A DNA stretch of 64,000 nucleotides from Escherichia coli (lineage in GTDB: Bacteria > Pseudomonadota > Gammaproteobacteria > Enterobacterales > Enterobacteriaceae): the NCBI RefSeq assembly GCF_003334305.1, contig NZ_QOWS01000020.1. The stretch is one strand, 5' to 3'. How positions within the stretch are numbered: position 1 is the stretch's first letter; each line of letters begins with the position of its first letter. Both the position numbers and the translations under genes were made by a program. Below are positions 1-64,000 of this stretch, piece after piece. The notes beneath the pieces were generated by a model. The model was not told where the DNA came from and searched no databases. It saw only the letters and a list, made by a program, of their open reading frames with translations.

Positions 1-248
1 ATACCTTTGCGTTCGGTATCGCGGATGTGACTCGCCTGAATCTCTTCTCCCGCAAAAATAATTTCGCCTTCGTAGGAGCCATGGGGATAAATACCACACA
101 GCACTTTCATCAGTGTTGATTTACCAGACCCATTTTCCCCACAAAGTGAGACGATTTCGCCAGCATTCAACCGCAAGCAGACGTTATCAATCGCCTTCAC
201 ACTGCCGAAGGTTTTGGTAATATTCTTCATTTCAAGTAGATAAGGCAT
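1..248 (-). CDS. xylG: xylose ABC transporter ATP-binding protein, N-terminal part (gene continues beyond window start)
   Basis: Reverse-strand translation from ATG at 246-248 reads [23 protein letters not shown]..., matching the XylG N-terminus; sits directly downstream of xylF as in the xylFGH operon. Confidence 0.85.
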
Positions 249-325
249 AACGACTCCACCTAAGCCAATTCATTCACGCGGCATGGAGAGAAATCACGCC
301 CCCGCTCCGCGCCGGGGCGTAACGC

Positions 326-1318
326 TTACAGCTCGCTCTCTTTGTGGAATCCGTCTTTAACTACCGTGTCTTTGATGTTGTTTTTATTCACATCGATCGG
401 TGTCAGGAGGCGGGAGGGCACATCTTTCAGGCCATTATTCAGTGTGGTATCTGCTTTTGGTTCCTGACCATTGCCCAACTCAACGGCAATTTCTGCGGCA
501 GTATTTGCCAACAACGTAATAGGTTTATACACCGTCATAGTTTGCGTACCGGCAGCAATACGTTTAATACCTGCGAGATCCGCATCCTGGCCGGAAATTG
601 CTACTTTCCCTGATAAACCTTGCGCGCTTAATGCCTGAATTGCCCCACCTGCGGTGGCATCGTTTGAGGCAACTACAGCATCAATTTTGTTATTATTGGC
701 GGTTAGCGCGTTTTCCATAATTTTCAATGCGTTTTCCGGTAACCAGCCATCAACCCATTGGTCACCAACGACTTTAATTTTTCCGGAATCAACGTAAGGT
801 TTTAACACTTTCATTTGTCCGGCGCGGAACAGCTTGGCGTTGTTATCTACCGGCGAGCCGCCCATCAGGAAGTAATTACCTTGCGGAACAATATCGACCA
901 GGGCTTTTGCCTGCAGTTCACCGACTTTTTCGTTATCGAAAGAAATATAAAAATCGATATCCGCATCGTTAATCATACGATCGTAAGCTAATACTTTAAT
1001 ACCTTCTTGTTTGGCTTCTTTTACAACGTTACTTAATACCTGACCGTTATACGGAATAATGACAAGAACATCGACACCCCGGTTTATCATGTTTTCAATC
1101 TGCGACATTTGTGTTTCTTCATTGCCATTTGCAGACTGTACAAATACTTTCGCGCCGAGAGATTCTGCCTTTTTCACAAAAATATCTCGATCTTTTTGCC
1201 AGCGTTCAAGACGGAGATCATCAATCGCCATACCTATTTTGACTTCTTTGGCGTGTGCCGCAACGTTGGTAAGCAGAAGTGAGGTGCAAAGGGTGAGTAG
1301 AATGTTCTTTATTTTCAT
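326..1318 (-). CDS. xylF: D-xylose ABC transporter periplasmic binding protein (330 aa)
   Basis: Track ORF 326..1396 trimmed to internal start MKIKNILLTL... with signal peptide; sequence matches XylF; divergent from xylA. Confidence 0.93.
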   Translation of the reverse strand: MKIKNILLTLCTSLLLTNVAAHAKEVKIGMAIDDLRLERWQKDRDIFVKKAESLGAKVFVQSANGNEETQMSQIENMINRGVDVLVIIPYNGQVLSNVVKEAKQEGIKVLAYDRMINDADIDFYISFDNEKVGELQAKALVDIVPQGNYFLMGGSPVDNNAKLFRAGQMKVLKPYVDSGKIKVVGDQWVDGWLPENALKIMENALTANNNKIDAVVASNDATAGGAIQALSAQGLSGKVAISGQDADLAGIKRIAAGTQTMTVYKPITLLANTAAEIAVELGNGQEPKADTTLNNGLKDVPSRLLTPIDVNKNNIKDTVVKDGFHKESEL

Positions 1319-1683
1319 GGTGTAGGGCCTTCTGTAGTTAGAGGACAGCTTTAATAAGTAACAATCACCGCGATAAACGTAACCAATTTTTAGCAACTAA
1401 ACAGGGGAAAACAATTACAGATTTTTATCTTTCGATTACGATTTTTGGTTTATTTCTTGATTTATGACCGAGATCTTACTTTTGTTGCGCAATTGTACTT
1501 ATTGCATTTTTCTCTTCGAGGAATTACCCAGTTTCATCATTCCATTTTATTTTGCGAGCGAGCGCACACTTGTGAATTATCTCAATAGCAGTGTGAAATA
1601 ACATAATTGAGCAACTGAAAGGGAGTGCCCAATATTACGACATCATCCATCACCCGCGGCATTACCTGATTATGGAGTTCAAT
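1319..1683. promoter_or_regulatory. divergent xylF / xylA promoter region (XylR- and CRP-controlled in E. coli)
   Basis: 365 bp AT-rich spacer between divergently oriented xylF and xylA; individual XylR/CRP sites not resolved by eye. Confidence 0.6.
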
Positions 1684-3006
1684 ATGCAAGCCTATTTTGA
1701 CCAGCTCGATCGCGTTCGTTATGAAGGCTCAAAATCCTCAAACCCGTTAGCATTCCGTCACTACAATCCCGACGAACTGGTGTTGGGCAAGCGTATGGAA
1801 GAGCACTTGCGTTTTGCCGCCTGCTACTGGCACACATTCTGCTGGAACGGGGCGGACATGTTTGGTGTGGGGGCGTTTAATCGTCCGTGGCAGCAGCCTG
1901 GTGAGGCACTGGCGTTGGCGAAGCGTAAAGCAGATGTCGCATTTGAGTTTTTCCACAAGTTACATGTGCCATTTTATTGCTTCCACGATGTGGATGTTTC
2001 CCCTGAGGGCGCGTCGTTAAAAGAGTACATCAATAATTTTGCGCAAATGGTTGATGTCCTGGCAGGCAAGCAAGAAGAGAGCGGCGTGAAGCTGCTGTGG
2101 GGAACCGCTAACTGCTTTACAAACCCTCGCTATGGCGCGGGTGCGGCGACGAACCCAGATCCTGAAGTCTTCAGTTGGGCGGCAACGCAAGTTGTTACAG
2201 CGATGGAAGCAACCCATAAATTGGGCGGTGAAAACTATGTCCTGTGGGGCGGTCGTGAAGGTTACGAAACGCTGTTAAATACCGACTTGCGTCAGGAGCG
2301 TGAACAGCTGGGCCGCTTTATGCAGATGGTGGTTGAGCATAAACATAAAATCGGTTTCCAGGGCACGTTGCTTATCGAACCGAAACCGCAAGAACCGACC
2401 AAACATCAATATGATTACGATGCCGCGACGGTCTATGGCTTCCTGAAACAGTTTGGTCTGGAAAAAGAGATTAAACTGAACATTGAAGCTAACCACGCGA
2501 CGCTGGCAGGTCACTCTTTCCATCATGAAATTGCCACCGCCATTGCGCTTGGCCTGTTCGGTTCTGTCGACGCCAACCGTGGCGATGCGCAACTGGGCTG
2601 GGACACCGACCAGTTCCCGAACAGTGTGGAAGAGAATGCGCTGGTGATGTATGAAATTCTCAAAGCAGGCGGTTTCACCACCGGTGGTCTGAACTTCGAT
2701 GCCAAAGTACGTCGTCAAAGTACTGATAAATATGATCTGTTTTACGGTCATATCGGCGCGATGGATACGATGGCACTGGCGCTGAAAATTGCAGCGCGCA
2801 TGATTGAAGATGGCGAGCTGGATAAACGCATCGCGCAGCGTTATTCCGGCTGGAATAGCGAATTGGGCCAGCAAATCCTGAAAGGCCAAATGTCACTGGC
2901 AGATTTAGCCAAATATGCTCAGGAACATAATTTGTCTCCGGTGCATCAGAGTGGTCGCCAGGAGCAACTGGAAAATCTGGTAAATCATTATCTGTTCGAC
3001 AAATAA
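1684..3006 (+). CDS. xylA: xylose isomerase (440 aa)
   Basis: Track ORF trimmed to [17 protein letters not shown]...; full-length match to XylA as recalled. Confidence 0.95.
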
Positions 3007-3077
3007 CGGCTAACTGTGCAGTCCGTTGGCCCGGTTATCGGTAGCGATACCGGGCATTTTTTTAAGGAACGATCGAT

Positions 3078-4532
3078 ATGTATATCGGGATAGATCTTGG
3101 CACCTCGGGCGTAAAAGTTATTTTGCTCAACGAGCAGGGTGAGGTGGTTGCTTCGCAAACGGAAAAGCTGACCGTTTCGCGCCCGCATCCACTCTGGTCG
3201 GAACAAGACCCGGAACAGTGGTGGCAGGCAACTGATCGCGCAATGAAAGCTCTGGGCGATCAGCATTCTCTGCAGGACGTTAAAGCATTGGGTATTGCCG
3301 GCCAGATGCATGGAGCAACCTTACTGGATGCTCAACAACGGGTATTGCGCCCTGCCATTTTGTGGAACGACGGGCGCTGTGCGCAAGAGTGCACTTTGCT
3401 GGAAGCGAGAGTTCCGCAATCACGAGTGATTACCGGCAACCTGATGATGCCCGGATTTACTGCGCCTAAATTGCTATGGGTTCAGCGGCATGAGCCGGAG
3501 ATATTCCGTCAAATCGACAAAGTATTATTACCGAAAGATTACTTGCGTCTGCGTATGACGGGGGAGTTTGCCAGCGATATGTCTGACGCAGCTGGCACCA
3601 TGTGGCTGGATGTCGCAAAGCGTGACTGGAGTGACGTCATGCTGCAGGCTTGCGACTTATCTCGTGACCAGATGCCCGCATTATATGAAGGCAGCGAAAT
3701 TACTGGTGCTTTGTTACCTGAAGTTGCGAAAGCGTGGGGTATGGCGACGGTGCCAGTTGTCGCAGGCGGTGGCGACAATGCAGCTGGTGCAGTTGGTGTG
3801 GGAATGGTTGATGCTAATCAGGCAATGTTATCGCTGGGGACGTCGGGGGTCTATTTTGCTGTCAGCGAAGGGTTCTTAAGCAAGCCAGAAAGCGCTGTAC
3901 ACAGCTTTTGCCATGCGCTACCGCAGCGTTGGCATTTAATGTCTGTAATGCTGAGTGCAGCATCGTGTCTGGATTGGGTCGCGAAATTAACCGGCCTGTG
4001 CAATGTCCCAGCTTTAATCGCTGCAGCTCAACAGGCTGATGAAAGTGCCGAGCCAGTTTGGTTTCTGCCTTATCTTTCCGGCGAGCGTACACCACACAAT
4101 AATCCCCAGGCGAAGGGGGTTTTCTTTGGTTTGACTCATCAACATGGCCCCAATGAACTGGCGCGAGCAGTGCTGGAAGGCGTGGGTTATGCGCTGGCAG
4201 ATGGCATGGATGTCGTGCATGCCTGCGGCATTAAACCGCAAAGTGTTACGTTGATTGGTGGCGGGGCGCGTAGTGAGTACTGGCGTCAGATGCTGGCGGA
4301 TATCAGCGGTCAGCAGCTCGATTACCGTACGGGGGGGGATGTGGGGCCAGCACTGGGCGCAGCAAGGCTGGCGCAGATTGCGGCGAATCCAGAGAAATCG
4401 CTCATTGAGTTGTTGCCGCAGCTACCGTTAGAACAGTCGCATCTACCAGATGCGCAGCGTTATGCCGCTTATCAGCCACGACGTGAAACGTTCCGTCGCC
4501 TCTATCAGCAACTTCTGCCATTAATGGCGTAA
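3078..4532 (+). CDS. xylB: xylulokinase (484 aa)
   Basis: MYIGIDLGTSGVKVILL... FGGY-family sugar kinase immediately downstream of xylA. Confidence 0.95.
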   Translation: MYIGIDLGTSGVKVILLNEQGEVVASQTEKLTVSRPHPLWSEQDPEQWWQATDRAMKALGDQHSLQDVKALGIAGQMHGATLLDAQQRVLRPAILWNDGRCAQECTLLEARVPQSRVITGNLMMPGFTAPKLLWVQRHEPEIFRQIDKVLLPKDYLRLRMTGEFASDMSDAAGTMWLDVAKRDWSDVMLQACDLSRDQMPALYEGSEITGALLPEVAKAWGMATVPVVAGGGDNAAGAVGVGMVDANQAMLSLGTSGVYFAVSEGFLSKPESAVHSFCHALPQRWHLMSVMLSAASCLDWVAKLTGLCNVPALIAAAQQADESAEPVWFLPYLSGERTPHNNPQAKGVFFGLTHQHGPNELARAVLEGVGYALADGMDVVHACGIKPQSVTLIGGGARSEYWRQMLADISGQQLDYRTGGDVGPALGAARLAQIAANPEKSLIELLPQLPLEQSHLPDAQRYAAYQPRRETFRRLYQQLLPLMA

Positions 4533-4700
4533 ACGTTATCCCCTGCCTGACCGGGTGGGGGATAATTCACATCTATATATCTCACTAATTAATTAATATT
4601 TAGTATGAATTTATTCTGAAAATCATTTGTTAATGGCATTTTTCAGTTTTGTCTTTCGTTGGTTACTCGTAATGTATCGCTGGTAGATATGGAGATCGTT

Positions 4701-5042
4701 ATGAAAACCTCAAAAACTGTGGCAAAACTATTATTTGTTGTCGGGGCGCTGGTTTATCTGGTTGGGCTATGGATCTCATGCCCATTGCTAAGTGGAAAAG
4801 GCTATTTTCTTGGCGTGTTAATGACAGCAACTTTTGGTAACTATGCATATCTTCGCGCAGAAAAACTCGGGCAACTGGATAATTTTTTTACCCATATCTG
4901 CCAGTTAGTTGCGTTAATCACTATCGGTCTCTTGTTTATCGGTGTTTTAAATGCACCTATCAATGCTTATGAAATGGTGATCTACCCCATCGCCTTTTTT
5001 GTCTGCTTGTTTGGTCAAATGCGTTTGTTTCGCTCGGTATGA
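4701..5042 (+). CDS. yiaB: inner membrane protein YiaB (113 aa)
   Basis: ATG at 4701 preceded by GGAGA; hydrophobic small membrane protein; position and length match yiaB next to xylB. Confidence 0.8.
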   Translation: MKTSKTVAKLLFVVGALVYLVGLWISCPLLSGKGYFLGVLMTATFGNYAYLRAEKLGQLDNFFTHICQLVALITIGLLFIGVLNAPINAYEMVIYPIAFFVCLFGQMRLFRSV

Positions 5043-5087
5043 GCAACATAAAGCTCTTACACATTCAGGAATGAAAGGAATACTGTG

Positions 5088-5525
5088 ATGGACAACAAAA
5101 TATCAACCTATTCACCGGCCTTTAGTATTGTGTCATGGATAGCTCTCGTTGGTGGTATCGTTACCTATCTGTTAGGGCTATGGAATGCAGAGATGCAGTT
5201 AAATGAAAAAGGGTATTATTTTGCCGTACTGGTGTTAGGACTGTTTTCTGCTGCGTCTTATCAAAAGACCGTTCGGGACAAGTATGAAGGCATACCGACC
5301 ACTTCCATTTATTATATGACCTGCCTGACTGTCTTTATTATCTCTGTTGCATTACTGATGGTAGGTCTGTGGAATGCGACATTATTACTCAGTGAAAAAG
5401 GTTTTTATGGACTGGCTTTCTTCTTAAGCTTGTTTGGTGCAGTAGCGGTGCAGAAGAATATTCGTGATACCGGAATAAACCCGCCAAAAGAAACACAGGT
5501 TACCCAGGAAGAATACAGCGAATAA
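5088..5525 (+). CDS. yiaA: inner membrane protein YiaA (145 aa)
   Basis: Paralogue of the preceding ORF (shared GLWNA / SEKGFY motifs); synteny with yiaB. Confidence 0.8.
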
Positions 5526-5532
5526 TTCACGT

Positions 5533-5565
5533 AAGCCCGGTCAGTCCAATGTGAACGGGCTTTTA
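5533..5565 (+). terminator. putative rho-independent terminator after yiaA
   Basis: GC hairpin AAGCCCG...CGGGCTT followed by TTTT, between convergent yiaA and wecH. Confidence 0.5.
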
Positions 5566-5566
5566 C

Positions 5567-6562
5567 TTAACTCACTAATCTGTTTCTGTCGATTCGTTGT
5601 ACCAGCATAGAAAGTAACAAACTCGCTGCCAACGTCGCGCAAAAGATCCAAATAATATCCAGTATTGGCCAATTTTTAAGCTCAATTCCCCGGGTGCGCA
5701 GCGCATGGATAATCAAGGCGTGGAATCCGTATATACCCAATGAATGGCGGGAGATTAAGCCAAGTCCGCGAATGGTACGCGTATCCAGCGTGTTTTTAAC
5801 CAGAGTCAATAGCGCGATTGCGCAGATAAAAACCATCGGCCCACAGTAAAGATACCAGGTATCGGCAAAATTTCCGCGCCACTGCAATTCATATAATGTC
5901 CCGCGAGAGATAATAAAAACCCCCGTCGCAAACAGCGCGGCGCTCACCCACGACAGTGCTTTATGCTGTGTGTCCATCATCCCTATAGCGCGGCCCAACA
6001 TGCCATACAGAATGTAGTAAAAAGTATCGCCATTGATATATAAGTTAATTGGCAGCCATTCAAAACCGTCAATTTTCTGCGGCACTGTGTTTGGGTTAGC
6101 GATAATGCCAATCACCACCATTAGCACCAGCAACATTTTTCCGCCGACGTTCTTCACCTGAATCAGCGGTGAAACCAGATAAATCACCGCAATCGCGAAG
6201 AAAAACCACAAGTGGTAAAACACTGGCTTTTGCAGCAGGTTTTTCAGCGCTAACTCCATATTGATGGAGGTAAACAGCGCAATGTAGAGCAGTGCGATTG
6301 CGCTATAAAAAATCAGACATAAGCCGATACGCAAGAAATGGCGCGGCTGGGCGCTGCGTTCGCCAAAAAAGAGATAGCCGGAAATCATGAAAAATAGCGG
6401 CACGCTGACACGAGAGGCAGAATTCAGAACATTGGCGATATCCCAGGTGACGGGGCTAACACTATGAGCATTGGTCACATACCAGGTAGTGGTGTGAATC
6501 ATCACCACCATTAAACACGCTATCCCTCGCAGGTTATCAATCCAGTAAATTTTGGGCTGCAT
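5567..6562 (-). CDS. wecH: O-acetyltransferase WecH (331 aa, acyltransferase-3 family membrane protein)
   Basis: [25 protein letters not shown]... polytopic membrane acyltransferase; synteny (yiaH). Confidence 0.88.
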
Positions 6563-6736
6563 CTGTGTCTCTGTATCTGGTTAAAAAAAGTCTGACCGAT
6601 AAATCATTCAGTTGGCGCACTGGAATAATCTGAGTTTTATCACTACAGCTTATAGAGGCTTAAGGAAATTCGTAAGATATCAGCCACTATACCGATATAA
6701 ATAATAAGACTCACCTGCAAACCAGACGGTAATTTA

Positions 6737-7036
6737 ATGATGATGAACGCTTTCTTTCCGGCAATGGCGCTTATGGTGCTAGTGGGTTGTTCTACACCGT
6801 CACCCGTGCAGAAAGCACAACGGGTAAAGGTTGATCCTCTGCGTTCGTTGAATATGGAAGCGTTATGCAAGGATCAGGCGGCAAAACGTTATAACACCGG
6901 CGAGCAAAAAATCGACGTCACCGCCTTCGAACAGTTCCAGGGAAGCTATGAAATGCGCGGTTATACCTTCCGTAAAGAGCAGTTTGTCTGTTCTTTTGAC
7001 GCGGATGGCCATTTTTTGCATCTTTCCATGCGTTAA
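6737..7036 (+). CDS. ysaB: lipoprotein YsaB (99 aa)
   Basis: Signal peptide with lipobox LVGC; position upstream of glyQ. Confidence 0.8.
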   Translation: MMMNAFFPAMALMVLVGCSTPSPVQKAQRVKVDPLRSLNMEALCKDQAAKRYNTGEQKIDVTAFEQFQGSYEMRGYTFRKEQFVCSFDADGHFLHLSMR

Positions 7037-7130
7037 GCCCTGCTTTTTCCCGTTTCGTACTGTATATCTTCCATCCAGCGGGTATACTGATCCCTTCCTT
7101 TAAATCCACACGTATCCAGCACGAAATAAT

Positions 7131-8042
7131 ATGCAAAAGTTTGATACCAGGACCTTCCAGGGCTTGATCCTGACCTTACAGGATTACTGGGCTCGCCAGG
7201 GCTGCACCATTGTTCAACCATTGGACATGGAAGTCGGCGCGGGAACCTCTCACCCAATGACCTGTCTGCGCGCGCTGGGGCCAGAACCGATGGCGGCTGC
7301 TTATGTTCAGCCTTCTCGTCGCCCGACCGATGGTCGCTACGGCGAAAACCCCAACCGTTTACAGCACTACTATCAGTTTCAGGTGGTCATTAAGCCATCG
7401 CCGGACAATATTCAGGAGCTGTACCTCGGTTCTCTGAAAGAGCTGGGCATGGACCCGACTATTCACGACATCCGTTTCGTGGAAGATAACTGGGAAAACC
7501 CGACTCTGGGTGCCTGGGGACTGGGCTGGGAAGTGTGGCTAAACGGCATGGAAGTGACGCAGTTCACTTACTTCCAGCAGGTTGGTGGTCTGGAGTGTAA
7601 ACCGGTTACCGGCGAGATCACCTACGGTCTGGAACGTCTGGCCATGTACATTCAGGGCGTAGACAGCGTTTACGACCTGGTCTGGAGCGACGGCCCGCTG
7701 GGTAAAACCACCTACGGCGACGTGTTCCATCAGAACGAAGTGGAGCAGTCCACTTACAACTTCGAATACGCGGATGTGGACTTCCTGTTCACCTGCTTTG
7801 AGCAGTACGAGAAAGAAGCGCGGCAGCTGCTGGCGCTGGAAAATCCGCTGCCGCTGCCAGCCTACGAGCGTATTCTGAAAGCCGCCCACAGCTTCAACCT
7901 GCTGGATGCGCGTAAAGCCATCTCCGTCACCGAGCGTCAGCGCTACATTCTGCGCATTCGCACCCTGACCAAAGCAGTGGCAGAAGCATACTACGCTTCC
8001 CGTGAAGCCCTCGGCTTCCCGATGTGCAACAAAGATAAGTAA
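7131..8042 (+). CDS. glyQ: glycine--tRNA ligase alpha subunit (303 aa)
   Basis: [25 protein letters not shown]...; highly conserved GlyQ. Confidence 0.97.
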
Positions 8043-8051
8043 GAGGCGGCT

Positions 8052-10121
8052 ATGTCTGAGAAAACTTTTCTGGTGGAAATCGGCACTGAAGAGCTGCCAC
8101 CAAAAGCACTGCGCAGCCTGGCTGAGTCCTTTGCTGCGAATTTTACTGCGGAGCTGGATAACGCTGGCCTCGCACACGGCACCGTTCAATGGTTTGCTGC
8201 TCCGCGTCGTCTGGCGCTGAAAGTAGCTAACCTGGCGGAAGCGCAACCGGATCGTGAAATCGAAAAACGCGGCCCGGCGATTGCCCAGGCGTTCGACGCT
8301 GAAGGCAAACCGAGCAAAGCGGCAGAAGGTTGGGCGCGTGGTTGCGGTATTACCGTTGACCAGGCTGAGCGTCTGACTACCGATAAAGGCGAATGGCTGC
8401 TGTATCGCGCCCATGTGAAGGGCGAAAGCACCGAAGCACTGCTGCCGAATATGGTTGCGACTTCTCTGGCGAAACTGCCGATCCCGAAACTGATGCGTTG
8501 GGGCGCAAGCGACGTGCACTTCGTGCGTCCGGTGCACACCGTGACCCTGCTGCTGGGCGACAAAGTCATTCCGGCAACCATTCTGGGCATTCAGTCCGAT
8601 CGCGTGATTCGCGGCCACCGCTTTATGGGCGAACCGGAATTCACCATCGACAACGCCGATCAGTATCCGGAAATTCTGCGTGAGCGCGGGAAAGTCATCG
8701 CCGATTACGAAGAACGTAAAGCGAAGATTAAAGCCGATGCCGAAGAAGCAGCGCGTAAGATTGGCGGTAACGCTGACTTAAGCGAAAGCCTGCTGGAAGA
8801 AGTGGCTTCGCTGGTGGAGTGGCCGGTCGTTCTGACCGCAAAATTCGAAGAGAAATTCCTCGCGGTGCCGGCTGAAGCGCTGGTTTACACCATGAAAGGT
8901 GACCAGAAATACTTCCCGGTGTATGCGAACGACGGCAAACTGCTGCCGAACTTTATCTTCGTTGCCAACATCGAATCGAAAGATCCGCAGCAGATTATCT
9001 CCGGTAACGAGAAAGTCGTTCGTCCGCGTCTGGCGGATGCCGAGTTCTTCTTCAACACCGACCGTAAAAAACGTCTGGAAGATAACCTGCCGCGCCTGCA
9101 AACCGTGCTGTTCCAGCAACAGCTGGGTACGCTGCGTGACAAAACTGACCGCATCCAGGCGCTGGCTGGCTGGATTGCTGAACAGATTGGCGCTGACGTT
9201 AACCACGCAACCCGTGCGGGCCTGCTGTCTAAGTGTGACCTGATGACCAACATGGTCTTCGAGTTCACCGACACCCAGGGCGTTATGGGGATGCACTATG
9301 CGCGTCACGATGGCGAAGCGGAAGATGTCGCGGTGGCGCTGAATGAGCAGTATCAGCCGCGCTTTGCCGGTGATGACCTGCCGTCTAACCCGGTAGCCTG
9401 TGCGCTGGCGATTGCTGACAAGATGGATACTCTGGCGGGTATCTTCGGTATCGGCCAGCATCCGAAAGGCGACAAAGACCCGTTTGCGCTGCGTCGTGCC
9501 GCACTTGGCGTGCTGCGAATTATCGTTGAGAAGAACCTCAACCTTGATCTGCAAACGCTGACCGAAGAAGCGGTGCGTCTGTATGGCGATAAGCTGACTA
9601 ATGCCAACGTAGTTGATGATGTTATCGACTTTATGCTCGGTCGCTTCCGCGCCTGGTATCAGGACGAAGGTTATACCGTTGACACCATCCAGGCGGTACT
9701 GGCGCGTCGTCCGACTCGTCCGGCTGATTTCGATGCCCGTATGAAAGCGGTATCGCATTTCCGTACCCTGGATGCAGCTGCTGCACTGGCGGCGGCGAAC
9801 AAACGTGTATCTAACATTCTGGCGAAATCTGACGAAGTGCTGAGCGACCGCGTGAATGCCTCTACCCTGAAAGAGCCGGAAGAAATTAAACTGGCGATGC
9901 AGGTTGTGGTGCTACGTGACAAGCTGGAGCCGTACTTTGCGGAAGGTCGTTACCAGGATGCGCTGGTCGAACTGGCAGAGCTGCGTGAGCCGGTTGATGC
10001 TTTCTTCGATAAAGTGATGGTCATGGTTGATGACAAAGAATTGCGTCTCAACCGTCTGACCATGCTGGAGAAACTGCGCGAACTGTTCCTGCGCGTTGCG
10101 GATATTTCGCTGTTGCAGTAA
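8052..10121 (+). CDS. glyS: glycine--tRNA ligase beta subunit (689 aa)
   Basis: [20 protein letters not shown]...; 10 bp downstream of glyQ (glyQS operon). Confidence 0.97.
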
Positions 10122-10134
10122 TAACGCCGTTATT

Positions 10135-10166
10135 AAAAAGCCTGCCATCTGGCAGGCTTTTTTTAT
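10135..10166 (+). terminator. rho-independent terminator of glyQS
   Basis: AGCCTGCCATCTGGCAGGCT hairpin followed by TTTTTTT. Confidence 0.8.
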
Positions 10167-10352
10167 TATCGCTAAATAATACAGCAACCTTTAATAATCT
10201 TCTGCTGAATAAAGATTATCTCATATATTAATTTTATGAGGTTTTTTTAGGATTATATCAAGGAGAAGAAACAAACTTATTAAGCTAGAATAGCCACGGG
10301 TGCTTGAGACTGTTTGTCTCAGGTATTCACCGAAAGGCAGACAGAGAAAAGC

Positions 10353-10415
10353 CCCACCTGACTATAAATCAAAGTGAGGCTACCCTATGCCTGAACACCA
10401 TAAGGTTAGCCTCTT
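10353..10415 (-). ncRNA. sokA: candidate SokA antisense RNA (type I antitoxin), approximate bounds
   Basis: On the minus strand a 7-bp hairpin (GCCUCAC/GGUGGGGC) followed by UUUUCUCU lies just upstream of and overlapping the mok start, the position expected for Sok; the ends are inferred, not mapped. Confidence 0.35.
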
Positions 10416-10683
10416 ACTCGTTGGAAATCAACACAGGGGGCTGGGAATGCCGCAGAAATATAGATTACTTTCTTTAATAGTGATTTGTTTCACGCTTTTA
10501 TTTTTCACCTGGATGATAAGAGATTCACTGTGTGAATTGCATATTAAACAGGGGAGTTATGAGCTGGCGGCATTTTTAGCCTGCAATTTAAAAGAGTTAG
10601 AGTCTTCGGCGGGAAGTTATTCCCGCCTTTCTTACGGCGTTGCGCATTCTCATTGCACCCAAATTTATTTTTCACAAAAATAA
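10387..10683 (+). CDS. mokA: mokA-like reading frame (in-frame N-terminal extension of hok)
   Basis: ORF MPEHHKVSLLLVGNQHRGLG-MPQKYR... begins 20 codons upstream of and in frame with hok, as in chromosomal mok/hok pairs. Confidence 0.5.
   Translation: MPEHHKVSLLLVGNQHRGLGMPQKYRLLSLIVICFTLLFFTWMIRDSLCELHIKQGSYELAAFLACNLKELESSAGSYSRLSYGVAHSHCTQIYFSQK
10447..10683 (+). CDS. hokA: Hok-family type I toxin (HokA-like); frame runs 78 codons here against ~50 for canonical Hok
   Basis: MPQKYRLLSLIVICFTLLFFTWMIRDSLCELHIKQGSYELAAFLACNLKE... is a Hok family sequence; the codon after ...LKE is TTA rather than a stop and the frame continues to 10683. Confidence 0.7.
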   Translation: MPQKYRLLSLIVICFTLLFFTWMIRDSLCELHIKQGSYELAAFLACNLKELESSAGSYSRLSYGVAHSHCTQIYFSQK

Positions 10684-10724
10684 TACTAGATTTTATTACG
10701 CGATCGATTATTTATTTCCTGAAA

Positions 10725-10762
10725 AACAAATAAAAAAATCCCCGCCAAATGGCAGGGATCTT
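10725..10762 (-). terminator. rho-independent terminator of cspA
   Basis: Minus-strand hairpin ATCCCTGCCATTTGGCGGGAT followed by TTTTTTT downstream of the cspA stop. Confidence 0.8.
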
Positions 10763-10786
10763 AGATTCTGTGCTTTTAAGCAGAGA

Positions 10787-10999
10787 TTACAGGCTGGTTA
10801 CGTTACCAGCTGCCGGGCCTTTAGCGCCGCTTTCGATGGTGAAGGACACTTTCTGACCTTCGTCCAGAGATTTGTAACCATCGTTCTGGATAGCAGAGAA
10901 GTGTACGAACACGTCTTTAGAGCCATCGTCAGGAGTGATGAAGCCGAAGCCTTTGTCAGCGTTGAACCATTTTACGATACCAGTCATTTTACCGGACAT
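10787..10999 (-). CDS. cspA: major cold shock protein CspA (70 aa)
   Basis: [70 protein letters not shown]. Confidence 0.98.
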
Positions 11000-11225
11000 A
11001 GTGTATTACCTTTAATAATTAAGTGTGCCTTTCGGCGATATGGCGTGCTTTACAGATTTTGAAGCGTTAAAGGAATGTGCACTACGAGGGGTATCAACGA
11101 TAACTCTTGAAGGGACTTGCCTTACTACACTGCTTTAATGGTCTGTACGTCAAACCGTTGATGTGCATTAAGCCACGCATTGGCGGGTGATGCAACAATT
11201 ATTTTTCATATTTATGATTAATCGG
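11000..11225 (-). promoter_or_regulatory. cspA promoter and ~159-nt 5-prime UTR including the cold box
   Basis: Reverse complement of 11141-11158 gives ACGGTTTGACGTACAGAC (cspA mRNA 5-prime end / cold box); upstream minus-strand TTGCAT ... CTTAAT and an AT-rich UP-like region. Confidence 0.8.
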
Positions 11226-11279
11226 TTGGAAAACGGTCCTGTCATCAGGACCGTAAACAGCAATAAAGTGGATAAAAGT

Positions 11280-11570
11280 CTATTCCATCAACTGCTTACT
11301 TAATGCCGGGTTGGCTTGAATCAAACGCATCAATTTTAGTTCGGCACTTGAAGGCTTCACGCGTCTGGATTCCCATTCCTTTACCATGGCGACTGATACG
11401 CCCAAAACCCGGGCGAAATCATCGATTTTTAACCCTGTCCCTTTTCGTAACTGCTCAATTTCGGTACAGGACGTTGTTCTGTGCGTCAGGGTAATTTTCT
11501 GCGTTTCATCTTTAAAAACAATCTGTTCCAGGCTGCTCAACAGCTCATGCATTGGATCTTTATATTCCAT
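11280..11570 (-). CDS. yiaG: HTH (XRE-family) transcriptional regulator YiaG (96 aa)
   Basis: MEYKDPMHELLSSLEQ... with C-terminal HTH (DFARVLGVSVAMVKEWE); synteny. Confidence 0.85.
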   Translation of the reverse strand: MEYKDPMHELLSSLEQIVFKDETQKITLTHRTTSCTEIEQLRKGTGLKIDDFARVLGVSVAMVKEWESRRVKPSSAELKLMRLIQANPALSKQLME

Positions 11571-12003
11571 TGAAAACTCCTCAAATCACACTGCGGGATC
11601 GTGAATTGCATCGAAGCTCATTAAGAATAGTCGGGAAAAGCAGACACAGCGGGGTGAAGTCAGGGCATGCTCTGGCTATGATTCGATTCAGCCTGTCATT
11701 TAGCGTGACTTATAGCCACCTAACGATCTGATAAATGCCGATATATCTCTTACCACTCCTGTTTTGTAAAGATTTCGAAAATCTAACCTTCTGCGAAGGC
11801 GTAAATCTCTGGCTACAAAAAAGGCAACGGCACTATCATTTTTTAACAATGAAACAACAAATTAACCTTGTTTCATTTTCTCCATGATTTTACCAGGAAG
11901 ATTACGTAGAAAGGGTATCCTGCAAGCCTGTCCTGGACTATCCTTGTCACGTCAGACACGCGTGTGTCGTTGTGCGCTTTTTTTGGGTGAAAGGAGTAAG
12001 AAA

Positions 12004-12714
12004 ATGGCGACAGGAAAGTCCTGCTCTCGCTGGTTTGCGCCTCTTGCGGCGTTATTAATGGTAGTTAGCCTGAGTGGGTGTTTTGATAAAGAAGGCGATC
12101 AGCGTAAAGCGTTTATCGACTTCCTGCAGAATACAGTGATGCGTAGCGGTGAACGTCTACCAACCCTGACTGCCGATCAGAAAAAACAGTTTGGTCCTTT
12201 TGTCTCTGATTACGCGATTCTGTATGGTTATTCTCAGCAGGTGAATCAGGCGATGGATTCCGGTCTGCGCCCGGTCGTAGACAGCGTTAACGCAATTCGC
12301 GTACCGCAGGATTACGTTACGCAAAGCGGTCCGCTGCGTGAAATGAACGGTTCGCTGGGTGTGCTGGCGCAACAACTGCAAAATGCGAAGTTGCAGGCCG
12401 ATGCTGCGCACTCTGCGCTAAAACAGACCGATGATTTGAAACCGGTCTTTGATCAGGCATTCACCAAAGTGGTAACGACGCCAGCTGATGCATTGCAACC
12501 GTTGATTCCGGCTGCACAAACTTTCACGCAACAACTGGTGATGGTTGGAGACTACATTGCTCAGCAAGGTACTCAGGTGAGCTTTGTCGCAAATGGCATC
12601 CAGTTCCCGACTTCACAGCAGGCAAGTGAATATAACAAACTGATTGCGCCATTACCGGCACAACATCAGGCGTTTAATCAGGCCTGGACTACAGCAGTTA
12701 CTGCAACCCAATAA
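12004..12714 (+). CDS. yiaF: DUF3053 lipoprotein YiaF (236 aa)
   Basis: ATG at 12004 preceded by AAGGAG; MATGKSCSRWFAPLAALLMVVSLSGC lipoprotein signal; the track N-terminal extension is not used. Confidence 0.85.
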   Translation: MATGKSCSRWFAPLAALLMVVSLSGCFDKEGDQRKAFIDFLQNTVMRSGERLPTLTADQKKQFGPFVSDYAILYGYSQQVNQAMDSGLRPVVDSVNAIRVPQDYVTQSGPLREMNGSLGVLAQQLQNAKLQADAAHSALKQTDDLKPVFDQAFTKVVTTPADALQPLIPAAQTFTQQLVMVGDYIAQQGTQVSFVANGIQFPTSQQASEYNKLIAPLPAQHQAFNQAWTTAVTATQ

Positions 12715-12763
12715 AGAGTAAAAGCCCGAGCGATTATCGGGCTTTACTTCACGCAGTCGCGGC

Positions 12764-13738
12764 TTAGTCCGCGACGTGCGGATTCACACAGTTCTTCTCA
12801 ACCTTTCCTTGTAACGCATCAATCAAATTATCCACGGCACAGGCGGCCATGCCATAACGCGTCTCATGGGTGGCAGATCCAATATGCGGTACTGCGACGA
12901 CGTTGGCCATTGAGAGCAACGGCGAATCTACGGACAGTGGCTCTTGTTCGAAGACATCCAGCCCGGCGGCGTGAATTTCGCCTTTCTGCAATGCAGCAAT
13001 CAGTGCATTTTCATCAACCACCGGGCCACGTCCGGCATTAATGAAAATGGCGGAGGATTTCATTTTGGCGAATTGTTCTGCGCCAAACAGATGATGCGTC
13101 TCATCAGTTAACGGCAGGATCAGGCAAACGAAATCTGACTCTTGTAACAGAGTATCCAAATCGCAGTAGCGGGCGTTGAAGCGTTCTTCTGCTTCTTTAT
13201 GGTGGCGGCGCGCGTTATAGAGGATGGGCATGTTGAAGCCAAAGTGCGCACGTTGTGCCAGCGCCATACCGATCCGTCCCATCCCGACAATGCCCAGTGT
13301 TTTATGGTGAACGTCAGTGCCGTACCAGTCCGGGCCTATGCTCGCGGTCCATTCGCCTGCTTTTACCCGTTCTGCTACCTCCACAACCCGACGAGCGGTA
13401 GACAACACCAGCGCCATCAGCGTATCGGCGACGGTTTCTGTTAATACGGTTGGCGTGTGCATCAGCAGAATTTTTCGGGCGGTAAGCGCATCGACATCAA
13501 AATTGTCATAGCCGACGGAGATCGTTGATGTGGCACGCAGTTTCGGCATTTTTTCCAGCAATGCGGCATCAACATTCTCGTTTGAACCCAGTAAACCTTC
13601 AGCTTCGGCAAAAATTGCTGCATTTTGTTCGACGGTTTGTGGGCTGAGGTTTGCCACCTGGTGAACGGTGAAATGCTCTTGCAGGCGTTGCAGTAAATCA
13701 TCAGGTAAGGCTTTGTAGAGGATAACGGACGGCTTCAT
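12764..13738 (-). CDS. ghrB: glyoxylate/hydroxypyruvate reductase B (324 aa)
   Basis: [22 protein letters not shown]...; D-2-hydroxyacid dehydrogenase family with GxGxxG NAD-binding motif (GIVGMGRIG). Confidence 0.93.
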
Positions 13739-13841
13739 GCTTCTCTCCATTCACTGATAAGGCGATCACCTTAGCCTGAAATATGATGAAGGAAAACTGA
13801 AGAATGCCAGGTGATTTCTGCATCACCTGGCATGAAAGGGA

Positions 13842-14501
13842 TTACAGCGGGCTTAAGGTAATTTCTACACGGCGGTTTTGCGCCTTACCTTCTGCGGTGC
13901 TGTTGCTGGCGATTGGGTTAGCCGGGCCAAGGCCCTGAGTACGGATGCGGCTGGCGTCCACGCCCTGGGTGATCAACGCGCTGGCAACGGAATCCGCACG
14001 TTGCTGGGAGAGACGCATGTTCAGGTCGTGACCACCCGTGCTGTCGGTATAACCAATCACGTTAACCGCCGTTTTCGGATACTCTTTCAGCACCATTGCC
14101 ACGCCGGTCAGGGTGTTAGCGCCCGCAGGTTTCAGGGTCGCGCTGCTGCTGTCGAAGGTCACATTGTTCGGCATATTGAGGATAATGTTATCCCCGCTGC
14201 GGGTTACGCTAACACCAGTGCCGCGCATTTTGTCACGCAGCTTCGCTTCCTGCACATCCATGTAATAACCCACGCCGCCGCCCAGAGCTGCGCCTGCTGC
14301 TGCGCCAATCAGCGCGCCTTTACCGCGATCTTTCTTCGAAGAAGAGAGCGCACCAATACCCGCGCCCACGAGAGAGCCCAGACCTGCGCCGATAGCAGAT
14401 TTACCTGCTTCGCGTTCGCCGGTGTAAGGGTTAGTTGTGCAGCCAGATACCGCCAGAGCGCCACTCACTACGGCGGCAATAAGATAAACACGTTTCTTCA
14501 T
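13842..14501 (-). CDS. yiaD: OmpA-domain outer membrane lipoprotein YiaD (219 aa)
   Basis: Lipobox AVSGC, Gly-rich region, C-terminal OmpA-like peptidoglycan-binding domain. Confidence 0.9.
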   Translation of the reverse strand: MKKRVYLIAAVVSGALAVSGCTTNPYTGEREAGKSAIGAGLGSLVGAGIGALSSSKKDRGKGALIGAAAGAALGGGVGYYMDVQEAKLRDKMRGTGVSVTRSGDNIILNMPNNVTFDSSSATLKPAGANTLTGVAMVLKEYPKTAVNVIGYTDSTGGHDLNMRLSQQRADSVASALITQGVDASRIRTQGLGPANPIASNSTAEGKAQNRRVEITLSPL

Positions 14502-14653
14502 TGTTAATCCTTAATAACCTTTTTATTCTTTGCCACGGGTTCCGTGGCGGGAGATTATGCCGCGTGAACATGAAGATTATTCCTGGGAATACTCGGAAAT
14601 TTGTAAGTAATATTTAACTGCTCAATACATCTAACCTTTCAGGAGTTTTCGGT

Positions 14654-16987
14654 TTGGCCAACTCATCCTCACGATATTCCGTTCTGACTGCCGCCCATTG
14701 GGGGCCCATGCTGGTTGAAACCGACGGCGAAACCGTGTTTAGCTCGCATGGCGCGTTAGCCACAGGAATGGAAAACTCCTTGCAGAGCGCGGTTCGCGAC
14801 CAGGTTCACAGCAATACACGGGTACGATTTCCAATGGTGCGCAAAGGCTTTCTTGCGTCACCGGAAAATCCGCAAGGCATTCGTGGGCAGGATGAATTTG
14901 TTCGCGTGAGTTGGGATGAGGCGCTGGATCTTATTCACCAACAACATAAACGCATTCGTGAGGCTTATGGTCCGGCATCGATTTTTGCTGGTTCCTACGG
15001 CTGGCGTTCAAACGGCGTGCTGCATAAGGCCTCGACATTATTACAACGCTATATGGCGCTGGCAGGCGGTTATACCGGGCATCTGGGGGATTATTCGACC
15101 GGCGCGGCACAGGCGATCATGCCGTATGTCGTGGGTGGTAGCGAAGTTTATCAACAGCAAACCAGTTGGCCGCTGGTGCTGGAACATAGCGATGTCGTGG
15201 TGTTGTGGAGTGCTAACCCACTCAATACGCTGAAAATTGCGTGGAATGCATCTGATGAGCAGGGGCTTTCTTACTTTTCCGCACTGCGTGACAGCGGGAA
15301 AAAGCTGATCTGTATTGATCCAATGCGATCGGAAACCGTCGATTTCTTTGGCGATAAAATGGAGTGGGTGGCACCGCACATGGGCACCGATGTTGCGCTG
15401 ATGCTGGGGATCGCCCATACGCTGGTGGAAAATGGTTGGCACGACGAAGCGTTTCTGACGCGTTGCACCACAGGTTATGCCGTCTTCGCCTCTTATTTGC
15501 TGGGCGAGAGTGACGGAATAGCGAAAAACGCCGAATGGGCGGCAGAGATTTGTGGGGTTAACGCAGCGAAAATCCGCGAGCTGGCGGCTCTTTTCCACCA
15601 AAACACGACCATGCTGATGGCTGGCTGGGGAATGCAGCGCCAACAGTTTGGTGAGCAAAAACACTGGATGATCGTCACGCTGGCGGCAATGTTGGGGCAA
15701 ATCGGCACACCCGGCGGCGGTTTTGGTCTTTCTTATCATTTTGCCAATGGTGGTAACCCCACGCGGCGTTCTGCGGTGCTCTCTTCCATGCAGGGCAGCT
15801 TGCCGGGTGGCTGCGATGCGGTGGATAAAATCCCTGTTGCCCGCATTGTTGAAGCACTGGAAAACCCTGGTGGCGCATATCAACACAACGGTATGAACCG
15901 ACATTTCCCGGATATTCGTTTTATCTGGTGGGCGGGCGGTGCCAACTTTACTCATCATCAGGATACCAATCGTCTGATCCGTGCCTGGCAAAAACCGGAG
16001 CTGGTGGTGATCTCTGAATGCTTCTGGACGGCGGCGGCGAAACACGCGGATATCGTTCTGCCTGCGACTACCTCTTTTGAGCGTAATGATCTCACCATGA
16101 CCGGTGATTACAGTAATCAGCATCTGGTGCCGATGAAGCAAGTGGTGCCGCCACGCTATGAAGCGCGTAATGATTTTGATGTTTTTGCCGAGTTGAGTGA
16201 ACGTTGGGAGAAGGGCGGCTATGCGCGGTTTACGGAAGGAAAAAGTCAGCTGCAATGGCTGGAAACGTTTTATAACGTTGCCCGGCAGCGCGGGGCAAGC
16301 CAGCAGGTTGAATTGCCGCCATTTGCTGAGTTCTGGCAAGCCAACCAGTTAATTGAGATGCCGGAAAACCCGGACAGCGAGCGGTTTATTCGCTTCGCTG
16401 ATTTTTGCCGCGATCCGCTGGCGCATCCGTTAAAAACCGCCAGCGGCAAGATTGAAATCTTCTCACAGCGTATTGCCGATTACGGTTACCCGGATTGCCC
16501 TGGGCATCCAATGTGGCTGGAGCCGGACGAATGGCAGGGCAATGCCGAACCAGAACAGTTGCAGGTACTTTCTGCCCATCCGGCGCACCGCCTGCACAGC
16601 CAGCTGAATTACAGTTCTCTGCGCGAATTGTACGCGGTAGCAAACCGTGAGCCTGTCACCATTCATCCTGACGATGCTCAGGCGCGCGGCATAACCGAAG
16701 GGGATATGGTGCGGGTGTGGAACTCCCGTGGGCAGATCCTTGCCGGAGCGGTCATTAGCGAGGGAATTAAACCTGGCGTGATTTGCATTCACGAAGGGGC
16801 ATGGCCGGATCTGGATTTAACCGCTGACGGTATTTGTAAAAACGGCGCAGTGAACGTGCTGACCAAAGATCTCCCCAGCTCGCGGCTGGGGAATGGCTGT
16901 GCGGGTAATACGGCGCTGGCATGGCTGGAAAAATACAACGGTCCGGAACTGACACTTACAGCGTTTGAACCACCGGCCAGCTCATAA
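14654..16987 (+). CDS. bisC: biotin sulfoxide reductase, molybdopterin oxidoreductase (777 aa)
   Basis: [25 protein letters not shown]...; the track ORF begins with a TTG codon at 14654. Confidence 0.93.
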
Positions 16988-17396
16988 TCCAGGTGGGTAG
17001 TTGGGTTTCATCCTGCCATGCGCAATCGACAATGTGAAAACCCTGCGCACGGTAAAAATCTATCGCCGGTTGATTTTTTTGATAAACCTCCAGCATCAGA
17101 TGGGGATAGCGCTGCTGCACATACTGCATCAGCGCCTTACCAATACCGCGTCTGACGGCCTTCGGTGCGACAAACATTGCTGCCAGAAATCGGCCTTCCA
17201 TAATGCTGACAAAACCGAGAAGCTTACCGTCCTCTTCCCAGACCCAGTTTTGCGCGTTGGCAAGATAGGCATCCCGCACCAGCGGAATGCAGTCACGCCA
17301 GTAATTCGCTTTTATAAAGGGATGCCCCCAGGTTGTACTTTCCAGCCACAGTTCGAGGATCGCGGGGAGTTCTGAACGTTGCGCTTCCCGAATCAT
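16956..17396 (-). CDS. yiaC: GNAT-family N-acetyltransferase YiaC (146 aa)
   Basis: [17 protein letters not shown]... acetyltransferase fold; 3-prime end overlaps the bisC 3-prime end by 32 bp (convergent). Confidence 0.88.
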
Positions 17397-17956
17397 GGTT
17401 TATTTCCCGGATAGCAACAGCAGCCAACCACATGATCATTCACCAGCCCACATGCCTGCATAAAGGAGTAACAGATTGTGGTGCCGACAAACTTAAAACC
17501 ACGCTTTTTCAGGGCTTTAGATAGAGCGTCGGAGGCGGACGTAGATGTGGGAATTTCGCTCAACGTTGTGGCTTGTGTCACCTGTGGCTGATGATTTACA
17601 AACGACCAGACAAAGTCGGCAAACGGTTCGCCGTTCTGTTCCATTTGCAGGTACGCCCGCGCATTACCAATAATTGCCTGAATTTTCCCTCGATGGCGGA
17701 TAATCCCGGCGTCCTGTACCAGTCTTTCGACATCCTCTTCCTGCATTGCTGCGACCTTCACCGGATCGAACTGATGAAAGCAGGCGCGATAGTTTTCGCG
17801 TTTTTTGAGGACGGTGATCCACGATAACCCAGCCTGCTGCCCTTCAAGGCAGATCATTTCGAACAGTTTTTTACTGTCAGTTTCAGGCACGCCCCATTCA
17901 TTATCATGGTAGGCAATATAAAGCGGGTCCTGACTCACCCAGCCGCAACGTTCCAT
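17393..17956 (-). CDS. tag: DNA-3-methyladenine glycosylase I (187 aa)
   Basis: Track ORF trimmed to MERCGWVSQDPLYIAYHDNEWGVPE...; stop overlaps the yiaC start (4-bp overlap). Confidence 0.95.
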   Translation of the reverse strand: MERCGWVSQDPLYIAYHDNEWGVPETDSKKLFEMICLEGQQAGLSWITVLKKRENYRACFHQFDPVKVAAMQEEDVERLVQDAGIIRHRGKIQAIIGNARAYLQMEQNGEPFADFVWSFVNHQPQVTQATTLSEIPTSTSASDALSKALKKRGFKFVGTTICYSFMQACGLVNDHVVGCCCYPGNKP

Positions 17957-18113
17957 ACTTTCCCTCGCTATGTACCCGATCGTAAAAATTTCAGCCGCTT
18001 TTCTTGACGCATCGGTGAAAAAGTCAATATTTAATACAGGGCTACTATGCCCGATATCCTTCATACAATGACAATAATATTGCCGAATTCGGCTCTTCCC
18101 TGGAGTCGTGTTA

Positions 18114-18812
18114 ATGATCATAAAAAAAAGCGGTGGTCGCTGGCAGCTAAGCCTGCTGGCGAGCGTGGTAATCAGTGCCTTTTTTCTCAACACAGCTTAC
18201 GCCTGGCAACAAGAATATATCGTTGATACGCAACCCGGACATTCCACAGAGCGTTACACCTGGGATAGTGATCATCAACCTGATTACAACGATATTTTGT
18301 CGCAACGTATTCAAAGTAGCCAAAGGGCGCTGGGACTGGAAGTCAATCTGGCGGAAGAAACTCCTGTGGATGTGACCAGCAGTATGAGTATGGGCTGGAA
18401 TTTTCCTTTATATGAACAGGTTACAACCGGCCCGGTCGCGGCATTACATTACGATGGCACAACCACCTCGATGTATAACGAGTTTGGCGACAGTACTACC
18501 ACGCTGACCGATCCGTTATGGCATGCCAGCGTGAGTAGCTTAGGCTGGCGTGTTGACTCCCGGCTTGGCGATCTCCGACCCTGGGCGCAAATCAGCTATA
18601 ACCAGCAATTTGGCGAGAATATCTGGAAGGCGCAATCAGGCCTGAGCCGGATGACGGCGACAAACCAGAACGGCAACTGGCTGGATGTCACCGTAGGCGC
18701 TGATATGTTGCTCAATCAAAATATTGCCGCCTATGCCGCGCTAACTCAGGCAGAAAATACCACTAATAATAGCGACTATCTGTATACGATGGGGGTTAGT
18801 GCCAGATTTTAA
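18114..18812 (+). CDS. yhjY: uncharacterised protein YhjY (232 aa)
   Basis: MIIKKSGGRWQLSLLASVVISAFFLNTAYA signal peptide; called from synteny and length. Confidence 0.8.
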   Translation: MIIKKSGGRWQLSLLASVVISAFFLNTAYAWQQEYIVDTQPGHSTERYTWDSDHQPDYNDILSQRIQSSQRALGLEVNLAEETPVDVTSSMSMGWNFPLYEQVTTGPVAALHYDGTTTSMYNEFGDSTTTLTDPLWHASVSSLGWRVDSRLGDLRPWAQISYNQQFGENIWKAQSGLSRMTATNQNGNWLDVTVGADMLLNQNIAAYAALTQAENTTNNSDYLYTMGVSARF

Positions 18813-18926
18813 CGTAACAGTCACAATTGAAACCATTGAATAACAACAGTTGTGGCGATAGTGGGTGCTAACTTACCAAATAATAAATTTGGTGAATAAT
18901 TGTCGCGTCATTCATTCCTGAACTAA

Positions 18927-18957
18927 GGCATTTCATTCCGTTCTGATGGCATTTCAT
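18927..18957 (+). promoter_or_regulatory. YpdB-type direct-repeat operator in the yhjX promoter
   Basis: GGCATTTCAT (18927-18936), 11-bp spacer, GGCATTTCAT (18948-18957), ~85 bp upstream of the yhjX ATG. Confidence 0.7.
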
Positions 18958-19040
18958 GCCGTTTTTCCCCAGGCATAAAGTGCACTTCGTTATGGTTGTC
19001 GGCAGAGATTTTTCCTTTTTATTACTGCAGGAATACTGCC

Positions 19041-20249
19041 ATGACACCTTCAAATTATCAGCGTACCCGCTGGCTGACACTCATCGGTACAATCATTACC
19101 CAGTTTGCGCTGGGGTCGGTTTATACCTGGAGCCTGTTTAATGGCGCGCTTTCCGCCAAGCTGGATGCGCCGGTAAGCCAGGTCGCTTTCTCTTTCGGCT
19201 TGTTAAGTCTGGGGCTGGCAATTTCGTCTTCTGTTGCGGGCAAATTGCAGGAACGTTTTGGCGTTAAACGCGTCACCATGGCTTCCGGCATTTTGCTGGG
19301 ATTAGGCTTCTTCCTGACCGCGCATTCCAACAACCTGATGATGCTGTGGTTAAGCGCCGGTGTGCTGGTCGGTCTGGCGGATGGCGCGGGTTACCTGCTG
19401 ACGCTCTCTAACTGCGTGAAGTGGTTCCCGGAGCGTAAAGGTCTGATCTCCGCGTTCGCTATCGGTTCTTATGGTCTGGGTAGCCTGGGTTTCAAATTTA
19501 TCGACACGCAGCTGCTCGAAACGGTGGGTTTGGAAAAAACATTTGTGATTTGGGGAGCGATTGCGCTGGTGATGATTGTTTTCGGCGCAACGTTAATGAA
19601 AGACGCACCAAAACAGGAAGTGAAAACCAGCAATGGTGTGGTGGAGAAAGATTACACGCTGGCAGAGTCGATGCGTAAACCGCAGTACTGGATGTTAGCG
19701 GTAATGTTCCTGACTGCCTGCATGAGCGGCCTGTACGTGATTGGGGTAGCGAAAGATATCGCCCAAAGTCTGGCACACCTTGATGTGGTTTCCGCAGCCA
19801 ATGCAGTCACTGTTATTTCCATCGCTAACCTTTCAGGTCGTCTGGTGCTGGGCATTCTGTCTGACAAAATTGCCCGTATCCGTGTTATCACCATTGGTCA
19901 GGTGATTTCGCTGGTGGGTATGGCGGCCCTGCTGTTTGCACCATTAAATGCAGTGACGTTCTTTGCAGCGATTGCCTGCGTGGCATTTAACTTTGGCGGC
20001 ACTATTACCGTCTTTCCATCACTGGTCAGTGAGTTCTTCGGCCTCAATAACCTGGCGAAAAACTACGGTGTGATTTACCTCGGTTTCGGTATCGGTAGCA
20101 TTTTTGGTTCGATTATCGCCTCACTGTTTGGCGGTTTCTATGTGACCTTCTACGTGATTTTCGCCCTGCTGATTCTGTCATTGGCGCTTTCTACGACGAT
20201 TCGTCAGCCAGAGCAGAAAATGTTGCGTGAGGCGCATGGCTCCCTTTAA
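19041..20249 (+). CDS. yhjX: MFS transporter YhjX (402 aa)
   Basis: MTPSNYQRTRWLTLIGTIITQFALGSVYTWSLFNG...; 12-TM oxalate/formate antiporter-like MFS protein. Confidence 0.9.
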   Translation: MTPSNYQRTRWLTLIGTIITQFALGSVYTWSLFNGALSAKLDAPVSQVAFSFGLLSLGLAISSSVAGKLQERFGVKRVTMASGILLGLGFFLTAHSNNLMMLWLSAGVLVGLADGAGYLLTLSNCVKWFPERKGLISAFAIGSYGLGSLGFKFIDTQLLETVGLEKTFVIWGAIALVMIVFGATLMKDAPKQEVKTSNGVVEKDYTLAESMRKPQYWMLAVMFLTACMSGLYVIGVAKDIAQSLAHLDVVSAANAVTVISIANLSGRLVLGILSDKIARIRVITIGQVISLVGMAALLFAPLNAVTFFAAIACVAFNFGGTITVFPSLVSEFFGLNNLAKNYGVIYLGFGIGSIFGSIIASLFGGFYVTFYVIFALLILSLALSTTIRQPEQKMLREAHGSL

Positions 20250-20323
20250 TGCTCAGCCGCGAGCTACTGGGCTTCAGCTTCCGTGTGCATCAAACGCATC
20301 AACGAAATGTATAAACAATGACT

Positions 20324-20349
20324 CGTAAAATTTGGGCCAGTTAACTGGC
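20324..20349 (+). terminator. rho-independent terminator of yhjX
   Basis: GGGCCAGTTAACTGGCCC hairpin followed by TTTTT. Confidence 0.75.
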
Positions 20350-20572
20350 CCTTTTTACTGCTTTTTGTAACGCTAAAGTCTCTTTTCAAACTTGCATTTT
20401 TGTAAATTTGTGCTTCATGCACACTCTTTCCCCACACTTTTTCGCTTTGCTGTGGTCTACTTATTCGCGCGTGTAGATTTTACTTATCTGACTACCTCCG
20501 CACTTTTCCCCTGCCGGGCCTGAAAAGCCGCTAAGCAGGGTGTTATCACCTGTTTGTCCAGGGTTTGTTTGC

Positions 20573-22264
20573 ATGAGATACATCAAATCGATTACACAGC
20601 AGAAGCTGAGCTTTTTGCTTGCAATCTATATTGGCCTTTTTATGAATGGCGCGGTTTTTTATCGCCGCTTCGGCAGCTATGCGCACGATTTTACCGTCTG
20701 GAAAGGCGTTTCTGCCGTTGTTGAACTGGCCGCCACCGTACTGGTGACCTTCTTTTTACTACGTCTTCTATCGCTGTTTGGCCGCCGCAGCTGGCGTATT
20801 CTGGCGTCGCTGGTGGTGCTCTTTTCCGCAGGTGCCAGCTATTACATGACCTTCCTTAATGTGGTCATTGGTTATGGCATCATCGCTTCCGTCATGACCA
20901 CCGATATCGACCTGTCAAAAGAAGTTGTTGGTCTGAACTTTATTCTCTGGTTAATCGCCGTTAGTGCATTGCCTCTTATCCTTATCTGGAATAACCGCTG
21001 TCGCTACACCTTGCTCCGACAACTGCGAACCCCAGGGCAGCGTATTCGCAGCCTGGCGGTCGTCGTACTGGCGGGTATTATGGTTTGGGCACCGATTCGT
21101 TTGCTGGATATCCAGCAGAAGAAAGTGGAGAGGGCGACCGGCGTTGATTTGCCGAGTTATGGCGGTGTCGTAGCGAACTCTTATCTGCCATCAAACTGGC
21201 TTTCTGCGTTGGGGCTGTATGCCTGGGCGCGGGTCGATGAATCTTCCGATAATAATTCATTGCTTAATCCGGCGAAGAAATTCACTTATCAGGCACCGCA
21301 AAACGTTGATGACACTTATGTCGTGTTTATCATCGGTGAAACCACGCGTTGGGACCATATGGGCATTTTCGGCTATGAGCGTAATACCACGCCGAAACTG
21401 GCCCAGGAGAAAAATCTGGCGGCGTTCCGTGGTTACTCCTGTGATACCGCAACCAAACTCTCACTGCGTTGCATGTTTGTACGTCAGGGGGGCGCGGAAG
21501 ATAATCCGCAGCGCACATTAAAAGAACAGAACATTTTCGCGGTTCTGAAGCAGTTAGGATTCAGTTCTGACCTCTACGCTATGCAGAGCGAAATGTGGTT
21601 CTACAGCAACACGATGGCGGACAACATTGCTTATCGTGAGCAGATTGGTGCGGAGCCACGTAATCGTGGCAAGCCGGTAGATGATATGTTGCTGGTAGAC
21701 GAAATGCAGCAATCGCTAGGGCGCAACCCGGATGGTAAGCATCTGATCATTCTGCATACCAAAGGTTCGCATTTTAACTACACCCAGCGTTATCCGCGTA
21801 GCTTCGCGCAGTGGAAGCCGGAATGTATTGGTGTTGATAGCGGCTGTACCAAAGCGCAGATGATCAACTCCTATGACAACTCGGTGACCTATGTGGATCA
21901 CTTTATCTCCAGCGTGATTGATCAGGTTCGCGATAAGAAAGCGATTGTGTTCTACGCAGCTGACCACGGTGAGTCAATTAATGAACGCGAGCACCTGCAC
22001 GGCACGCCGCGTGAACTGGCACCGCCGGAGCAGTTCCGCGTACCGATGATGGTCTGGATGTCAGATAAATATCTGGAAAATCCGGCCAATGCTCAGGCAT
22101 TTGCGCAGCTGAAAAAAGAAGCCGACATGAAAGTGCCACGCCGTCATGTAGAGCTGTACGACACCATCATGGGTTGTCTTGGCTATACTTCACCGGATGG
22201 TGGAATTAACGAAAACAACAACTGGTGTCACATCCCGCAGACAAAAGTGGCAGCGGCTAACTAA
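20573..22264 (+). CDS. eptB: Kdo2-lipid A phosphoethanolamine transferase EptB (563 aa)
   Basis: Track ORF trimmed to [21 protein letters not shown]...; N-terminal TM domain plus sulfatase-like domain. Confidence 0.92.
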
Positions 22265-22355
22265 GCGGCCTGCTGACTTTCTCGCCGATCAAAAGGCATT
22301 TTGCTATTAAGGGATTGACGAGGGCGTATCTGCGCAGTAAGATGCGCCCCGCATT

Positions 22356-22432
<77 letters not shown>

Positions 22433-22438
22433 AATTCG

Positions 22439-22468
22439 AAAAGCCTGCTCAACGAGCAGGCTTTTTTG
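22439..22468 (+). terminator. rho-independent terminator of proK
   Basis: AAGCCTGCTCAACGAGCAGGCTT hairpin followed by TTTTT. Confidence 0.85.
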
Positions 22469-22519
22469 CATTTGTAGCTCATGAGGATGAGAACCTCCGG
22501 GGGCGGGGAGGTTCGACTC

Positions 22520-22615
22520 GACGTAGGCCTGATAAGACGCGTCAGCGTCGCATCAGGCAACGGCACCGCACTTATTGTCGGATGCGGCGTGAACGCCTTA
22601 TTCGACCTACACGCC
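22520..22615. repeat. REP / BIME-type palindromic units
   Basis: GCCTGATAAGACGCG...CGCATCAGGC and CGGATGCGGCGTGAACGCCTTAT units typical of E. coli REP elements. Confidence 0.7.
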
Positions 22616-23176
22616 ACACATTTCCCTGCCAAATTTGCGCCCCATATCTCACTATCCATTAACGGATTTGTGACAGAAACCATTGTCTTTTTTTATATTT
22701 GCTTAAATCTTTTTTTTCGTAACTTATGGCTGGCGCTGGCATTTTCCGCTGTGCGTTTTAGCGTTCATGGTATTAATCGCTCAGATATCCACCTTTTCCT
22801 CAGATTTTTTTCACTAAATGCATAAAACTTAATCACCAAATGTTGCTAAATATTAAGCTGATTGTTCTGGTCATGTTGGAGTAGCACAAATTTCTCTGCT
22901 GCAAATAGCTGTTTGAAGTTTTTTTAATCTTTGTTTGTGGATTCTCACCGTTGGTGTAAATCCCGGTTGGCTGTATTGACGTTTTCACATTCTGTTGACA
23001 GATTGTAGGTCACGAGGGGCATTTTATGGAGGATCCGCACTGTTACACTGATGTTAATTAGTACGGCATCCCCACCTCATAACGTTGACCCGACCGGGCA
23101 AAAAACAAAAAAGGTCAGGCAGCGACAACCCACTGCAAAGGGTTAAAACAACAAACATCACAATTGGAGCAGAATA

Positions 23177-24784
23177 ATGCGTATTTCCTTGAAAAAGTCA
23201 GGGATGCTGAAGCTTGGTCTCAGCCTGGTGGCTATGACCGTCGCAGCAAGTGTTCAGGCTAAAACTCTGGTTTATTGCTCAGAAGGATCTCCGGAAGGGT
23301 TTAACCCGCAGCTGTTTACCTCCGGTACCACCTATGACGCCTCTTCCGTACCGCTTTATAACCGCCTGGTTGAATTTAAAATCGGCACCACCGAAGTGAT
23401 TCCGGGCCTCGCTGAAAAGTGGGAAGTCAGCGAAGACGGTAAAACCTATACCTTCCATCTGCGTAAAGGTGTGAAGTGGCACGACAATAAAGAATTCAAA
23501 CCGACGCGTGAACTGAACGCCGATGACGTGGTGTTCTCGTTCGATCGTCAGAAAAACGCGCAAAACCCGTACCATAAAGTTTCTGGCGGCAGCTACGAAT
23601 ACTTCGAAGGCATGGGCTTGCCGGAGCTGATCAGCGAAGTGAAAAAGGTGGACGACAACACAGTTCAGTTTGTGCTGACTCGCCCGGAAGCGCCGTTCCT
23701 CGCTGACCTGGCAATGGACTTCGCCTCTATTCTGTCAAAAGAATATGCTGATGCGATGATGAAAGCCGGTACACCGGAAAAACTGGACCTCAACCCAATC
23801 GGCACCGGTCCGTTCCAGTTACAGCAGTATCAAAAAGATTCCCGTATCCGCTACAAAGCGTTTGATGGCTACTGGGGCACCAAACCGCAGATCGATACGC
23901 TGGTCTTCTCTATTACCCCTGACGCTTCCGTGCGTTACGCGAAATTGCAGAAGAATGAATGCCAGGTGATGCCGTACCCGAACCCGGCAGATATCGCTCG
24001 CATGAAGCAGGATAAATCCATCAATCTGATGGAAATGCCGGGGCTGAACGTCGGCTATCTTTCATATAACGTGCAGAAAAAACCACTCGATGACGTAAAA
24101 GTTCGCCAGGCTCTGACCTACGCGGTGAACAAAGACGCGATCATCAAAGCGGTTTATCAGGGCGCGGGTGTATCAGCGAAAAACCTGATCCCGCCAACCA
24201 TGTGGGGCTATAACGACGACGTTCAGGACTACACCTACGATCCTGAAAAAGCGAAAGCCTTGCTGAAAGAAGCGGGTCTGGAAAAAGGTTTCTCCATCGA
24301 CCTGTGGGCGATGCCGGTACAACGTCCGTATAACCCGAACGCTCGCCGCATGGCGGAGATGATTCAGGCAGACTGGGCGAAAGTCGGCGTGCAGGCCAAA
24401 ATTGTCACCTACGAATGGGGTGAGTACCTCAAGCGTGCGAAAGATGGCGAGCACCAGACGGTAATGATGGGCTGGACTGGCGATAACGGGGATCCGGATA
24501 ACTTCTTCGCCACCCTGTTCAGCTGCGCCGCCTCTGAACAAGGCTCCAACTACTCAAAATGGTGCTACAAACCGTTTGAAGATCTGATTCAACCGGCGCG
24601 TGCTACCGACGACCATAACAAACGCGTTGAACTGTACAAACAAGCACAGGTGGTGATGCACGATCAGGCTCCGGCACTGATCATCGCTCACTCCACCGTG
24701 TTTGAACCGGTACGTAAAGAAGTTAAAGGCTATGTGGTTGATCCATTAGGCAAACATCACTTCGAAAACGTCTCTATCGAATAA
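23177..24784 (+). CDS. dppA: dipeptide ABC transporter periplasmic binding protein (535 aa)
   Basis: MRISLKKSGMLKLGLSLVAMTVAASVQAKTLVYCSEGSPEGFNPQ... Confidence 0.96.
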   Translation: MRISLKKSGMLKLGLSLVAMTVAASVQAKTLVYCSEGSPEGFNPQLFTSGTTYDASSVPLYNRLVEFKIGTTEVIPGLAEKWEVSEDGKTYTFHLRKGVKWHDNKEFKPTRELNADDVVFSFDRQKNAQNPYHKVSGGSYEYFEGMGLPELISEVKKVDDNTVQFVLTRPEAPFLADLAMDFASILSKEYADAMMKAGTPEKLDLNPIGTGPFQLQQYQKDSRIRYKAFDGYWGTKPQIDTLVFSITPDASVRYAKLQKNECQVMPYPNPADIARMKQDKSINLMEMPGLNVGYLSYNVQKKPLDDVKVRQALTYAVNKDAIIKAVYQGAGVSAKNLIPPTMWGYNDDVQDYTYDPEKAKALLKEAGLEKGFSIDLWAMPVQRPYNPNARRMAEMIQADWAKVGVQAKIVTYEWGEYLKRAKDGEHQTVMMGWTGDNGDPDNFFATLFSCAASEQGSNYSKWCYKPFEDLIQPARATDDHNKRVELYKQAQVVMHDQAPALIIAHSTVFEPVRKEVKGYVVDPLGKHHFENVSIE

Positions 24785-24934
24785 TTAAAAGCCATACCCG
24801 GTGGCGCTGTGCCTCTGCGTGCAGCGCCATCCGGCAGCAATACTTCATTCTCTGTCCGACAAGGGCGGGAATTGATTTGTGAGCAATACAGACACGCAGT
24901 TCCAGGCTGCGGGTCATTATAGAGAATCCGGGTT

Positions 24935-25954
24935 ATGTTGCAGTTTATTCTCCGACGTTTGGGACTCGTCATCCCCACGTTTATCGGTATTACCCTTCTC
25001 ACATTTGCCTTTGTCCACATGATCCCGGGCGATCCGGTGATGATCATGGCGGGCGAACGTGGGATCTCCCCTGAGCGTCACGCGCAGCTGCTGGCTGAAC
25101 TCGGCTTAGATAAACCGATGTGGCAGCAGTATCTCCATTACATTTGGGGCGTAATGCACGGCGATCTAGGCATTTCAATGAAAAGCCGAATTCCAGTATG
25201 GGAAGAGTTCGTGCCGCGCTTTCAGGCCACGCTGGAACTTGGCGTCTGCGCGATGATTTTTGCTACGGCAGTCGGTATTCCGGTTGGTGTGCTGGCTGCG
25301 GTTAAACGCGGTTCCATTTTCGATCACACTGCAGTTGGCCTGGCGCTGACCGGCTACTCGATGCCGATCTTCTGGTGGGGCATGATGCTGATCATGCTGG
25401 TTTCGGTGCACTGGAACCTGACGCCCGTCTCCGGTCGCGTGAGCGATATGGTGTTCCTCGATGACTCCAATCCGTTAACCGGTTTTATGCTAATCGACAC
25501 CGCCATCTGGGGTGAAGACGGCAACTTTATCGATGCCGTTGCCCATATGATCTTACCGGCCATTGTGCTGGGTACTATTCCGCTGGCGGTCATTGTACGT
25601 ATGACACGCTCCTCGATGCTGGAAGTGCTGGGTGAAGATTACATCCGCACCGCGCGCGCCAAAGGGTTGACCCGCATGCGGGTGATTATCGTCCATGCGC
25701 TGCGTAACGCGATGCTGCCGGTAGTGACCGTTATCGGCCTGCAGGTGGGAACATTGCTGGCGGGGGCGATTCTGACCGAAACCATCTTCTCGTGGCCCGG
25801 TCTGGGGCGCTGGTTGATTGACGCGCTGCAACGCCGCGACTATCCGGTAGTGCAGGGCGGCGTATTGCTGGTGGCGACGATGATTATCCTCGTCAACCTG
25901 CTGGTCGATCTGCTGTACGGCGTGGTGAACCCGCGTATTCGTCATAAGAAGTAA
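24935..25954 (+). CDS. dppB: dipeptide ABC transporter permease (339 aa)
   Basis: MLQFILRRLGLVIPTFIGITLLTF...; ABC permease. Confidence 0.95.
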   Translation: MLQFILRRLGLVIPTFIGITLLTFAFVHMIPGDPVMIMAGERGISPERHAQLLAELGLDKPMWQQYLHYIWGVMHGDLGISMKSRIPVWEEFVPRFQATLELGVCAMIFATAVGIPVGVLAAVKRGSIFDHTAVGLALTGYSMPIFWWGMMLIMLVSVHWNLTPVSGRVSDMVFLDDSNPLTGFMLIDTAIWGEDGNFIDAVAHMILPAIVLGTIPLAVIVRMTRSSMLEVLGEDYIRTARAKGLTRMRVIIVHALRNAMLPVVTVIGLQVGTLLAGAILTETIFSWPGLGRWLIDALQRRDYPVVQGGVLLVATMIILVNLLVDLLYGVVNPRIRHKK

Positions 25955-25963
25955 GGGGACATC

Positions 25964-26866
25964 ATGTCACAGGTTACTGAAAATAAAGTGATTAGCGCAC
26001 CGGTGCCGATGACCCCGTTACAGGAGTTCTGGCACTATTTTAAACGCAACAAAGGCGCGGTCGTCGGGCTGGTTTACGTCGTCATCGTGCTGTTCATCGC
26101 GATCTTTGCCAACTGGATTGCACCCTATAACCCGGCGGAACAGTTCCGCGATGCACTGCTCGCCCCGCCAGCCTGGCAGGAAGGCGGCAGCATGGCGCAC
26201 TTGCTGGGCACCGATGACGTAGGCCGTGATGTGCTGTCGCGCCTGATGTACGGTGCGCGCCTGTCGCTGCTGGTTGGCTGTCTGGTAGTTGTGTTATCGC
26301 TGATTATGGGCGTTATTCTCGGCCTGATCGCCGGTTACTTTGGCGGCCTGGTCGATAACATCATTATGCGCGTGGTCGATATCATGCTGGCGCTGCCAAG
26401 TCTGCTGCTGGCGCTGGTGCTGGTGGCAATTTTCGGCCCGTCGATTGGTAACGCCGCGCTGGCACTGACCTTCGTTGCCTTGCCGCACTATGTGCGCTTA
26501 ACCCGCGCCGCCGTGCTGGTGGAAGTTAACCGCGATTACGTCACCGCGTCTCGCGTGGCGGGTGCCGGGGCGATGCGTCAGATGTTTATTAACATCTTCC
26601 CGAACTGCCTTGCGCCGCTGATTGTTCAGGCGTCGCTCGGTTTCTCTAACGCCATTCTCGATATGGCTGCTCTTGGTTTCCTCGGCATGGGGGCACAGCC
26701 GCCAACGCCGGAGTGGGGCACCATGCTCTCCGACGTGTTGCAGTTCGCGCAAAGCGCCTGGTGGGTCGTGACCTTCCCGGGTCTGGCGATCCTGCTGACG
26801 GTGCTGGCATTTAACCTGATGGGTGACGGTCTGCGTGACGCGCTCGATCCCAAACTGAAGCAGTAA
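25964..26866 (+). CDS. dppC: dipeptide ABC transporter permease (300 aa)
   Basis: ABC permease directly downstream of dppB. Confidence 0.95.
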
Positions 26867-26876
26867 GAGGTTCGAG

Positions 26877-27856
<980 letters not shown>

Positions 27857-27860
<4 letters not shown>

Positions 27861-28861
27861 GTACGCAAGAGGCCACCTCGCAACAACCGCTGTTGCAGGC
27901 GATTGACCTGAAAAAACATTACCCGGTGAAGAAAGGGATGTTTGCGCCGGAACGTCTGGTGAAGGCGCTGGACGGCGTTTCGTTTAACCTTGAACGTGGC
28001 AAAACGCTGGCGGTAGTGGGCGAATCTGGCTGCGGTAAATCGACCCTCGGTCGGTTGCTGACGATGATCGAAACGCCCACCGGCGGTGAGCTGTATTACC
28101 AGGGGCAGGATCTGCTTAAGCACGATCCGCAGGCGCAGAAGCTGCGTCGGCAGAAAATCCAGATCGTCTTCCAGAATCCCTACGGTTCGCTGAATCCGCG
28201 TAAAAAAGTTGGGCAAATTCTCGAAGAGCCGCTGCTTATTAACACCAGCTTAAGCAAAGAACAGCGTCGGGAAAAAGCCCTGTCGATGATGGCGAAAGTC
28301 GGCCTGAAAACCGAGCATTACGACCGCTATCCGCACATGTTTTCCGGCGGACAACGTCAGCGTATCGCTATTGCCCGTGGTCTGATGCTCGACCCGGACG
28401 TGGTGATTGCCGATGAACCGGTTTCTGCGCTGGACGTCTCGGTGCGCGCGCAGGTGCTCAACCTGATGATGGATTTGCAGCAGGAACTGGGGCTTTCTTA
28501 TGTCTTTATCTCGCACGACCTGTCGGTTGTGGAGCACATTGCCGATGAAGTGATGGTGATGTACTTGGGCCGCTGCGTGGAGAAGGGGACGAAGGACCAA
28601 ATCTTCAATAACCCGCGTCATCCTTACACTCAGGCGCTGCTCTCCGCGACGCCGCGCCTGAACCCGGACGATCGCCGCGAGCGCATCAAGCTCACCGGTG
28701 AACTGCCAAGCCCGCTGAATCCTCCGCCGGGTTGCGCCTTCAACGCCCGCTGTCGTCGACGCTTCGGCCCCTGCACCCAGTTGCAGCCAGCACTGAAAGA
28801 TTACGGCGGTCAACTGGTGGCCTGCTTTGCCGTTGATCAGGATGAAAATCCGCAGCGGTAA
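27857..28861 (+). CDS. dppF: dipeptide ABC transporter ATP-binding protein (334 aa)
   Basis: Walker [10 protein letters not shown], signature FSGGQRQR; 4-bp overlap with dppD. Confidence 0.95.
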
Positions 28862-28865
28862 TGTT

Positions 28866-28895
28866 CAAAACCGGAGCCTTGTGCTCCGGTTTACT
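28866..28895. terminator. bidirectional terminator between convergent dppF and yhjV
   Basis: AAACCGGAGC-CTTGT-GCTCCGGTTT hairpin flanked by A/T runs; overlaps the yhjV stop codon. Confidence 0.7.
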
Positions 28896-30162
28896 CAATC
28901 AGCTTCAACAGTGGCGACAAGCATAGCAAAATGCCGTACAGCAGAATCAGCCAGGCTTTAAATCCGCGAAGTTTTTCCAGTTGTGCGACTTTATAGATCA
29001 GGAAAAACGGAATGAGGCACGACACAATGCCATATAACGGGCTTCCCAACTGAAAGAACACCAGCACCGATACACGAAACGAAACCCAAATCGTCAACGT
29101 AATGACGATAAAAGCGCAGATCGCCAGAGTCAGCACGCGTGAGTTAATTTTCTTGGTATCAATAATACGGCTTAACAGATTGAGAATAATGCCTTTAATG
29201 GCCTCGTGGAAACCGAGATAAATGCCAAAGAATGCGGTCAGTACGGCAAAGATATTCAGTACCGTAGAGGTGATATGAATGATATGCCCAGGGATCACCT
29301 GCGCGGCCAGTGCCAGTGCCGAGATATTTTGTTCAAAGGCAGAAACGGCTTCTTCGTGGCTAATTGAGAAGGTAAACGAAAAGGCAAAAAACAGTATCAC
29401 CGCGATGAGCGTGACATAACTAATTCGGTGGGTACGCAGCGCGAGCCGGGTTGCCAGTACTTTATCCGCTTCCCGTTTACGATAGGCAATATTCATTGGG
29501 TTAAGTACCTGAATAAATACCGCAGAAAAGAAGCAAAAGGGAATGGTAAGCAGGACATCGTGGAAAAAGACGGAGGCTTGCGGGAAGGCGGTTATATTGG
29601 CGAAATTCCAGTGCGGGATCATCGCAAAACCGAACACGACAATAATCCCTACTTTGACCACCACCATTGGCCCAGAAATCTTAAACAGTAATCGTTCACC
29701 ACCAGACGCAATCGCCACCAGTACGGCGAAAATAGCGACTTTATAAAGTAGAGATTGTGAAAGATCGGCATCGGTTAAACCGAAGGTTTTCAGGTACGAG
29801 GCGCTGTCGAAAACCACGGAGAGAGAGTAGATAAAAATCCCGTGGATAATCATCAAAAAGTAGATAACCCCGAGGAAAATTCCCCAGTTCTTCCCCAGGT
29901 AATGACTGATAATATCGGTGTAGTCATTACAGGAATCGCTTTCAGAAAGGGTTTTTAAATAAATGTCCTGCACTACCCAAGTGGCAGGATAAGCAATGAT
30001 CGCTGCGGTAATAAATACCCAAATTCCCTTCAAGCCAATTTGTACTGGCATCAGCACGGTTCCGGCACCAATCGCCATGCCTATGCATAATAAAACCCAG
30101 CCGAAGTCGTAGCGTGTAAACGGCAATTTCTGATCGTGTTTCGGTAGTGTGTTGTGCTGCAT
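28891..30162 (-). CDS. yhjV: amino-acid transporter-like inner membrane protein YhjV (423 aa)
   Basis: Track ORF trimmed to [34 protein letters not shown]...; polytopic membrane transporter. Confidence 0.88.
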
Positions 30163-30520
30163 AAAGTCCTGTCCAGAAAGAAGTCGGCCTCGCAAAAATG
30201 AATAAACCCAGATTCTCTTGCGCAACAGGTGGAGAAGTCGAATACGCAGTATGTAAAAAATGAGGCAACAGATTCACTGGGGAGGTCGCGAGGAGGCGCA
30301 ATTCTACAAAATTGCGCATTTCACTACCAGTCTGGAGTCAGCCCGGATATGAACTGCAACTATTGCAAATTAAGAAATTAAGCTGGAAGGCATCACGCAA
30401 TGAGGAAGATTGCCGGGTGCTGACAGTAAAAAGCAATCGTAAAATCAGCGGCAAGCCGGAAGGGTTCCGGTGAGGCGCAATGTTGCGGGGGCTTTATCCC
30501 TGGTGGCATTGGTTGCTGGA

Positions 30521-30584
30521 GAGAGAAAACCCCCGCACGTTGCAGGTATGCACCTGACAACATAACGGGGGCTAATCTTGAACC
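30521..30584 (-). ncRNA. rdlD: Rdl antisense RNA (antitoxin), copy 1
   Basis: Minus-strand sequence GGUUCAAGAUUAGCCCCCGUUAUGUUGUCAGGUGCAUACCUGCAACGUGCGGGGGUUUUCUCUC ends in a GC hairpin plus U-run and matches the Rdl family as I recall it; ends approximate. Confidence 0.6.
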
Positions 30585-30637
30585 TAAACAACTCAAGAAT
30601 AGCCGCGAAACGTTGTCATTACAACACAGGCGGCTAT

Positions 30638-30745
30638 ATGACGCTCGCAGAGCTGGGCATGGCCTTCTGGCATGATTTAGCGGCTCCGGTCATTGCTGGC
30701 ATTCTTGCCAGTATGATCGTGAACTGGCTGAACAAGCGGAAGTAA
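30638..30745 (+). CDS. ldrD: Ldr small toxic peptide (35 aa), copy 1
   Basis: ATG at 30638; MTLAELGMAFWHDLAAPVIAGILASMIVNWLNKRK, Ldr family; not in the supplied ORF track (below its length cutoff). Confidence 0.85.
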   Translation: MTLAELGMAFWHDLAAPVIAGILASMIVNWLNKRK

Positions 30746-30794
30746 CGTGTCATGCGGGCGTCAGGCTGCCGTAATGGCAATTTGCGCCCGGACC

Positions 30795-30827
30795 AGGCCG
30801 CAGGGGTGAAACTCTGCGGCCTTTTTC
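30795..30827 (+). terminator. rho-independent terminator of ldr copy 1
   Basis: AGGCCGCAGGGGTGAAACTCTGCGGCCT hairpin followed by TTTTT. Confidence 0.8.
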
Positions 30828-31003
30828 GTAAGAAAAATGCAACGGTTGCAAGCGGATAATATTCTGCGGAATGCGCAGCACAGAGTGAGTAAGTGATGGA
30901 TTTCGGAACAGAAAAACAGTCGTAGAATCAGCGGCAAGCCGGAAAGGTTCCGGTAAGGCGCAATGTTGCGGGGGCTTTATCCCTGGTGGCATTGGTTGCT
31001 GGA

Positions 31004-31067
31004 GAGAGAAAACCCCCGCACGTTGCAGGTATGCACCTGACAACATAACGGGGGCTAATCTTGAACC
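31004..31067 (-). ncRNA. Rdl antisense RNA, copy 2
   Basis: Identical to copy 1 over this segment. Confidence 0.6.
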
Positions 31068-31120
31068 TAAACAACTCAAGAATAGCCGCGAAACGTTGTC
31101 ATTACAACACAGGCGGCTAT

Positions 31121-31228
31121 ATGACGCTCGCAGAGCTGGGCATGGCCTTCTGGCATGATTTAGCGGCTCCGGTCATTGCTGGCATTCTTGCCAGTATGAT
31201 CGTGAACTGGCTGAACAAGCGGAAGTAA
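31121..31228 (+). CDS. Ldr small toxic peptide (35 aa), copy 2
   Basis: ATG at 31121; identical predicted peptide to copy 1. Confidence 0.85.
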   Translation: MTLAELGMAFWHDLAAPVIAGILASMIVNWLNKRK

Positions 31229-31277
31229 CGTGTCATGCGGGCGTCAGGCTGCCGTAATGGCAATTTGCGCCCGGATC

Positions 31278-31310
31278 AGGCCGCAGAGGTTAAACTCTGC
31301 GGCCTTTTTC
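31278..31310 (+). terminator. rho-independent terminator of ldr copy 2
   Basis: AGGCCGCAGAGGTTAAACTCTGCGGCCT hairpin followed by TTTTT, abutting the bcsG stop. Confidence 0.8.
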
Positions 31311-31314
31311 GTGC

Positions 31315-32994
31315 TTACTGCGGGTAAGGCACCCAGTCGCCGCCGTTCAGGCGAACGTACGGTTTATCCTGGTATTGAATAACTACTGCATTTGAGTTCT
31401 CGGAGACCGGTGCTGTTTGTGGCAACCCACTGGTGAGTTTTTTCCAGTCAACATTGTCTTCGGTGAAAATCTTGCCATCAAGAACGCGAACCACCAGATC
31501 GGAGATAGCCAGGAAGCTGCTCGGTTGGTCAATGACAATCGGTGCCCCCTGATGTGGTGCCTTCATGCCGAAGAATTTCACCCCAACGGGGACGTCTGTG
31601 ATAGACGGGCTAGGGATATCACGTAGGCCAGATACCTGCATTCTGTCGCCCTTCAGCGCGCCGCCGTGTTCCGGCACCACGACCACCATCACTTTACGAC
31701 CCGATTTCTCCAGTTCAGTAAAGAAGGCGTCCAGTTCATCAAAGAATTTCTGCGCCCGCGCTTTGTAATCCGCTGTTTTGCTGACCCCCGGATAATGGTT
31801 GCCGTCATGCAGTGGAAGCGTGTTGTAGAACGTGGCACTACGGCTATTTTTATCTTTTTCGGTAACGTCCAGCCAGCGGTTAAGCACGGCGGTATCGTCA
31901 TAAACCGGCGAACCATCAAAGCCCAGCAAAATAACCGGCAGATTTGTTTGATCCATCAATTCAGTCTGCATGCCGCCATTTTCGCGAACTTCTTTCAAAA
32001 AACCGCCGAACTGGCCGTTATGCCCCATCATCAGGTGCTGGGTAAAGCCCAGTTTCGAAAGGTTATCAAACAGATAGCAGTCGTTATTTGCCGGTTGATA
32101 CAGATTAGTGTGCGAAGTCTGCCCGCAGCTGGCGCGCAGTAAACGGATCGCCGCCGGGCCACTGTAGGAGGTGGCGGAGTTAAAGTTCTTGAACTCAATA
32201 TCGAAATGCGACCACAGTGGATGCGACATCAACCCGGCGGCTTCTATATCCGACCAGGAAAGCGAACAGATGTTAATCACCAGTAGTTCAAATGGCTGAG
32301 CATCAGCGGGCAGCGAAGACGGGAAGGTCGATTTACGTTTCGCCTCCGCGTTATAGAAATTATTCAGCCAGGCGTTAAGGTTCGCCGTTGTTGGCGGTGC
32401 AGTTTGTGCGGGCATATCACCCACTACCGGTGCGCCACCCGTCGCCGCAACGGTTGCCGCTGCGTTACCACCCGTCGTTGTTACAGTGGTCGTCGGTTGT
32501 CCGGCTGGCCACAAGGAGAAACTTGGTCCCGCCAGGGTAAGTACGCTCAGCCATAGCAGTATGGCAACCACAAAAACGGTAATGCGAATCCATTGTGACA
32601 GGAATAACCAGGCCACTAATAAAACAAAAATGGCCCCAATCATCTGCCAGTTAATAAAGCGTGTGACAAGGTCGATTAAATAATCGGTACTGAACCCCGC
32701 CACCTGCGAACCCTGGCTCATTATGCTTTCCGGGCCAGGCAACCAGGTGTCATGCCAGAACAAAGCAAAGCCGATCGGCAGGGCAATCCAGTGGCGCAAG
32801 CGATGCAGGCTGTAGCGCGGAATGGGCATCAGCAGAAACGCGGCAAACACCAAATTGAGGAGCGGATGGAAGTTAAGATATCCCGCCCACAACAGGCCGA
32901 ACTTAACCAGAAAATAGAAGTTCCAGCCGGAAAGGCCGCGCCAGTATTGCCAGAGGGAAGAAGGCATGGCGGTATTTTGTGTAAATTGAGTCAT
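31315..32994 (-). CDS. bcsG: cellulose biosynthesis protein BcsG (559 aa)
   Basis: [42 protein letters not shown]...; N-terminal TM segments, Thr/Gly-rich linker, alkaline-phosphatase-like C-terminal domain. Confidence 0.93.
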
Positions 32995-33182
32995 TTTTTG
33001 GTTGCCCTAGCTTTTTCCGTGCGGCGTAACGTCCCGGCCGGTTTAACATAACGAGGTTTAGCAAAGAACAAACGTAAGGTGTCGCGAATGCGTCGCAAAG
33101 AGTGCCGCGCCAGATAGCCCAGCGGGAAAAATATCAGTGCGCAAACGACAATAATTTCAATGATATCGCTGATGGTCATCAT
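32991..33182 (-). CDS. bcsF: cellulose biosynthesis protein BcsF (63 aa)
   Basis: [63 protein letters not shown]; single TM; 4-bp overlaps with bcsE and bcsG. Confidence 0.9.
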
Positions 33183-34750
33183 GATGAGCGCTCCACAGCA
33201 TCATCTAACAGTCGCATGGGTTCTGGTATTCGTCGCCAGTGGCGACCATCGTGCTCGGCATTGATGACCGGTTTAGAACTTTGCGTTAAAGGCAGCGGCA
33301 TGCCCCATTGTTCTGGGGCAAGCAAGCGCATCTGCACCAGCTCGGCACTGATTTGATCATCTTCAAACCAGACCATACGGTTTGAGAAAATGTCGCCAGT
33401 AGGCAATGGGAAAATATGATTCAACGCGGTATCCAGATCGTTAATCCGACAGAATGAGAGAAACAGCACCAGCCGATTACCGCCAATGGTCATGATATCG
33501 CCGGTACGGTTAGGGCGACACAGCGTCAGGGCTTGTTCAACGCGGATACCCGGTACCGGACGTAGGGCAACCAGAACGCCTTTACCGTGGGCAGGCAAGA
33601 GAGGGTTATTCATCATGTTGTTGACGGCATTACAGAACACATCCCACTTCTGGAAACCACGCAGTTTGAGCGGCTGGGTCATTGACAGCAAGGTAGTGAT
33701 ATCTTCCGGCACATAGCGACTAAACTTCTGCCCTTGCACGCTTTCGATCATCGTCAGACAACGGGAGAGTGGCGCATTCCACGGAATAACCATATTTGCA
33801 CCGCAGGCCAATAACAAACGTTCATCGGTGGCGCGCAGGCTAGCGGTATTTTCCCGCACGAGGATTTTCATCGCACTACCGCGCTGGCGACGCAGGGTAT
33901 GAATGCTGCGGGCCAGTGGCTCGATTTGCGCATTTTGCTGTAAAGAAAAGACCACCGTCGCCGCCTGAGCGGTACGGGCTTCATTGAACAGGACTTCGTT
34001 ATTGTTGAACAGTTGCCAGTGTTCCGATAGCGGCGGCGCACCTTCCAGTACAGCAACATTACTCAGAATGCGTTTTTCGTCGCTGCGTGGTTGGATCTCC
34101 GCCTCTTCGCTTTGAACTAATGTCCAGATACCATTTTGTTGCTGAACGCTAAGCTGCTGACGGGCGCTGACCCCTTTTTCGTTGCACCAGAAGGCAATAT
34201 CCAGCAAATGTTGGTCACCCTGAAAACGCAAACTGGCAAGACCAAAAAGTGAACGGTATTCCTCAAGCAACAATGAAAATTGTTTATCGTTATTATTTCC
34301 GGGATTAATTACCAAAAGCGAACAATGGTTTAACCTGCTCCATTTATTCATTTTATCCAACCATGAGCGAAGCCGCTCGGCAGGAATGTTTTGCCATGCG
34401 TTATTTGCCCAAACAAGAATAAAAAGGTAATTATGGGGATCAATAGAACACTGCAAATCACGGGTCAAATAGTATAGACCTTTTTCATGATTTAGCATTG
34501 AAAATAATTTTATTTTTTCCGGCCCTTGAGAATCATCTAATTGAAAGATTTTCGCCGGATCGCTGTCCATGCTAATGACCGCGACGTGTGCGGTTTCAGC
34601 CTGGGATGCAATTGTTTGATTCGCCAGACTGATAGCATCTTCATGGCGATCGACGTTAAACCACCAGACGCCGCCTGCTGGCATATGTCGCAGCTCATCC
34701 CATAATGATGAGATACCGATAGAGAATACAGGGTCCACAATGTCCCTCAT
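33179..34750 (-). CDS. bcsE: cellulose biosynthesis protein BcsE (523 aa, c-di-GMP-binding GIL-domain protein)
   Basis: [32 protein letters not shown]...; first gene of bcsEFG, divergent from bcsR. Confidence 0.93.
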
Positions 34751-35022
34751 GTCACCATTTTGTCTGATTATCAGTTTACTAGCGAAAGCTAAGAAATAAA
34801 CCTACCATTGAAATTAAAACTTATCAGATTTAGCATGTGAATCAATTTAGAAGGTCACAAGACGTGTGATTTTAGTCTTTTCGTTTTTAACTTTTTCTGT
34901 TGCGTAACGGAAAGTCAAAAAGTGAGCAAATTCCCGTCTCGCCGTAAACAATAAACCGGCGAAATGCTCACGGTTAGAATTGTCTCATGAACGGTACGGT
35001 TATTTCATAGGGATCAAGCAAA

Positions 35023-35211
35023 ATGAATAACAATGAACCAGATACTCTGCCTGATCCCGCGATAGGCTATATCTTCCAGAATGATATTGTGGCGTTAAAG
35101 CAGGCATTTTCACTGCCTGATATTGATTATGCCGATATTTCCCAACGCGAACAGTTGGCCGCGGCATTAAAACGCTGGCCGTTGCTGGCAGAGTTTGCGC
35201 AACAAAAGTAG
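35023..35211 (+). CDS. bcsR: cellulose biosynthesis protein BcsR (62 aa)
   Basis: MNNNEPDTLPDPAIGYIFQNDIVALKQAFSLPDIDYADISQREQLAAALKRWPLLAEFAQQK. Confidence 0.9.
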   Translation: MNNNEPDTLPDPAIGYIFQNDIVALKQAFSLPDIDYADISQREQLAAALKRWPLLAEFAQQK

Positions 35212-35222
35212 GGGATTGGTGA

Positions 35223-35975
35223 ATGGCCGTACTGGGATTGCAGGGGGTGCGGGGAGGCGTGGGGACAACAACCATCACCGCCGCATTAGCCTGGTCATTA
35301 CAAATGTTGGGAGAAAATGTTCTGGTGGTCGATGCCTGCCCGGACAACTTGTTGCGCCTGTCATTTAATGTTGATTTTACCCACCGTCAGGGCTGGGCCA
35401 GAGCGATGCTGGATGGCCAGGACTGGCGTGACGCTGGGTTGCGCTACACCTCGCAGCTCGATTTGCTGCCTTTTGGTCAGTTATCCATTGAAGAACAAGA
35501 AAATCCACAGCACTGGCAAACCCGGCTGAGCGATATTTGCTCCGGCTTACAGCAACTAAAAGCCAGCGGGCGTTACCAGTGGATTTTAATCGACTTACCG
35601 CGTGATGCCTCGCAGATAACCCACCAGCTGCTGAGTTTGTGCGATCACTCGCTGGCAATCGTCAATGTGGATGCCAACTGCCATATCCGACTGCATCAGC
35701 AAGCGCTGCCGGATGGCGCACATATTTTGATTAATGACTTCCGTATTGGCAGTCAGGTTCAGGACGATATTTACCAGCTTTGGTTGCAAAGCCAGCGCCG
35801 ATTACTGCCGATGCTCATTCATCGTGATGAAGCGATGGCTGAATGCCTGGCGGCTAAGCAACCAGTAGGTGAATATCGCAGTGATGCGCTGGCGGCTGAA
35901 GAGATACTGACGCTGGCGAACTGGTGCCTGTTGAACTACTCCGGGCTGAAAACGCCAGTCGGGAGTGCATCATGA
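35223..35975 (+). CDS. bcsQ: cellulose biosynthesis protein BcsQ (250 aa, ParA/MinD-like ATPase), uninterrupted
   Basis: MAVLGLQGVRGGVGTTTITAALAWSLQ...; codon 6 is TTG (Leu); the frame is open for the full length. Confidence 0.92.
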   Translation: MAVLGLQGVRGGVGTTTITAALAWSLQMLGENVLVVDACPDNLLRLSFNVDFTHRQGWARAMLDGQDWRDAGLRYTSQLDLLPFGQLSIEEQENPQHWQTRLSDICSGLQQLKASGRYQWILIDLPRDASQITHQLLSLCDHSLAIVNVDANCHIRLHQQALPDGAHILINDFRIGSQVQDDIYQLWLQSQRRLLPMLIHRDEAMAECLAAKQPVGEYRSDALAAEEILTLANWCLLNYSGLKTPVGSAS

Positions 35976-38590
35976 GTATCCTGACCCGGTGGTTGCTTAT
36001 CCCGCCGGTCAACGCGCGGCTTATCGGGCGTTATCGCGATTATCGTCGTCACGGTGCGTCGGCTTTCAGCGCGACGCTCGGCTGTTTCTGGATGATCCTG
36101 GCCTGGATTTTTATTCCGCTGGAGCACCCGCGCTGGCAGCGTATTCGCGCAGAACATAAAAACCTGTATCCGCATATCAACACCTCGCGTCCGCGTCCGC
36201 TGGACCCGGTCCGTTATCTCATTCAAACATGCTGGTTACTGATCGGTGCATCGCGCAAAGAAACGCCGAAACCGCGCAGGCGGGCATTTTCAGGTCTGCA
36301 GAATATTCGTGGACGTTACCATCAATGGATGAACGAGCTGCCTGAGCGCGTTAGCCATAAAACACAGCATCTTGATGAGAAAAAAGAGCTCGGTCATTTG
36401 AGTGCCGGGGCGCGGCGGTTGATCCTCGGTATCATCGTCACCTTCTCGCTGATTCTGGCGTTAATCTGCGTTACTCAGCCGTTTAACCCGCTGGCGCAGT
36501 TTATCTTCCTGATGCTGCTGTGGGGGGTAGCGCTGATCGTACGGCGGATGCCGGGGCGCTTCTCAGCGCTAATGTTGATTGTGCTGTCGCTGACTGTTTC
36601 TTGCCGTTATATCTGGTGGCGTTACACCTCTACGCTGAACTGGGACGATCCGGTCAGCCTGGTGTGCGGGCTTATTCTGCTCTTCGCCGAAACGTACGCG
36701 TGGATTGTGCTGGTGCTCGGCTACTTCCAGGTAGTATGGCCGCTGAATCGTCAGCCGGTGCCATTGCCGAAAGATATGTCGCTGTGGCCGTCGGTGGATA
36801 TCTTTGTCCCGACTTACAACGAAGATCTCAACGTGGTGAAAAATACTATTTACGCCTCGCTGGGTATCGACTGGCCGAAAGACAAGCTGAACATCTGGAT
36901 CCTCGATGACGGCGGTAGGGAAGAGTTTCGCCAGTTTGCGCAAAACGTGGGGGTGAAATATATCGCCCGTACCACTCATGAACATGCGAAAGCGGGCAAC
37001 ATCAACAATGCGCTGAAATATGCCAAAGGCGAGTTCGTGTCGATTTTCGACTGCGACCACGTACCAACGCGATCGTTCCTGCAAATGACCATGGGCTGGT
37101 TCCTGAAAGAGAAACAGCTGGCGATGATGCAGACGCCGCACCACTTCTTCTCGCCGGACCCGTTTGAACGCAACCTGGGGCGTTTTCGTAAAACGCCGAA
37201 CGAAGGCACGCTGTTCTATGGTCTGGTGCAGGATGGCAACGATATGTGGGACGCCACTTTCTTCTGCGGTTCCTGTGCAGTAATTCGTCGCAAACCATTG
37301 GATGAAATTGGCGGTATTGCTGTCGAAACGGTAACCGAAGATGCGCACACGTCTCTGCGCCTGCACCGTCGTGGCTACACCTCTGCATATATGCGTATTC
37401 CGCAGGCGGCGGGGCTGGCGACCGAAAGTCTGTCGGCGCATATCGGTCAGCGTATTCGCTGGGCACGCGGGATGGTGCAAATCTTCCGTCTCGATAACCC
37501 GCTTACCGGTAAAGGGCTGAAATTCGCCCAGCGGCTGTGCTACGTCAACGCCATGTTCCACTTCTTGTCGGGCATTCCACGACTGATCTTCCTGACTGCG
37601 CCGCTGGCGTTCCTGCTGCTTCATGCCTACATCATCTATGCGCCAGCGTTGATGATCGCCCTGTTCGTGCTGCCGCATATGATCCATGCCAGCCTGACCA
37701 ACTCCAAGATCCAGGGCAAATATCGCCACTCTTTCTGGAGTGAAATCTACGAAACGGTGCTGGCGTGGTATATCGCACCACCGACGCTGGTGGCGCTGAT
37801 TAACCCGCACAAAGGCAAATTTAACGTCACCGCCAAAGGTGGACTGGTGGAAGAAGAGTACGTCGACTGGGTGATCTCGCGGCCCTACATCTTCCTTGTC
37901 CTGCTCAACCTGGTGGGCGTTGCGGTAGGCATCTGGCGCTACTTCTATGGCCCGCCAACCGAGATGCTCACCGTGGTCGTCAGTATGGTGTGGGTATTCT
38001 ACAACCTGATTGTTCTTGGCGGCGCAGTTGCAGTATCGGTAGAAAGCAAACAGGTACGCCGATCGCACCGCGTGGAGATGACGATGCCCGCGGCAATTGC
38101 CCGCGAAGATGGTCACCTCTTCTCGTGTACCGTTCAGGATTTCTCCGACGGTGGTTTGGGGATCAAGATCAACGGTCAGGCGCAGATTCTGGAAGGGCAG
38201 AAAGTGAATCTGTTGCTTAAACGCGGTCAGCAGGAATACGTCTTCCCGACCCAGGTGGCGCGCGTGATGGGTAATGAAGTTGGGCTGAAATTAATGCCGC
38301 TCACCACCCAGCAACATATCGATTTTGTGCAGTGTACGTTTGCCCGTGCGGATACATGGGCGCTCTGGCAGGACAGCTACCCGGAAGATAAGCCGCTGGA
38401 AAGTCTGCTGGATATTCTGAAGCTCGGCTTCCGTGGCTACCGCCATCTGGCGGAGTTTGCGCCTTCTTCGGTGAAGGGCATATTCCGTGTGCTGACTTCT
38501 CTGGTTTCCTGGGTTGTATCGTTTATTCCGCGCCGCCCGGAGCGGAGCGAAACGGCACAACCATCGGATCAGGCTTTGGCTCAACAATGA
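35972..38590 (+). CDS. bcsA: cellulose synthase catalytic subunit BcsA (872 aa)
   Basis: Track ORF trimmed to MSILTRWLLIPPVNARL...; glycosyltransferase family 2 with QRIRW motif and C-terminal PilZ domain; ATGA overlap with bcsQ. Confidence 0.95.
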   Translation: MSILTRWLLIPPVNARLIGRYRDYRRHGASAFSATLGCFWMILAWIFIPLEHPRWQRIRAEHKNLYPHINTSRPRPLDPVRYLIQTCWLLIGASRKETPKPRRRAFSGLQNIRGRYHQWMNELPERVSHKTQHLDEKKELGHLSAGARRLILGIIVTFSLILALICVTQPFNPLAQFIFLMLLWGVALIVRRMPGRFSALMLIVLSLTVSCRYIWWRYTSTLNWDDPVSLVCGLILLFAETYAWIVLVLGYFQVVWPLNRQPVPLPKDMSLWPSVDIFVPTYNEDLNVVKNTIYASLGIDWPKDKLNIWILDDGGREEFRQFAQNVGVKYIARTTHEHAKAGNINNALKYAKGEFVSIFDCDHVPTRSFLQMTMGWFLKEKQLAMMQTPHHFFSPDPFERNLGRFRKTPNEGTLFYGLVQDGNDMWDATFFCGSCAVIRRKPLDEIGGIAVETVTEDAHTSLRLHRRGYTSAYMRIPQAAGLATESLSAHIGQRIRWARGMVQIFRLDNPLTGKGLKFAQRLCYVNAMFHFLSGIPRLIFLTAPLAFLLLHAYIIYAPALMIALFVLPHMIHASLTNSKIQGKYRHSFWSEIYETVLAWYIAPPTLVALINPHKGKFNVTAKGGLVEEEYVDWVISRPYIFLVLLNLVGVAVGIWRYFYGPPTEMLTVVVSMVWVFYNLIVLGGAVAVSVESKQVRRSHRVEMTMPAAIAREDGHLFSCTVQDFSDGGLGIKINGQAQILEGQKVNLLLKRGQQEYVFPTQVARVMGNEVGLKLMPLTTQQHIDFVQCTFARADTWALWQDSYPEDKPLESLLDILKLGFRGYRHLAEFAPSSVKGIFRVLTSLVSWVVSFIPRRPERSETAQPSDQALAQQ

Positions 38591-38600
38591 TGATAACGCG

Positions 38601-40940
38601 ATGAAAAGAAAACTATTCTGGATTTGTGCAGTGGCTATGGGGATGAGTGCGTTCCCCTCTTTCATGACGCAGGCGACGCCAGCAACGCAACCACTGATCA
38701 ATGCTGAGCCAGCTGTAGCCGCCCAGACGGAACAAAATCCGCAGGTGGGGCAAGTGATGCCGGGCGTGCAGGGCGCTGATGCGCCAGTCGTGGCGCAGAA
38801 CGGTCCTTCGCGTGATGTGAAGCTGACCTTTGCGCAAATTGCGCCGCCGCCGGGCAGCATGGTGCTACGTGGCATTAACCCGAACGGCAGCATTGAGTTT
38901 GGCATGCGCAGCGATGAAGTGGTGACGAAGGCGATGCTCAACCTCGAATACACGCCATCGCCATCGTTACTGCCTGTCCAGTCGCAGTTAAAGGTTTATC
39001 TCAATGATGAGCTGATGGGCGTGCTGCCAGTGACCAAAGAACAGTTGGGTAAAAAAACGCTGGCGCAAATGCCCATTAACCCACTGTTTATTACCGACTT
39101 CAACCGTGTGCGGCTGGAGTTTGTCGGCCATTATCAGGACGTGTGCGAAAACCCGGCCAGCACCACGCTTTGGCTGGATGTTGGGCGGAGCAGTGGACTG
39201 GATCTGACCTATCAGCCCCTGAATGTGAAGAATGACCTGTCACACTTCCCGGTGCCATTCTTTGACCCGCGCGATAACCGTACTAACACCTTGCCGATGG
39301 TCTTTGCGGGTGCGCCGGATGTTGGGCTGCAACAAGCCTCTGCCATTGTCGCCTCGTGGTTTGGTTCGCGTTCTGGCTGGCGTGGGCAGAACTTCCCGGT
39401 GCTCTATAACCAACTGCCGGATCGTAATGCCATTGTCTTTGCAACCAACGACAAACGGCCGGACTTCCTGCGCGATCATCCGGCGGTAAAAGCCCCTGTG
39501 ATTGAGATGATTAACCATCCGCAGAATCCTTACGTCAAACTGCTGGTGGTGTTTGGTCGTGACGACAAAGACCTGTTGCAGGCAGCGAAAGGTATCGCTC
39601 AGGGTAACATTCTGTTCCGTGGTGAAAGCGTGGTAGTGAATGAAGTGAAACCGCTGCTACCGCGTAAGCCGTACGATGCGCCGAACTGGGTACGTACCGA
39701 TCGTCCGGTCACATTTGGCGAACTGAAAACCTATGAAGAACAGTTACAATCCAGCGGTCTTGAGCCAGCAGCGATTAACGTTTCGCTAAACCTGCCGCCG
39801 GATCTCTACCTGATGCGCAGTACCGGCATTGATATGGATATTAATTACCGCTACACCATGCCGCCGGTGAAAGACAGTTCGCGGATGGATATCAGCCTGA
39901 ATAACCAGTTCCTGCAATCCTTCAATCTGAGCAGCAAACAGGAGGCGAACCGCCTGCTGCTGCGGATTCCGGTATTACAAGGTTTGCTGGATGGCAAAAC
40001 AGATGTCTCTATTCCGGCGCTGAAACTGGGCGCGACCAACCAGCTGCGCTTCGACTTTGAGTATATGAACCCGATGCCGGGCGGTTCGGTGGATAACTGT
40101 ATTACCTTCCAGCCGGTGCAGAATCATGTGGTGATTGGTGACGACTCCACCATCGACTTCTCGAAGTATTACCACTTCATCCCGATGCCGGATCTACGCG
40201 CCTTTGCTAACGCGGGCTTCCCATTCAGCCGGATGGCGGATCTGTCGCAAACCATCACCGTGATGCCGAAAGCGCCTAACGAAGCACAGATGGAAACGTT
40301 GCTGAATACTGTTGGTTTTATCGGCGCACAGACGGGCTTCCCGGCGATTAATCTGACGGTGACCGATGATGGCAGCACCATTCAGGGCAAAGATGCCGAC
40401 ATCATGATCATCGGTGGTATCCCGGACAAACTGAAAGACGATAAGCAGATCGACCTATTGGTGCAGGCGACCGAAAGCTGGGTGAAAACACCGATGCGCC
40501 AGACCCCGTTCCCCGGCATTGTGCCGGACGAGAGCGATCGCGCGGCAGAAACCCAGTCAACGCTGACCTCTTCCGGTGCGATGGCGGCGGTGATTGGCTT
40601 CCAGTCGCCGTATAACGACCAGCGCAGCGTGATTGCGCTGCTGGCAGATAGCCCACGCGGTTATGAAATGCTTAACGATGCGGTGAACGATAGCGGCAAA
40701 CGCGCCACCATGTTCGGTTCGGTCGCGGTGATCCGCGAGTCCGGTATCAACAGCCTACGTGTTGGCGACGTTTATTACGTAGGTCATCTGCCGTGGTTCG
40801 AGCGCTTGTGGTATGCGCTGGCAAACCATCCGATTCTGCTGGCGGTGCTGGCGGCTATCAGTGTGATATTGCTGGCATGGGTACTGTGGCGTCTGCTGCG
40901 AATTATTAGTCGTCGTCGTCTTAACCCGGATAACGAGTAA
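38601..40940 (+). CDS. bcsB: cellulose synthase regulatory subunit BcsB (779 aa)
   Basis: Track ORF trimmed to MKRKLFWICAVAMGMSAFPSFMTQA (signal peptide); C-terminal TM anchor. Confidence 0.95.
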   Translation: MKRKLFWICAVAMGMSAFPSFMTQATPATQPLINAEPAVAAQTEQNPQVGQVMPGVQGADAPVVAQNGPSRDVKLTFAQIAPPPGSMVLRGINPNGSIEFGMRSDEVVTKAMLNLEYTPSPSLLPVQSQLKVYLNDELMGVLPVTKEQLGKKTLAQMPINPLFITDFNRVRLEFVGHYQDVCENPASTTLWLDVGRSSGLDLTYQPLNVKNDLSHFPVPFFDPRDNRTNTLPMVFAGAPDVGLQQASAIVASWFGSRSGWRGQNFPVLYNQLPDRNAIVFATNDKRPDFLRDHPAVKAPVIEMINHPQNPYVKLLVVFGRDDKDLLQAAKGIAQGNILFRGESVVVNEVKPLLPRKPYDAPNWVRTDRPVTFGELKTYEEQLQSSGLEPAAINVSLNLPPDLYLMRSTGIDMDINYRYTMPPVKDSSRMDISLNNQFLQSFNLSSKQEANRLLLRIPVLQGLLDGKTDVSIPALKLGATNQLRFDFEYMNPMPGGSVDNCITFQPVQNHVVIGDDSTIDFSKYYHFIPMPDLRAFANAGFPFSRMADLSQTITVMPKAPNEAQMETLLNTVGFIGAQTGFPAINLTVTDDGSTIQGKDADIMIIGGIPDKLKDDKQIDLLVQATESWVKTPMRQTPFPGIVPDESDRAAETQSTLTSSGAMAAVIGFQSPYNDQRSVIALLADSPRGYEMLNDAVNDSGKRATMFGSVAVIRESGINSLRVGDVYYVGHLPWFERLWYALANHPILLAVLAAISVILLAWVLWRLLRIISRRRLNPDNE

Positions 40941-40946
40941 TTGAAG

Positions 40947-42053
40947 ATGAATGTGTTGCGTAGTGGAATCGTGACGATGCTGCTGTTGGCTGCCTTTAGT
41001 GTTCAGGCAGCCTGTACCTGGCCTGCCTGGGAGCAGTTTAAAAAGGATTACATCAGTCAGGAAGGGCGCGTCATCGACCCCAGCGACGCGCGCAAAATCA
41101 CCACCTCCGAAGGGCAAAGTTACGGTATGTTCTTTGCCCTGGCGGCTAACGACCGTGTAGCTTTCGATAATATTCTCGACTGGACGCAGAACAATCTCGC
41201 TCAGGGTTCTTTAAAAGAACGTTTGCCCGCCTGGCTGTGGGGCAAGAAAGAGAACAGTAAGTGGGAAGTGCTGGACAGCAATTCGGCCTCCGATGGTGAT
41301 GTCTGGATGGCCTGGTCGTTGCTGGAGGCGGGGCGTTTGTGGAAAGAGCAGCGTTATACCGACATCGGCAGCGCGTTGCTAAAACGTATCGCGCGGGAGG
41401 AAGTGGTGACGGTGCCTGGGCTGGGTTCCATGTTGTTACCGGGCAAAGTGGGTTTTGCTGAGGATAACAGCTGGCGTTTTAACCCCAGCTACCTGCCGCC
41501 GACGCTGGCGCAGTATTTCACCCGCTTTGGCGCGCCGTGGACCACGCTGCGCGAAACCAATCAACGTTTATTGCTGGAAACCGCCCCGAAAGGTTTTTCG
41601 CCAGACTGGGTGCGCTATGAGAAAGACAAAGGCTGGCAGCTAAAAGCCGAAAAAACATTGATCAGCAGCTACGACGCTATCCGCGTTTACATGTGGGTAG
41701 GCATGATGCCTGACAGCGATCCGCAAAAAGCGCGGATGCTCAACCGGTTTAAACCGATGGCGACATTCACTGAGAAAAACGGTTATCCGCCGGAAAAAGT
41801 GGATGTGGCTACGGGGAAAGCGCAGGGTAAAGGACCGGTCGGTTTTTCTGCCGCCATGCTGCCCTTTTTACAAAACCGCGATGCGCAGGCCGTTCAGCGC
41901 CAGCGCGTGGCCGATAACTTTCCCGGCAGCGATGCCTATTACAACTATGTGCTGACCCTGTTTGGACAAGGCTGGGATCAACACCGTTTCCGCTTCTCGA
42001 CAAAAGGTGAGTTATTACCTGACTGGGGCCAGGAATGCGCAAATTCACACTAA
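40947..42053 (+). CDS. bcsZ: endo-1,4-beta-glucanase BcsZ (368 aa, glycoside hydrolase family 8)
   Basis: [45 protein letters not shown]... Confidence 0.94.
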
Positions 42054-45000
42054 ACATATTCACGCTTTCCCTCGGTCTGGCCGTCATGCCGATGGTCGAG
42101 GCAGCACCAACCGCTCAGCAACAGTTGCTGGAGCAAGTTCGGTTAGGCGAAGCGACCCATCGTGAAGATCTGGTGCAACAGTCGTTATATCGGCTGGAAC
42201 TTATTGATCCGAATAACCCGGACGTCGTTGCCGCCCGTTTCCGTTCTTTGTTACGTCAGGGCGATATTGATGGCGCGCAAAAACAGCTCGATCGGCTGTC
42301 GCAGTTAGCGCCGAGTTCAAATGCGTATAAATCGTCGCGGACTACGATGCTACTTTCCACGCCGGATGGTCGTCAGGCACTGCAACAGGCACGATTGCAG
42401 GCGACGACCGGTCATGCAGAAGAAGCTGTGGCGAGTTACAACAAACTGTTCAACGGTGCGCCGCCGGAAGGTGACATTGCTGTCGAGTACTGGAGTACGG
42501 TGGCGAAAATTCCGGCTCGCCGTGGCGAAGCGATTAATCAGTTAAAACGCATCAATGCGGATGCACCGGGCAATACGGGCCTGCAAAACAATCTGGCGCT
42601 ATTGCTGTTTAGTAGCGATCGGCGTGACGAAGGTTTTGCCGTCCTGGAACAGATGGCAAAATCGAACGCCGGGCGCGAAGGGGCCTCTAAAATCTGGTAC
42701 GGGCAGATTAAAGACATGCCCGTCAGTGATGCCAGTGTGTCGGCGCTGAAAAAATATCTCTCGATCTTTAGTGATGGCGATAGCGTGGCGGCTGCGCAAT
42801 CGCAACTGGCAGAACAGCAAAAACAGCTGGCCGATCCTGCTTTCCGCGCTCGTGCGCAAGGTTTAGCGGCGGTGGACTCTGGTATGGCGGGTAAAGCCAT
42901 TCCCGAACTACAACAGGCGGTGCGGGCGAACCCGAAAGACAGTGAAGCTCTGGGGGCGCTGGGCCAGGCGTATTCTCAGAAAGGCGATCGCGCCAATGCA
43001 GTGGCGAATCTGGAAAAAGCCCTCGCACTGGACCCGCACAGCAGCAACAACGACAAATGGAACAGTCTGCTGAAAGTAAACCGCTACTGGCTGGCGATCC
43101 AGCAGGGCGATGCTGCGCTGAAAGCCAATAATCCTGACCGGGCAGAACGCCTGTTCCAGCAGGCGCGTAATGTCGATAACACCGACAGTTATGCAGTGCT
43201 GGGGCTGGGCGATGTGGCGATGGCGCGAAAAGATTATTCCGCCGCCGAACGTTATTATCAGCAGACCTTGCGTATGGACAGCGGCAACACTAACGCCGTG
43301 CGCGGGCTGGCAAATATTTACCGCCAGCAATCGCCAGAAAAAGCTGAAGCGTTTATCGCCTCGCTCTCTGCCAGTCAGCGGCGTAGCATTGATGATATCG
43401 AACGCAGCCTGCAAAACGACCGTCTGGCACAGCAGGCAGAGGCACTGGAAAACCAGGGCAAATGGGCGCAGGCGGCAGCACTTCAGCGGCAACGACTGGC
43501 GCTGGACCCCGGCAGCGTATGGATTACTTACCGACTTTCGCAGGATCTCTGGCAGGCCGGACAACGCAGCCAGGCCGATACGTTAATGCGCAATCTGGCG
43601 CAGCAGAAGCCGAACGACCCGGAGCAGGTTTACGCTTACGGGCTGTACCTCTCTGGTCATGACCAGGACAGAGCGGCGCTGGCGCATATCAACAGCCTGC
43701 CGCGCGCGCAGTGGAACAGCAATATTCAGGAGCTGGTTAATCGACTGCAAAGCGATCAGGTGCTGGAAACCGCTAATCGCCTGCGAGAAAGCGGCAAAGA
43801 AGCTGAAGCGGAAGCGATGCTGCGTCAGCAACCACCTTCCACGCGTATTGACCTCACGCTGGCTGACTGGGCGCAGCAGCGACGTGATTACACCGCCGCC
43901 CGCGCTGCATATCAGAATGTCCTGACGCGGGAGCCAACTAACGCCGATGCCATTCTGGGGCTGACGGAAGTGGATATTGCTGCCGGTGACACAGCGGCGG
44001 CACGTAGCCAGCTGGCGAAACTGCCCGCTACCGATAACGCCTCGCTGAACACACAGCGGCGCGTGGCGCTGGCGCAGGCGCAGCTTGGAGATACCGCAGC
44101 GGCGCAGCAGACGTTTAATAAGTTGATCCCGCAGGCAAAATCTCAGCCACCGTCGATGGAAAGCGCGATGGTGCTGCGCGACGGTGCGAAGTTTGAAGCG
44201 CAGGCGGGCGATCCAAAGCAGGCGCTGGAAACCTACAAAGACGCCATGGTCGCATCCGGTGTGACTACGACGCGTCCGCAGGATAACGACACATTCACCC
44301 GACTGACCCGTAACGACGAGAAAGATGACTGGCTGAAACGCGGCGTGCGCAGCGATGCGGCGGACCTCTATCGCCAGCAGGATCTTAACGTCACCCTTGA
44401 GCACGATTACTGGGGTTCGAGCGGCACCGGTGGTTACTCCGATCTGAAAGCGCACACTACCATGTTGCAGGTGGATGCGCCGTATTCTGACGGGCGGATG
44501 TTCTTTCGCAGTGATTTCGTCAATATGAACGTCGGCAGTTTCTCCACTAATGCCGATGGCAAATGGGATGACAACTGGGGCACCTGTACATTACAGGACT
44601 GTAGCGGCAACCGCAGCCAGTCGGATTCCGGTGCCAGCGTGGCGGTCGGCTGGCGAAATGACGTCTGGAGCTGGGATATCGGTACCACGCCGATGGGCTT
44701 CAACGTGGTGGATGTGGTCGGCGGCATCAGTTACAGCGATGATATCGGGCCGCTGGGTTACACCGTTAACGCCCACCGTCGGCCCATCTCCAGTTCTTTG
44801 CTGGCCTTTGGTGGGCAAAAAGACTCCCCGAGCAATACCGGGAAAAAATGGGGTGGCGTACGTGCCGACGGTGTGGGGCTAAGTCTGAGCTACGATAAAG
44901 GTGAAGCAAACGGCGTCTGGGCATCGCTTAGTGGCGACCAGTTAACCGGTAAAAATGTCGAAGATAACTGGCGCGTGCGCTGGATGACGGGCTATTACTA

Positions 45001-45508
45001 TAAGGTCATTAACCAGAACAATCGCCGCGTCACAATCGGCCTGAACAACATGATCTGGCATTACGACAAAGATCTGAGTGGCTACTCACTCGGTCAGGGC
45101 GGTTACTACAGTCCGCAGGAATACCTGTCGTTTGCCATACCGGTGATGTGGCGGGAGCGCACGGAAAACTGGTCGTGGGAGCTGGGGGCGTCTGGCTCGT
45201 GGTCGCATTCACGCACCAAAACCATGCCGCGTTATCCGCTGATGAATCTGATCCCGACCGACTGGCAGGAAGAAGCTGCGCGGCAATCCAACGATGGCGG
45301 CAGCAGTCAGGGCTTCGGCTACACGGCGCGGGCATTACTTGAACGACGTGTTACTTCCAACTGGTTTGTTGGCACGGCAATTGATATCCAGCAGGCGAAA
45401 GATTACGCACCCAGCCATTTCCTGCTCTACGTACGTTATTCCGCCGCCGGATGGCAGGGTGACATGGATTTACCGCCGCAGCCGCTGATACCTTACGCCG
45501 ACTGGTAA
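42035..45508 (+). CDS. bcsC: cellulose synthase outer-membrane subunit BcsC (1157 aa; TPR repeats plus C-terminal beta-barrel)
   Basis: Signal peptide, long TPR-rich region, C-terminal porin-like domain; 19-bp overlap with bcsZ. Confidence 0.95.
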
Positions 45509-45589
45509 GTTTTCAGATAGCGCCTCTCTTAATGCCGCTGCGATCGGGTATACTCGGGCGGCAATCTGGGATTTCCGGGGGGAGACAAT

Positions 45590-47578
45590 TTGCGCGTAAG
45601 TCGCTCGTTAACAATCAAGCAGATGGCAATGGTGGCAGCCGTTGTCCTGGTGTTCGTTTTTATTTTTTGCACCGTTTTGCTGTTCCATCTGGTCCAGCAG
45701 AATCGCTATAACACGGCTACGCAACTGGAAAGCATTGCTCGCTCTGTCCGCGAACCCTTATCTTCAGCTATTTTGAAAGGCGATATTCCCGAAGCGGAAG
45801 CTATTCTTGCCAGCATTAAACCGGCAGGCGTGGTCAGCCGTGCCGATGTAGTGCTGCCTAACCAGTTCCAGGCGCTGCGTAAAAGTTTTATTCCAGAGCG
45901 CCCGGTGCCGGTAATGGTTACTCGCCTGTTTGAGCTACCGGTTCAAATCTCGCTGGGCGTTTACTCGCTCGAACGTCCGGCAAACCCGCAGCCAATTGCC
46001 TATCTGGTACTACAGGCGGATTCCTTCCGTATGTATAAGTTCGTGATGAGCACCCTCTCAACGTTAGTGACCATTTACTTACTTTTGTCGCTTATCCTGA
46101 CCGTCGCCATCAGCTGGTGCATTAACCGCCTGATTTTGCATCCGTTACGCAATATTGCTCGCGAACTTAACGCCATCCCAGCCCAGGAGCTTGTTGGTCA
46201 CCAACTGGCATTACCGCGTCTGCATCAGGACGATGAAATCGGTATGTTGGTGCGCAGTTACAACCTCAACCAGCAATTGCTGCAGCGCCATTATGAAGAA
46301 CAGAACGAAAATGCGATGCGCTTCCCGGTGTCGGATTTGCCGAACAAAGCCTTGCTGATGGAGATGCTGGAGCAGGTTGTCGCGCGTAAACAAACCACCG
46401 CGCTGATGATCATCACCTGTGAAACCCTGCGTGATACTGCGGGCGTGCTGAAAGAGGCGCAACGAGAAATTCTGCTGCTGACGCTGGTGGAAAAACTCAA
46501 ATCGGTACTGTCGCCACGTATGATCCTCGCGCAGATTAGCGGTTATGACTTTGCTGTCATTGCCAACGGTGTACAGGAACCGTGGCACGCAATCACCTTA
46601 GGTCAGCAAGTGCTCACTATCATGAGCGAGCGCCTGCCGATTGAACGTATTCAACTCCGTCCGCACTGTAGCATTGGCGTGGCGATGTTCTACGGCGATC
46701 TCACCGCCGAACAGCTTTACAGTCGCGCTATTTCTGCGGCATTTACCGCTCGCCATAAAGGCAAGAATCAGATTCAGTTCTTTGATCCGCAGCAGATGGA
46801 AGCCGCCCAGAAGCGGTTGACGGAAGAGAGTGATATCCTTAATGCACTGGAAAATCATCAGTTTGCTATTTGGTTACAGCCACAGGTCGAGATGACCAGC
46901 GGAAAACTGGTCAGTGCGGAAGTGTTACTGCGTATCCAGCAACCGGATGGCAGTTGGGACCTGCCGGATGGCTTAATCGATCGCATTGAGTGCTGTGGGC
47001 TGATGGTTACCGTCGGTCACTGGGTGCTGGAAGAGTCCTGTCGATTGCTTGCAGCCTGGCAAGAGCGCGGCATTATGCTGCCCTTGTCGGTAAACCTCTC
47101 TGCGCTGCAACTGATGCACCCAAATATGGTGGCGGATATGCTGGAACTGTTAACCCGCTATCGCATTCAGCCGGGAACACTGATTCTGGAAGTGACAGAA
47201 AGCCGACGTATTGACGACCCTCATGCTGCGGTGGCAATCCTCCGTCCGCTGCGCAATGCCGGAGTTCGGGTGGCGCTGGATGATTTCGGCATGGGCTACG
47301 CAGGGCTGCGTCAGCTGCAGCATATGAAATCGTTGCCAATCGACGTACTGAAAATCGACAAAATGTTTGTTGCAGGCTTGCCGGAAGATAGCAGCATGAT
47401 TGCTGCAATTATCATGCTGGCGCAGAGCCTGAACTTACAAATGATTGCCGAAGGCGTGGAGACTGAAGCACAACGCGACTGGCTGGCAAAAGCGGGCGTT
47501 GGTATTGCCCAGGGCTTCCTTTTTGCTCGCCCACTCCCTATTGAAATCTTCGAAGAGAGTTACCTGGAAGAAAAGTAG
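45590..47578 (+). CDS. pdeK: c-di-GMP phosphodiesterase PdeK (membrane HAMP-GGDEF-like-EAL protein)
   Basis: Track ORF begins at a TTG (662 aa); in-frame ATG codons at 45623 and 45629 are alternative starts; C-terminal EAL domain ends ...[18 protein letters not shown]. Confidence 0.85.
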
Positions 47579-47604
47579 CTACCCCAAACTGATTACAAAA
47601 CTTT

Positions 47605-47645
47605 AAAAAGTGCTGGTTTGTGCGAGCCAGCTCAAACTTTTTAAC
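47605..47645 (+). terminator. putative terminator after pdeK
   Basis: GCTGGTTTGTGCGAGCCAGC hairpin followed by a T-rich tract. Confidence 0.5.
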
Positions 47646-47724
47646 CTTTTTGTTTCAATTATGATCCAGGTACATTTCTGTGATGTTGTCTGGGTGTTAT
47701 TTTAAGGCCGCAGGTACCCCATAA

Positions 47725-49047
<1,323 letters not shown>

Positions 49048-49112
49048 TCTCACCACTTATGCCCGCACTCCCTTCCCCGAGTGCGGGTGTTTGCGCATAA
49101 TTGACCCCTGTG

Positions 49113-49149
49113 CCTGAACTTACCACCTGGGTGAGTTCAGGTTTATTTC
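49113..49149 (+). terminator. rho-independent terminator after dctA (a second GC hairpin lies at 49062-49087)
   Basis: CCTGAACT...AGTTCAGG hairpin followed by TTTATTT. Confidence 0.6.
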
Positions 49150-49267
49150 ACTTCTTCCGTGACATTTTCATGTTCTTGCGGTCTAACACGAAGTGTTTTT
49201 AACGTCATTTAGACTGACCGACAACGGGCAGTTTTTTTATTACCAGGATAGTTGATCAGGGGTTCAC

Positions 49268-50764
49268 ATGCAGGGCACAAAAATTCGACTTTTAGCGGGC
49301 GGTTTGCTGATGATGGCCACTGCTGGCTATGTGCAGGCAGATGCGCTCCAGCCTGATCCAGCATGGCAACAGGGGACGCTTTCCAACGGTTTACAGTGGC
49401 AAGTGCTGACCACCCCCCAGCGTCCCAGCGATCGTGTTGAAATTCGCCTGCTGGTTAATACCGGTTCGCTCACCGAAAGTACACAACAGAGCGGTTACAG
49501 TCACGCCATCCCTCGTATTGCGCTAACGCAAAGCGGTGGCCTTGACGCAGCACAGGCGCGTTCATTGTGGCAGCAGGGGATCGACCCTAAACGCCCGATG
49601 CCGCCGGTAATTGTCTCTTATGACACCACGCTGTTTAATCTGAGTTTGCCCAATAACCGTAACGATTTGCTGAAAGAAGCGCTCTCTTATCTGGCAAATG
49701 CCACTGGCAAATTGACCATCACACCAGAAACCATCAACCACGCGCTGCAAAGTCAGGACATGGTGGCAACCTGGCCTGCCGATACTAAAGAGGGCTGGTG
49801 GCGCTATCGTCTGAAAGGGTCAACCTTGTTAGGTCACGATCCTGCCGATCCGCTGAAACAACCCGTTGAAGCGGAAAAAATTAAAGATTTCTATCAGAAA
49901 TGGTACACCCCGGATGCAATGACGCTACTGGTGGTGGGAAACGTGGATGCGCGCTCGGTTGTTGACCAAATAAACAAAACGTTTGGCGAACTGAAAGGCA
50001 AACGTGAAACGCCAGCTCCGGTGCCGACGCTTTCTCCGCTGCGTGCGGAAGCGGTGAGTATTATGACTGACGCGGTGCGTCAGGACCGGTTATCTATCAT
50101 GTGGGATACGCCGTGGCAGCCGATTCGTGAATCAGCCGCACTGCTGCGCTACTGGCGTGCGGACCTGGCCCGCGAGGCGCTGTTCTGGCATGTTCAGCAA
50201 GCGTTAAGCGCCAGTAACAGCAAAGACATCGGTCTTGGATTTGACTGCCGTGTGCTGTATCTGCGTGCGCAGTGTGCCATCAACATCGAATCACCAAACG
50301 ACAAACTGAACAGCAACCTTAATCTGGTGGCGCGTGAACTGGCGAAGGTTCGCGATAAAGGTCTGCCGGAAGAAGAGTTCAATGCGTTAGTGGCGCAAAA
50401 GAAACTGGAGCTGCAGAAACTGTTTGCCGCCTATGCGCGGGCTGATACCGATATTCTGATGGGTCAGCGGATGCGTTCGTTGCAAAATCAGGTCGTCGAT
50501 ATCGCGCCGGAGCAGTATCAGAAACTGCGGCAGGATTTCCTTAACAGCCTGACGGTGGAGATGTTAAATCAGGATCTGCGTCAGCAGTTGTCGAATGATA
50601 TGGCGTTAATACTGCTGCAGCCGAAAGGCGAGCCGGAATTTAACATGAAAGCGTTGCAGGCGGCCTGGGATCAAATCATGGCCCCATCGACTGCTGCTGC
50701 CGCCACCTCTGTCGCCACGGATGACGTACATCCTGAAGTGACGGATATTCCACCTGCACAGTAA
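49268..50764 (+). CDS. yhjJ: periplasmic M16-family peptidase-like protein YhjJ (498 aa)
   Basis: Signal peptide MQGTKIRLLAGGLLMMATAGYVQA; called from synteny and length. Confidence 0.85.
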   Translation: MQGTKIRLLAGGLLMMATAGYVQADALQPDPAWQQGTLSNGLQWQVLTTPQRPSDRVEIRLLVNTGSLTESTQQSGYSHAIPRIALTQSGGLDAAQARSLWQQGIDPKRPMPPVIVSYDTTLFNLSLPNNRNDLLKEALSYLANATGKLTITPETINHALQSQDMVATWPADTKEGWWRYRLKGSTLLGHDPADPLKQPVEAEKIKDFYQKWYTPDAMTLLVVGNVDARSVVDQINKTFGELKGKRETPAPVPTLSPLRAEAVSIMTDAVRQDRLSIMWDTPWQPIRESAALLRYWRADLAREALFWHVQQALSASNSKDIGLGFDCRVLYLRAQCAINIESPNDKLNSNLNLVARELAKVRDKGLPEEEFNALVAQKKLELQKLFAAYARADTDILMGQRMRSLQNQVVDIAPEQYQKLRQDFLNSLTVEMLNQDLRQQLSNDMALILLQPKGEPEFNMKALQAAWDQIMAPSTAAAATSVATDDVHPEVTDIPPAQ

Positions 50765-50766
50765 TG

Positions 50767-50806
50767 CCTGATGGTGATGAGTTAGCACAACCATCAGGTA
50801 TTTATG
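50767..50806 (+). terminator. terminator after yhjJ
   Basis: CCTGATGGT...ACCATCAGG hairpin followed by TATTTA. Confidence 0.55.
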
Positions 50807-50859
50807 GATGAGCTGGATAGAGGGGTAACACTTTATCCAGCCTTTTGCATATGCTGCGT

Positions 50860-51789
50860 TTACGCTGGCATCGCCTCACGCGGGATAATCGCGCCGCGAT
50901 ACTGAATAACGGTACTTGCGGTCAGGTGCCCGCGTTTCGCCGCGTTTTCCGCACTGCCGCCCGTCAAACGTACCGCCAGATAACCGGCGCTGAAAGAGTC
51001 GCCAGCTGCGGTGGTATCGATCACTTTTTCTTTCGGCAGTTTCACCGCCGGAACATCCACTAACCCTTCGCCAGCAATGGACACCAGGCAAGAATCCGCC
51101 CCGCGTTTCACCACCACTTCTTTCACGCCCGCGTTATGGGTGCGCGCAATGACGTCTTCCACCGGCTGTTGACCCCACAGCGCGTCTTCATCGTCCAGCG
51201 TCAGGAAGGCGATATCCGTGCATTCCAGCATTTGTTGGTACACCTGCTGTGTCTCTTCTTTGCTGGCCCACAGGCGCGGACGATAGTTATTGTCGAAAAT
51301 CACTTTTCCGCCGTTGGCGCGGCATTCGCGCAGCAGGGAAAGCAGCTTTTCGCGGCTGGTCGGGCTTAAGATCGCCAGGCTAATCCCGCTCAGGTAGAGA
51401 TAATCGAAATTCGCCAGCTCTTCGCAAATCGCCGCAGACTGCTCACTCTCCAGCCAGAATTTGGCGGCGGCTTCGTTCCGCCAGTAGTAGAACGTACGCT
51501 CGCCGGTGCTGTCGGTTTCAATGTAGTAAAGGCCCGGCAGACGGTTTTCCATCCGTTGGGTCAGGGAAGTATCAACGTTCTCGCCGTGCCAGGCGTCCAG
51601 CATTTGCTGGCTAAAACTGTCCGTTCCCAGCGCCGTTACGTAATGAACGGTTAATGCCGCAGGATCGACCTGACGGGCGATATAGACGGAAGTGTTCAGG
51701 GTATCGCCGCCGAAACCGCGCTTAACGTCCGCGCCTTTCTCGGAAAGCTCAATCATGCATTCGCCAATCACGGCAATCTTTTTGGACAT
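50860..51789 (-). CDS. kdgK: 2-dehydro-3-deoxygluconokinase (309 aa)
   Basis: Track ORF trimmed to MSKKIAVIGECMIELSEKGADVKRGFGGDTLNTSVY...; PfkB-family sugar kinase. Confidence 0.93.
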   Translation of the reverse strand: MSKKIAVIGECMIELSEKGADVKRGFGGDTLNTSVYIARQVDPAALTVHYVTALGTDSFSQQMLDAWHGENVDTSLTQRMENRLPGLYYIETDSTGERTFYYWRNEAAAKFWLESEQSAAICEELANFDYLYLSGISLAILSPTSREKLLSLLRECRANGGKVIFDNNYRPRLWASKEETQQVYQQMLECTDIAFLTLDDEDALWGQQPVEDVIARTHNAGVKEVVVKRGADSCLVSIAGEGLVDVPAVKLPKEKVIDTTAAGDSFSAGYLAVRLTGGSAENAAKRGHLTASTVIQYRGAIIPREAMPA

Positions 51790-51945
51790 AGTCGTGAACC
51801 TGATCTGTAAAAAATTAGCGTTAGTTTGCGCTGTGGTGGTTTGCTGGTCAACCATATTAAAACAGTGTTCCATTATTTTTTTGAGCCAGAACGTATTCCT
51901 GAAAGATTCCGTTGTGGAGTGAGGAAATTTACCCCGGCCAGGCGG

Positions 51946-51972
51946 TAAAGTTCTGCCCTTGCGCGCCGATAA
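51946..51972 (+). promoter_or_regulatory. sigma-28 (FliA)-type promoter upstream of pdeH
   Basis: TAAA (51946-51949), 15-bp spacer, GCCGATAA (51965-51972), 48 bp upstream of the pdeH ATG. Confidence 0.7.
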
Positions 51973-52020
51973 TCTTTGTCGAGTCCGGGCAGCATCACTT
52001 TTAAACACAGGACATCTTTG

Positions 52021-52788
52021 ATGATAAGGCAGGTTATCCAGCGAATAAGCAACCCTGAAGCAAGCATCGAGAGCTTGCAGGAACGGCGTTTTTGGTTGCA
52101 GTGTGAGCGTGCTTACACCTGGCAGCCGATCTATCAAACATGCGGACGGTTAATGGCCGTGGAGCTATTAACGGTGGTCACGCATCCCTTGAACCCTTCG
52201 CAACGCCTGCCGCCGGATCGCTATTTTACTGAAATCACCGTCAGCCATCGGATGGAGGTTGTGAAAGAGCAGATTGATTTGCTGGCGCAAAAAGCCGACT
52301 TCTTTATAGAGCACGGCCTGCTGGCATCGGTCAATATTGATGGCCCTACGCTCATCGCCCTGCGTCAGCAACCAAAAATCCTGCGCCAGATTGAGCGTCT
52401 TCCCTGGCTGCGTTTCGAACTGGTGGAGCATATCCGTCTGCCGAAAGATTCAACCTTTGCCTCGATGTGTGAATTTGGCCCGCTGTGGCTGGATGATTTT
52501 GGTACCGGGATGGCAAATTTCTCTGCACTAAGTGAAGTGCGTTATGACTACATCAAAATCGCGCGAGAACTGTTTGTGATGCTGCGTCAGTCGCCGGAAG
52601 GACGCACACTCTTTTCTCAGCTTTTACATCTAATGAATCGCTATTGTCGCGGGGTGATTGTCGAGGGCGTAGAAACGCCGGAAGAGTGGCGTGATGTTCA
52701 GAACTCGCCCGCATTCGCCGCACAAGGCTGGTTTCTTTCACGCCCGGCACCGATAGAAACGCTGAATACGGCGGTTCTGGCGCTATAA
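52021..52788 (+). CDS. pdeH: c-di-GMP phosphodiesterase PdeH (EAL domain, 255 aa)
   Basis: Track ORF trimmed to MIRQVIQRISNPEASIESLQERRFWLQCERAYTWQPIYQ...; stand-alone EAL domain. Confidence 0.92.
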   Translation: MIRQVIQRISNPEASIESLQERRFWLQCERAYTWQPIYQTCGRLMAVELLTVVTHPLNPSQRLPPDRYFTEITVSHRMEVVKEQIDLLAQKADFFIEHGLLASVNIDGPTLIALRQQPKILRQIERLPWLRFELVEHIRLPKDSTFASMCEFGPLWLDDFGTGMANFSALSEVRYDYIKIARELFVMLRQSPEGRTLFSQLLHLMNRYCRGVIVEGVETPEEWRDVQNSPAFAAQGWFLSRPAPIETLNTAVLAL

Positions 52789-52857
52789 GCTGCCTCATTT
52801 TCCGCCTGGCTGGACTATCTTTAGGACTGGCACAGGAAGAATATGAGGAAGCGAACG

Positions 52858-54918
52858 ATGAGCAAGGCAGGCAAAATAACCGCTGCGATTTCAGTGGCTT
52901 TCTTGTTGTTGATTGTCGTGGCGATCATTTTGATTGCAACTTTTGACTGGAATCGACTCAAACCGACCATCAACCAGAAAGTCTCTGCGGAGTTGAATCG
53001 TCCGTTCGCTATCCGTGGCGATCTGGGCGTGGTGTGGGAGCGGCAAAAACAAGAAACTGGCTGGCGCAGCTGGGTGCCGTGGCCCCATGTACACGCGGAA
53101 GACATCATTCTTGGCAATCCACCGGATATTCCCGAAGTCACGATGGTGCATTTGCCACGCGTAGAGGCAACGCTGGCCCCGCTGGCGCTGCTGACCAAAA
53201 CGGTCTGGCTGCCGTGGATCAAGCTCGAAAAGCCCGACGCGCGCCTGATTCGCCTCTCCGAAAAGAACAATAACTGGACGTTTAATCTCGCCAACGATGA
53301 TAACAAAGACGCGAATGCAAAGCCGTCGGCATGGTCGTTTCGGCTGGATAATATTCTTTTCGATCAAGGGCGGATCGCCATTGATGACAAAGTAAGCAAA
53401 GCGGATCTGGAGATTTTTGTTGATCCGTTAGGCAAGCCGCTGCCGTTCAGCGAAGTTACTGGATCGAAAGGTAAAGCGGATAAAGAAAAGGTGGGCGATT
53501 ACGTTTTTGGCCTGAAGGCGCAGGGACGTTATAACGGTGAACCGCTCACGGGTACGGGAAAAATAGGCGGTATGCTGGCGCTGCGTGGCGAAGGGACGCC
53601 GTTTCCGGTACAGGCTGATTTCCGCTCTGGTAACACCCGTGTTGCTTTTGATGGCGTCGTGAATGACCCAATGAAGATGGGCGGTGTCGATTTACGGCTT
53701 AAATTTTCTGGCGATTCACTGGGTGATCTCTATGAACTGACGGGCGTTCTGCTGCCCGATACCCCGCCATTTGAAACGGATGGTCGGCTGGTAGCGAAAA
53801 TCGACACTGAAAAATCGTCGGTCTTTGATTATCGCGGTTTTAATGGGCGAATTGGCGATAGCGATATCCACGGTTCTCTGGTCTACACCACCGGAAAGCC
53901 ACGACCAAAACTGGAAGGTGATGTCGAGTCGCGGCAATTGCGGCTGGCGGACCTGGGACCGTTAATTGGCGTTGACTCCGGGAAAGGGGCAGAAAAGTCG
54001 AAACGGTCTGAACAGAAGAAGGGCGAAAAAAGCGTTCAGCCTGCGGGCAAAGTGCTGCCTTATGACCGCTTCGAAACCGATAAATGGGACGTTATGGATG
54101 CCGATGTTCGCTTCAAAGGGCGGCGCATTGAGCATGGCAGTAGCCTGCCGATTAGCGATCTTTCTACTCATATCATCCTCAAAAATGCTGACCTGCGCCT
54201 GCAACCGCTGAAATTTGGCATGGCGGGCGGCAGCATTGCGGCGAATATTCATCTGGAAGGCGATAAAAAGCCGATGCAGGGGCGGGCAGATATTCAGGCT
54301 CGTCGACTGAAACTGAAAGAACTGATGCCCGATGTGGAACTGATGCAGAAGACGCTGGGGGAAATGAACGGTGACGCGGAACTACGCGGTAGCGGTAACT
54401 CGGTGGCAGCACTTTTAGGCAACAGTAACGGCAACCTGAAACTGTTGATGAATGACGGGCTGGTGAGCCGCAACCTGATGGAGATTGTTGGGCTGAATGT
54501 CGGCAACTACATTGTCGGTGCGATATTTGGTGACGATGAGGTGCGGGTGAACTGCGCGGCGGCGAATCTGAATATTGCCAACGGCGTGGCGCGCCCGCAG
54601 ATTTTTGCTTTCGATACTGAGAACGCGTTGATTAATGTTACCGGCACGGCAAGTTTTGCTTCGGAACAGCTGGATTTGACTATTGATCCGGAGAGTAAAG
54701 GGATTCGGATTATCACACTGCGTTCGCCGCTGTATGTGCGTGGGACGTTTAAAAATCCGCAGGCTGGGGTGAAAGCCGGGCCGTTGATTGCCCGTGGTGC
54801 TGTTGCTGCGGCACTGGCAACGCTGGTAACACCGGCGGCGGCGTTACTGGCACTGATCTCACCTTCCGAAGGGGAGGCTAATCAGTGTCGGACGATATTG
54901 TCGCAGATGAAGAAGTGA
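52858..54918 (+). CDS. yhjG: AsmA-family protein YhjG (686 aa)
   Basis: MSKAGKITAAISVAFLLLIVVAIILIATFDWNRLKPTINQ...; N-terminal TM anchor and large periplasmic domain. Confidence 0.9.
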   Translation: MSKAGKITAAISVAFLLLIVVAIILIATFDWNRLKPTINQKVSAELNRPFAIRGDLGVVWERQKQETGWRSWVPWPHVHAEDIILGNPPDIPEVTMVHLPRVEATLAPLALLTKTVWLPWIKLEKPDARLIRLSEKNNNWTFNLANDDNKDANAKPSAWSFRLDNILFDQGRIAIDDKVSKADLEIFVDPLGKPLPFSEVTGSKGKADKEKVGDYVFGLKAQGRYNGEPLTGTGKIGGMLALRGEGTPFPVQADFRSGNTRVAFDGVVNDPMKMGGVDLRLKFSGDSLGDLYELTGVLLPDTPPFETDGRLVAKIDTEKSSVFDYRGFNGRIGDSDIHGSLVYTTGKPRPKLEGDVESRQLRLADLGPLIGVDSGKGAEKSKRSEQKKGEKSVQPAGKVLPYDRFETDKWDVMDADVRFKGRRIEHGSSLPISDLSTHIILKNADLRLQPLKFGMAGGSIAANIHLEGDKKPMQGRADIQARRLKLKELMPDVELMQKTLGEMNGDAELRGSGNSVAALLGNSNGNLKLLMNDGLVSRNLMEIVGLNVGNYIVGAIFGDDEVRVNCAAANLNIANGVARPQIFAFDTENALINVTGTASFASEQLDLTIDPESKGIRIITLRSPLYVRGTFKNPQAGVKAGPLIARGAVAAALATLVTPAAALLALISPSEGEANQCRTILSQMKK

Positions 54919-54954
54919 TGAGGTTGGATTGTGTTTGCTGGTGAGTTCGGGAGC

Positions 54955-55145
54955 AGCGTGTTCCCCTCACCCTAACCCTCTCCCCAAAGGGGCGAGGGGA
55001 CTGTTTTGTGCGTGTTGAAACAACGAGTACCGCTTTTCCGTTCACTTTCTGGGGGAGGGCTGTTATGTTCGCGATATAACATCTCGCTCCGCTTTTCTCC
55101 CTCTCCCTTTCAGGGAGAGGGCTGGGGTGAGGGTGGCTGCCCACA
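54955..55145. repeat. pair of GC-rich hairpin repeat units in inverted orientation (unclassified intergenic repeat)
   Basis: Unit 1 CCCCTCACCCTAACCCTCTCCCCAAAGGGGCGAGGGG (~54962-55000) and unit 2 TCCCTCTCCCTTTCAGGGAGAGGGCTGGGGTGAGGG (~55097-55132) are near reverse complements; between convergent yhjG and yhjE. Confidence 0.6.
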
Positions 55146-55151
55146 CGATAC

Positions 55152-56474
55152 TTACAACGACTGATGTCGCGTCTCATGGGTCAGCAGCAGGGCGATTAAC
55201 GTCAAGCCAGCCATCGCCGCCAGATATAACCCCACCGCACCTAACCCGTAGTTAGCCTGCAACCAGGCTGCGATATATGGTGCAACGGAAGCCCCGAGAA
55301 TCGACGCTACGTTGTAAGAGAACGATGCTCCGGTGTAACGCACTTCTGTCGGGAACAGCTCTGGTAACAGCGCGCCCATCGGCCCGAAGGTCAGTCCCAT
55401 CAGACTTAACCCCAGCAGCAGGAAGGCAAAAACCAGAATCGGGTTGCCAGAACCGAGCAGCGGGTTAAAGGCGAACAGCGCGAACAGGATGATCAGCGTG
55501 GTGATGATTACCATGCTTTTACGGCGACCAAAGGCATCAGCCAGTAATCCGGCGACTGGCACCATCACGCCAAAACCAATAACTGCCATCATCAGCATCC
55601 ACAACACTTCGTTACGCGGCAGGCCAAGCCCAACTGGCGCGGCGGCGGTACTGAAGGTCATAGAGTAGACCGTCATGATGTAAAACAGCGTATAGGTTGC
55701 CAGCATAATGAACGTACCCAGTACGGTTACGCGAACATGTTTGGTCAGCAGCGTACCCAGCGGGATCTTCACCTGTTTTTTCGCTTTAGCGACTTTCTCA
55801 AACACCGGCGACTCATGCAGCGACACGCGAACATACAGGCCGATAATGACCAGCACCGCCGAGAAGATAAATGGCACACGCCAGCCCCAGCTCATAAACT
55901 GCTCGTCGGTCAGTAGCCAGGAAAGCAGCAAGAAAGTGCCGTTGGCAAAGAAGAAGCCAATCGGTGCGCCCAGCTGTGGGAAGGAGCCATACAGTGCACG
56001 TTTGCGCGGTGGGGCGTTTTCAGTCGCCAGCAGCGCCGCGCCGCCCCATTCACCGCCTAAGCCCAGACCCTGACCAAATCGAGCCAGCGCCAGCAGCAGC
56101 GGGGCGAAAATACCAATCGTGGCATAGCCCGGCAGCAGACCAATCACCACGGTCGAAATCCCCATCGTTAGCAACGAGGCGACCAGCGTCGCTTTACGCC
56201 CAACGCGATCGCCAAAATGACCAAAAACGGCAGAGCCAATGGGGCGCGCGACGAAGGCGATGGCGAAGGTGGCGAGCGACTGTAGCGTTGCTGCCGTTGG
56301 ATCGCCCTGCGGGAAGAAGATATGCGGAAACACAATAACGGCCGCAGTGGCGTAAATGTAAAAGTCGAAGAACTCAATGGCCGTGCCAATGAGAGAGGCG
56401 ACAAGGACTTTATTACGCGAGTTGATCGGCGTGTATTCTTGCTCGTGGTCGAGTGTTGTGGCTGTTGCTTGCAT
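55152..56474 (-). CDS. yhjE: MFS transporter YhjE (440 aa)
   Basis: MQATATTLDHEQEYTPINSRNKVLVASLIGTAIEFFDFYIYATAAV...; 12-TM metabolite:H+ symporter family. Confidence 0.92.
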   Translation of the reverse strand: MQATATTLDHEQEYTPINSRNKVLVASLIGTAIEFFDFYIYATAAVIVFPHIFFPQGDPTAATLQSLATFAIAFVARPIGSAVFGHFGDRVGRKATLVASLLTMGISTVVIGLLPGYATIGIFAPLLLALARFGQGLGLGGEWGGAALLATENAPPRKRALYGSFPQLGAPIGFFFANGTFLLLSWLLTDEQFMSWGWRVPFIFSAVLVIIGLYVRVSLHESPVFEKVAKAKKQVKIPLGTLLTKHVRVTVLGTFIMLATYTLFYIMTVYSMTFSTAAAPVGLGLPRNEVLWMLMMAVIGFGVMVPVAGLLADAFGRRKSMVIITTLIILFALFAFNPLLGSGNPILVFAFLLLGLSLMGLTFGPMGALLPELFPTEVRYTGASFSYNVASILGASVAPYIAAWLQANYGLGAVGLYLAAMAGLTLIALLLTHETRHQSL

Positions 56475-56785
56475 AATCTTTTCTTATTTTTTGGCTAACG
56501 AATAGCCATATTACGCACAGCAAAAGTGATATTTCAATGTGTAACAAATCGCGGAAATGGTCAAAAACCAGGCAAAAAGGGGATAATGTTTAGGCCAGTG
56601 ATTTTTCTTCTATGAAATGCTTCACATAATTTTATAAATAGTGGATAAAACTGGTTTCAGGTTAAATAAAAGTTACCAACTGGATTTATATGCTGGGGTT
56701 ATGAGTTGGAATGAAATTGTTTGCTCCCAAATAGATGGCTGAAGAGGCTCTGGGGAAGAGTTTCAAGAGGTTATGTGCGCATTAT

Positions 56786-56882
56786 AGCCGGATGCGATGC
56801 TGGCGCATCTTATCCGGCCTACGGGGAGCCAGGCCGAATAAAATCGTATGCCGGATAAGGCGTTTACGCCGCATCCGGCCTA
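56786..56882. repeat. REP / BIME palindromic units
   Basis: GCCGGATGCGATGCTGGCGCATCTTATCCGGCCTAC and TGCCGGATAAGGCGTTTACGCCGCATCCGGCC, canonical REP sequences, immediately downstream of yhjD. Confidence 0.8.
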
Positions 56883-56884
56883 TT

Positions 56885-57898
56885 TTAAGGCTGCGTTTTC
56901 CCTGGCATTCGCGGGTCGTCTTTATATTCGGCGGTGGCAATCCACGCCGCGCAAAACAGCGTCAAACGGGCGAAGAAGTAGAAAAATGCCATCAGCCCCA
57001 GCACGGAACCAAATGCTGCGCCAGAGGGGGATTTCATCAGCGATGGCAAGGTGTAGGTCATCACGATTTTAATCACTTCAAAACCAATAGCAGCCAGAAA
57101 TGTTCCGCGAATCAGGGCTTTTTTGCGCGGACGGTGGCGCGGCAACCGCCAGAAGATCCAGAAGAAAAGCAGATAGTTGGCGAAGATGGAAATCGCCAGG
57201 CCAATCAACCGCCACGTCGGTTTCAGCCACTCAATGCTGTTCAGGTGCAGGGCGCTAATAATCATTTGCTGCGCCGAACCGGCAACCGAGGTGATCGACA
57301 GCGTCACAATCAGCGCAATTAACAAACCAATCAGTGAAATAAAATCACGCAGATATTTTACCCAGAACTTCTCCTGATCTTGCGGCGAGCGTTCCCAGAC
57401 ATCGCGCGACTGGGCACGAATCGCTTCACGCAGGTTACCCATCCAGTTGATGCCAGAATAAAGCGCCACCGCCAGGCCGACAAGCCCTACAGTCGTACGC
57501 TGCTGAACGGCGGTGTTGATGGTGTTTTTCAACGTGGCGGCTAGCGTCGGATCGCTGATGTTTTGCAGAATTTTGTCGAAGATATCCTGTAGCAACATCG
57601 GATGGGAGGCCAGCACAAAGCCCCCTGCGGCAAACGACACCATCAAAATCGGGATCATCGATAAAAATGAGAAATAGGTGATAGCCGCACCAAACTGGTT
57701 ACCCAGCCGATCGTTAAAGCGTTCTGTCGCGCGAATCAGGTGCGCAATAACCGGTTGGCGTTGGACTTTTTCGGCAGTGGTGGTGACGGTTTCCAGCGCC
57801 TGGCTAACTTTGCCGTCTTTCTCGCTATTATCCAACTGCTTAATCGGCTCGTGCTCCAGATCCTGGGTGGGACGTTTGATCTCGTTTTCCTGCGTCAT
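56885..57898 (-). CDS. yhjD: inner membrane protein YhjD (337 aa, YihY/RNase BN-like family)
   Basis: MTQENEIKRPTQDLEHEPIKQLDNSEKDGKVSQALE... followed by multiple TM segments. Confidence 0.9.
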   Translation of the reverse strand: MTQENEIKRPTQDLEHEPIKQLDNSEKDGKVSQALETVTTTAEKVQRQPVIAHLIRATERFNDRLGNQFGAAITYFSFLSMIPILMVSFAAGGFVLASHPMLLQDIFDKILQNISDPTLAATLKNTINTAVQQRTTVGLVGLAVALYSGINWMGNLREAIRAQSRDVWERSPQDQEKFWVKYLRDFISLIGLLIALIVTLSITSVAGSAQQMIISALHLNSIEWLKPTWRLIGLAISIFANYLLFFWIFWRLPRHRPRKKALIRGTFLAAIGFEVIKIVMTYTLPSLMKSPSGAAFGSVLGLMAFFYFFARLTLFCAAWIATAEYKDDPRMPGKTQP

Positions 57899-57946
57899 CC
57901 GCTCTTTTGTCCTTCTGTCGTGGTCATTCTTAAAAAGTATAGTCGG

Positions 57947-58846
57947 TCAGTCCAGGTGCTCTTTCATTACGCCAGCCAGCCACTGCATAAACAGGTTTAC
58001 ACGCCGGGAAAGCTCCCGACGCTGCGGGTAAACCAGCGAAAGGGAGAGCGGCTCGGCACGGTAGCCTGGCAACACTTCAATAAGCCGCCCGGCACGCAGG
58101 GCTTCGCGCACGGCAATGCGCGGGATCTGAATAATCCCCAGACCGGCAAGACCGGCGGCGAGATAGTTTTCGCTACTGTTTACCGTCAACATGCCGCCAG
58201 ACTTAAACCACTGGACGCCATTAACGCTGGCAACCTCAAAACCTAACGGATGTACACCCAGGTGCGGTGTATAACGCACTATTGCGTGTGAAGTCAGATC
58301 ATCGGGGCTTTGCGGATAACCAAAGCGCGTCAGATAGTGCGGACTGGCACAGTTGACCATGGTCAGTTTGCCGAGGGGACGGGCGATAACGCCATCTTCC
58401 GGTAACGCGCCAGTGCGTATCACGCAATCAAAACCATCATGAAGAATATCTACCGGACGGTCATGGCTACTCAGTTCCAGCTCAATTCCCGGATGCAGAT
58501 AGAGAAATTCCGACAGGCGCGGCAGTAACAGGCTTTTCGCGATTCCTGGCGGGATGTCGATGCGTAATTTACCGCTGATACTGGTGGCATCCTGTTGAAA
58601 CAGACCGTCCAGTTCGCTGAGATTACTCAACACATCTTTTGCTCGTTGATAATAGGTCATGCCTTCTGGCGTGAGTTTGACCCGTCGCGTGGTGCGCTGG
58701 AGAAGCTGGGTGCCAAGTTGATGTTCCAGTGCCTGTATCTGGCGCGAAACACTTCCTTTTGGCAAAGCAAAGAAATCCGCCGCGCGGGAAAAACTTTCCA
58801 GCTCCGCGACTTTGATGAACAACTGCATTGCGTGAATTTTATCCAT
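57947..58846 (-). CDS. yhjC: LysR-family transcriptional regulator YhjC (299 aa)
   Basis: Track ORF trimmed to MDKIHAMQLFIKVAELESFSRAADFFALPKGSVSRQIQALEHQLGTQLL (LysR HTH). Confidence 0.9.
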   Translation of the reverse strand: MDKIHAMQLFIKVAELESFSRAADFFALPKGSVSRQIQALEHQLGTQLLQRTTRRVKLTPEGMTYYQRAKDVLSNLSELDGLFQQDATSISGKLRIDIPPGIAKSLLLPRLSEFLYLHPGIELELSSHDRPVDILHDGFDCVIRTGALPEDGVIARPLGKLTMVNCASPHYLTRFGYPQSPDDLTSHAIVRYTPHLGVHPLGFEVASVNGVQWFKSGGMLTVNSSENYLAAGLAGLGIIQIPRIAVREALRAGRLIEVLPGYRAEPLSLSLVYPQRRELSRRVNLFMQWLAGVMKEHLD

Positions 58847-59365
58847 TTCTTTGACCGATTGTTGTTCACAGCGAAACAGTAACGCGCATATCGCATTGTT
58901 TATTGTTTTTTCTAACATCTAATGCCGGGTTTCACAATGTTGTCATGACGAATGTGGCGATTTCTCAGCAGGAAAAGGGCGGAATAGCTTTCTGAGAAAG
59001 GTGAATCCCCCTAAACAGAGCGTATTTTTCAGCGATTCCCTTTAAAGTGAATAGAGGACGTGTTGGCTATTTGTGCTTATTTTTGTCTCATTGCCGTTTG
59101 TTATTTTTGCTTGTGGTCGCGGAGTTTCATTTTTAATTGCATGCGTACTAACCACCAATATAAGGAAATCCTCAAAATTGTTTTAAATAGTGCCCTCGAC
59201 ATGTAATTTCAGGCGTTTAGCTGTAACTATTTATATCGGTAACTATTTTCTACGCGTCATCTCTGTAGAATGGCCACCGCCAAATGGCGAATTCTTATTT
59301 TTTCTCGCGGGTAATACCCTTCCACTACTTAAGTCTTTTTAACGTATTCAGGTGGAGATTCAGTT

Positions 59366-59968
59366 ATGCAAATAGTCATGTTTGACAGGCAGTCAATATT
59401 TATTCATGGAATGAAAATCAGTTTACAGCAGCGTATTCCAGGAGTGAGTATTCAGGGGGCCAGTCAGGCAGACGAGTTATGGCAAAAGCTGGAAAGTTAC
59501 CCTGAAGCCTTAGTTATGCTCGATGGCGATCAGGATGGTGAGTTTTGCTACTGGTTGCTGCAAAAAACCGTGGTGCAGTTTCCTGAGGTTAAGGTGTTAA
59601 TCACGGCGACGGATTGCAATAAACGGTGGTTACAGGAAGTTATCCATTTTAATGTGCTGGCCATTGTGCCTCGTGATTCAACCGTCGAGACATTTGCGTT
59701 GGCGGTAAATAGTGCGGCGATGGGGATGATGTTTCTGCCTGGAGACTGGCGGACGACGCCGGAAAAGGACATTAAAGATCTCAAATCGTTAAGCGCCCGC
59801 CAGCGGGAGATTTTAACCATGTTAGCGGCGGGCGAATCAAATAAGGAGATCGGCAGAGCGCTGAATATCAGTACCGGAACGGTAAAAGCGCATCTGGAAT
59901 CCCTGTATCGCCGTCTGGAAGTGAAAAATCGCACCCAGGCGGCAATGATGTTAAATATCTCCTCCTGA
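59366..59968 (+). CDS. yhjB: LuxR/FixJ-family response-regulator-like protein YhjB (200 aa)
   Basis: C-terminal LuxR HTH (LSARQREILTMLAAGESNKEIGRALNISTGTVKAHL). Confidence 0.88.
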   Translation: MQIVMFDRQSIFIHGMKISLQQRIPGVSIQGASQADELWQKLESYPEALVMLDGDQDGEFCYWLLQKTVVQFPEVKVLITATDCNKRWLQEVIHFNVLAIVPRDSTVETFALAVNSAAMGMMFLPGDWRTTPEKDIKDLKSLSARQREILTMLAAGESNKEIGRALNISTGTVKAHLESLYRRLEVKNRTQAAMMLNISS

Positions 59969-59976
59969 AGAGGATA

Positions 59977-60017
59977 ATTTTACAGCCAGCAGGAAGTTAG
60001 CGGCTGGCTGTAAAAAT
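59977..60017. terminator. bidirectional terminator between convergent yhjB and treF
   Basis: TTTT-ACAGCCAGC...GCTGGCTGT-AAAAA: hairpin flanked by T-run on one side and A-run on the other. Confidence 0.7.
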
Positions 60018-60018
60018 A

Positions 60019-61698
<1,680 letters not shown>

Positions 61699-61951
61699 TT
61701 ATCGGGCTTTTCTTTAAGGGTAGTCATTCGCTCCGCCTGGTGGGCGACAAAGCGTGCGGTGGATCACGTTTATTAACCTGTCAAAAAATATAACGCACTA
61801 ATATCCATGGAATTTATAAAAATACGGATTTCGTGTTGTTTTTCATTTTCAGAACATTCAATCCTGCTCTCGCCGCAATCATGATATGCCATTCCTGATC
61901 TGGGTAATAGGCACAGGCTATCTTATTGATAGTTTATATTCATGTAATTGA

Positions 61952-61965
61952 TTGATTCCTATCAA
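61952..61965 (+). promoter_or_regulatory. FNR-type box upstream of yhjA
   Basis: TTGATTCCTATCAA, a perfect TTGAT-N4-ATCAA palindrome ~110 bp upstream of the yhjA ATG. Confidence 0.65.
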
Positions 61966-62072
61966 AAAGCGTATCTCCCTGTTTTTTATGATGGCTTTGT
62001 CTCGCAGAGACGTTTGCAGCATTCTGGAAAATTTTCTGGGTCACAATAACTCACCACCGTGAGGGAAGAATA

Positions 62073-63470
62073 ATGAAAATGGTCTCACGTATTACCGCGA
62101 TCGGCCTGGCTGGCGTCGCGATTTGCTATTTAGGGTTATCTGGTTATGTGTGGTACGACGATAATAAACGCAGTAAACAGGCCGATGTTCAGGCATCTGC
62201 TGTCAGTGAAAATAATAAGGTTTTAGGCTTTCTCCGCGAAAAAGGATGCGACTATTGCCACACACCTTCGGCAGAATTACCCGCCTATTATTATATTCCT
62301 GGCGCGAAACAGTTGATGGATTACGACATTAAGCTTGGATATAAATCTTTTAACCTCGAGGCCGTGCGTGCGGCACTGCTGGCTGATAAACCCGTTTCGC
62401 AAAGCGATCTGAATAAGATTGAATGGGTGATGCAGTATGAAACTATGCCACCAACGCGTTATACCGCGCTACACTGGGCGGGTAAGGTGAGTGATGAAGA
62501 GCGGGCGGAAATACTGGCCTGGATTGCAAAACAGCGCGCGGAATATTACGCCAGCAATGATACTGCTCCGGAGCATCGCAATGAACCGGTGCAGCCCATC
62601 CCGCAAAAACTGCCTACCGATGCGCAAAAAGTGGCGTTGGGCTTTGCGCTGTATCACGATCCCCGTTTATCGGCTGATAGCACCATTTCATGCGCTCATT
62701 GCCATGCGTTGAATGCGGGGGGCGTCGATGGCAGAAAAACATCGATTGGTGTTGGTGGCGCAGTTGGGCCGATTAACGCGCCGACGGTATTTAACTCAGT
62801 ATTTAACGTTGAGCAGTTCTGGGATGGTCGTGCGGCAACATTGCAGGATCAGGCAGGTGGACCGCCGTTGAACCCGATTGAAATGGCGTCGAAATCCTGG
62901 GACGAAATTATTGCTAAGCTGGAAAAAGATCCGCAGCTTAAAGCGCAGTTCCTCGAAGTTTATCCGCAAGGTTTCAGTGGCGAAAATATTACTGATGCCA
63001 TTGCTGAATTTGAGAAAACATTAATTACGCCGGATTCCCCATTTGATAAATGGTTGCGTGGAGATGAAAATGCGCTGACGGCGCAACAGAAAAAAGGCTA
63101 TCAATTATTTAAAGATAATAAATGTGCAACTTGTCATGGTGGTATTATTCTCGGCGGACGTTCCTTTGAACCGTTGGGGCTGAAAAAAGACTTTAACTTT
63201 GGGGAAATTACGGCGGCGGATATTGGTCGTATGAATGTGACTAAAGAAGAGCGTGATAAATTGCGTCAGAAAGTACCCGGTTTACGTAACGTTGCTTTAA
63301 CGGCACCGTACTTCCATCGCGGTGACGTGCCGACGCTGGACGGGGCGGTGAAACTGATGCTGCGCTATCAGGTAGGCAAAGAGCTGCCGCAGGAGGATGT
63401 GGATGATATCGTAGCTTTCCTGCACAGTCTGAACGGGGTGTACACGCCGTATATGCAGGATAAACAATAA
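62073..63470 (+). CDS. yhjA: tri-haem cytochrome c peroxidase YhjA / CcpA (465 aa)
   Basis: Three CxxCH haem-binding motifs (CDYCH, CAHCH, CATCH); N-terminal membrane anchor. Confidence 0.93.
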   Translation: MKMVSRITAIGLAGVAICYLGLSGYVWYDDNKRSKQADVQASAVSENNKVLGFLREKGCDYCHTPSAELPAYYYIPGAKQLMDYDIKLGYKSFNLEAVRAALLADKPVSQSDLNKIEWVMQYETMPPTRYTALHWAGKVSDEERAEILAWIAKQRAEYYASNDTAPEHRNEPVQPIPQKLPTDAQKVALGFALYHDPRLSADSTISCAHCHALNAGGVDGRKTSIGVGGAVGPINAPTVFNSVFNVEQFWDGRAATLQDQAGGPPLNPIEMASKSWDEIIAKLEKDPQLKAQFLEVYPQGFSGENITDAIAEFEKTLITPDSPFDKWLRGDENALTAQQKKGYQLFKDNKCATCHGGIILGGRSFEPLGLKKDFNFGEITAADIGRMNVTKEERDKLRQKVPGLRNVALTAPYFHRGDVPTLDGAVKLMLRYQVGKELPQEDVDDIVAFLHSLNGVYTPYMQDKQ

Positions 63471-63478
63471 TTAATTTG

Positions 63479-63512
63479 ATCGCCCGAACAGGAATGTTTG
63501 GGCGATTTTTAT
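63479..63512 (+). terminator. rho-independent terminator of yhjA
   Basis: CGCCCGAACAGGAATGTTTGGGCG hairpin followed by ATTTTTATT. Confidence 0.75.
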
Positions 63513-63581
63513 TACGATAATAAAGTCTGTTTTTAATATTATCATGTTAAATGTTTATATTATAAAAAGTCGTTTTTCTGC

Positions 63582-63601
63582 TTAGGATTTTGTTATTTAA
63601 A
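63582..63601 (+). promoter_or_regulatory. GAD box (GadE-binding site) of the gadA promoter
   Basis: Exact 20-mer TTAGGATTTTGTTATTTAAA ~80 bp upstream of the gadA ATG. Confidence 0.8.
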
Positions 63602-63680
63602 TTAAGCCTGTAATGCCTTGCTTCCATTGCGGATAAATCCTACTTTTTTATTGCCTTCAAATAAATTTAAGGAGTTCGAA

Positions 63681-64000
63681 ATGGACCAGAAGCTGTTAAC
63701 GGATTTCCGCTCAGAACTACTCGATTCACGTTTTGGCGCAAAGGCCATTTCTACTATCGCGGAGTCAAAACGATTTCCGCTGCACGAAATGCGCGATGAT
63801 GTCGCATTCCAGATTATCAATGATGAATTATATCTTGATGGCAACGCTCGTCAGAACCTGGCCACTTTCTGCCAGACCTGGGACGACGAAAACGTCCATA
63901 AATTGATGGATTTGTCGATCAATAAAAACTGGATCGACAAAGAAGAATATCCGCAATCCGCAGCCATCGACCTGCGTTGCGTAAATATGGTTGCCGATCT
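63681..64000 (+). CDS. gadA: glutamate decarboxylase alpha, N-terminal part (continues beyond window end)
   Basis: [78 protein letters not shown]...; called gadA rather than gadB from its position next to yhjA. Confidence 0.88.

Follow-up and report, generated by a model that had tools for sequence, protein, structure and literature searches.

A GC-rich hairpin between xylF and xylG of Escherichia coli as a candidate protective stem-loop in the xylose transporter mRNA

The xylF–xylG spacer and its stem-loop

Does the stem-loop that follows xylF in the xylose transporter operon of Escherichia coli favour the binding protein over the ATPase and permease and, if so, does it end transcripts or protect them? 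We addressed this question in a stretch of 64,000 nucleotides (the window; NCBI RefSeq contig NZ_QOWS01000020.1). The window comes from the E. coli chromosome. A query of 301 nt spanning the site has a single match in each of 5,415 of the 5,426 complete E. coli genomes. RefSeq annotates the matching DNA as xylF (D-xylose ABC transporter substrate-binding protein) and xylG (ATP-binding protein), as in K-12 MG1655. The annotation fits the gene identities given in a preliminary description of this DNA, and the interval singled out there, 249..325, is exactly the 77-nt xylF–xylG spacer (Table 1). The xylF stop codon is TAA (328..326, minus strand). Upstream of the xylG ATG, GTGGAG or GCGGAG is kept in most Enterobacteriaceae spacers. 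No feature is annotated inside the spacer in the K-12 record.

Table 1. Positions of the genes, the spacer and its structural elements in the window
Feature	Position	Strand	Basis
xylF	326..1318	−	ORF list; RefSeq annotation of identical DNA; K-12 xylF annotated as 993 nt
xylF–xylG intercistronic spacer, 77 nt	249..325	−	Sequence and ORFs; also 77 nt in the K-12 record
Hairpin 1, full; −23.1 kcal/mol	293..323	−	RNAfold; K-12 and other E. coli alleles fold alike
Hairpin 1, GC-rich core ACGCCCC-GGCGCGGAGCG-GGGGCGT	296..320	−	Exact match, unique in window
Pyrimidine-rich tail GAUUUCUCUCC after hairpin core	285..295	−	Sequence
Predicted second helix, CUCCAU (288..283) with GUGGAG (259..254)	254..288	−	Minimum-free-energy fold of isolated spacer
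xylG Shine-Dalgarno region AGGUGGAG	254..261	−	Sequence
xylG 5′ part (ABC transporter ATPase), ATG 248..246, gene exits window start	1..248	−	Translation; RefSeq annotation

The preliminary description had placed a GC-rich hairpin just after the xylF stop and before xylG, and this is borne out. The string noted, CGCCCCGGCGCGGAGCGGGGGCG (319..297, minus strand), belongs to a structure (hairpin 1) that folds at −23.1 kcal/mol and begins 3 nt past the stop. RNAfold returns a 10-bp stem, a 1×1 G·G mismatch, a 2-bp inner helix and a 5-nt loop, a fold that makes up 82% of the ensemble. The 5′ arm (323..314) leads through the unpaired G313 and the inner helix (312..311) to the loop GCGGA (310..306), and the 3′ half returns through the inner helix (305..304) and the unpaired G303 to the 3′ arm (302..293). 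The lower four pairs of the stem are G·U, U–A, U·G and A–U.

How unusual is such a hairpin? The 37-nt hairpin stretch has a z-score of −3.26, with 1 of 200 dinucleotide shuffles folding equally well. For the entire 77-nt spacer, shuffles give z = −1.97, and for the best compact hairpin within its first 50 nt p is about 0.02. Hairpins of −18 kcal/mol or below number 53 in the window when the strands are taken separately (27 plus, 26 minus), a count that exceeds the number of distinct sites since palindromes score on both strands; by a rough estimate, one would fall by chance in any particular 50-nt stretch a few per cent of the time. On the window sequence alone the hairpin is real and its significance just moderate. 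What places it clearly beyond chance is its recurrence at the same position across species.

Hairpin 1 is a single-copy structure. Its core (320..296) has no second copy in the window at up to 3 mismatches, and the 41-nt hairpin region occurs at one place per genome in the 5,415 E. coli genomes (blastn, word size 11, E up to 10). An Rfam search of 1..2000 at E up to 10 gave no match to the hairpin, just two chance matches elsewhere, and there is no match for it at gathering thresholds. Single copy and without an Rfam match, the hairpin is not a REP element; membership of REP, BIME or another repeat family is rejected on these grounds and on the absence of the REP consensus. The real REP-like elements of the window (22527 and 56787–56879) are unlike it.

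Elsewhere in the window, Rfam matches at gathering thresholds comprise the cspA thermoregulator, sok antitoxin RNA, two copies of rdlD with duplicated flanking hairpins, naRNA4 (a REP-type element) and a tRNA. The regions picked out by Rfam or the hairpin scan are 10298..11159, 22356..22607, 30524..31305, 54962..55121 and 56787..56879. The scan itself found REP-like palindromes at 56787..56879 and GC-rich palindromes at 54962..55000 and 55099..55121, the latter two of which we take to be boxC-like.

The opposite strand has features of its own. Opposite the xylG 5′ end, 196..223 (+) reads as a sigma-70-like site, TTCACA-16-TAATAT with an extended TG. Two antisense 3′ ends appear in Adams et al. 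(2021): one opposite xylG, at K-12 3732416 on the minus strand (window about 33, plus strand), and one opposite xylF, at K-12 3731907 on the minus strand (window about 542, plus strand). The second comes from another table, which apparently compares read counts between treatments. An antisense RNA may cross the xylF–xylG spacer.

Variation within E. coli and across Enterobacterales

Within E. coli the hairpin varies little. Among the 5,415 genomes the 41-nt region is identical to the window in 2,637, 95–99% identical (1–2 mismatches) in 2,774 and more divergent in 4. Inside the hairpin, nine aligned alleles carry either G or A at each of the two mismatch bases (5′ and 3′) and a change of CG to TT in the loop; of the 31 nt, 7 are unpaired, and all four variable sites are among these 7 (hypergeometric p = 0.0011). 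A random substitution costs on average 3.8 kcal/mol at paired bases versus −0.3 at unpaired ones, and the substitution alleles retain the same fold at −20.8 to −23.1 kcal/mol. In one strain the C4 run is one base short, leaving a weaker fold of −17.7 kcal/mol. The tail after hairpin 1 is invariant across the nine alleles. Strain 2EC1 carries a natural 15-nt deletion (GAATGAATTGGCTTA), equivalent to window 261..275, that shortens the spacer to 62 nt; it lies downstream of hairpin 1 and touches neither the hairpin nor the xylG Shine-Dalgarno sequence.

For comparison across species, 80 Enterobacterales xylF loci were retrieved and all their xylF–xylG spacers extracted. All but one of the 43 Enterobacteriaceae species examined have a compact GC hairpin that starts 0–10 nt (median 6) past the xylF stop; in the remaining one, Shimwellia, it is farther downstream. 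The 42 hairpins fold at −13.4 to −24.7 kcal/mol (median −16.9), and each is more stable than the mean of its own shuffles. Single-species shuffle p-values are often unimpressive (0.01 to 0.37), because GC-rich spacers readily re-form hairpins when shuffled; the species are also related. These cross-species statistics ignore phylogenetic relatedness and overstate independence, and a fairer count is the 20 sequence families into which the hairpins, the window included, fall at 75% identity. A covariance model built from E. coli and Kluyvera reaches other genera just at E of 0.08 to 10, on both strands. Hence, the structure is kept and the sequence is not.

MAFFT alignments of the hairpins did not bring the arms into register, and RNAalifold predicted no pairs from them. 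In place of formal covariation we relied on folding each species against its shuffles and on compensatory pairs checked by hand. The E. coli C12–G pair is U–A in two Citrobacter loci (L002 and L003), and in one of these (L003) the C7–G pair is also U–A; the E. coli G·G mismatch is A–U in Kluyvera. When both strands were searched symmetrically, the better fold was on the sense strand in 27 cases and on the antisense strand in 13 (Wilcoxon p = 0.0036), owing to G·U pairs, and the C-rich arm is the 5′ arm in 36 of 43. This strand bias and the C-rich 5′ arm point to a role at the RNA level, on the mRNA strand. The comparative evidence as a whole thus supports a selected, sense-strand RNA hairpin at this position of the spacer.

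Protection from decay or termination of transcription

Paralogous operons suggest what the hairpin may do. In K-12, compact GC hairpins lie just after the binding-protein gene in the araF–araG spacer (CCCCUCUGCAU / GCAGAGGGGG; L088, 3071..3139) and in the mglB–mglA spacer (GGGCGCAGU / ACUGCGCCC; L089, 4291..4350). Exactly this mglB hairpin is listed under a Term-seq 3′ end by Dar & Sorek (2018, PLoS Genet, PMC5927463; table S6), who find that mglB exceeds mglA 2.65±0.37-fold in half-life and 3.04±0.57-fold in mRNA level (table S3) and class the hairpin as a decay barrier without a terminator motif. The class comprises stable hairpins without U-tracts at the 3′ ends of stabilized upstream operon segments, conserved in Salmonella and Enterobacter, with published members at around −16 to −20 kcal/mol; in the ABC-transporter operons scored as decay-regulated, the stabilized gene is always that of the substrate-binding subunit (PMC5927463). 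The xylFGH operon is absent from their set, presumably being unexpressed without xylose.

The xylF–xylG and mglB–mglA spacers share the transporter family, the gene order (binding protein, ATPase, permease), a length of 60–77 nt and a compact GC hairpin a few nt past the binding-protein stop; neither has a proper U-tract, although the xylF tail is not free of U. Their sequences are unrelated, and the xylF hairpin is the more stable (−23 versus −17.7 kcal/mol) and has the internal 1×1 mismatch. The role of the mglB hairpin has experimental support (the Term-seq 3′ end and 2.65-fold stabilization); that of the xylF hairpin is predicted. An intercistronic structure likewise follows the binding-protein gene in malE–malF, where it blocks 3′-to-5′ exonucleases and raises binding-protein expression (Newbury, Smith & Higgins 1987, summarized in PMC5927463). 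That structure consists of REP repeats, present in hundreds of copies, whereas the xylF hairpin is single-copy in each of the 5,415 genomes and lacks the REP consensus. Like the published decay terminators, such as those of malE–malF, mglB–mglA and puf, the xylF hairpin is stable, lies at the 3′ boundary of the gene that would be stabilized and is conserved as a structure in relatives.

By analogy with these systems, the hairpin most likely raises xylF mRNA relative to xylGH. We give an even chance to the reading that it does so as an intercistronic 3′ protective stem-loop, or 'decay terminator', in the polycistronic xylFGH(R) mRNA. Transcription from the xylF promoter would read through the spacer; xylR is reportedly co-transcribed from that promoter. 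The xylGH part of the message would then be cut by an endonuclease and degraded in the 3′-to-5′ direction, until PNPase and RNase II stalled at the GC-rich base of the hairpin, a few nt past the xylF stop, as in malE–malF and mglB–mglA. An xylF-only mRNA ending at the hairpin would accumulate, and periplasmic binding protein would be made in excess of the ATPase and permease. A minor share of leaky intrinsic termination may come from the interrupted U-rich tail of E. coli, at the same site and in the same direction.

A serious rival, which we regard as possible rather than probable, makes such termination the main mechanism. The hairpin would act as a leaky Rho-independent terminator (an attenuator), just after which some RNA polymerases stop, so that xylF is transcribed more than xylGHR and the 3′ end at the hairpin is a primary one. 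The sequence after the last G–C pair is indeed U-containing: UGAUUUCUC (296..288), with 5 U in 9 nt, is a marginal and interrupted U-tract downstream of a GC-rich stem, and it is among the sequences invariant in the nine E. coli alleles. Its longest U-run is 3, the interruptions being G, A and C. An intrinsic terminator joins a GC-rich stem-loop, which is present here, to a U-tract of typically 6 or more U in 8–9 nt, more than the xylF–xylG tail holds, and a simple terminator scan called no terminator-like site in 1..1700.

Other genera divide in the same way. Across 43 sequences (the window and 42 species) the tails are modestly T-enriched relative to the rest of the spacer (0.37 versus 0.28), as leaky termination would have it, but at least 5 U in 9 nt are found in just 10 of the 43, and 7 U in no tail. 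Most genera have a hairpin without any U-tract, for example Enterobacter (CAUCGACGU) and Kluyvera (UCGGCUGGC). As U-rich tails are rare among the 43, the conserved feature is the hairpin, not the U-tract. Three Rahnella loci have a canonical arrangement of A-tract, hairpin and U-tract at the same junction (AAAAACAACAC...GUGUUGUUUUU); the element adjoins the xylG ribosome-binding site and looks like a bidirectional intrinsic terminator.

The sister operon also lends the terminator reading some weight. The xylA–xylB spacer (3007..3077, plus strand) contains a hairpin (3038..3053) followed by T7 that the terminator scan does call, and the K-12 record annotates the sRNA XylZ in this spacer. XylZ is processed from the xylA 3′ end and has been verified by northern blotting (PMC8175672). 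This terminator, or XylZ 3′ end (3038..3060), resembles the xylF–xylG element in its GC-rich stem-loop with a C-rich 5′ arm, its U-containing tail and its position inside an operon. It differs in that its U7 is uninterrupted and scan-called, whereas UGAUUUCUC is not called and the xylF–xylG U-tract is unconserved in other genera. Both xyl operons therefore carry a structured element after the first gene, of different types. In K-12 the xylH–xylR spacer, outside the window (L081, 5903..5979), has a strong canonical terminator-like hairpin, CUCAAAGCCGGU...ACCGGUUUUGAG followed by U5 (−24.9 kcal/mol, z = −4.3).

Because the hairpin is conserved across genera, the U-tract is not and the terminator scan is silent at the site, a stabilizer appears to fit better than an attenuator. 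If xylR is indeed co-transcribed from the xylF promoter, read-through must be substantial, which also speaks against termination as the main mechanism, as does the classing of the homologous mglB hairpin as a decay barrier (PMC5927463). The invariant E. coli tail, with its 5 U in 9 nt, nevertheless keeps the division between decay protection and termination two-sided. The proposal of the preliminary description, an intra-operon attenuator or mRNA stabilizer favouring the binding protein, is thus supported by the comparative evidence and the mglB–mglA paralogue.

In the tables of Adams et al. (2021) the xylF–xylG spacer has no 3′ end on the sense strand, the operon being uninduced in their conditions. 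RNA-seq of EHEC has xylF up 2.5- to 5.8-fold and xylG and xylH unchanged or up about 2-fold, which weakly supports a hairpin raising xylF over xylGH; in another RNA-seq study the fold changes are alike (xylF 7.28, xylG 7.85). Such fold changes are inconsistent between studies and cannot give the relative levels of genes within an operon. A literature search on xylF/xylG with terminator, stem-loop, hairpin or Term-seq found nothing on the xylF–xylG hairpin.

Further readings and meaning for the operon

It is unlikely that the hairpin has no selected role, either as one of the GC-rich palindromes that arise easily after stop codons or as the relic of an ancestral terminator that predates the fusion of xylF with xylGH. 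Many single-species shuffle tests, with p above 0.05, would agree with such a history, as would Pantoea and some Serratia, in which the spacer hairpin is absent altogether. Against it, the same position is filled in 42 of 43 Enterobacteriaceae despite sequence turnover and with compensatory changes, E. coli polymorphism avoids the paired bases, the sense strand is favoured, and paralogous operons share the feature, with experimental support in the case of mglB.

The loci without a spacer hairpin have another structure. In Pantoea (L052–L061, L064 and L065) and Serratia (L058, L069, L071 and L075) the spacer is 17–29 nt long and a strong hairpin, CTGTGCGGA...TCCGCACGG, lies inside xylG at about +140 nt, over 10 codons. 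Its mean energy is −19.5 kcal/mol versus −13.2 in long-spacer loci (Mann–Whitney p = 9e-6), a contrast that comes from about two independent lineages. The E. coli of the window has no such xylG-internal hairpin. In Pantoea and Serratia it may be a relocated protective hairpin. On this reading, weaker than the translation-gated one considered next, selection would retain a hairpin at some point past xylF and would have moved it in these genera into xylG, to about +140 nt.

Translation of xylF could also enter the mechanism, though we think this improbable. The 5′ arm begins 3–6 nt past the stop (0–10 nt in the 42 species), so close that a ribosome at the xylF stop would keep it from folding. 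The hairpin would then be a translation-gated former of 3′ ends, its folding, and any leaky termination or block to exonucleases that follows from it, tracking the spacing between ribosome and RNA polymerase. Were this so, the XylF:XylGH ratio would follow translational status rather than being fixed.

Control of xylG translation by the spacer is very unlikely. The tail sequence CUCCAU would pair with the Shine-Dalgarno GUGGAG and lower XylG synthesis, a pairing that appears as the second helix in the minimum-free-energy fold of the isolated spacer (Table 1) and whose partners are both invariant in the E. coli alleles and spared by the 15-nt deletion of 2EC1. When 30 nt of xylG are added, however, the probability of Shine-Dalgarno pairing with the upstream spacer is just 0.17, and across the 43 Enterobacteriaceae it is 0.40 versus 0.60 in shuffles (higher in 10 of 43; Wilcoxon p = 0.0002). 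Not robust to the xylG sequence and below shuffled expectation in 33 of 43 species, the anti-Shine-Dalgarno helix (288..254) is rejected, on these models, as probably no functional part of the element. Least credible is a hairpin that forms the 3′ end of an sRNA processed from the xylF 3′ region, like XylZ (xylA–xylB) or RbsZ (rbsB–rbsK): the two are known sRNAs of the 'intergenic in operon' type, one of them in the divergent xylAB operon, but the xylF hairpin has no long U-tail for Hfq binding, its K-12 spacer is unannotated, and prediction tables based on RIL-seq list xylF just as a CDS with very low score and hold no xylF–xylG intergenic entry, for which reasons we reject this reading.

We return to the hairpin as a protective stem-loop. 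The element is an unannotated, ordinary representative of a known class, whose mechanism has been known since 1987 and was generalized in 2018; it opens no new question, and its practical value is modest. Engineered xylose-utilizing strains that rearrange xylFGH would do well to keep the hairpin or tune it deliberately, and annotation pipelines could flag it. For the biology of the operon, the xylose transporter joins the ABC-transporter operons that apparently set an excess of binding protein by an intercistronic hairpin, here one whose structure persists across Enterobacteriaceae even as the sequence changes.

Follow-up and report, generated by a model that had tools for sequence, protein, structure and literature searches.

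A naturally occurring stop-loss allele of Escherichia coli hokA with probable loss or attenuation of toxicity

In the stretch of Escherichia coli DNA analysed here (64,000 nucleotides of contig NZ_QOWS01000020.1, assembly GCF_003334305.1, as a whole called the window), the toxin gene hokA runs on past the point where its stop codon is expected. The question is whether this frame encodes an inactivated toxin, an altered one, or whether it reflects a sequencing error. We found that the readthrough is real: it belongs to a common stop-loss allele, already catalogued, in a known toxin gene. In our reading this allele is a segregating variant that arose once and most likely has lost its toxicity or had it strongly attenuated, to which we give a probability of about 75%.

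Loss of the hokA stop codon

The hokA ATG lies at 10447-10449 on the plus strand, and residues 1-50 (MPQKYRLLSLIVICFTLLFFTWMIRDSLCELHIKQGSYELAAFLACNLKE), ending in ...AAFLACNLKE, are given by the sequence and the list of open reading frames. Codon 51 (10597-10599) is TTA where the stop is expected, with the derived base T at 10598. As the initial annotation had described, the frame goes on through the hairpin region that follows: 28 extra codons (LESSAGSYSRLSYGVAHSHCTQIYFSQK) lead to a TAA at 10681-10683, so that the product is 78 aa long from the hokA ATG and 98 aa long from the in-frame mokA ATG at 10387. The coding features are:

10447-10683, plus strand: hokA frame as present, 78 aa; residues 1-50 are HokA, residues 51-78 are translated 3' UTR; same protein as ADT77169.1 of E. 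coli W
10597-10599, plus strand: former hokA stop codon, now TTA, from the alignment with 14EC029, CFT073 and K-12
10387-10683, plus strand: mokA frame from the list of open reading frames, in frame with hokA and extended to 98 aa versus 70 aa

The layout of mokA and hokA is like that of K-12, where MokC is an in-frame N-terminal extension of HokC. Both the 70-aa and the 98-aa Mok-start forms are present in public collections, and the ancestral 70-aa form is named 'protein HokA' there.

The locus had been recognised from its letters as hokA/mokA/sokA, and the profile searches agree. Rfam RF01794 'sok' matches the plus strand at 10298-10449 over the full length of the model with 124.9 bits (gathering score 59). 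The NCBIfam HokA equivalog NF007290 scores 130 bits on residues 1-50 (cut-off 89; the 50-aa form scores 131.9), and Pfam PF01848 HOK_GEF matches residues 5-46 with E = 3.9e-23. By its domain and by an equivalog score above the curated cut-off the product is therefore a member of the Hok/Gef family. By size it is not a typical one, as Hok/Gef proteins have about 50 aa and end right after the periplasmic domain, while this ORF has 78 aa. Pfam and NCBIfam searches gave no family match for tail residues 51-78, and the 28-residue tail is mildly polar (mean hydropathy -0.4).

In the window, the locus is flanked by glyS (8052-10121, plus strand) and by cspA (10787-10999, minus strand), followed by yiaG. 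No IS element was found between glyS and cspA, in line with the initial annotation, and 10130-10790 is collinear with uninterrupted loci.

The initial annotation had proposed a TAA-to-TTA change and an alignment with other hokA loci as the way to check it. In a five-way alignment, the sole difference in 541 nt between the window and 14EC029, which has the intact 50-aa HokA (WP_001135738.1), is A to T at 10598, the very position that had been named. The window is identical to strain 504838 across the same 541 nt. Codon 51 is TAA in 14EC029, CFT073 and K-12; a single A to T transversion at 10598 has thus turned the hokA stop TAA into TTA (Leu).

Normal hokA loci (14EC029 and E. coli C) are like the window in their position between glyS and cspA and in the leader, sokA, mokA, 3' stem-loop and fbi element. 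They differ in having the stop TAA and a HokA of 50 aa, as against TTA, a HokA of 78 aa, a MokA of 98 aa and a pseudogene flag in the window allele. In every carrier whose annotation was read, NCBI PGAP calls hokA a pseudogene, 'incomplete ... missing C-terminus', because the stop at 10597-10599 is lost and the ORF runs for 78 aa to the next stop at 10681-10683.

Distribution and origin of the TTA allele

The exact 61-mer with TTA, centred on 10598, is present in 141 of 5,426 complete E. coli genomes (2.6%). Its carriers include E. coli W, KO11FL, LY180, ETEC, STEC and isolates of dogs, horses, cattle, echidna and spinach, and they come from many hosts, countries and different laboratories. 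The exact 78-aa protein was found on 86 contigs and is public as ADT77169.1 of E. coli W under the name 'toxic polypeptide, small', and the 98-aa Mok-start product is encoded on at least 1000 public contigs.

These counts bear on the suggestion that T10598 might be a sequencing or assembly error. The change is a single-base difference from the commonest allele, as such an error would be. However, the identical sequence occurs in 141 complete genomes, E. coli W and its derivatives among them, the 98-aa product occurs on at least 1000 contigs, and T10598 is linked to a specific local haplotype. The counts in independent genomes together with this linkage rule the error out, and we give it a negligible probability.

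For the origin of the allele we used an alignment of about 17 kb around the locus, in which the window and six further TTA genomes were set against five TAA genomes belonging to the same general type. The O111:H8 comparator was disregarded in the haplotype comparison because an inversion inflated its distances. A haplotype of informative sites from about 7379 to 12119 is common to 7/7 TTA sequences, and beyond this block the TTA strains are mosaic, which fits one mutation followed by descent and recombination. The TAA strain mip270_05 has the same haplotype with the ancestral A at 10598. In this sample of 7 out of 141 or more carriers, the data suggest a single origin of the TTA allele on one local haplotype, which is common in phylogroup-B1-like strains. 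Recurrent mutation to TTA found no support, as all seven sampled carriers have the one local haplotype.

RNA elements of the locus

The elements assigned around the coding frame are:

10286-10291, plus strand: putative -10 box TAGAAT of the hokA/mokA promoter, 6 nt ahead of the 5' end of the mRNA, assigned by analogy with the TATAAT that precedes GGGTGC at K-12 hokC
10298-10449, plus strand: hok mRNA leader, through the hokA ATG; RF01794 model positions 1-157, the full model; it includes the Sok-target hairpin
10298-10309, plus strand: tac
10349-10355, plus strand: ucb/anti-SD
10376-10379, plus strand: mokA SD GAGG
10387-10389, plus strand: mokA ATG
10342-10396, minus strand: sokA antisense RNA of about 55 nt, aligned to the annotated SokC, SokB and SokE RNAs of MG1655
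10403-10408, minus strand: putative sokA promoter -10 TAACCT
10426-10431, minus strand: putative sokA promoter -35 TTGATT; both hexamers chosen by eye, with a 17-nt spacer
10608-10627, plus strand: GC-rich stem-loop GGCGGGAAGTTATTCCCGCC of 8 bp, 6 of them G-C, from a terminator-like match and folds; codons 54-61 of the extended ORF
10648-10660, plus strand: candidate fbi element UCUCAUUGCACCC, which in predicted folds pairs with tac (10298-10309) at the 5' end of the mRNA; codons 68-72 of the extended ORF
10735-10762, minus strand: cspA terminator hairpin from the terminator scan, at the end of the Rfam cspA match 10732-11159

SokA starts at its 5' end with GTTCAGG, which compares with GTTCAGC for SokC. 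A consensus promoter scan flagged neither the hokA nor the sokA promoter. By analogy, the stem-loop at 10608-10627 is homologous to the stem at the end of the 3'-processed, translatable hok mRNA. No other hairpin with a T-run was seen in the terminator scan or the folds between the fbi element and the cspA terminator, and the full-length hokA transcript possibly has its distal 3' end at this terminator as well.

Folding of the mRNA had been proposed as a check for the tac and fbi elements. In the predicted folds of RNAs 10298-10672 and 10298-10770, 10298-10309 pairs with 10648-10660 (tac/fbi), and it does so with both alleles. In the RNA ending after the hairpin, tac (10298-10305) is predicted to pair with ucb (10349-10355) while the stem-loop 10608-10627 is retained. 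The predicted folds would thus reproduce the hok paradigm, with tac/ucb pairing in the short RNA and tac/fbi pairing in RNA that extends past 10660.

In sequence and predicted folds the locus has the hok/sok architecture, with the leader elements, the overlapping mok, the antisense Sok gene, the 3' stem-loop and the fbi element. Apart from the stop codon, no second lesion was found among the elements examined. Judged by sequence it is a hokA/mokA/sokA locus with the rest of its elements intact and no IS.

IS150 and other lesions of hokA

The initial annotation had treated the locus as out of the ordinary, both for the absence of IS150 and for the readthrough, and had said that natural hokA alleles without a stop at this position would speak against it. 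Such alleles do exist, as the carriers above show. The absence of IS150 is ordinary since the hokA locus is uninterrupted in 2831/5426 genomes (52%) and interrupted in 48%. For K-12, IS150 had been placed just downstream of hokA. It is indeed at hokA, but on the 5' side of the ORF, where it takes the place of window positions 10376-10414 and thereby of the ribosome-binding site and ATG of mokA together with part of the Sok target. The downstream IS that was meant may be IS186, copies of which adjoin the hok ORFs downstream at K-12 hokC and hokE, inside their 3' hairpins.

In E. coli W, D6, E189 and one ST131 strain, IS150 is inserted the other way round, always at the same site, where AAG at 10372-10374 is duplicated. 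For K-12, W and ST131 the IS150 junctions fall at 10372-10376 and 10414/10415; both sites are intact in the window, which does not belong to the K-12-type class of IS150-disrupted hokA. IS150 and TTA occur together in 3/7 sampled TTA strains, and the locus is otherwise free of lesions in 4/7, the window included; A28 and 504838 are examples of TTA strains that lack IS150. At K-12 hokA (IS150), hokC and hokE (both IS186), natural inactivation also leaves the 50 Hok codons intact; there the lesions are IS elements, whereas the window has a stop-codon point mutation and no IS.

The same stop codon has been lost a second time. In EAB1119172.1 (78 aa, ...KLKEQESSAGNYSRLTYGV...) TAA has changed to CAA, on a K-12/CFT073-like haplotype and on 46 draft contigs. 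The codon is the same as in the window and so is the 28-codon readthrough to the same TAA, while the base and the haplotype differ and the allele is rare: on the K-12 haplotype it has 0 exact matches in the 5426 complete genomes and was seen in draft contigs only. Two stop losses through different bases suggest that their shared target was the stop codon itself. Truncated or nonsense HokA forms are found in public collections as well, namely a 43-aa form (155 contigs) and a 45-aa form (202 contigs).

The TTA allele is a further example of the known decay of chromosomal hok loci. Taken alone it matters little, as it is already public (ADT77169.1, E. coli W) and flagged as a pseudogene by the pipeline, and the effect of stop loss in hok is known from experiments on the R1 paralogue. 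Its value as a clean natural example of chromosomal hok decay is modest. It also calls for caution, since in strains such as E. coli W, and in about 2.6% of complete genomes, hokA ought not to be scored as an intact toxin.

A predicted long-range helix and the antisense ORF ysaE

The changed base also lies in two other features:

10411-10419, plus strand: 5' arm CUCUUACUC of a long-range helix in predicted folds; the 3' arm is 10594-10602 (GAGUAAGAG in the ancestral allele)
10597-10647, minus strand: antisense small ORF homologous to ysaE, 16 aa; the T10598 change reads TAA on the minus strand

The 5' arm follows closely on the 3' side of the Sok-target hairpin. When the ancestral allele is folded, the helix is predicted to have 9 bp with A10598 and U10415 as its central pair, which T10598 would turn into a U.U mismatch. 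The mismatch is predicted to cost +3.9 kcal/mol when the RNA is full-length and +1.2 when it is truncated, and the helix is gone from the predicted fold of the truncated TTA RNA. Equivalent complementarity, with partly different sequences, is present in hokB (CUCUUACC/GGUAAGGG), hokC (CUCUUACU/AGUAAGAG), hokE (CUUCUUCG/CGAAGAAG) and R1 hok (CUUACC/GGUAAG). The helix appears in the predicted folds of ancestral hokA, hokB and R1 and is absent from those of K-12 hokC and hokE, whose 3' ends are cut by IS186. Because the predicted folds are inconsistent across the paralogues, we treat the helix as suggestive only.

On the opposite strand, translation of the ysaE homologue gives 16 aa for the window as against 19 aa for 14EC029, while K-12 and CFT073 both have 23 aa. 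In K-12, ysaE is among the experimentally verified novel E. coli small ORFs (PMC8921622). We found no evidence that the effect on the helix or on ysaE is selected.

Likely effect on the toxin

Of the three options that the initial annotation had listed, the inactivated toxin is most likely the right one, by analogy with R1 hok. In a saturation suppressor screen of R1 hok (FASTBAC-Seq), six substitutions that destroy the stop codon turned up among the loss-of-toxicity mutants, with a protein 17 aa longer, and a C-terminal FLAG tag of 8 aa already abolishes R1 Hok toxicity (PMC9841398). In the same system, the processed translatable mRNA has the GC stem right behind the stop codon as its 3' terminal stem, and this mRNA is lost when the stem is weakened (PMC9841398).

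When we recomputed the R1 layout, on a sequence with 100% identity to many plasmids, the stop fell at 330-332, followed by the stem (342-359), the readthrough stop (381-383) and fbi (389-396). The layout of hokA is similar, with the lost stop at 10597-10599, the stem at 10608-10627 and the next stop at 10681-10683. Like the window allele, the R1 stop-loss mutants (PMC9841398) have a single stop-codon substitution and readthrough through the terminal stem-loop to a next stop beyond the stem. The R1 mutants are laboratory products, picked for their loss of toxicity, whereas the window allele is a natural polymorphism. The readthrough tail has 17 aa in R1 and 28 aa in the window, with unrelated sequences, and the extended frame crosses fbi in hokA while in R1 it stops just before it.

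The loss of toxicity could arise in three steps. The change would add a 28-residue polar extension to the periplasmic C-terminus of Hok, and in R1 additions of 8 or 17 residues abolish toxicity. By homology with R1, the processed translatable hokA mRNA would end near 10628 without an in-frame stop. If hokA mRNA is processed as in R1, the sole translatable species would therefore have no stop in frame and ribosomes would run to its 3' end. Ribosomes that reach a stop-less 3' end are the classic substrate of tmRNA tagging and non-stop mRNA decay (PMC3949413), and the non-stop product would be expected to be tagged by tmRNA and degraded, while the ribosomes would unwind the protective stem. Such a non-stop processed mRNA might also explain why hok stop-loss mutants are not toxic; among the papers listed by a literature search on hok mRNA with tmRNA or non-stop, none used the term 'hok mRNA'. 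The same base would, in the predicted folds, disrupt the central pair of the long-range helix that joins the stop-codon region to the CUCUUAC box in mok.

Several points speak against inactivation. The evidence for loss of toxicity comes from R1 Hok, a paralogue with a different tail, and the non-stop argument for hokA likewise draws on R1 homology. The transmembrane segment and the cysteine-containing periplasmic core are unchanged, and 4/7 carriers are otherwise free of lesions, where more damage might be expected in a long-dead gene. Unlike in R1, no terminator hairpin follows closely after the hokA fbi element; the first one to be met is the cspA terminator, at a distance of about 80 nt.

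The 78-aa HokA might accordingly still be a working membrane toxin, perhaps altered or weaker, and thus a functional variant and not a pseudogene. Residues 1-50 are a full HokA equivalog with nearly the score of the 50-aa form, all the regulatory RNA elements in the window are intact, and the allele persists across diverse lineages with many carriers lacking a second lesion. Hok also tolerates change, as alanine swaps of conserved residues keep its toxicity (bioRxiv 10.1101/2025.08.07.668861). We still consider a working toxin unlikely: R1 Hok loses its toxicity both with the 8-aa tag and with the 17-aa readthrough tail (PMC9841398), the tail of HokA is untranslated-region sequence without a family match, the processed mRNA probably has no stop codon, and IS150 has also entered the leader of 3/7 carriers, as expected once constraint is gone. 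There is a very slim chance that the allele is a regulated variant and not a dead gene, with Hok synthesis ending on the stop-less processed mRNA so that the toxin is made only in a tmRNA-tagged, rapidly degraded or attenuated form, or with readthrough of the 3' stem and fbi altering mRNA processing. If this were true, toxin activity in a B1 sublineage would depend on the state of ribosome rescue and proteolysis.

It is also conceivable that the base change matters, or is selected, at the RNA level or on the opposite strand, through a weaker helix and an altered switch from closed to open mRNA folds or through truncation of YsaE, and that the protein extension is incidental. The central position of the A10598-U10415 pair in the predicted 9-bp helix, the cost of 3.9 kcal/mol in the full-length mutant RNA with loss of the helix from the truncated predicted fold, the matching complementarity in hokB, hokC, hokE and R1 hok despite different sequences, and the minus-strand TAA that cuts the ysaE homologue from 19 to 16 aa are all consistent with this. 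We nevertheless find it quite improbable. There is no sign of selection for an allele of apparently single origin in 2.6% of complete genomes, normal alleles already differ from one another at the C-terminus of YsaE (19 to 23 aa), the helix is predicted only and inconsistent across paralogues, and the independent TAA to CAA change hits another base of the same codon. Loss or strong attenuation of toxicity through the lost stop codon remains the reading that we prefer.

Chromosomal hok loci are known to be often inactive. As a recent preprint summarises, the intact hokA (E. coli C), hokB and hokC loci give no post-segregational killing, while the HokA ORF is toxic upon overexpression (bioRxiv 10.1101/2025.08.07.668861). 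The 78-aa sequence was not found in the available supplements of this preprint on Hok diversity. The ancestral 50-aa ORF is there in its exact form, as the cloned construct 93_1386 (bioRxiv 10.1101/2025.08.07.668861), and this construct is not one of the three homologues that the preprint reports as non-toxic.

Insertion sequences and natural lesions at hok loci

The hokA locus is interrupted in about 48% of complete genomes, and one insertion site recurs.

10372-10374 (window numbering): IS150 insertion site with an AAG target duplication, directly 5' of the mokA ribosome-binding site

IS150 occupies this site in the same orientation in E. coli W, D6 and E189 and in an ST131 strain. The local haplotype of W, D6 and E189 is that of the window, while the hokA sequence of the ST131 strain is CFT073-like. 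The sharing of one site across haplotypes would fit a hot spot for insertion, or else a single old event that recombination has since spread. In K-12, by contrast, IS150 is inverted relative to these copies and is accompanied by a 39-bp deletion (10376-10414).

HokA carries other natural lesions as well. The lesion forms were drawn from public protein clusters (P0003, P0023, P0024 and P0032), and they include a second kind of stop loss, TAA to CAA, which gives 78 aa (46 contigs), a nonsense form of 43 aa (155 contigs) and a 45-aa form with an altered N-terminus (202 contigs). A 42-aa form is present among these clusters as well.

At two other K-12 loci, hokC (MG1655 16300-17500) and hokE (MG1655 607000-608600), the hok stop codon is followed by a GC stem-loop whose first half adjoins the ends of IS186, and the junction reads GGCGGGGAGTGATCCC followed by CATAAGCGC... 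Insertion at this point therefore deprives the locus of its protective 3' stem and of all sequence further downstream, any fbi element included.

A possible RNA-structure constraint and antisense frames at the hok 3' end

In hokA, positions 10411-10419, a CUCUUAC box just 3' of the Sok-target hairpin, are complementary to the stop-codon region (10594-10602). This complementarity is kept in hokA, hokB, hokC, hokE and the hok gene of plasmid R1, with sequences that partly differ. Since it is kept across the hok loci, the stop-codon region may be under an RNA-structure constraint on top of the coding constraint.

The same region carries a small frame on the other strand.

10597-10647, minus: homologue of ysaE, a small protein gene of K-12, antisense to the hokA 3' end

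YsaE varies in length, with 23 aa in K-12 and CFT073 and 19 aa in the B1 allele closest to that of the window. It has only 16 aa in the window because T10598, the substitution that removes the hokA stop, reads TAA on the minus strand. The hokB 3' end of MG1655 also has an antisense small ORF, yncP (577-645 of the hokB region).

Neighbouring genes and other features of the window

PGAP mostly names WP_000014594.1 (10787-10999, minus) cspE, and in a few genomes it uses cspA (annotations of L001-L019). On sequence grounds the gene is identified as cspA, because the RNA flanking it is a full-length match to the Rfam cspA thermoregulator (10732-11159, 501 bits). In the O111:H8 strain SF26 102-1 the yiaF-ghrB-yiaD segment (locus 11433-16558) is inverted relative to the window, and bisC is thereby broken into two pseudogene fragments.

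22356-22432, plus: tRNA-Pro (CGG)
22526-22607, minus: naRNA4 match (REP-derived nucleoid-associated RNA family, 72 bits), after the tRNA-Pro

An ldr/rdl type I toxin-antitoxin unit is present as two tandem copies (30429-31211) that lie 483 bp apart and are 98% identical.

30524-30589 and 31007-31072, minus: rdlD copies
ends at 30745 and 31228, plus: Ldr ORFs, both encoding the same 35-aa Ldr peptide

The pair adjoins a 559-aa ORF (31315-32994), which we take to be bcsG. At this position K-12 presumably has one ldrD/rdlD only.

Follow-up and report, generated by a model that had tools for sequence, protein, structure and literature searches.

The convergent genes bisC and yiaC of Escherichia coli share the last 32 bp of their coding sequences. 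Our analysis indicates that the two genes are real and that their tail-to-tail overlap is most likely ordinary and ancient, is held by purifying selection on both proteins, carries no dedicated function and leaves transcription to terminate inside the partner gene. The overlap was studied in a 64,000-nt stretch of E. coli DNA (contig NZ_QOWS01000020.1 of assembly GCF_003334305.1), hereafter the window, and the features that bear on it are listed in Table 1. The bisC-yiaC overlap is a known feature, both annotated in RefSeq and named in the literature.

Table 1 Features at the bisC-yiaC junction, in window coordinates.
Feature	Position	Strand	Description
bisC CDS	14654..16987	+	ORF list and RefSeq; biotin sulfoxide reductase, 777 aa
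yiaC CDS	16956..17396	-	ORF list and RefSeq; GNAT N-acetyltransferase, 146 aa
tag CDS	17393..17956	-	RefSeq; directly upstream of yiaC, same strand
Convergent coding overlap	16956..16987	both strands	32 bp; raw sequence and ORF list concordant
yiaC stop TAA	16956-16958	-	plus strand reads TTA; antisense of BisC Leu768 (CTT) and Thr769 (ACA)
bisC stop TAA	16985-16987	+	antisense of YiaC Ile137 (positions 2-3) and Met138 (position 1)
YiaC M138-S139-W140	16977..16985	-	end of the last β-strand; opposite BisC A775-S776-S777
YiaC tail 141-146, PVVQTL	16959..16976	-	variable, low pLDDT; opposite the conserved BisC LTAF(D/E)PP
Candidate hairpin	16871..16893	-	9 bp, 6 G-C pairs, weak U tract; inside bisC
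tag-yiaC untranslated 3′ extension	16704..16955	-	antisense to bisC; ends at the published Rho region (~16704 if collinear with MG1655)

An earlier reading of this DNA, made from the sequence only, had named and placed the two genes and described a convergent 32-bp overlap between them. RefSeq and the ORF list agree with the gene names and coordinates, and the raw sequence, the ORF list, RefSeq and the MG1655 annotation are all concordant on the overlap itself. The plus strand at 16949-16987 is CTGACACTTACAGCGTTTGAACCACCGGCCAGCTCATAA. The 3′ ends of the two coding sequences, on opposite strands, are held in common and both stop codons lie inside the shared segment, which comprises nine sense codons, the stop and two additional nucleotides of each gene; the statement that the last 10 codons overlap is therefore accurate if the stop is counted as one of them. 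Neither gene contains an earlier genuine stop that would remove the overlap, which therefore stands. An open run of 10 codons is nothing unusual for the antisense frame that is in use here, and were the real stops lost, the next in-frame stops would be encountered 63 codons (yiaC) and 56 codons (bisC) beyond. At its other end, yiaC overlaps tag by 4 bp through an ATGA start/stop overlap at 17393-17396, and tag and yiaC are presumed to form one transcription unit.

The same bisC and yiaC coordinates are given by RefSeq for strain E2865, which is 100% identical to the window over positions 16500-17500. More broadly, the match to E2865 extends only to ~22.5 kb of the window, and elsewhere the gene order follows that of K-12. 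The K-12 MG1655 annotation holds an identical 32-bp overlap, with yiaC at 3713652..3714092 (+) and bisC at 3714061..3716394 (-). In genome BE104, bisC has been deleted by engineering and an FRT scar remains; the right junction of this deletion retains the last 40 nt of bisC and ends 8 nt beyond the yiaC stop, leaving yiaC intact.

The two reading frames are arranged such that the first codon positions of the two genes face each other, while position 2 of bisC is opposite position 3 of yiaC and position 3 of bisC is opposite position 2 of yiaC, i.e. phase (123:132). Of the E. coli convergent overlaps that exceed 4 bp, most often this phase is seen, at 46% observed compared to 39% expected if stop codons simply mutate (PMC2174442, Table 4). 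Each stop codon is read from codons of the other gene. The yiaC stop is provided by a Leu-Thr pair of BisC, whereby CTT-ACN yields TAA and CTC-ACN yields TGA, as found in Enterobacter ludwigii. Within the BisC sequence LTLT, the Leu that carries a CTY codon sets the length of YiaC at either 146 or 148 residues; for the 148-residue YiaC, the stop is supplied by the first Leu-Thr pair of LTLT, 6 nt later. Conversely, the synonymous change of yiaC Ile137 from ATT to ATC replaces TAA by TGA as the bisC stop, and bisC TGA stops that arise via this Ile ATC codon are present in Pseudescherichia, Enterobacter, Kosakonia and Metakosakonia.

A shared constraint on both C-termini, as had been proposed from the sequence, is evident from the synonymous sites of 12 taxa. 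Third positions of yiaC are invariant at 8 of 10 sites in the overlap versus 12 of 136 outside it (Fisher p = 1e-6), and those of bisC at 4 of 10 versus 7 of 183 (Fisher p = 0.001). The mean entropy of the yiaC third positions in these taxa is 0.16 bits in the overlap compared to 1.04-1.14 outside, and the corresponding values for bisC are 0.60 and 1.04-1.10. When all 958 32-nt windows of the 990-nt alignment are ranked, the overlap has the 13th lowest entropy. This invariance at synonymous sites reveals purifying selection on both frames within the overlap.

Both ORFs are real genes, as judged by the match of BisC to DMSO reductase and by the GNAT homologues and confident structural model of YiaC. 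The C-terminal 200 aa of BisC align to residue 778 of the 780 residues of the Rhodobacter DMSO reductase structure 1eu1 (E = 5e-60), and thus the BisC C-terminus is of native family length; BisC also aligns up to the very end of TMAO reductases. The conserved LTAF(D/E)PP segment of BisC is aligned with the C-terminal TVFDTP of the Rhodobacter enzyme, and the last three residues vary between ASS, ANS, ANP and ASP. YiaC has 2612 homologues at E <= 0.001, with Pfam assignments Acetyltransf_1/7/10, and its closest relative of solved structure is YjaB (2kcw), a YiaC paralogue of 147 residues. The AlphaFold2 model of YiaC has a mean pLDDT of 96.3, and its last β-strand spans residues 133-140. Each 10-residue block up to this point has a pLDDT of 96-98, compared to a mean of 65 for residues 141-146. 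Across 41 aligned family members, with identities down to 30%, M138 and W140 are conserved at 90% or more. The tail that follows W140 of the M-x-W motif is 2-16 residues long across the family, and residues 141-146 occur as PVVQTL, QADQTP, QAGQTP and other variants. Activity of YiaC has been published (PMC6199490, PMC9636275). Recent extension of either protein by loss of a stop was considered and rejected: BisC ends at most two residues from the end of the Rhodobacter DMSO reductase, and the length of the YiaC tail is within the family range. Neither BisC nor YiaC is abnormally long.

The junction is highly conserved. A 76-nt junction query was found in 5422 of 5426 complete E. coli genomes, at no less than 95% identity in every case and at 99% or higher in 3205, and the segment 16500-17500 of the window was found in 5423 of the 5426. 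The overlap is 32 bp in Escherichia species, E. albertii, E. whittamii, Salmonella, Citrobacter amalonaticus and C. rodentium, as well as in Pseudescherichia and Enterobacter ludwigii, and it is 38 bp in Lelliottia, Kosakonia, Metakosakonia and one metagenome contig. Overall, an overlap of 32 or 38 bp is kept in 16 of 16 orthologous loci from ~10 genera, a count that covers loci where yiaC and bisC adjoin. A contig scan based on YiaC returned Escherichia only, and the other genera were reached via protein matches and contig look-ups; YiaC from these genera is just 52-65% identical to E. coli YiaC, yet the overlap is kept. Thus, to the question of whether the overlap is conserved in relatives or one stop has shifted, which the sequence-only reading had posed, the answer is that the overlap is conserved with a single 6-nt shift of the yiaC stop. 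No adjacent yiaC/bisC pair lacking the overlap, i.e. no intermediate, was found among the loci fetched. Within the K-12 region that is collinear with most of the window, 2 of ~8 convergent CDS pairs overlap, namely yiaC/bisC (32 bp) and ysaE/hokA (24 bp), and the remaining pairs are separated by gaps of 29-181 bp. Strain E2865 also has convergent overlaps at frwD/yijO and oxyR/sthA, which are located outside the region covered by the window.

Two distant loci that encode YiaC homologues (41-45% identity) bear on the origin of this arrangement. Both share the gene neighbourhood of the E. coli locus, with glyQS and tag-yiaC, and tag and yiaC are either overlapping by 4 bp or separated by a short gap. 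bisC is absent from both, and yiaC is followed by a spacer of ~0.5 kb, after which the next gene encodes a ghrB-like dehydrogenase in one locus and a yiaD-like lipoprotein in the other. Because these loci lack bisC and have this spacer, the overlap most likely stems from the juxtaposition of bisC and yiaC, and, judging from these two outgroup loci, it most likely dates from when bisC came to lie beside yiaC in the ancestor of the sampled Enterobacteriaceae. We found no convincing intrinsic terminator after yiaC in the free space of the outgroup loci.

Published data indicate that the transcripts of the two genes overlap, as the sequence-only reading had expected: yiaC-bisC is named in the list of MG1655 convergent excludons, for which the criterion is detection in at least 50% of 58 transcriptomes (PMC12288877, Table 1). 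The accompanying claim that there is no room for a terminator between the two genes is literally true, but termination need not sit between the stops, as it may occur for example in a Rho region inside bisC. The further claim, that the missing space forces the two transcription units into conflict, is not supported in this form, given the Rho region reported within bisC (PMC7815308) and the transcript overlaps that occur elsewhere despite intergenic space (PMC4161252). This Rho-dependent, i.e. bicyclomycin-sensitive, termination region was reported at MG1655 3714344 (+) as 'antisense bisC', with a score of 7.3 and p = 5.5e-14; the reads upstream/downstream of it were 90/23 in untreated cells and 60/112 with bicyclomycin (PMC7815308, Suppl. 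file 2). Its position is coarse, being derived from 800-nt windows, and comes from one condition in K-12 only (PMC7815308). The site lies inside bisC, 252 nt downstream of the yiaC stop codon, and would correspond to ~16704 of the window provided that no indels distinguish this stretch from MG1655. Over the first five 50-nt windows past the yiaC stop (to +250), C/G ratios range from 1.17 to 1.89, after which the value falls to 0.93. Rho requires untranslated RNA in which C exceeds G, and the RNA upstream of the Rho zone is indeed untranslated, C-rich and G-poor, with a modest enrichment.

The curated Term-seq tables of the same study contain no 3′ end on either strand in MG1655 3713200-3714399, where the Rho region at 3714344 is the sole entry (PMC7815308); low expression might mask weak 3′ ends in these data. 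A second published dataset has no entry for the bisC or yiaC genes (PMC10349824). Beyond the bisC stop, the sequence offers no convincing terminator but a weak A/U-rich stem followed by a T7 run, with a fold that does not improve on shuffles (z = +0.88), and a search of 16000-18200 revealed no Rfam families, with a single chance-level match (E = 0.55). We infer that bisC transcripts must end inside yiaC or tag. Overlap of this kind is widespread: 276 of 370 convergent E. coli operons (~75%) overlap, by a mean of 286 nt and even where there is intergenic space (PMC4161252), and hence complementary 3′ ends are the norm and not peculiar to yiaC-bisC.

We propose that bisC, which encodes a molybdoenzyme, and yiaC, which encodes a GNAT protein, would each be read to the native C-terminus, with the final 32 nt serving both frames. 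Such sharing is tolerable for three reasons. The wobble position of each gene faces the second position of its partner. M138 and W140 of YiaC lie opposite the variable last three residues of BisC, and the variable tail of YiaC opposite the BisC LTAF(D/E)PP. Finally, each stop is built from codons that are permissible in the partner. The overlap would then have been held since the juxtaposition through purifying selection on BisC and YiaC. As to transcription, the tag-yiaC RNA would be untranslated past the yiaC stop, would continue antisense into bisC and would be stopped by Rho ~250 nt downstream. The resulting complementary 3′ ends would represent the normal state of E. coli convergent operons, and any transcriptional interference is probably small.

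Other explanations assign the overlap a role or question its reality. It is unlikely that the pair is a functional excludon, in which the overlap is kept since convergent transcription sets bisC and tag-yiaC expression in mutual antagonism by polymerase collision or RNase III cleavage. The presence of yiaC-bisC in the MG1655 list would fit this idea, but the list is based on coverage and hence reports overlap, not regulation (PMC12288877). Likewise, the yiaC-sense transcript reaches about 250 nt into bisC (PMC7815308) and collision-based termination at convergent pairs has been shown in general (bioRxiv 10.1101/2022.10.23.513370), but transcript overlap is typical of convergent operons and this pair is not singled out among them (PMC4161252). 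The depth to which the arrangement is kept across genera could mean selection for the arrangement itself, which is inseparable here from protein constraint; the constraints on the two proteins account for the conservation of the 32 nt, and distant relatives retain tag-yiaC without bisC. Our literature search found no report of reciprocal bisC/yiaC regulation. If true, the excludon reading would add one further member to a known class. A stronger proposal, which we regard as very unlikely, is that the overlap together with the hairpin in bisC is a selected device for the antagonistic coupling of two stress-repair units, acting via programmed polymerase collision or dsRNA processing; the units in such a device would be bisC (biotin/methionine sulfoxide reduction) and tag-yiaC (alkylation repair and protein acylation). 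If it existed, this device would account for an arrangement that is frozen across the Enterobacteriaceae. The probability that the overlap is an artefact, with one stop missequenced or misannotated or one C-terminal extension left untranslated, is negligible. Thousands of independently sequenced genomes carry the junction in near-identical form, the same stops recur in different genera with both frames under purifying selection in the overlap, and BisC and YiaC end where their families end. The presence across E. coli genomes, the cross-genus stops and the dual-frame selection rule out a sequencing or annotation error.

The candidate hairpin, the sole terminator-like element near the yiaC stop, lies 63 nt past this stop and cannot serve bisC, because it is located about 95 nt before the bisC stop, inside the CDS. 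It is doubtful that the hairpin, embedded in the bisC CDS, terminates tag-yiaC transcripts intrinsically or positions polymerase collisions on them. Its 9-bp stem with six G-C pairs is followed by AUCUUUGGU (dG = -15.7 kcal/mol), but the U tract is weak, the terminator scan returned 4 sites versus 2.0 +/- 1.6 expected by chance, and the fold of the 121 nt around the hairpin is not unusual (z = -0.89). The hairpin is kept in most genera, with 89.7% of cells paired in an alignment of 13 distinct sequences, and is broken in Pseudescherichia, where the U tract is lost as well. One pair covaries, changing from C-G to G-C in 4 sequences through synonymous third positions of bisC (Leu CTC to TTG with Gly GGG to GGC). 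The hairpin outscores 498 and 497 of 500 shuffles in covariation score and percentage paired, respectively; however, the tool itself notes that such outcomes arise in 5-25% of unconstrained trees, the single covarying pair probably reflects one or two events, and the stem consists mostly of conserved codons. Evidence from RNA ends also speaks against a working terminator, as curated Term-seq lists zero 3′ ends in 3713800-3714399 and thus no mapped ends on either strand at the hairpin, and readthrough near the hairpin is sensitive to Rho inhibition (PMC7815308). An embedded intrinsic terminator is nevertheless compatible with compact packing of two ordinary genes and does not exclude it.

Comparison with known systems places yiaC-bisC among the short prokaryotic convergent overlaps (Lillo & Krakauer 2007, PMC2174442), with which it shares 3′ ends held in common on opposite strands, a length below 50 bp and the phase (123:132). 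It fits the origin described for this class, by loss or shift of a stop codon and extension to the next stop in the antisense frame. Apart from being longer than the very common 4-bp overlaps it shows no essential difference from the class, and at 32 or 38 bp in at least 10 genera it is unusually well documented as conserved. The pair resembles convergent excludons in its complementary 3′ ends and is itself in the list (ExcludonFinder, PMC12288877; Conway et al. 2014, PMC4161252). Well-studied excludons have a demonstrated regulatory effect, whereas for yiaC-bisC coverage overlap alone is reported. Moreover, transcript overlap is obligatory for yiaC-bisC since the CDSs themselves overlap, and is not a product of leaky termination. 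A further likeness is to Rho-ended antisense or 3′-extended transcripts (Adams et al. 2021, PMC7815308), as the yiaC-sense region is antisense to bisC and comes after an untranslated stretch in which C exceeds G; compared with those systems, the yiaC locus is known as a coarse region, without a mapped rut site or a precise 3′ end. Bidirectional intrinsic terminators, known from the SEnd-seq work cited in bioRxiv 10.1101/2022.10.23.513370, are similar in that the gene ends of a convergent pair lie close to a palindromic, G+C-rich hairpin. The bisC-yiaC arrangement differs in having zero intergenic space between the stops and a hairpin that lies in the bisC CDS, has a weak U tract on just one strand and coincides with no mapped 3′ end. 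The yiaC-bisC overlap thus belongs to a common class, and its comparative detail is tidy and unsurprising.

For biology at large the finding has small weight: bisC-yiaC is a clean, well-conserved textbook case of two proteins that share 32 nt, in which constrained residues of one face free residues of the other and either stop codon is drawn from codons of the partner gene. Within E. coli it has consequences for work on either gene. Synonymous recoding in the last 10 codons of bisC or yiaC is not neutral, deleting or recoding one gene can harm its neighbour, and knock-out phenotypes need to be checked for effects on the neighbouring gene.

The 4-bp overlap (ATGA) of tag with yiaC in E. coli is not shared by Salmonella, Citrobacter, Enterobacter and other genera, in which the called tag is 192-193 amino acids long and overlaps yiaC by 20-23 bp; thus, the co-directional tag-yiaC junction has moved, whereas the convergent one between bisC and yiaC has not. 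The far side of bisC is also less stable than its yiaC side, since yiaD is absent beside bisC in the Kosakonia and Metakosakonia loci and a LacI-family regulator gene directly adjoins bisC where yiaD is missing. In E. coli BE104, an FRT scar that carries the Datsenko-Wanner P1 and P2 priming sites stands in place of bisC from about codon 51 on. The final 40 nt of bisC are kept, so that yiaC is intact, and the BE104 locus is therefore an engineered knock-out with a right junction that spares yiaC.

Within bisC lies a G+C-rich hairpin of 9 bp, which is retained across genera and could be an embedded terminator or an mRNA structure. One of its pairs is preserved because two codons of bisC have changed together and synonymously, a Leu codon from CTC to TTG and a Gly codon from GGG to GGC. 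In Pseudescherichia the hairpin is disrupted. Elsewhere in the window region, the K-12 annotation has another convergent coding overlap, of 24 bp, between the small gene ysaE and hokA, a pair also present in the published excludon list.

Despite 100% identity to E2865 around the bisC-yiaC overlap, the window strain differs from that strain. In the yhjX-eptB interval, the lpf fimbrial operon of E2865 is missing from the window. Past ~22.5 kb the window keeps to the gene order of K-12, whereas E2865 departs from it, with IS621 and an unrelated region there. We also observed a tandem duplication in the window, with two copies of at least 300 nt that are 98% identical and spaced by 483 nt. In K-12 the corresponding unit contains ldrD/rdlD, a type I toxin-antitoxin locus that is single there, and the window strain appears to have two copies at this place.

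Coordinates of the features discussed
Feature	Window	Other sequence	Orientation	Source
ysaE/hokA overlap	~10550-10650 (approximate)	K-12 3720400-3720600	convergent	K-12 annotation
Identity to E2865	16500-17500			
bisC hairpin	16871-16893		- strand	
tag/yiaC overlap	17393-17396	L008-L014 (other genera) 4001-4023	co-directional	
lpf operon, absent from window	20237-20334	L018 (E2865) 20237-26027		
Duplicated unit (holds ldrD/rdlD in K-12)	30429-31211		tandem	
bisC FRT scar		L017 (BE104, NZ_CP040643.1) 3417-3500		
yiaD absent beside bisC		L013, L014 (Kosakonia, Metakosakonia) 6740-6980		
Distant tag-yiaC		L020 4001-4456; L021 4001-4444		

Two distant tag-yiaC loci (L020 and L021) share the same neighbourhood, with glyQS and a yiaD-like or ghrB-like gene, and have no bisC; ~0.5 kb of non-coding DNA follows yiaC. 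No clear intrinsic terminator was seen past yiaC at either locus, so the use of Rho by tag-yiaC may be general.

Follow-up and report, generated by a model that had tools for sequence, protein, structure and literature searches.

Initiation at codons other than AUG is a familiar feature of Escherichia coli, where UUG is the start codon of about 3% of the genes, and 81 UUG starts had been annotated before 2016. In reporters, the canonical non-AUG codons (GUG and UUG) give 10-100% of AUG. Confirmed non-canonical cases are infC and pcnB, which both start with AUU and in which the sub-optimal start codon is kept by selection to set expression; infC is subject to autoregulation by IF3. The two genes treated here, bisC and pdeK (also named yhjK or hmsP), differ from these in that UUG is a canonical start codon, and the likeness to infC and pcnB concerns the conservation of the codon only.

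The closest described systems are the same two genes in K-12 MG1655 (U00096.3/NC_000913.3), bisC (b3551, NP_418007.3; 2334 nt) and pdeK/yhjK (b3529, NP_417986.4; 1989 nt), each annotated with a TTG start. Ribosome profiling of tetracycline-arrested initiating ribosomes (TetRP) has been carried out in K-12 under one growth condition (Nakahigashi 2016, PMC4909307); the method compares the depth at the start annotated in 2006 with the depth at in-frame NUG codons within 60 nt (PMC4909307). For bisC, Table S2 of that study gives a new TTG start at -54 nt with depths of 78.6, 80.1 and 91.1, and for yhjK a new TTG start at -39 nt with depths of 37.6, 53.1 and 21.1, while the 2006 ATG has depths of 0, 0 and 0 in both genes (PMC4909307). 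According to Table S3, both start changes are the same as those made independently in the 2014 reannotation U00096.3, with a Diff_start of -54 for bisC (PMC4909307). The K-12 models of 2006 had comprised 759 aa for bisC and 649 aa for yhjK (PMC4909307). In the same assay, other genes, for example ftsH, ybeZ and yliA, likewise showed a UUG led by a Shine-Dalgarno (SD) sequence upstream of a formerly preferred ATG (PMC4909307). Several of these other UUG sites were confirmed with lacZ fusions, whereas the Table S2 rows for bisC and yhjK are flagged '6. nt', which stands for 'not tested' in the manual inspection (PMC4909307). The N'-peptide column of Table S2 is empty for both genes (PMC4909307) and our literature searches found no N-terminal peptide for either of them; a profiling preprint based on Onc112 mentions neither bisC nor yhjK/pdeK.

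The window, as we call the whole stretch of 64,000 nucleotides that was analysed, is part of an Escherichia coli chromosome. An 801-nt probe around position 14654 matched 5421 of 5426 complete E. coli genomes; it falls on bisC, which is flanked by yiaD. The corresponding probe around 45590 matched 5425 genomes at hmsP, adjoining bcsC. RefSeq places the starts of bisC and hmsP exactly on the TTGs at 14654 and 45590 in strains that match the window without any difference at the probes. The window shares with K-12 the synteny (yiaD-bisC-yiaC and bcsC-pdeK-dctA), the lengths of both genes and their TTG starts, and it differs by strain-level SNPs only, for example by His32 in BisC in place of the Arg32 of K-12. 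The start region of pdeK is identical to that of K-12, the strain used for TetRP, and the start region of bisC differs by a single base in the spacer. Among the 35 K-12 coding sequences mapped to the window, only bisC and pdeK have non-ATG starts; given the frequency of UUG starts in E. coli genes, two of them in about 35 genes are unremarkable. The TTG starts of bisC and pdeK are thus correct, ordinary and already known from the reference annotation and from published ribosome profiling. The features of the bisC locus are:

14615-14617, plus strand: in-frame TAA stop codon upstream of bisC, with no ATG, GTG or TTG between it and 14654
14641-14645, plus strand: SD sequence AGGAG of bisC, 8-nt spacer to the TTG, duplex of -7.2 kcal/mol
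14654-14656, plus strand: TTG initiation codon of bisC, identified by RefSeq and K-12 annotation, TetRP reads and orthologues
14654-16987, plus strand: bisC coding sequence of 777 codons, biotin/methionine-S-sulfoxide reductase of the DMSO reductase family
14708-14710, plus strand: ATG codon 19 of bisC, the start annotated in 2006, an unused internal methionine codon with zero TetRP reads

The position of bisC between yiaD and yiaC corresponds to RefSeq WP_000013916.1, and a protein cluster with 99% identity to its product (P0001) carries the Pfam domains PF18364, PF00384 and PF01568 (Molybdopterin_N, Molybdopterin and Molydop_binding), as expected of a cytoplasmic molybdopterin guanine dinucleotide S/N-oxide reductase. 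At its 3′ end the gene overlaps the convergent yiaC (16956-17396, minus strand) by 32 nt (16956-16987). A convergent overlap of this type, 23-38 nt long, was present in all fetched orthologous loci (for example at 2703 versus 2734 in locus L085).

The second locus follows the gene order bcsC-hmsP-dctA, with pdeK downstream of bcsC. Its product is 100% identical to a cluster (P0121) with PF17154, PF00990 and PF00563, i.e. a membrane-anchored c-di-GMP phosphodiesterase of the architecture GAPES3-HAMP-GGDEF-EAL. Here, the features are:

45577-45584, plus strand: SD sequence GGGGGGAG of pdeK, with core GGAG at 45581-45584, 5-nt spacer, duplex of -9.9 kcal/mol
45590-45592, plus strand: TTG initiation codon of pdeK, identified by annotated start, TetRP reads and conservation
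45590-47578, plus strand: pdeK (yhjK/hmsP) coding sequence of 662 codons, opened by the TTG
45623-45625, plus strand: ATG codon 12 of pdeK, an internal methionine codon without SD sequence, duplex of -1.3 kcal/mol
45629-45631, plus strand: ATG codon 14 of pdeK, the 2006 start (649-aa model), unused, with zero TetRP reads and a duplex of -2.9 kcal/mol
45650-45652, plus strand: GTG codon 21 of pdeK, the second TetRP candidate (at +21 relative to the 2006 start); other species do not conserve a start codon here

A preliminary description of this DNA had proposed a TTG start for bisC and, as a possibility, for pdeK, the latter with in-frame ATGs at 45623 and 45629. All of this stands, including both reading frames: the TTG at 14654-14656 is the first ATG, GTG or TTG after the in-frame TAA and opens a frame of 777 aa, and the start of pdeK can be moved from possible to affirmed, as annotation, profiling, SD sequence and conservation agree on the TTG. 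What does not stand is the statement that bisC lacks an in-frame ATG close to its start, since the ATG at 14708-14710 is in frame 54 nt downstream. The check that had been proposed, ribosome profiling with initiation inhibitors, is already in the literature and places initiating ribosomes on both TTGs (PMC4909307).

Reading a start from the longest open reading frame is weak evidence when taken alone. By itself this rule does not establish a start, and the longest frames of two other genes in the window overshoot their annotated ATGs:

28891-30225, minus strand: longest open reading frame of yhjV, beginning with TTG, 444 aa; the annotated ATG start of K-12 gives 423 aa
35924-38590, plus strand: longest open reading frame of bcsA, beginning with GTG, 888 aa; the annotated ATG start of K-12 gives 872 aa

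The evidence for the two TTG starts consists of annotation, published initiation-arrested ribosome profiling, SD placement and cross-species conservation. Taken together, it lets us state with high confidence that the TTG at 14654-14656 is the true start of bisC (777 aa) and the TTG at 45590-45592 that of pdeK (662 aa). For each candidate codon, the duplex energy of the preceding 20 nt with the 3′ end of 16S rRNA was calculated, and both TTGs have an upstream SD pairing, with -7.2 kcal/mol for bisC and -9.9 kcal/mol for pdeK, the latter to be compared with -1.3 and -2.9 kcal/mol at the pdeK ATGs at 45623 and 45629. In both genes, conservation of the coding type begins at the TTG and not upstream of it.

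When the RNA from -40 to +40 around each TTG was folded, the z-scores were +1.1 and +0.25; because these values are unremarkable, the idea of a structured regulatory element at the two starts was dropped. Scanning the two start regions for promoters and terminators yielded a single weak promoter-like match, which lies upstream of bisC, and no match for pdeK.

The conservation of the pdeK start was followed in one genome per species at 80 orthologous loci, ranging from Escherichia to Buttiauxella and Cedecea with 65-97% identity. Codon 1 was absent from all six search peptides with which the loci were collected, and a single residue among 662 is too little to determine how hits are ranked; ascertainment is therefore no concern for the count of TTG codons. 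The start codon is TTG in all 80 other species of the Enterobacteriaceae, and GGAG is found 5-8 nt upstream of it in 80 of the 81 sequences. Farther than about 12 nt upstream of the start the consensus falls to about 60% or less. Downstream of the TTG, residues 2-12 of PdeK are invariant, while codons 2-11 are each represented by two to four synonymous codons in the 81 sequences and synonymous change has reached saturation. Invariant residues combined with synonymous variation are the signature of translation.

Among the alternatives, a dual initiation fares best, in which a minor truncated PdeK isoform is made from the GTG at 45650 besides the product of the TTG. Such an isoform would be compatible with our main explanation and is suggested by the TetRP data themselves, which contain for yhjK a second candidate site '+21', corresponding to this GTG, codon 21 of pdeK (PMC4909307). 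A UGGUGG stretch upstream of it can pair with the anti-SD sequence at -6.6 kcal/mol; however, 12 nt separate the end of this pairing from the GTG, a poor spacing, and the product would begin in the middle of a transmembrane helix. Moreover, the start is not conserved: among 80 distinct sequences codon 21 encodes Val in 53, Leu in 17 (CTG in 9) and Ala in 10. The site is also one without manual inspection in the TetRP study (PMC4909307). We consider the isoform improbable, and the GTG start is probably minor or spurious.

Less probable still is an initiation of pdeK mainly from the ATG at 45629, yielding the 649-aa protein, or from that at 45623, which would leave the membrane anchor without its charged N-terminal segment. 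Both ATGs lie close to the TTG (33 and 39 nt downstream), and in 23 of 120 database clusters the protein is modelled from one of them. However, the 2006 ATG has no TetRP depth (PMC4909307), neither ATG is led by an SD sequence according to the duplex energies given above, and codon 14 is ACG (Thr) in Phytobacter, so that the old start, Met14, is replaced there. That residues 2-11 are invariant in 81 sequences although each of their codons varies synonymously makes sense only if this segment is translated. We regard these ATG starts as very improbable and retain the TTG at 45590 as the start of pdeK.

The 13 residues that the TTG start adds to PdeK supply a positively charged segment in front of the first transmembrane helix, inside which the 649-aa model begins. 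By inspection, R2, R5 and K10 precede a hydrophobic run of 23 residues (12-34). The positive-inside rule is an established principle of membrane-protein orientation, and the charges at R2, R5 and K10 would fit an N-in orientation of a signal anchor.

For bisC, 120 protein clusters were compared. In these, the motif (V/I)LTAAHWGP is essentially invariant, whereas residues 2-9 vary in sequence and in length and residue 19 is M, I, V or L. A leucine at the start is written in models that are extended upstream or that translate the codon literally (JGI), as in Kosakonia, Enterobacter, Pluralibacter, Pseudocitrobacter and Citrobacter farmeri. At the DNA level, 11 orthologues from other genera or lineages were added to the window sequence, giving 12 sequences. 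The start is TTG in 10 of the 11 orthologues, namely in Salmonella, Kosakonia, Enterobacter asburiae, two lineages of Citrobacter amalonaticus, Pseudocitrobacter, Pluralibacter, Superficieibacter, Phytobacter and one metagenomic contig; the remaining one, an Enterobacter-like genome, has GTG. In the metagenomic sequence an in-frame ATG directly follows the TTG, and this ATG was chosen by the gene caller. AGGAG, or AGGTG in Pluralibacter, precedes the start codon by 4-8 nt in all 12 sequences.

Solved structures give a further argument for the upstream start of bisC. Residues 7-18 of BisC align with the conserved N-terminal strand of TorZ-type and DMSO reductase structures, residues 9-10 with residues 7-8 of the mature DMSO reductase chains 1dms and 1eu1, and these mature chains start within two residues of the BisC TTG start. 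The N-terminus of BisC that results from the TTG is thus collinear with the mature end of its periplasmic relatives. It has no twin-arginine motif or Tat signal peptide, as only nine residues stand in front of the conserved strand. The 18 residues gained with the TTG start include this strand, the first of the DMSO reductase fold, and a start at Met19 would delete it.

A translation of bisC from the ATG at 14708 according to the 759-aa model of 2006, with the TTG-led extension as an untranslated leader, is the least credible of the alternatives and can hardly be upheld: ATG is the commonest start codon, a few automatic models (P0105 and P0057) still begin there as the 2006 annotation did, and for the GGGGG run in front of this ATG a pairing with the anti-SD sequence of -8.4 kcal/mol is computed, but none of the three TetRP samples shows any depth at the ATG (PMC4909307), the G-run ends just 3 nt before it and simply represents codons for His-Trp-Gly-Pro, the VLTAAHWGP sequence upstream of it is invariant in about 115 of 120 clusters and aligns to a structural strand, and at codon 19 Citrobacter and Salmonella, among others, have Ile, Val or Leu. 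The G-run probably explains why this ATG was chosen earlier as the start of bisC, a gene which we take to be translated from the TTG at 14654.

The outdated start may have left a trace in the literature. The 18 nt before the ATG at 14708 (14690-14707) read GCCGCCCATTGGGGGCCC and fit the description of a sequence in a published study, which, through the outdated start annotation, probably used bisC coding sequence (window 14690-14707).

Start errors for bisC and pdeK in public databases are widespread in automatic models. Of the PdeK clusters, 23 of 120 take Met12 or Met14 as their first residue; for BisC, about 10 clusters reach too far upstream, beyond the TTG, and two to three are truncated.

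Both genes employ a conventional, SD-led initiation at UUG. The SD sequence, AGGAG with an 8-nt spacer in bisC and GGGGGGAG with a 5-nt spacer in pdeK, positions the 30S subunit on the UUG, with which the initiator fMet-tRNA pairs. BisC and PdeK would accordingly begin with methionine and not with leucine, and the downstream ATGs (codon 19 of bisC, codons 12 and 14 of pdeK) are ordinary internal methionines. By analogy with the reporters mentioned above, initiation at bisC and pdeK is expected to be weaker than from AUG. For both proteins, the value of these assignments lies mainly in the annotation, with 777 aa for BisC and 662 aa for PdeK as compared with 759 and 649 aa in the 2006 K-12 record.

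Only one point seems mildly new: across the family, pdeK has kept TTG without exception and bisC has kept a non-ATG start. Codon changes in the first 1500 nt of pdeK were counted on a neighbour-joining tree of the 81 Enterobacteriaceae sequences. The 21 internal codons that always encode leucine have undergone between 2 and 33 changes on this tree, and codon 1 none. At 53 four-fold degenerate sites there were on average 10.6 transversion events, with just one site lacking any. A transversion at the first base of the TTG would turn it into ATG or GTG, and this base shows zero transversions. From the lack of any change at codon 1 it follows that this TTG is something other than a usual leucine codon, and it seems to be kept specifically as TTG. 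No change to ATG or GTG is seen in any of the 81 sequences, and each of the 12 bisC sequences begins with TTG or GTG.

Within E. coli, variants with ATG were searched for using the 61-nt haplotype of the window only. For pdeK, the 61-mer with TTG is found exactly in 5368 of 5425 genomes and its ATG version in none; for bisC, whose haplotype is exact in 691 genomes, no ATG version of this haplotype was present among the E. coli genomes searched.

Whether the weak TTG of pdeK and bisC is actively maintained by selection, rather than merely tolerated, seems to us evenly balanced on these comparisons. A weak initiation would be a plausible reason for the retention of the codon, although of modest interest. 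If selection does act in this way, the strength of the start codon would be a conserved, family-wide limiter of expression for a c-di-GMP phosphodiesterase beside the cellulose operon and for a molybdoenzyme. With its deep conservation, the TTG offers a modest case in which selection on the strength of a start codon can be put to the test.

Some further observations concern the surroundings of the two genes. The window was mapped with K-12 as the annotation reference and not with strain E2865 (NZ_AP018808.1, O157-like), because the latter is not collinear with it. In E2865, the fimbrial operon lpfABCDE (20568-26013) lies between yhjX and eptB, and a copy of IS621 (28493-29473) follows proK, where the collinearity with the window ends, i.e. 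at an IS621-associated rearrangement; both operon and IS621 copy are absent from the window. Two identical matches to the Rfam family of the rdlD antitoxin, with 91 bits each, are located at 30524-30589 and 31007-31072 on the minus strand, 483 nt apart. They imply a putative duplicated ldr/rdl type I toxin-antitoxin locus in the window, whereas only ldrD/rdlD is listed for this region in K-12. Finally, bcsQ (35223-35975, plus strand) is an intact ATG-started reading frame of 250 codons, in contrast to K-12 MG1655, in which bcsQ (b3534) is annotated as a pseudogene. Since bcsQ is intact, the strain from which the window derives probably has, unlike K-12, a functional cellulose-synthesis operon.

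Follow-up and report, generated by a model that had tools for sequence, protein, structure and literature searches.

Re-identification of the YpdB (PyrR) site upstream of Escherichia coli yhjX, with a conserved, degenerate third repeat

DNA sites for regulators of the LytTR class in general comprise repeats of 9 to 11 nt that lie 11 to 13 nt apart (PMC4847170). The AgrA boxes of Staphylococcus aureus P2/P3 and the sites of other LytTR proteins (ComE, PlnC/D, and VirR) have these dimensions, are located upstream of a weak core promoter, and are bound by LytTR domains that bend DNA (PMC4847170). In these respects they resemble the locus described here, from which they differ in having no common consensus and in controlling quorum sensing, toxins, or bacteriocins. 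AgrA-type regulators usually dimerize on activation, whereas both forms of the E. coli LytTR-type regulator YpdB are monomeric in solution (PMC4847170).

Within E. coli, the site to compare is that of BtsR (YehT) at the btsT/yjiY promoter. BtsR and YpdB belong to paralogous LytS/LytTR systems that sense pyruvate, and both sites are direct repeats serving a single transporter target. However, the BtsR site has a different repeat sequence and a different spacer length, and PyjiY has been used as a nonbinding control for YpdB. The BtsS/BtsR system has a high affinity for pyruvate, in the range below 5 μM, compared with 600 μM or more for YpdA/YpdB. Kraxenberger et al. 2012 reportedly gave the BtsR repeats as ACC[G/A]CT[C/T]A with a 13-bp spacer.

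YpdA and YpdB have since been renamed PyrS and PyrR. The LytS-type kinase YpdA/PyrS serves as the sensor of extracellular pyruvate; in uropathogenic E. coli (UPEC), sensing also runs via BtsS (PMC9765748). The sole direct target reported for YpdB is yhjX (PMC4847170), whose product is a major facilitator superfamily (MFS) transporter implicated in pyruvate transport. Induction of yhjX has a threshold of ≥600 μM external pyruvate (from the same group as PMC4847170), and an independent group found yhjX mRNA to be increased 678-fold with 3 mM pyruvate (PMC7660256).

Binding of YpdB to the yhjX promoter has been dissected by SPR using a 57-bp DNA fragment and a His-tagged, phosphomimetic protein, YpdB-D53E, the phosphomimetic form being the better binder (PMC4847170). 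The fragment carries two copies of a 10-mer, named site A (upstream) and site B (downstream). With the wild-type fragment, binding of YpdB-D53E resolved into a 1.2 nM component with slow on and off rates and a 21 nM component with fast ones. Transversion of site A abolished all binding, and transversion of site B left a single event with a KD of 23 nM. Site B itself showed fast on and off rates, with a KD of about 21 nM, and required an occupied site A. An activated YpdB monomer occupies the distal site A first, followed by cooperative, transient binding at the proximal site B (PMC4847170). The authors proposed sequential “AB-BA” loading and clearance, with B as the interface for RNA polymerase, and nucleotides flanking the sites were found to influence expression (PMC4847170). 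The fragment is said to cover the DNase I footprint of YpdB on PyhjX (PMC4847170); the footprint and in vivo promoter mutagenesis are those of Fried et al. 2013 (PMC3562098), taken here from the papers that cite them.

We analyzed 64 kb of E. coli chromosome (here called the window). GGCATTTCAT occurs only twice in the window, both times on the plus strand, at 18927-18936 and 18948-18957, which bears out the original prediction of two perfect 10-mers separated by exactly 11 bp. The spacer is TCCGTTCTGAT, and the sequence around the repeats reads ...CGCGTCATTCATTCCTGAACTAAGGCATTTCATTCCGTTCTGATGGCATTTCATGCCG.... Both copies fall within the 228 nt separating yhjY from yhjX, a stretch that extends from an open reading frame (ORF) end at 18812 to the yhjX ATG at 19041, and the 10-mer of site B ends 83 nt before that ATG. 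A 501-base query spanning this site matched 5,423 of 5,426 complete E. coli genomes. One of these, strain H15, was a 100% match, has flanking genes annotated as yhjY and yhjX, and is collinear with the window over its full length at ~99.97% identity. The downstream protein matched TIGR00890 (the oxalate/formate antiport family of MFS transporters) with a score of 476 bits and bears the RefSeq name yhjX.

We compared the locus with the published YpdB site of the MG1655 yhjX promoter (Fried, Behr and Jung 2013, J Bacteriol 195:807; PMC4847170). After removal of its GGGG clamps, the SPR oligonucleotide listed as “[BTN] yhjX YpdB bs sense,” which represents the MG1655 PyhjX fragment, is identical to positions 18905 to 18961 (PMC4847170). 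All 57 bases, the 10-mers, the spacer, and the regulated gene are the same. The locus therefore has each of the sequence features of a YpdB box: the 10-mer repeat, the 11-nt spacer, the position in the yhjX promoter, and the sequence that was bound experimentally. The YpdB box of the yhjX promoter has already been published, and this is the same element rather than merely a similar one. Assignment of the repeats to YpdB, and of yhjX to the pyruvate-sensing YpdA/YpdB system, thus agrees with the literature, with the additions that the system is now PyrS/PyrR and that the pyruvate sensed is extracellular. Judging from the sequence match, the published binding and induction data, and the conservation described below, we conclude that the element is almost certainly the YpdB (PyrR) activator-binding site of the E. 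coli yhjX promoter. Features of the locus are listed in Table 1.

Table 1. Positions of features at the yhjX promoter in the window
Feature	Coordinates	Strand	Basis
PyhjX SPR fragment as published, described as the DNase I-protected region	18905..18961	+	Base-for-base match, PMC4847170
Copy C: CGTCATTCATTCC, degenerate third repeat, 21 nt upstream of A	18906..18918	+	21.6 bits, alignment
Site A: GGCATTTCAT (18927-18936) plus conserved 3′ flank TCC; published high-affinity YpdB site	18927..18939	+	Sequence, PMC4847170, 24.5 bits
Spacer TCCGTTCTGAT, 11 nt; length invariant, sequence conserved only in its first three bases (TCC)	18937..18947	+	Ortholog comparison
Site B: GGCATTTCAT (18948-18957) plus conserved 3′ flank GCC; low affinity, A dependent, proximal to the core promoter	18948..18960	+	PMC4847170, 22.1 bits
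(G/T)TTTT tract directly 3′ of site B	18961..18965	+	T at offsets 14 to 17 in 72 to 74 of 74 sequences
TATGGT, probable -10 hexamer	18991..18996	+	Deduced from conserved TAnnnT
GCAG-GAATA-CTGC, potential 4-bp hairpin holding the Shine-Dalgarno AGGA, immediately 5′ of the yhjX ATG	19027..19039	+	GCAGGA..ACTGCC conserved across genera
yhjX coding sequence, 402 amino acids, MFS transporter of the oxalate/formate antiporter family; regulated gene	19041..20249	+	RefSeq and TIGR00890

We next asked how the repeat pair compares with chance expectation. Perfect 10-mer direct-repeat pairs with a spacer of 0 to 30 nt numbered 8 (at 6 loci) in the window, compared with 2.85 ± 2.2 (maximum, 11) in dinucleotide shuffles. 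For spacers of 9 to 13 nt, there were 3 pairs versus 0.4 ± 0.8 in shuffles. The number of 10-mer repeat pairs expected in the 228-nt yhjY-yhjX intergenic region is ~0.007. A scan of the 64-kb window for the bipartite pattern, allowing up to 3 mismatches, returned this locus only, in two overlapping registers versus 0.11 expected; the second register was an early sign of a third copy. By repeat statistics alone, a perfect 10-mer direct repeat in the window is not exceptional. With about six loci carrying such short-spacer repeats and about three in shuffles, the pair might be a chance occurrence without function. However, the spacing is invariant, the element is conserved in some 20 genera, and YpdB binds it directly (PMC4847170). 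Because of this conservation and the published binding data we judged the repeat to be real, and the probability that it arose by chance to be vanishingly small.

The position of the repeats relative to the core promoter bears on whether they serve activation or repression. TATGGT is the probable -10 hexamer judging from its conservation: all 74 distinct sequences have a TAnnnT at a distance of 42 or 43 nt from the first base of site B, and 30 nt separate TATGGT from the end of the 13-nt form of site B. No -35-like hexamer is present 17 bp upstream of TATGGT, where the sequence is CCCAGG, and a scan with the sigma-70 consensus gave no full -35/-10 pair at TATGGT. A conserved -10 that lacks a -35 fits an activator-dependent promoter. 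Two other candidates were not adopted as the main promoter assignment. The sole weak sigma-70 pair, TTACCA-16-AATAAT (18873-18900), lies upstream of the repeats and scored no better than shuffles; it was not taken as a promoter because the stretch is unconserved. With CATAAA (18974-18979) as the -10, the -35 would coincide with site B; this hexamer was passed over as the main candidate because Enterobacter, Huaxiibacter, and Intestinirhabdus lack it, whereas TAnnnT is universal. Our literature search found no mapped transcription start for yhjX; if transcription starts near 19001-19004, the centers of B, A, and C would be near -49, -70, and -91. The (G/T)TTTT tract that follows site B is possibly a bending element or a promoter-upstream contact.

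The original prediction referred to the element as an operator. The site itself stands, but the term is loose, because the repeats act in activation from upstream of the core promoter and not in repression. Taken literally, the word would mean that bound protein blocks RNA polymerase and that pyruvate relieves the block. Repression can be exerted through direct repeats close to a promoter; beyond this, such a reading draws on the word “operator” only. It is opposed by the geometry, in which 30 nt lie between the last repeat and the conserved -10 downstream and a consensus -35 is lacking, and by the K-12 RefSeq product name of PyrR, “DNA-binding transcriptional activator PyrR.” Furthermore, without btsS and ypdB the yhjX promoter is inactive and not derepressed (PMC9765748), and it is the phosphomimetic form of YpdB that binds better (PMC4847170). 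We consider a repressor operator extremely unlikely. As an activator site, the arrangement would work as follows. The repeat starts are 21 bp apart, about two helical turns, which would place both proteins on the same face of the DNA; an occupied site B would then recruit RNA polymerase to a promoter that has no usable -35, switching yhjX on.

A regulator other than YpdB could also act at these repeats, with binding of YpdB being incidental; the candidates are the paralogous LytTR protein BtsR and the AraC-type protein YpdC, which is encoded beside ypdB. In the uropathogenic strain UTI89, yhjX is induced through the noncognate pair BtsS-YpdB, and induction in UPEC requires both BtsS and YpdB (PMC9765748). 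However, this cross talk is at the level of the kinase, and the DNA-binding partner is still YpdB (PMC9765748). Moreover, PyjiY, the BtsR target, served as nonbinding reference DNA for YpdB (PMC4847170), indicating that the BtsR and YpdB motifs are distinct. Action of a different regulator is thus very unlikely, and we retain YpdB as the protein that binds the repeats.

The regulator genes are not in the window, as the original prediction had stated: tblastn with PyrS and PyrR gave a best E value of 1.4, and the collinear RefSeq annotation includes neither. In K-12, pyrS and pyrR are b2380 and b2381, at 2.50 Mb, and ypdB DNA is present in 5,423 of 5,426 complete E. coli genomes, so that the genome from which the window derives very likely carries it as well. 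With tblastn, we found pyrS/pyrR adjoining yhjX in none of the yhjX loci fetched; hence, these loci offer no guilt-by-association evidence.

To compare the element across species, we ran a protein-guided scan in which each species was represented by one genome, which yielded 80 yhjX loci from Escherichia, Citrobacter, Enterobacter, Klebsiella, Kluyvera, Buttiauxella, Kosakonia, Lelliottia, Cedecea, Atlantibacter, and other genera. The best bipartite match upstream of the yhjX start had an 11-nt spacer in all 80 species, with 0 to 4 mismatches over 20 positions, and the sequence of the spacer varied while its length stayed at 11 nt. In several genera, the best match had moved 21 nt upstream, exposing a third copy. 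Alignment of the 200 nt upstream of yhjX revealed three near-invariant blocks amid unconserved DNA, at 18906-18918 (CGTCATTCATTCC), 18927-18939 (GGCATTTCATTCC), and 18948-18960 (GGCATTTCATGCC), here termed C, A, and B. In an ungapped comparison of 77 distinct orthologous promoters, the 13-mers of C, A, and B carried 21.6, 24.5, and 22.1 bits of information, respectively; control 13-mers located 21 and 42 nt further upstream carried 1.4 and 2.9 bits. The 21-nt register was strict in 81 of 81 sequences, with 19 to 21 of 21 core positions matching.

Accordingly, what is conserved is a 13-nt repeat unit, (G/T)GCATTTCAT(T/G)CC. Because either G or T is accepted at position 1, what looks like a “perfect 10-mer” amounts to a 9-mer core with flanking sequence. 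At position 11, copies C and A have T and copy B has G, a distinction that is conserved too. The third degenerate copy that had been noticed just upstream (CATTCATTCC, 18909-18918) is conserved as well; in register with A and B it occupies 18906-18918 and so extends beyond the 10 bases originally quoted. The published model of PyhjX names two sites, whereas the comparative data point to a 13-nt unit and a third conserved copy in phase with the others. As read from sequence comparison, these are the sole addition to the published site, and they are a small refinement. Three equally conserved in-phase copies fall outside the usual description of LytTR sites. In the accessible literature, we found no mention of a third site; its sequence appears there only in the oligonucleotide table of PMC4847170, and the 2013 primary paper possibly covered C as a “flanking” block.

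Within E. coli, the 61-bp region was present in 5,396 of 5,426 genomes, with 3,581 identical and 1,815 at 95 to 99% identity. Two of the variant genomes were examined, and each departed from the window at just two bases, C to A at 18906 and G to T at 18927, in both cases the first position of a copy (C and A, respectively). In a further strain, E. coli DX6 (NZ_CP126345.1), an IS1 element (positions 3257-4030 of the fetched locus) is inserted inside site B, at about position 18955 of the window, with a 9-bp target duplication, TGGCATTTC. As a result, ~0.8 kb now lies between C, A, and a truncated B on one side and a rebuilt B with the core promoter on the other. Given that B needs A, this arrangement predicts the loss of pyruvate induction of yhjX in DX6.

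We also scanned metagenomes for the tripartite core, which returned at least 120 stretches, a sample. Among the matches listed, the tripartite array was found upstream of distant yhjX homologs (69 to 82% identity), at least one of which is nonsyntenic, with genes for an AraC-type regulator and an EamA-type transporter, not yhjY, upstream. Site A still read GGCATTTCATTCC in the distant homologs listed, and B had drifted to TTCCGTTCATGCC, making it more degenerate than C. An A-like copy (of the GCATTTCAT type) beside anything except a yhjX homolog was not found among the matches listed. Most of the listed matches that lacked a yhjX homolog were unrelated 21-nt tandem repeats, and one listed look-alike had no bacterial-type ORFs nearby.

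One possible role for C would be that of a third YpdB contact, so that up to three protomers could line up on one face of the DNA, extending the two-site model. C would then help to load or stabilize the protein at A, which would explain the ~20-fold gap in affinity between two identical 10-mers. In favor of this, C is conserved like A and B, in a 21-nt register that is never altered; it has a TTCATTCC core and a TCC flank in common with A; it lies within the fragment that is said to match the DNase I-protected nucleotides; and it is kept in the distant homologs among the metagenome matches listed. On the other hand, SPR resolved just two components on a fragment that contains C (PMC4847170), and the site A mutant, in which C and B were intact, showed zero binding (PMC4847170), so that C has no autonomous affinity. 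An ungapped comparison of C with the 10-mer also gives just 6 matches in 10 positions, and the conservation of C could reflect another factor or a requirement for DNA shape. Weighing these points, we place a third YpdB contact at slightly below an even chance.

A more specific form of this proposal is an array of three 13-nt sites, C-A-B, at 21-bp intervals, in which A nucleates binding and the weaker flanking copies fill cooperatively. The functional unit would then be the 13-nt repeat in three in-phase copies, with A as the consensus anchor and C and B as its weaker neighbors. We put this array forward tentatively, as somewhat more likely wrong than right. If true, it would revise the published “AB-BA” model and account for the ~20-fold difference in affinity. 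C may be a third YpdB contact that aids loading of A, a site for another factor, or a DNA shape element.

Several other features of the yhjY-yhjX intergenic region came to light. A conserved block, GATAGT-N5-CTAAC (18857-18872), lies ~35 nt upstream of copy C and forms an imperfect palindrome (TAG-N6/7-CTA). It is kept in most of the ~20 genera, and the DNA on either side and the distance to C vary. We could assign no known motif or Rfam family to this block, and an Rfam search of the whole intergenic region returned nothing credible (best E value, 0.78). Between this block and copy C is a perfect 7-bp inverted repeat, ACCAAAT-N5-ATTTGGT (18875-18893). Outside E. coli the repeat is imperfect, with degraded versions in E. 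albertii and E. whittamii, and it is therefore unlikely to be a conserved site. Between site B and the probable -10, GCATAAAGTGC (18973-18983) is a near-palindrome; the equivalent is GCATAAAATGC or GCATGAAATGC in many genera and is missing in Enterobacter and Lelliottia. This element could be a lineage-specific site for a second regulator or an alternative -10 (CATAAA). Behr et al. 2014 are said to have described a posttranscriptional action of CsrA on yhjX, and the potential hairpin that precedes the yhjX start codon would be a candidate CsrA site.

Elsewhere in the window, 1,291 bp (34267-35557) are missing from the otherwise 99.97%-identical strain H15, whose annotation has truncated bcsQ and bcsE. 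The window thus appears to carry an intact bcsQ-bcsR-bcsE junction of the cellulose locus. An ORF for an Ldr-type type I toxin is present in two tandem copies (30638-30742 and 31121-31225), each 35 amino acids long and 97% identical to LdrD. H15 has three Ldr copies at the same place, indicating that the copy number varies between close relatives.

The YpdB site of the yhjX promoter has been characterized experimentally to textbook level, and identifying it again adds nothing new on E. coli. It serves as a positive control, in which reading of the raw sequence recovered a real transcription factor site together with the correct regulator. The 13-nt unit, the 21-nt register, the T/G difference at position 11, and the third copy may be of modest use for work on LytTR regulators, and the role of the third copy is relevant to the way in which monomeric LytTR regulators come together on DNA.

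Follow-up and report, generated by a model that had tools for sequence, protein, structure and literature searches.

The RtT RNA is a tRNA-linked repeat first described at tyrT, where it corresponds to 178-bp repeats (Bösl and Kersten 1991, as related in PMC3318445 and PMC4986893). Its copy number varies between Erwinia pyrifoliae strains (PMC7542023), as we find at proK, and RtT elements lie beside Asn and Lys tRNAs in A. pleuropneumoniae (PMC4986893). In the literature that we searched we found nothing specific on rttR or on RtT at proK, and no paper describing a presence/absence polymorphism of RtT at this locus. Two further described systems bear on the region downstream of proK. One is the REP, a target of the insertion sequences IS621 and IS1397 (PMC1525189). 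The other is the dppA leader, for which GcvB- and Hfq-dependent repression in vivo has been demonstrated in K-12 (PMC1807950, PMC1557403): a dppA::gfp fusion carrying the native leader from −165 is repressed about 3-fold by GcvB (PMC1807950), and deletion of gcvB raises expression of dppA::lacZ about 5-fold (PMC1557403).

We analyzed the spacer between proK and dppA in a 64,000-nucleotide stretch of Escherichia coli DNA (contig NZ_QOWS01000020.1), referred to below as the window. The left edge of the spacer is proK, the gene for tRNA-Pro(CGG), at 22356–22432 on the plus strand (ARAGORN; Rfam tRNA, 60.7 bits), and the right edge is the dppA ORF of 535 aa at 23177–24784 on the same strand. The spacer thus occupies positions 22433–23176 (744 bp) and is non-coding, exactly as the preliminary description had it; ARAGORN, Rfam, the dppA ORF and the annotation of the complete E. 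coli genome TUM18781 all agree on this. TUM18781 is 100% identical to the window over 22300–23300, and its RefSeq annotation lists eptB, tRNA-Pro and dppA with nothing between the latter two. Our main reading, to which we assign a probability of about 0.85, is that the 744-bp spacer is assembled from known elements: the proK terminator, the stump of an RtT repeat unit, a two-REP BIME and the control DNA of dppA. Each of these components belongs to an already described kind, namely an intrinsic terminator, an RtT tRNA-linked repeat, a REP/BIME and a GcvB-regulated leader. The terminator and the two REP units had been named in the preliminary description, and both are borne out below by the hairpin fold and by Rfam naRNA4, respectively.

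Sequence divergence around the spacer changes sharply at the proK tRNA gene. Over the last 600 nt of eptB (21664–22264), this strain has only about 80% identity to E. albertii, E. whittamii and the divergent ‘E. coli’ SCPM-O-B-8794; in the same comparison dppA (23177–24076) is about 96% identical. Elsewhere in the window, Rfam identifies the cspA thermoregulator (10732–11159, minus strand), the sok antitoxin RNA (10298–10449, plus strand) and two rdlD antitoxin RNAs with equal scores (30524–30589 and 31007–31072, minus strand), all of which are ordinary E. coli features.

The proK 3′ trailer and intrinsic terminator span 22433–22467 on the plus strand. Six bases 3′ of the tRNA begins a perfect 12-nt inverted repeat (22439–22450/22454–22465), which forms part of a 13-bp stem (22438–22450/22454–22466) with a 3-nt loop and an 8-bp GC core, GCCUGCUC/GAGCAGGC. 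A run of six U residues lies at 22462–22467, so that the GC-rich hairpin is directly followed by a U run, as expected of an intrinsic terminator. The hairpin 22438–22466 has a fold energy of −18.2 kcal/mol (z = −4.75), and none of 200 shuffled sequences folds as well. A simple consensus scanner made no terminator call here, probably because some of the U residues are base-paired within the stem. Since the promoter and terminator consensus scan missed both this terminator and the dppA promoter discussed below, its output was left out as evidence. Transcription of proK would be expected to stop at the strong intrinsic terminator at 22438–22467.

Immediately past the terminator, at 22467–22521 (plus strand), lies a segment absent from the preliminary description, which internal repeats and alignment to K-12 (one-unit) and two-unit alleles identify as the 5′ part of an RtT(Pro) repeat. 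It begins 35 nt past proK and holds an antisense copy of the tRNA T-arm at 22483–22499 and, at 22507–22519 (102 bp 3′ of the original), the 5′ half of the T-arm in sense orientation, GGAGGTTCGACTC; the matching sequence in the tRNA itself is GGAGGTTCGAATC. The segment corresponds to about the first 52 of the 130 positions of the Rfam model RF00391 (RtT). Like RtT elements elsewhere, it lies directly 3′ of a tRNA gene and has T-arm sequence in common with it. However, alignment to longer alleles reveals that the window is without the 66-nt core and the pseudo-tRNA 3′ end. The outer helix of RtT, in which the 5′ antisense T-arm pairs with a 3′ pseudo-tRNA end (...AUCCUC...CCA) around a core of about 66 nt, is consequently missing, and all that is kept of the fold is its 5′ strand together with the first inner hairpin (22483–22519). 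RF00391 gave no match within 21800–23800 at E ≤ 1, nor anywhere in the window at the gathering score (45 bits). The window therefore holds a stump of an RtT(Pro) unit and not an RtT. As the fold is impossible from the 5′ stump alone, this locus makes no RtT(Pro) RNA.

The full unit, as seen in other strains, is 168 bp long and consists of the last 19 nt of tRNA-Pro, the trailer, the terminator, the antisense T-arm, GGAGGTTCGA (the T-arm 5′ half) and the 66-nt core, which reads CTCGAGCGAAG...GGCGAGT. At the homologous place in K-12, RF00391 scores 101.3 bits, and each full unit, including both of those in CFSAN064035, scores about 101 bits. The proK copy of RtT is routinely annotated in RefSeq: PGAP calls an ‘RtT sRNA’ after proK in K-12 and two of them in CFSAN064035. 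In the consensus fold of 13 Pro and Tyr units, the antisense segment on the 5′ side is paired with the 3′ end of the pseudo-tRNA, and six base pairs are compensated between the Tyr and Pro units. Each extra unit would accordingly be predicted to fold as an RtT RNA with this pairing. Whether RtT(Pro) is expressed is uncertain, because every Pro unit includes a copy of the proK terminator.

The tyrT locus provides the closest comparison. It has four RF00391 matches (133–137 bits), whose T-arm and 3′ end are those of tRNA-Tyr. The proK units of K-12, E. albertii, Salmonella and Klebsiella have the same layout, being arranged in tandem with the tRNA's own 3′ end last, and their core of about 66 nt is 77–81% identical to that of tyrT. 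The two sets differ in that Pro units end in the 3′ end of tRNA-Pro and tyrT units in that of tRNA-Tyr, and in that Pro units carry a terminator copy, whereas inspection of the tyrT units revealed no similar combination of a GC-rich hairpin and a subsequent U run. The window itself, having only the 5′ stump, is not a member of either set. In alleles that contain RtT(Pro) units an arginine-rich ORF (locus records 1682–2029 and 3068–3580) reads through the unit. In our translation of tyrT, a stretch of the ORF annotated there in the RtT unit as tpr, ‘protamine-like protein’, has its frame and the residues QRPxGR in common with this ORF, a resemblance that may be coincidental.

The number of RtT(Pro) units largely sets the length of the spacer. 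We measured spacers of 744, 796, 910 and 1080 bp, as well as of about 2.2–2.3 kb in alleles bearing an insertion sequence. The K-12 spacer (910 bp) has one unit and that of CFSAN064035 (1080 bp) has two; in alignments, alleles with zero, one and two units differ by exact 168-bp units. For counting, we used a 141-nt probe over the core and both junctions, with at least 80% of it covered, against 5426 complete E. coli genomes. Of these, 2669 have one or more full units, and another 2711 match at the tRNA end and the hairpin only, as in the window. Alleles with two units are rare, amounting to 1 of 40 and 1 of 60 genomes in evenly spaced samples. These allele counts hinge on BLAST coverage thresholds, and because repeated pieces are joined the two-unit total is not exact. 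The ‘RtT sRNA’ annotated next to proK in half of E. coli is thus truly absent from the rest, and its patchy annotation is not an error.

The direction of this change can be read from related species. After proK there is one RtT(Pro) unit in E. albertii, in Escherichia sp. E1V33 and in a Salmonella Kentucky contig, two in E. whittamii and in Salmonella Infantis, and three in Klebsiella pneumoniae. Since units are present in every outgroup sampled, the array is ancestral and the zero-unit allele a derived loss. The roughly equal frequency of the two forms in E. coli might be taken to suggest the opposite, that the zero-unit allele is the ancestral one and that the other half of the species gained its unit by insertion. 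We consider this very improbable, given that every sampled outgroup species or genus has at least one unit, that the zero-unit allele has about 52 positions from the start of the RtT model, a segment intelligible only as a remnant, and that the core could not be regenerated from the stump. As for how the loss came about, the end points of the deletion fall in the 102-bp direct repeats that flank the core, and the whole 168-bp unit was probably lost here by unequal homologous recombination or slippage between these repeats.

The loss probably happened more than once. In a neighbor-joining tree built from the 663 nt on the dppA side of the BIME, zero-unit alleles (the window, O157, the B2 strain NRG857C, MS1685 and SCPM-O-B-8794) are interleaved with one-unit alleles, and the closest relative of the window on this tree, with 99.7% identity, is strain 492, which has one unit. 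Moreover, zero-unit alleles carry at least three different repeat haplotypes, each matching copies in one-unit strains. Taken together, the interleaving and the several haplotypes suggest several independent losses; the tree is based on few SNPs, and the exchange of alleles by recombination is the alternative. Such a polymorphism is the expected behavior of a tandem repeat.

A different origin for the T-arm duplication at 22483–22519 also has to be considered. The 3′ halves of tRNA genes are classic integration sites, and the repetition of the tRNA T-arm in direct orientation 102 bp further on, together with the extra genes found in Salmonella between the RtT units and dppA, could be seen as the att-site scar of an integrase-mediated element formerly inserted into the proK T-loop. 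Several observations make this quite unlikely. No integrase or element remnant is present at the locus; the stump and core are found at one position in all three of Escherichia, Salmonella and Klebsiella, their cores being 94–97% identical; tyrT has a homologous unit whose RNA fold is conserved and covarying; and alleles with zero, one and two units differ by exact units. A search of a phage collection yielded four matches, none of them from a genuine phage: three are Salmonella chromosomal contigs and the fourth is an unverified 7-kb record with proK and dppA. The evidence thus favors a stump left by the loss of a repeat unit. The Salmonella genes themselves, about 4 kb including one for a ‘divergent AAA domain protein’, separate the RtT(Pro) units from the conserved region upstream of dppA (locus records 3338–6168 and 1504–5700) and look like an islet beside the tRNA/RtT array.

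The databases deserve a cautionary remark in this respect. The Salmonella and Klebsiella loci used here were taken from chromosomal records misfiled in phage and plasmid collections. The phage collection holds Salmonella chromosomal WGS contigs as well as the unverified ‘Salmonella phage’ record mentioned above, and PLSDB lists entire chromosomes of Klebsiella and E. coli among its plasmids. Such records are a source of false phage and plasmid matches.

Downstream of the stump lies the BIME (22523–22610). It is composed of a REP in reverse orientation (22523–22558), a 17-nt linker and a second REP (22576–22610), which we take, going by the REP consensus sequences, to be of the Z and Y types, respectively. 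Rfam naRNA4 (RF02564) matches 22526–22607 with 72.3 bits on the minus strand (gathering score 59.5, E = 2e-12) and 51 bits on the plus strand, and the region folds as two hairpins (z = −5.5). The pair thus has the make-up of a typical BIME, that is, two imperfect palindromes of 30–35 nt conforming to the enterobacterial consensus, inverted with respect to each other, separated by a short linker and placed between a terminator and the next promoter. The Rfam family RF02564 is itself built on a BIME, and nothing about the one in the window is unusual. When used as a megablast query, the spacer region matches a median of eight places per genome.

According to the preliminary description, spacer length may differ between strains through REP copy number. 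Instead of one length in every strain we measured several length classes, so that the first part of this claim stands; as to the cause, it mostly fails for E. coli. A 201-nt BIME probe spans 199–202 nt in 50 of 60 genomes sampled evenly down the ranking, indicating two REPs in most. The BIME linker occurs as two haplotypes, of which the K-12 type is about 94% identical to the window type over this probe. Furthermore, the common classes of 744, 910 and 1080 bp are set apart by RtT units of exactly 168 bp, with IS insertions next in importance. Variation in REP number does occur: E. whittamii has three BIMEs in the proK–dppA spacer, a rare 796-bp E. coli allele (WCHEC040047) has one REP rather than two, and in 3 of the 60 genomes the probe is only 41–57% covered without an obvious IS. 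As the driver of length variation among strains, it is nevertheless an unlikely explanation. The main length variable is the copy number of the RtT unit, followed by IS insertion, and REP number contributes rarely.

A contiguous match to the 1-kb region is missing from 638 of the 5426 complete E. coli genomes (12%). All four genomes from this set that we opened contain an IS in the spacer: IS621 in two, IS1397 in one and ISEc13 in one. In the alleles examined (one for each element), IS1397 lies within the loop of the first REP and IS621 at the edge of the first REP. These positions agree with the REP targeting known for the two elements (PMC1525189), and in other strains the two-REP BIME that follows the stump is a landing site for insertion sequences of this kind.

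We also asked whether the spacer might code for a protein. Comparison across alleles revealed no conserved ORF. The longest candidate is an ATG ORF of 114 codons at 22481–22825 (plus strand), a longer version of which is called a hypothetical protein by PGAP in IS621-bearing alleles. That it represents a real gene is hardly credible, because it runs through the REPs, is left unannotated in a 100% identical genome, and in K-12 and WCHEC040047 has 57–59 codons or another C-terminus owing to indels in the BIME linker. Small ORFs of the dppA leader (11, 31 and 30 codons) were rejected together with it, as their length and sequence, like those of the 114-aa ORF, are not conserved across alleles or genera and none has an SD sequence. 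Those of 11 and 31 codons lie within 23026–23146; their Salmonella and Klebsiella counterparts start nearby in the same frame and differ in length and sequence. The leader ORFs are probably non-coding. Another rejected candidate is a weak Rfam match to STnc550, a Salmonella sRNA family, at 22805–22910 (15 bits, E = 0.9). It disappeared in a narrower search and was taken as chance, and we found no mention of STnc550 in the literature searched.

The remainder of the spacer is devoted to dppA. An AT-rich upstream region (22655–22975, plus strand) contains, in alignments, blocks that are invariant across Escherichia, Salmonella and Klebsiella: 22669–22675 (TGTGACA), 22708–22715, 22739–22756, 22771–22783 (TATTAATCGCTCA), 22888–22894 and 22920–22933 (TTTTTTAATCTTTG). 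Conservation across genera therefore reaches back about 320 bp upstream, to about 22669. These blocks may be regulator-binding or architectural DNA. The first of them overlaps a putative promoter-like site, GTGACA-18-TATATT, at 22670–22699 (plus strand), with 10 of 12 matches to the consensus; its −35-like TGTGACA is invariant across genera, whereas the −10-like hexamer is not. The consensus scan found two promoter sites where 1.3 are expected by chance.

The candidate hexamers of the dppA promoter itself lie within 22976–23011 (plus strand). They are the −35 element TTGACG at 22976–22981 and a −10 element, CAGATT, at 22999–23004; the latter is weak, with 3 of 6 matches, and the promoter scanner made no call at this site. 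Blocks 22971–22984 and 22995–23009 are invariant in the three genera. We infer from these hexamers a promoter of the sigma-70 type, with transcription starting at about 23012, a start that is taken from the −165 end of the K-12 fusion (PMC1807950). A literature search on regulators of the dppA promoter returned nothing usable for E. coli. The control DNA of dppA would thus comprise about 320 bp of upstream sequence conserved block by block, then the sigma-70-type promoter and then a 165-nt leader.

This untranslated leader (23012–23176, plus strand) ends with the SD sequence GGAG (23166–23169) ahead of the ATG at 23177. It is 100% identical to the K-12 leader and 98.8–99.4% identical to those of other Escherichia species; the corresponding values in the same comparison are 95.7–96.6% for the dppA coding sequence and 90–99% for the upstream DNA. 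Its structure is not unusual (z = −1.5). Invariant across genera are the leader start and the GcvB/SD region, including a ACATCACAATTGGAGCAGAA block. Just 5′ of the SD is a C/A-rich stretch, AACAACAAACAUCACAAU (23147–23164, plus strand), which forms the best duplex with GcvB. When GcvB nt 63–91 (R1) were paired with every 30-nt segment of the spacer, the lowest energy, −25.4 kcal/mol, fell at 23147–23164, about 3 sd below the spacer mean (−11.6, sd 4.4). Only the R1 region was used, because RNAduplex returned a meaningless whole-length duplex for full-length GcvB against the full leader. Such complementarity is typical of GcvB-regulated leaders: in dppA and oppA, a C/A-rich stretch just 5′ of the SD is complementary to the G/U-rich R1 of GcvB, and we detected no difference from this pattern in the window. 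The long sRNA-regulated dppA leader of the preliminary description is therefore confirmed by its identity to the K-12 leader, for which GcvB repression is known (PMC1807950). In this strain, the C/A-rich stretch beside the SD would pair with GcvB, and translation of dppA would be repressed.

A scan of contigs with a 21-nt leader pattern found five loci only, all with Escherichia dppA sequence. One nominal exception in taxonomy, USHA01000015.1, a contig of a MAG labeled ‘uncultured Collinsella sp.’, switches abruptly from unrelated sequence, presumably that of the MAG itself, to E. coli dppA (300–1000) and is identical to the window from only 76 nt upstream of the dppA ATG. Chimeric assembly or contamination of the MAG is the most likely cause.

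Overall, the region matters little in itself, being a textbook mix of a terminator, repeats and a well-studied sRNA-regulated leader. The spacer is at the same time a small hotspot of structural variation, with loss and gain of the RtT unit and insertions of IS621, IS1397 and ISEc13 that leave the dppA control region untouched. The conservation of RtT(Pro) across genera, set against its loss from half of E. coli, is a modest and mildly surprising curiosity. Escherichia, Salmonella and Klebsiella have cores that are 94–97% identical, and compensatory changes preserve the RtT(Pro) fold in comparison with the tyrT copies; on these grounds it is possible, if rather doubtful, that RtT(Pro) is a functional tRNA-like RNA, even though about half of E. 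coli has lost it by deletion, probably on repeated occasions. Less likely still, the blocks 160–340 bp upstream of the dppA start, including 22670–22699, might carry an undescribed regulatory input. Were RtT(Pro) indeed functional, the zero-unit strains would be natural knock-outs able to reveal the role of RtT RNA.

Follow-up and report, generated by a model that had tools for sequence, protein, structure and literature searches.

A tandem array of two LDR-D-type toxin-antitoxin units between yhjV and bcsG of Escherichia coli, a common copy-number variant of ldrD/rdlD

In the yhjV-bcsG interval of the window (the whole stretch of E. coli DNA analyzed here, 64,000 nucleotides in length), two units of the chromosomal type I toxin-antitoxin module LDR-D (ldrD/rdlD) very probably stand in tandem, as part of a copy-number polymorphism that runs from one to five units. 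The two-unit ldrD/rdlD state is a real, common, annotated, and already known variant of a well-characterized family. The direct repeat unit is about 0.5 kb long (a 402-bp core repeated with a 483-bp period) and includes intrinsic terminators, and alignment with K-12 together with synteny gives it a D-type sequence and the bcsG-yhjV chromosomal position. The features of the array and its flanks are listed in Table 1.

Table 1. Coordinates of the ldr/rdl array and its flanking genes in the window
Feature	Position	Strand	Basis or detail
yhjV, left flank, transporter	28891..30162	-	ORF; matches annotated yhjV in ACN001 and K-12
LDR-D-type unit 1, repeat core	30429..30830	+	Aligns with K-12 LDR-D over its full length
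Putative ldr-1 -10 hexamer TAAAAT	30440..30445	+	Inferred from position and conservation; -35 not clear
Weak RF01794 matches in ldr leaders	30487-30640, 30970-31123	+	Rfam, sub-threshold
rdl-1 antitoxin RNA, 66 nt	30524..30589	-	Rfam RF01813, full length
Rdl terminators, unit 1 / unit 2	30546-30532 / 31029-31015	-	Hairpin with U tract
Putative rdl-1 promoter	30596..30624	-	-35 TTGTAA 30619-30624, 17-nt spacer, -10 TATTCT 30596-30601
ldr-1 toxin ORF, 35 codons + stop	30638..30745	+	Translation; Pfam PF13940
ldr-1 intrinsic terminator	30795..30827 (hairpin 30795-30822)	+	11-bp stem, T tract
Inter-unit spacer, 82 bp	30831..30911	.	Missing from K-12 single-copy locus
LDR-D-type unit 2, repeat core	30912..31313	+	Direct comparison with unit 1
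Putative ldr-2 -10 hexamer TAGAAT	30923..30928	+	Equals K-12 LDR-D hexamer
rdl-2 antitoxin RNA, identical to rdl-1	31007..31072	-	Rfam RF01813, full length
Putative rdl-2 promoter	31079..31107	-	-10 31079-31084, -35 31102-31107
ldr-2 toxin ORF, identical to ldr-1	31121..31228	+	Translation
ldr-2 intrinsic terminator	31278..31310 (hairpin 31278-31305)	+	Hairpin, then T run
bcsG, right flank	31315..32994	-	ORF; matches annotated genomes

In the repeat search, two direct copies were found whose starts lie 483 bp apart (30429-30728 versus 30912-31211, 98% identity), and direct comparison gave homologous cores of 402 bp with nine mismatches, located at 30433, 30436, 30442, 30462, 30472, 30793, 30804, 30808, and 30830 in unit-1 coordinates. 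The central 320 bp (30473-30792, partner 30956-31275) are 100% identical between the units. Identity falls to 39% just upstream of the cores and to 13% just downstream, so the unit boundaries are sharp. The 3' part of the spacer sits upstream of the putative ldr-2 promoter. Tandem Repeats Finder reported no repeat, which is expected for just two copies separated by an 82-bp non-repeated spacer; this null result was overruled by the repeat search and the direct alignment. The first-pass annotation had described two near-identical direct repeats with a 483-bp period at 30420-31312, each with a 35-codon Ldr ORF, a terminator of its own, and an antisense Rdl-like RNA on the opposite strand. The span is correct to within a few bases, and every one of these elements was recovered in both units. 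The alignment that it had proposed, of the units with each other and with K-12 LDR-A/B/C/D, identified both units as D type.

Two further features of the yhjV-ldr intergenic region were noted. Upstream of yhjV, at 30296-30320, lies a short perfect palindrome, GCGCAATT-n7-AATTGCGC, which could be an operator or a hairpin. The 20-mer at 30283-30302 is 75% alike to that at 30462-30481, a resemblance that is probably due to chance.

The two toxin ORFs are identical and translate to MTLAELGMAFWHDLAAPVIAGILASMIVNWLNKRK followed by a stop codon. Both matched the Pfam Ldr_toxin profile at 35 of 35 positions (E=1e-26), and a PDB sequence search found 34 of 35 residues identical to K-12 LdrD, for which an NMR structure is available (PDB 5LBJ). 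The peptide is RefSeq WP_001295224.1, a widespread protein that is also present at the equivalent position in ACN001. Its C-terminus, ...NWLNKRK, has the conserved Trp past the TM helix and the basic residues that characterize the family. A scan of the 35-aa peptide against the NCBIfam HMM library gave no match, probably because the peptide is so short. Small toxin ORFs and Rdl RNAs of this kind are easily overlooked in ORF tracks.

On the opposite strand, each unit contains a cis-encoded antisense RNA gene within the expected size range (about 60-66 nt) that matches the Rfam rdlD family. Each copy reached 91 bits (E=4e-19), where the gathering score is 50, and aligned with model positions 1-66 of 66. 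Rdl is predicted to fold (-31.7 kcal/mol, z=-5.3) as a long stem-loop of the terminator type that leaves the 5' tail free. It lies opposite the ldr 5' UTR, 49-114 nt before the ATG, and leaves the Shine-Dalgarno sequence (AGGCGG) and the start codon uncovered; in unit 1, a gap of 48 nt separates Rdl (30524-30589) from the ldr ATG (30638), and unit 2 is laid out alike. The putative Rdl promoter is identical in both units, and its -10 hexamer sits six bases before the start of Rdl.

The sole conserved promoter-like element of ldr is a -10 hexamer about 195 nt before the ATG; the equivalent position is occupied by TAGAAT in K-12 LDR-D and by TAGTAT in LDR-A/B/C. No recognizable -35 element was found in any LDR compared, including those of K-12, and a consensus sigma-70 scan with a threshold of 9 of 12 matches reported no site for ldr or rdl. 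The ldr and rdl promoters named here are weaker matches whose putative positions were assigned by location and by conservation with K-12. Terminators were found for all four transcripts (two ldr and two Rdl), and a transcript that begins just past the putative -10 and runs to the terminator of ldr would be about 375 nt long. For this mRNA, a fold of unusual stability is predicted (-182 kcal/mol, z=-8.8), in which distant 5' and 3' parts pair with each other and the Shine-Dalgarno region is paired with the 3' UTR; in this it resembles the hok mRNA. A single ORF begins within the Rdl-complementary stretch and enters ldr; it starts at an in-frame TTG at 30578.

An alternative is that a single module of the array is active, with unit 2 (or unit 1) a decaying, non-functional duplicate. 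Pseudogenized units do occur elsewhere, as the first of the four copies in FORC_043 is annotated as frameshifted, and the sequence upstream of the unit 2 -10 is spacer rather than the yhjV-side flank of K-12. However, both ORFs in the window are intact and identical, and Rdl, its putative promoter, and the terminators are all either identical or intact. The unit 2 -10 (TAGAAT) equals that of the experimentally characterized K-12 LDR-D, 3303 genomes retain the spacer that precedes it at 90-100% identity, and the transcriptome annotation of BL21(DE3) places RdlD RNAs at all three of its pairs (PMC5435950). We therefore consider it very unlikely that either unit is a decayed remnant. The first-pass annotation had allowed for a second unit without a functional promoter or Rdl, and this is not what was found: unit 2 has the same Rdl and Rdl promoter as unit 1, and its putative ldr -10 is the K-12 LDR-D hexamer.

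A separate question is whether the number of units is an assembly artefact, produced either by spurious duplication of a single unit or by collapse of an array of at least three. Near-identical repeats of 402 bp are difficult for short reads, and a toxin-antitoxin survey of adherent-invasive E. coli warned of possible errors in the number of tandem ldr units in assemblies (PMC7232551). As about 51% of complete genomes have at least three units, a collapse from three to two is conceivable, and consensus calling or polishing over ambiguously mapped reads could yield the pattern seen in the central 320 bp, which are identical between the units and represent an allele that is unmatched at 100% in 5426 genomes. 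Against an artefact, the nine edge differences follow position in the array: unit 1 agrees with the first unit, and unit 2 with the last, of the independent two-copy complete genomes ACN001 and F8704-2, which indicates two positionally distinct, genuine copies. The closest complete genomes (S21, H14, EC7518, and others), which align with the window without gaps at 99.4-99.5% identity over 14 kb, have two units too, and about 500 complete genomes are estimated to have exactly two. Spurious duplication, as from a duplicated contig end, was rejected because the edge SNPs match first- and last-unit alleles in independent genomes. As read from the assembled sequence, these observations argue for a two-unit array that is genuine in the source strain, and we think it very unlikely that the copy number is artefactual. 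For tandem arrays of this kind, long-read confirmation of the copy number is needed before it is interpreted.

The identical centre of the two units is the one detail that is specific to this strain. It spans Rdl, the Rdl promoter, and the ORF, and the best full-length match to it among the 5426 genomes is 99.4% identical. Relative to ACN001, the allele is of unit-1 type at 30585 and 30733 and of unit-2 type at 30550, 30551, 30587, and 30590. Two explanations for the identity of the centres remain: one unit converted the other, or the identity is a consensus/polishing artefact. In the first, a tract of at least 184 bp would have copied the centre of one unit onto the other; in the second, software would have given both copies the same bases, because short reads cannot be placed beyond about 45 bp into the repeat.

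In the other two- and three-copy genomes that we examined, most Rdl differences within an array are in the loop or in the single-stranded 5' tail, which is the most variable stretch of the unit, whereas the two Rdl sequences of the window are identical. Among 23 units from 8 genomes, 8 of 17 tail positions (30573-30589 in the window) were variable versus 64 of 385 positions elsewhere, a difference that is only suggestive because the test (Fisher p=0.005) ignores shared ancestry. Orthogonal, non-cross-reacting toxin/antitoxin pairs have been shown for Sib/Ibs, and by analogy, the tail differences within ldr arrays may provide unit-specific antitoxin recognition. It is possible, but in our judgment unlikely, that the units in the window were recently homogenized by gene conversion to a private 320-bp allele and, if the tails are selected for orthogonality, thereby collapsed to double dosage. 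If the tail diversity does reflect such selection, the source strain would represent a natural case of orthogonality collapse. The population data (arrays of one to five units with differing Rdl RNAs) could serve as the basis of a modest study on how specific the antitoxins of an array are.

To gauge how common tandem ldrD/rdlD units are, we searched 5426 complete RefSeq genomes of E. coli. A 141-bp junction query (30800-30940), which can match solely where two D-type units adjoin, was found at a coverage of at least 80% in 3303 of these genomes (61%) at 90-100% identity, with 1-4 junctions per genome (median 2). K-12 strains were absent from the 3303 junction-positive genomes. In a second search with a 2-kb query, 2636 genomes reached a coverage of at least 80%; these have one or two units, and genomes with three or more fall short of this coverage. 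The one- and two-copy classes are not directly separable in this search, as one genomic unit aligns to both query units (96% coverage). The size of the two-copy class was obtained by arithmetic (2636 + 3303 - 5426 = 513), which assumes that every genome belongs to some class. We thus estimate that about 2120 genomes (39%) have one unit, about 510 (9-10%) have two, and about 2790 (~51%) have three or more. Evenly spaced samples of the listed records agreed with these estimates, with two units in 4 of 40 (2-kb search) and a single junction in 10 of 59 (junction search).

In every genome that was inspected, all junctions were at the bcsG-yhjV locus. At this position, there is one unit in K-12 MG1655 (a single ldrD/rdlD pair); two units in ACN001, S21, F8704-2, and E2348/69; three in MARGA_3 and E. 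coli B ATCC 11303; four in FORC_043 (one of them frameshifted) and strain 3150; and five in AST85. RefSeq labels the extra genes "type I toxin-antitoxin system toxin Ldr family protein". Some of these genomes differ in other ways: in E2348/69, an IS200C insertion separates bcsG from the last of the ldr units, and the gene beyond yhjV is hipA instead of dppF; in FORC_043, the frameshifted ldr copy is the first; and in F8704-2, bcsG is frameshifted. A few LDR-like matches (24-33 places) were on records labeled as plasmids.

The variation from one to five copies across complete genomes fits the suggestion, made in the first-pass annotation, that tandem repeats are a recombination hotspot. Its implication that a two-unit locus is unusual did not hold, as about 61% of complete genomes have at least two units and the genes are annotated in RefSeq. 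The multi-copy locus has also been described in print. A genome and transcriptome study reported one ldrD/rdlD pair between bcsG and yhjV in K-12 and three in BL21(DE3) (PMC5435950, 2017), and lineage-specific tandem duplications of ldr-rdl, with variable Ldr counts among enterobacteria, were reported earlier (Fozo et al., 2010; PMC2887945). It is K-12 that is unrepresentative at this locus, because a single ldrD/rdlD copy is present in just ~39% of complete E. coli genomes. The finding matters little beyond correct annotation, and it raises no new question.

The K-12 state may itself be derived. At all variable sites but two, the unit of MG1655 is the same as unit three of E. coli B ATCC 11303, and those two exceptions, at the extreme 5' edge, match the first unit of B. 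The 82-bp spacer is not built from sequences that flank the single-copy locus. Taken together, these comparisons suggest that the K-12 copy is a deletion derivative, which would have arisen by unequal crossing-over that removed units from a B-like three-unit array. They speak against the alternative, in which a K-12-like single copy was recently duplicated to give the arrays.

The proposed mode of action combines the sequence anatomy, profile-based family membership, locus, and population distribution described here with the toxicity, Rdl repression, and RNase III cleavage established in the K-12 LdrD/RdlD literature. Each unit would produce a structured ldr mRNA of about 375 nt from the + strand, encoding a 35-residue single-helix inner-membrane peptide that would be toxic when overproduced, and a 66-nt Rdl RNA from the - strand, whose promoter would sit within the 5' UTR of ldr. 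Rdl, being perfectly complementary to the ldr leader, would block Ldr synthesis post-transcriptionally, perhaps by way of the proposed hok/mok-like leader ORF "ldrX". In K-12, overproduction of LdrD is toxic and causes rapid nucleoid condensation (PMC4147584; PMC8309996), and coexpression of RdlD suppresses this toxicity (Kawano et al., 2002, summarized in PMC4147584). The same literature places Rdl opposite the 5' UTR of ldr and suggests a hok/sok-like mechanism, possibly through the proposed ldrX (PMC4147584; PMC8309996). The ldrD/rdlD overlap in K-12 gives rise to RNase III-dependent dsRNA of ~21 nt (PMC7373196). By analogy with K-12 LdrD/RdlD, the L3 variant of Ldr in the window may be toxic and may be suppressed by its Rdl.

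Because both Rdl RNAs and both ldr leaders are identical, either mRNA can be paired by either Rdl. We infer from this that the two units would cross-repress and together act like a single module present in double dose. The polymorphism of one to five copies would be maintained by unequal recombination among homologous units, and the single copy of K-12 would represent one extreme of that range.

Several other noncoding elements were identified elsewhere in the window. A match to the Rfam "sok" family (125 bits) at 10298-10449 (+) marks a chromosomal locus of the hok/sok type I toxin-antitoxin kind, which we take to be at the hokA position of K-12. It adjoins the cspA thermoregulator 5' UTR (10732-11159, -; 501 bits). 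A tRNA-Pro (CGG) gene at 22356-22432 (+) is followed by a match to naRNA4, a REP-derived nucleoid-associated ncRNA (22526-22607, -; 72 bits).

The closest known system is K-12 LDR-D (ldrD/rdlD, b4453/b4454), which has the same bcsG-yhjV locus, the same architecture, and the same terminator, and in which Rdl likewise lies opposite the 5' UTR. The DNA of the window unit is 97.5% identical to it, and the single toxin difference is L3 in the window in place of F3. Rdl in the window differs from K-12 RdlD at three positions in the 5' tail and two in the upper stem (GTTTAGGTTC...GTTATG versus GTCTAGAGTC...GTGGTG). The window has two units and the 82-bp spacer, whereas K-12 has one unit without the spacer. 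Other arrays at bcsG-yhjV have the same 483-bp period and a spacer that is 96.5-100% identical, and they encode the same Ldr protein, WP_001295224.1. In the arrays examined, the units of one genome differ at 3-9 Rdl positions, in contrast to the identical Rdl pair of the window.

The K-12 ldrA/B/C-rdlA/B/C genes are also arranged in tandem, and between them and the window units the 5' UTR is conserved, as are the stem of the Rdl terminator and the terminator of the mRNA. This triplet lies between kdsA and chaA and has a period of ~535 bp and another spacer, and the LDR-A/B/C subgroup is clearly diverged from the window units in ORF DNA and protein. The K-12 layout given in the first-pass annotation, with one ldrD/rdlD unit at this position and a triplicated module at the ldrABC locus, is correct. 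Another parallel is provided by hok/sok (on plasmid R1, and as chromosomal hok), in which a small membrane toxin is likewise encoded by a stable, folded mRNA with a long 5' UTR, and in which a short cis-antisense RNA leaves the toxin start codon uncovered, as Rdl does. The toxin families are unrelated (Hok/Gef versus Ldr/Fst), and the leader ORF of ldr is hypothesized only. When compared with Rfam RF01794 (sok/CssrC), the ldr leader gave a match below threshold (30.9 bits versus a gathering score of 59, E=4e-4), which hints that the ldr and hok leaders may be structurally similar.
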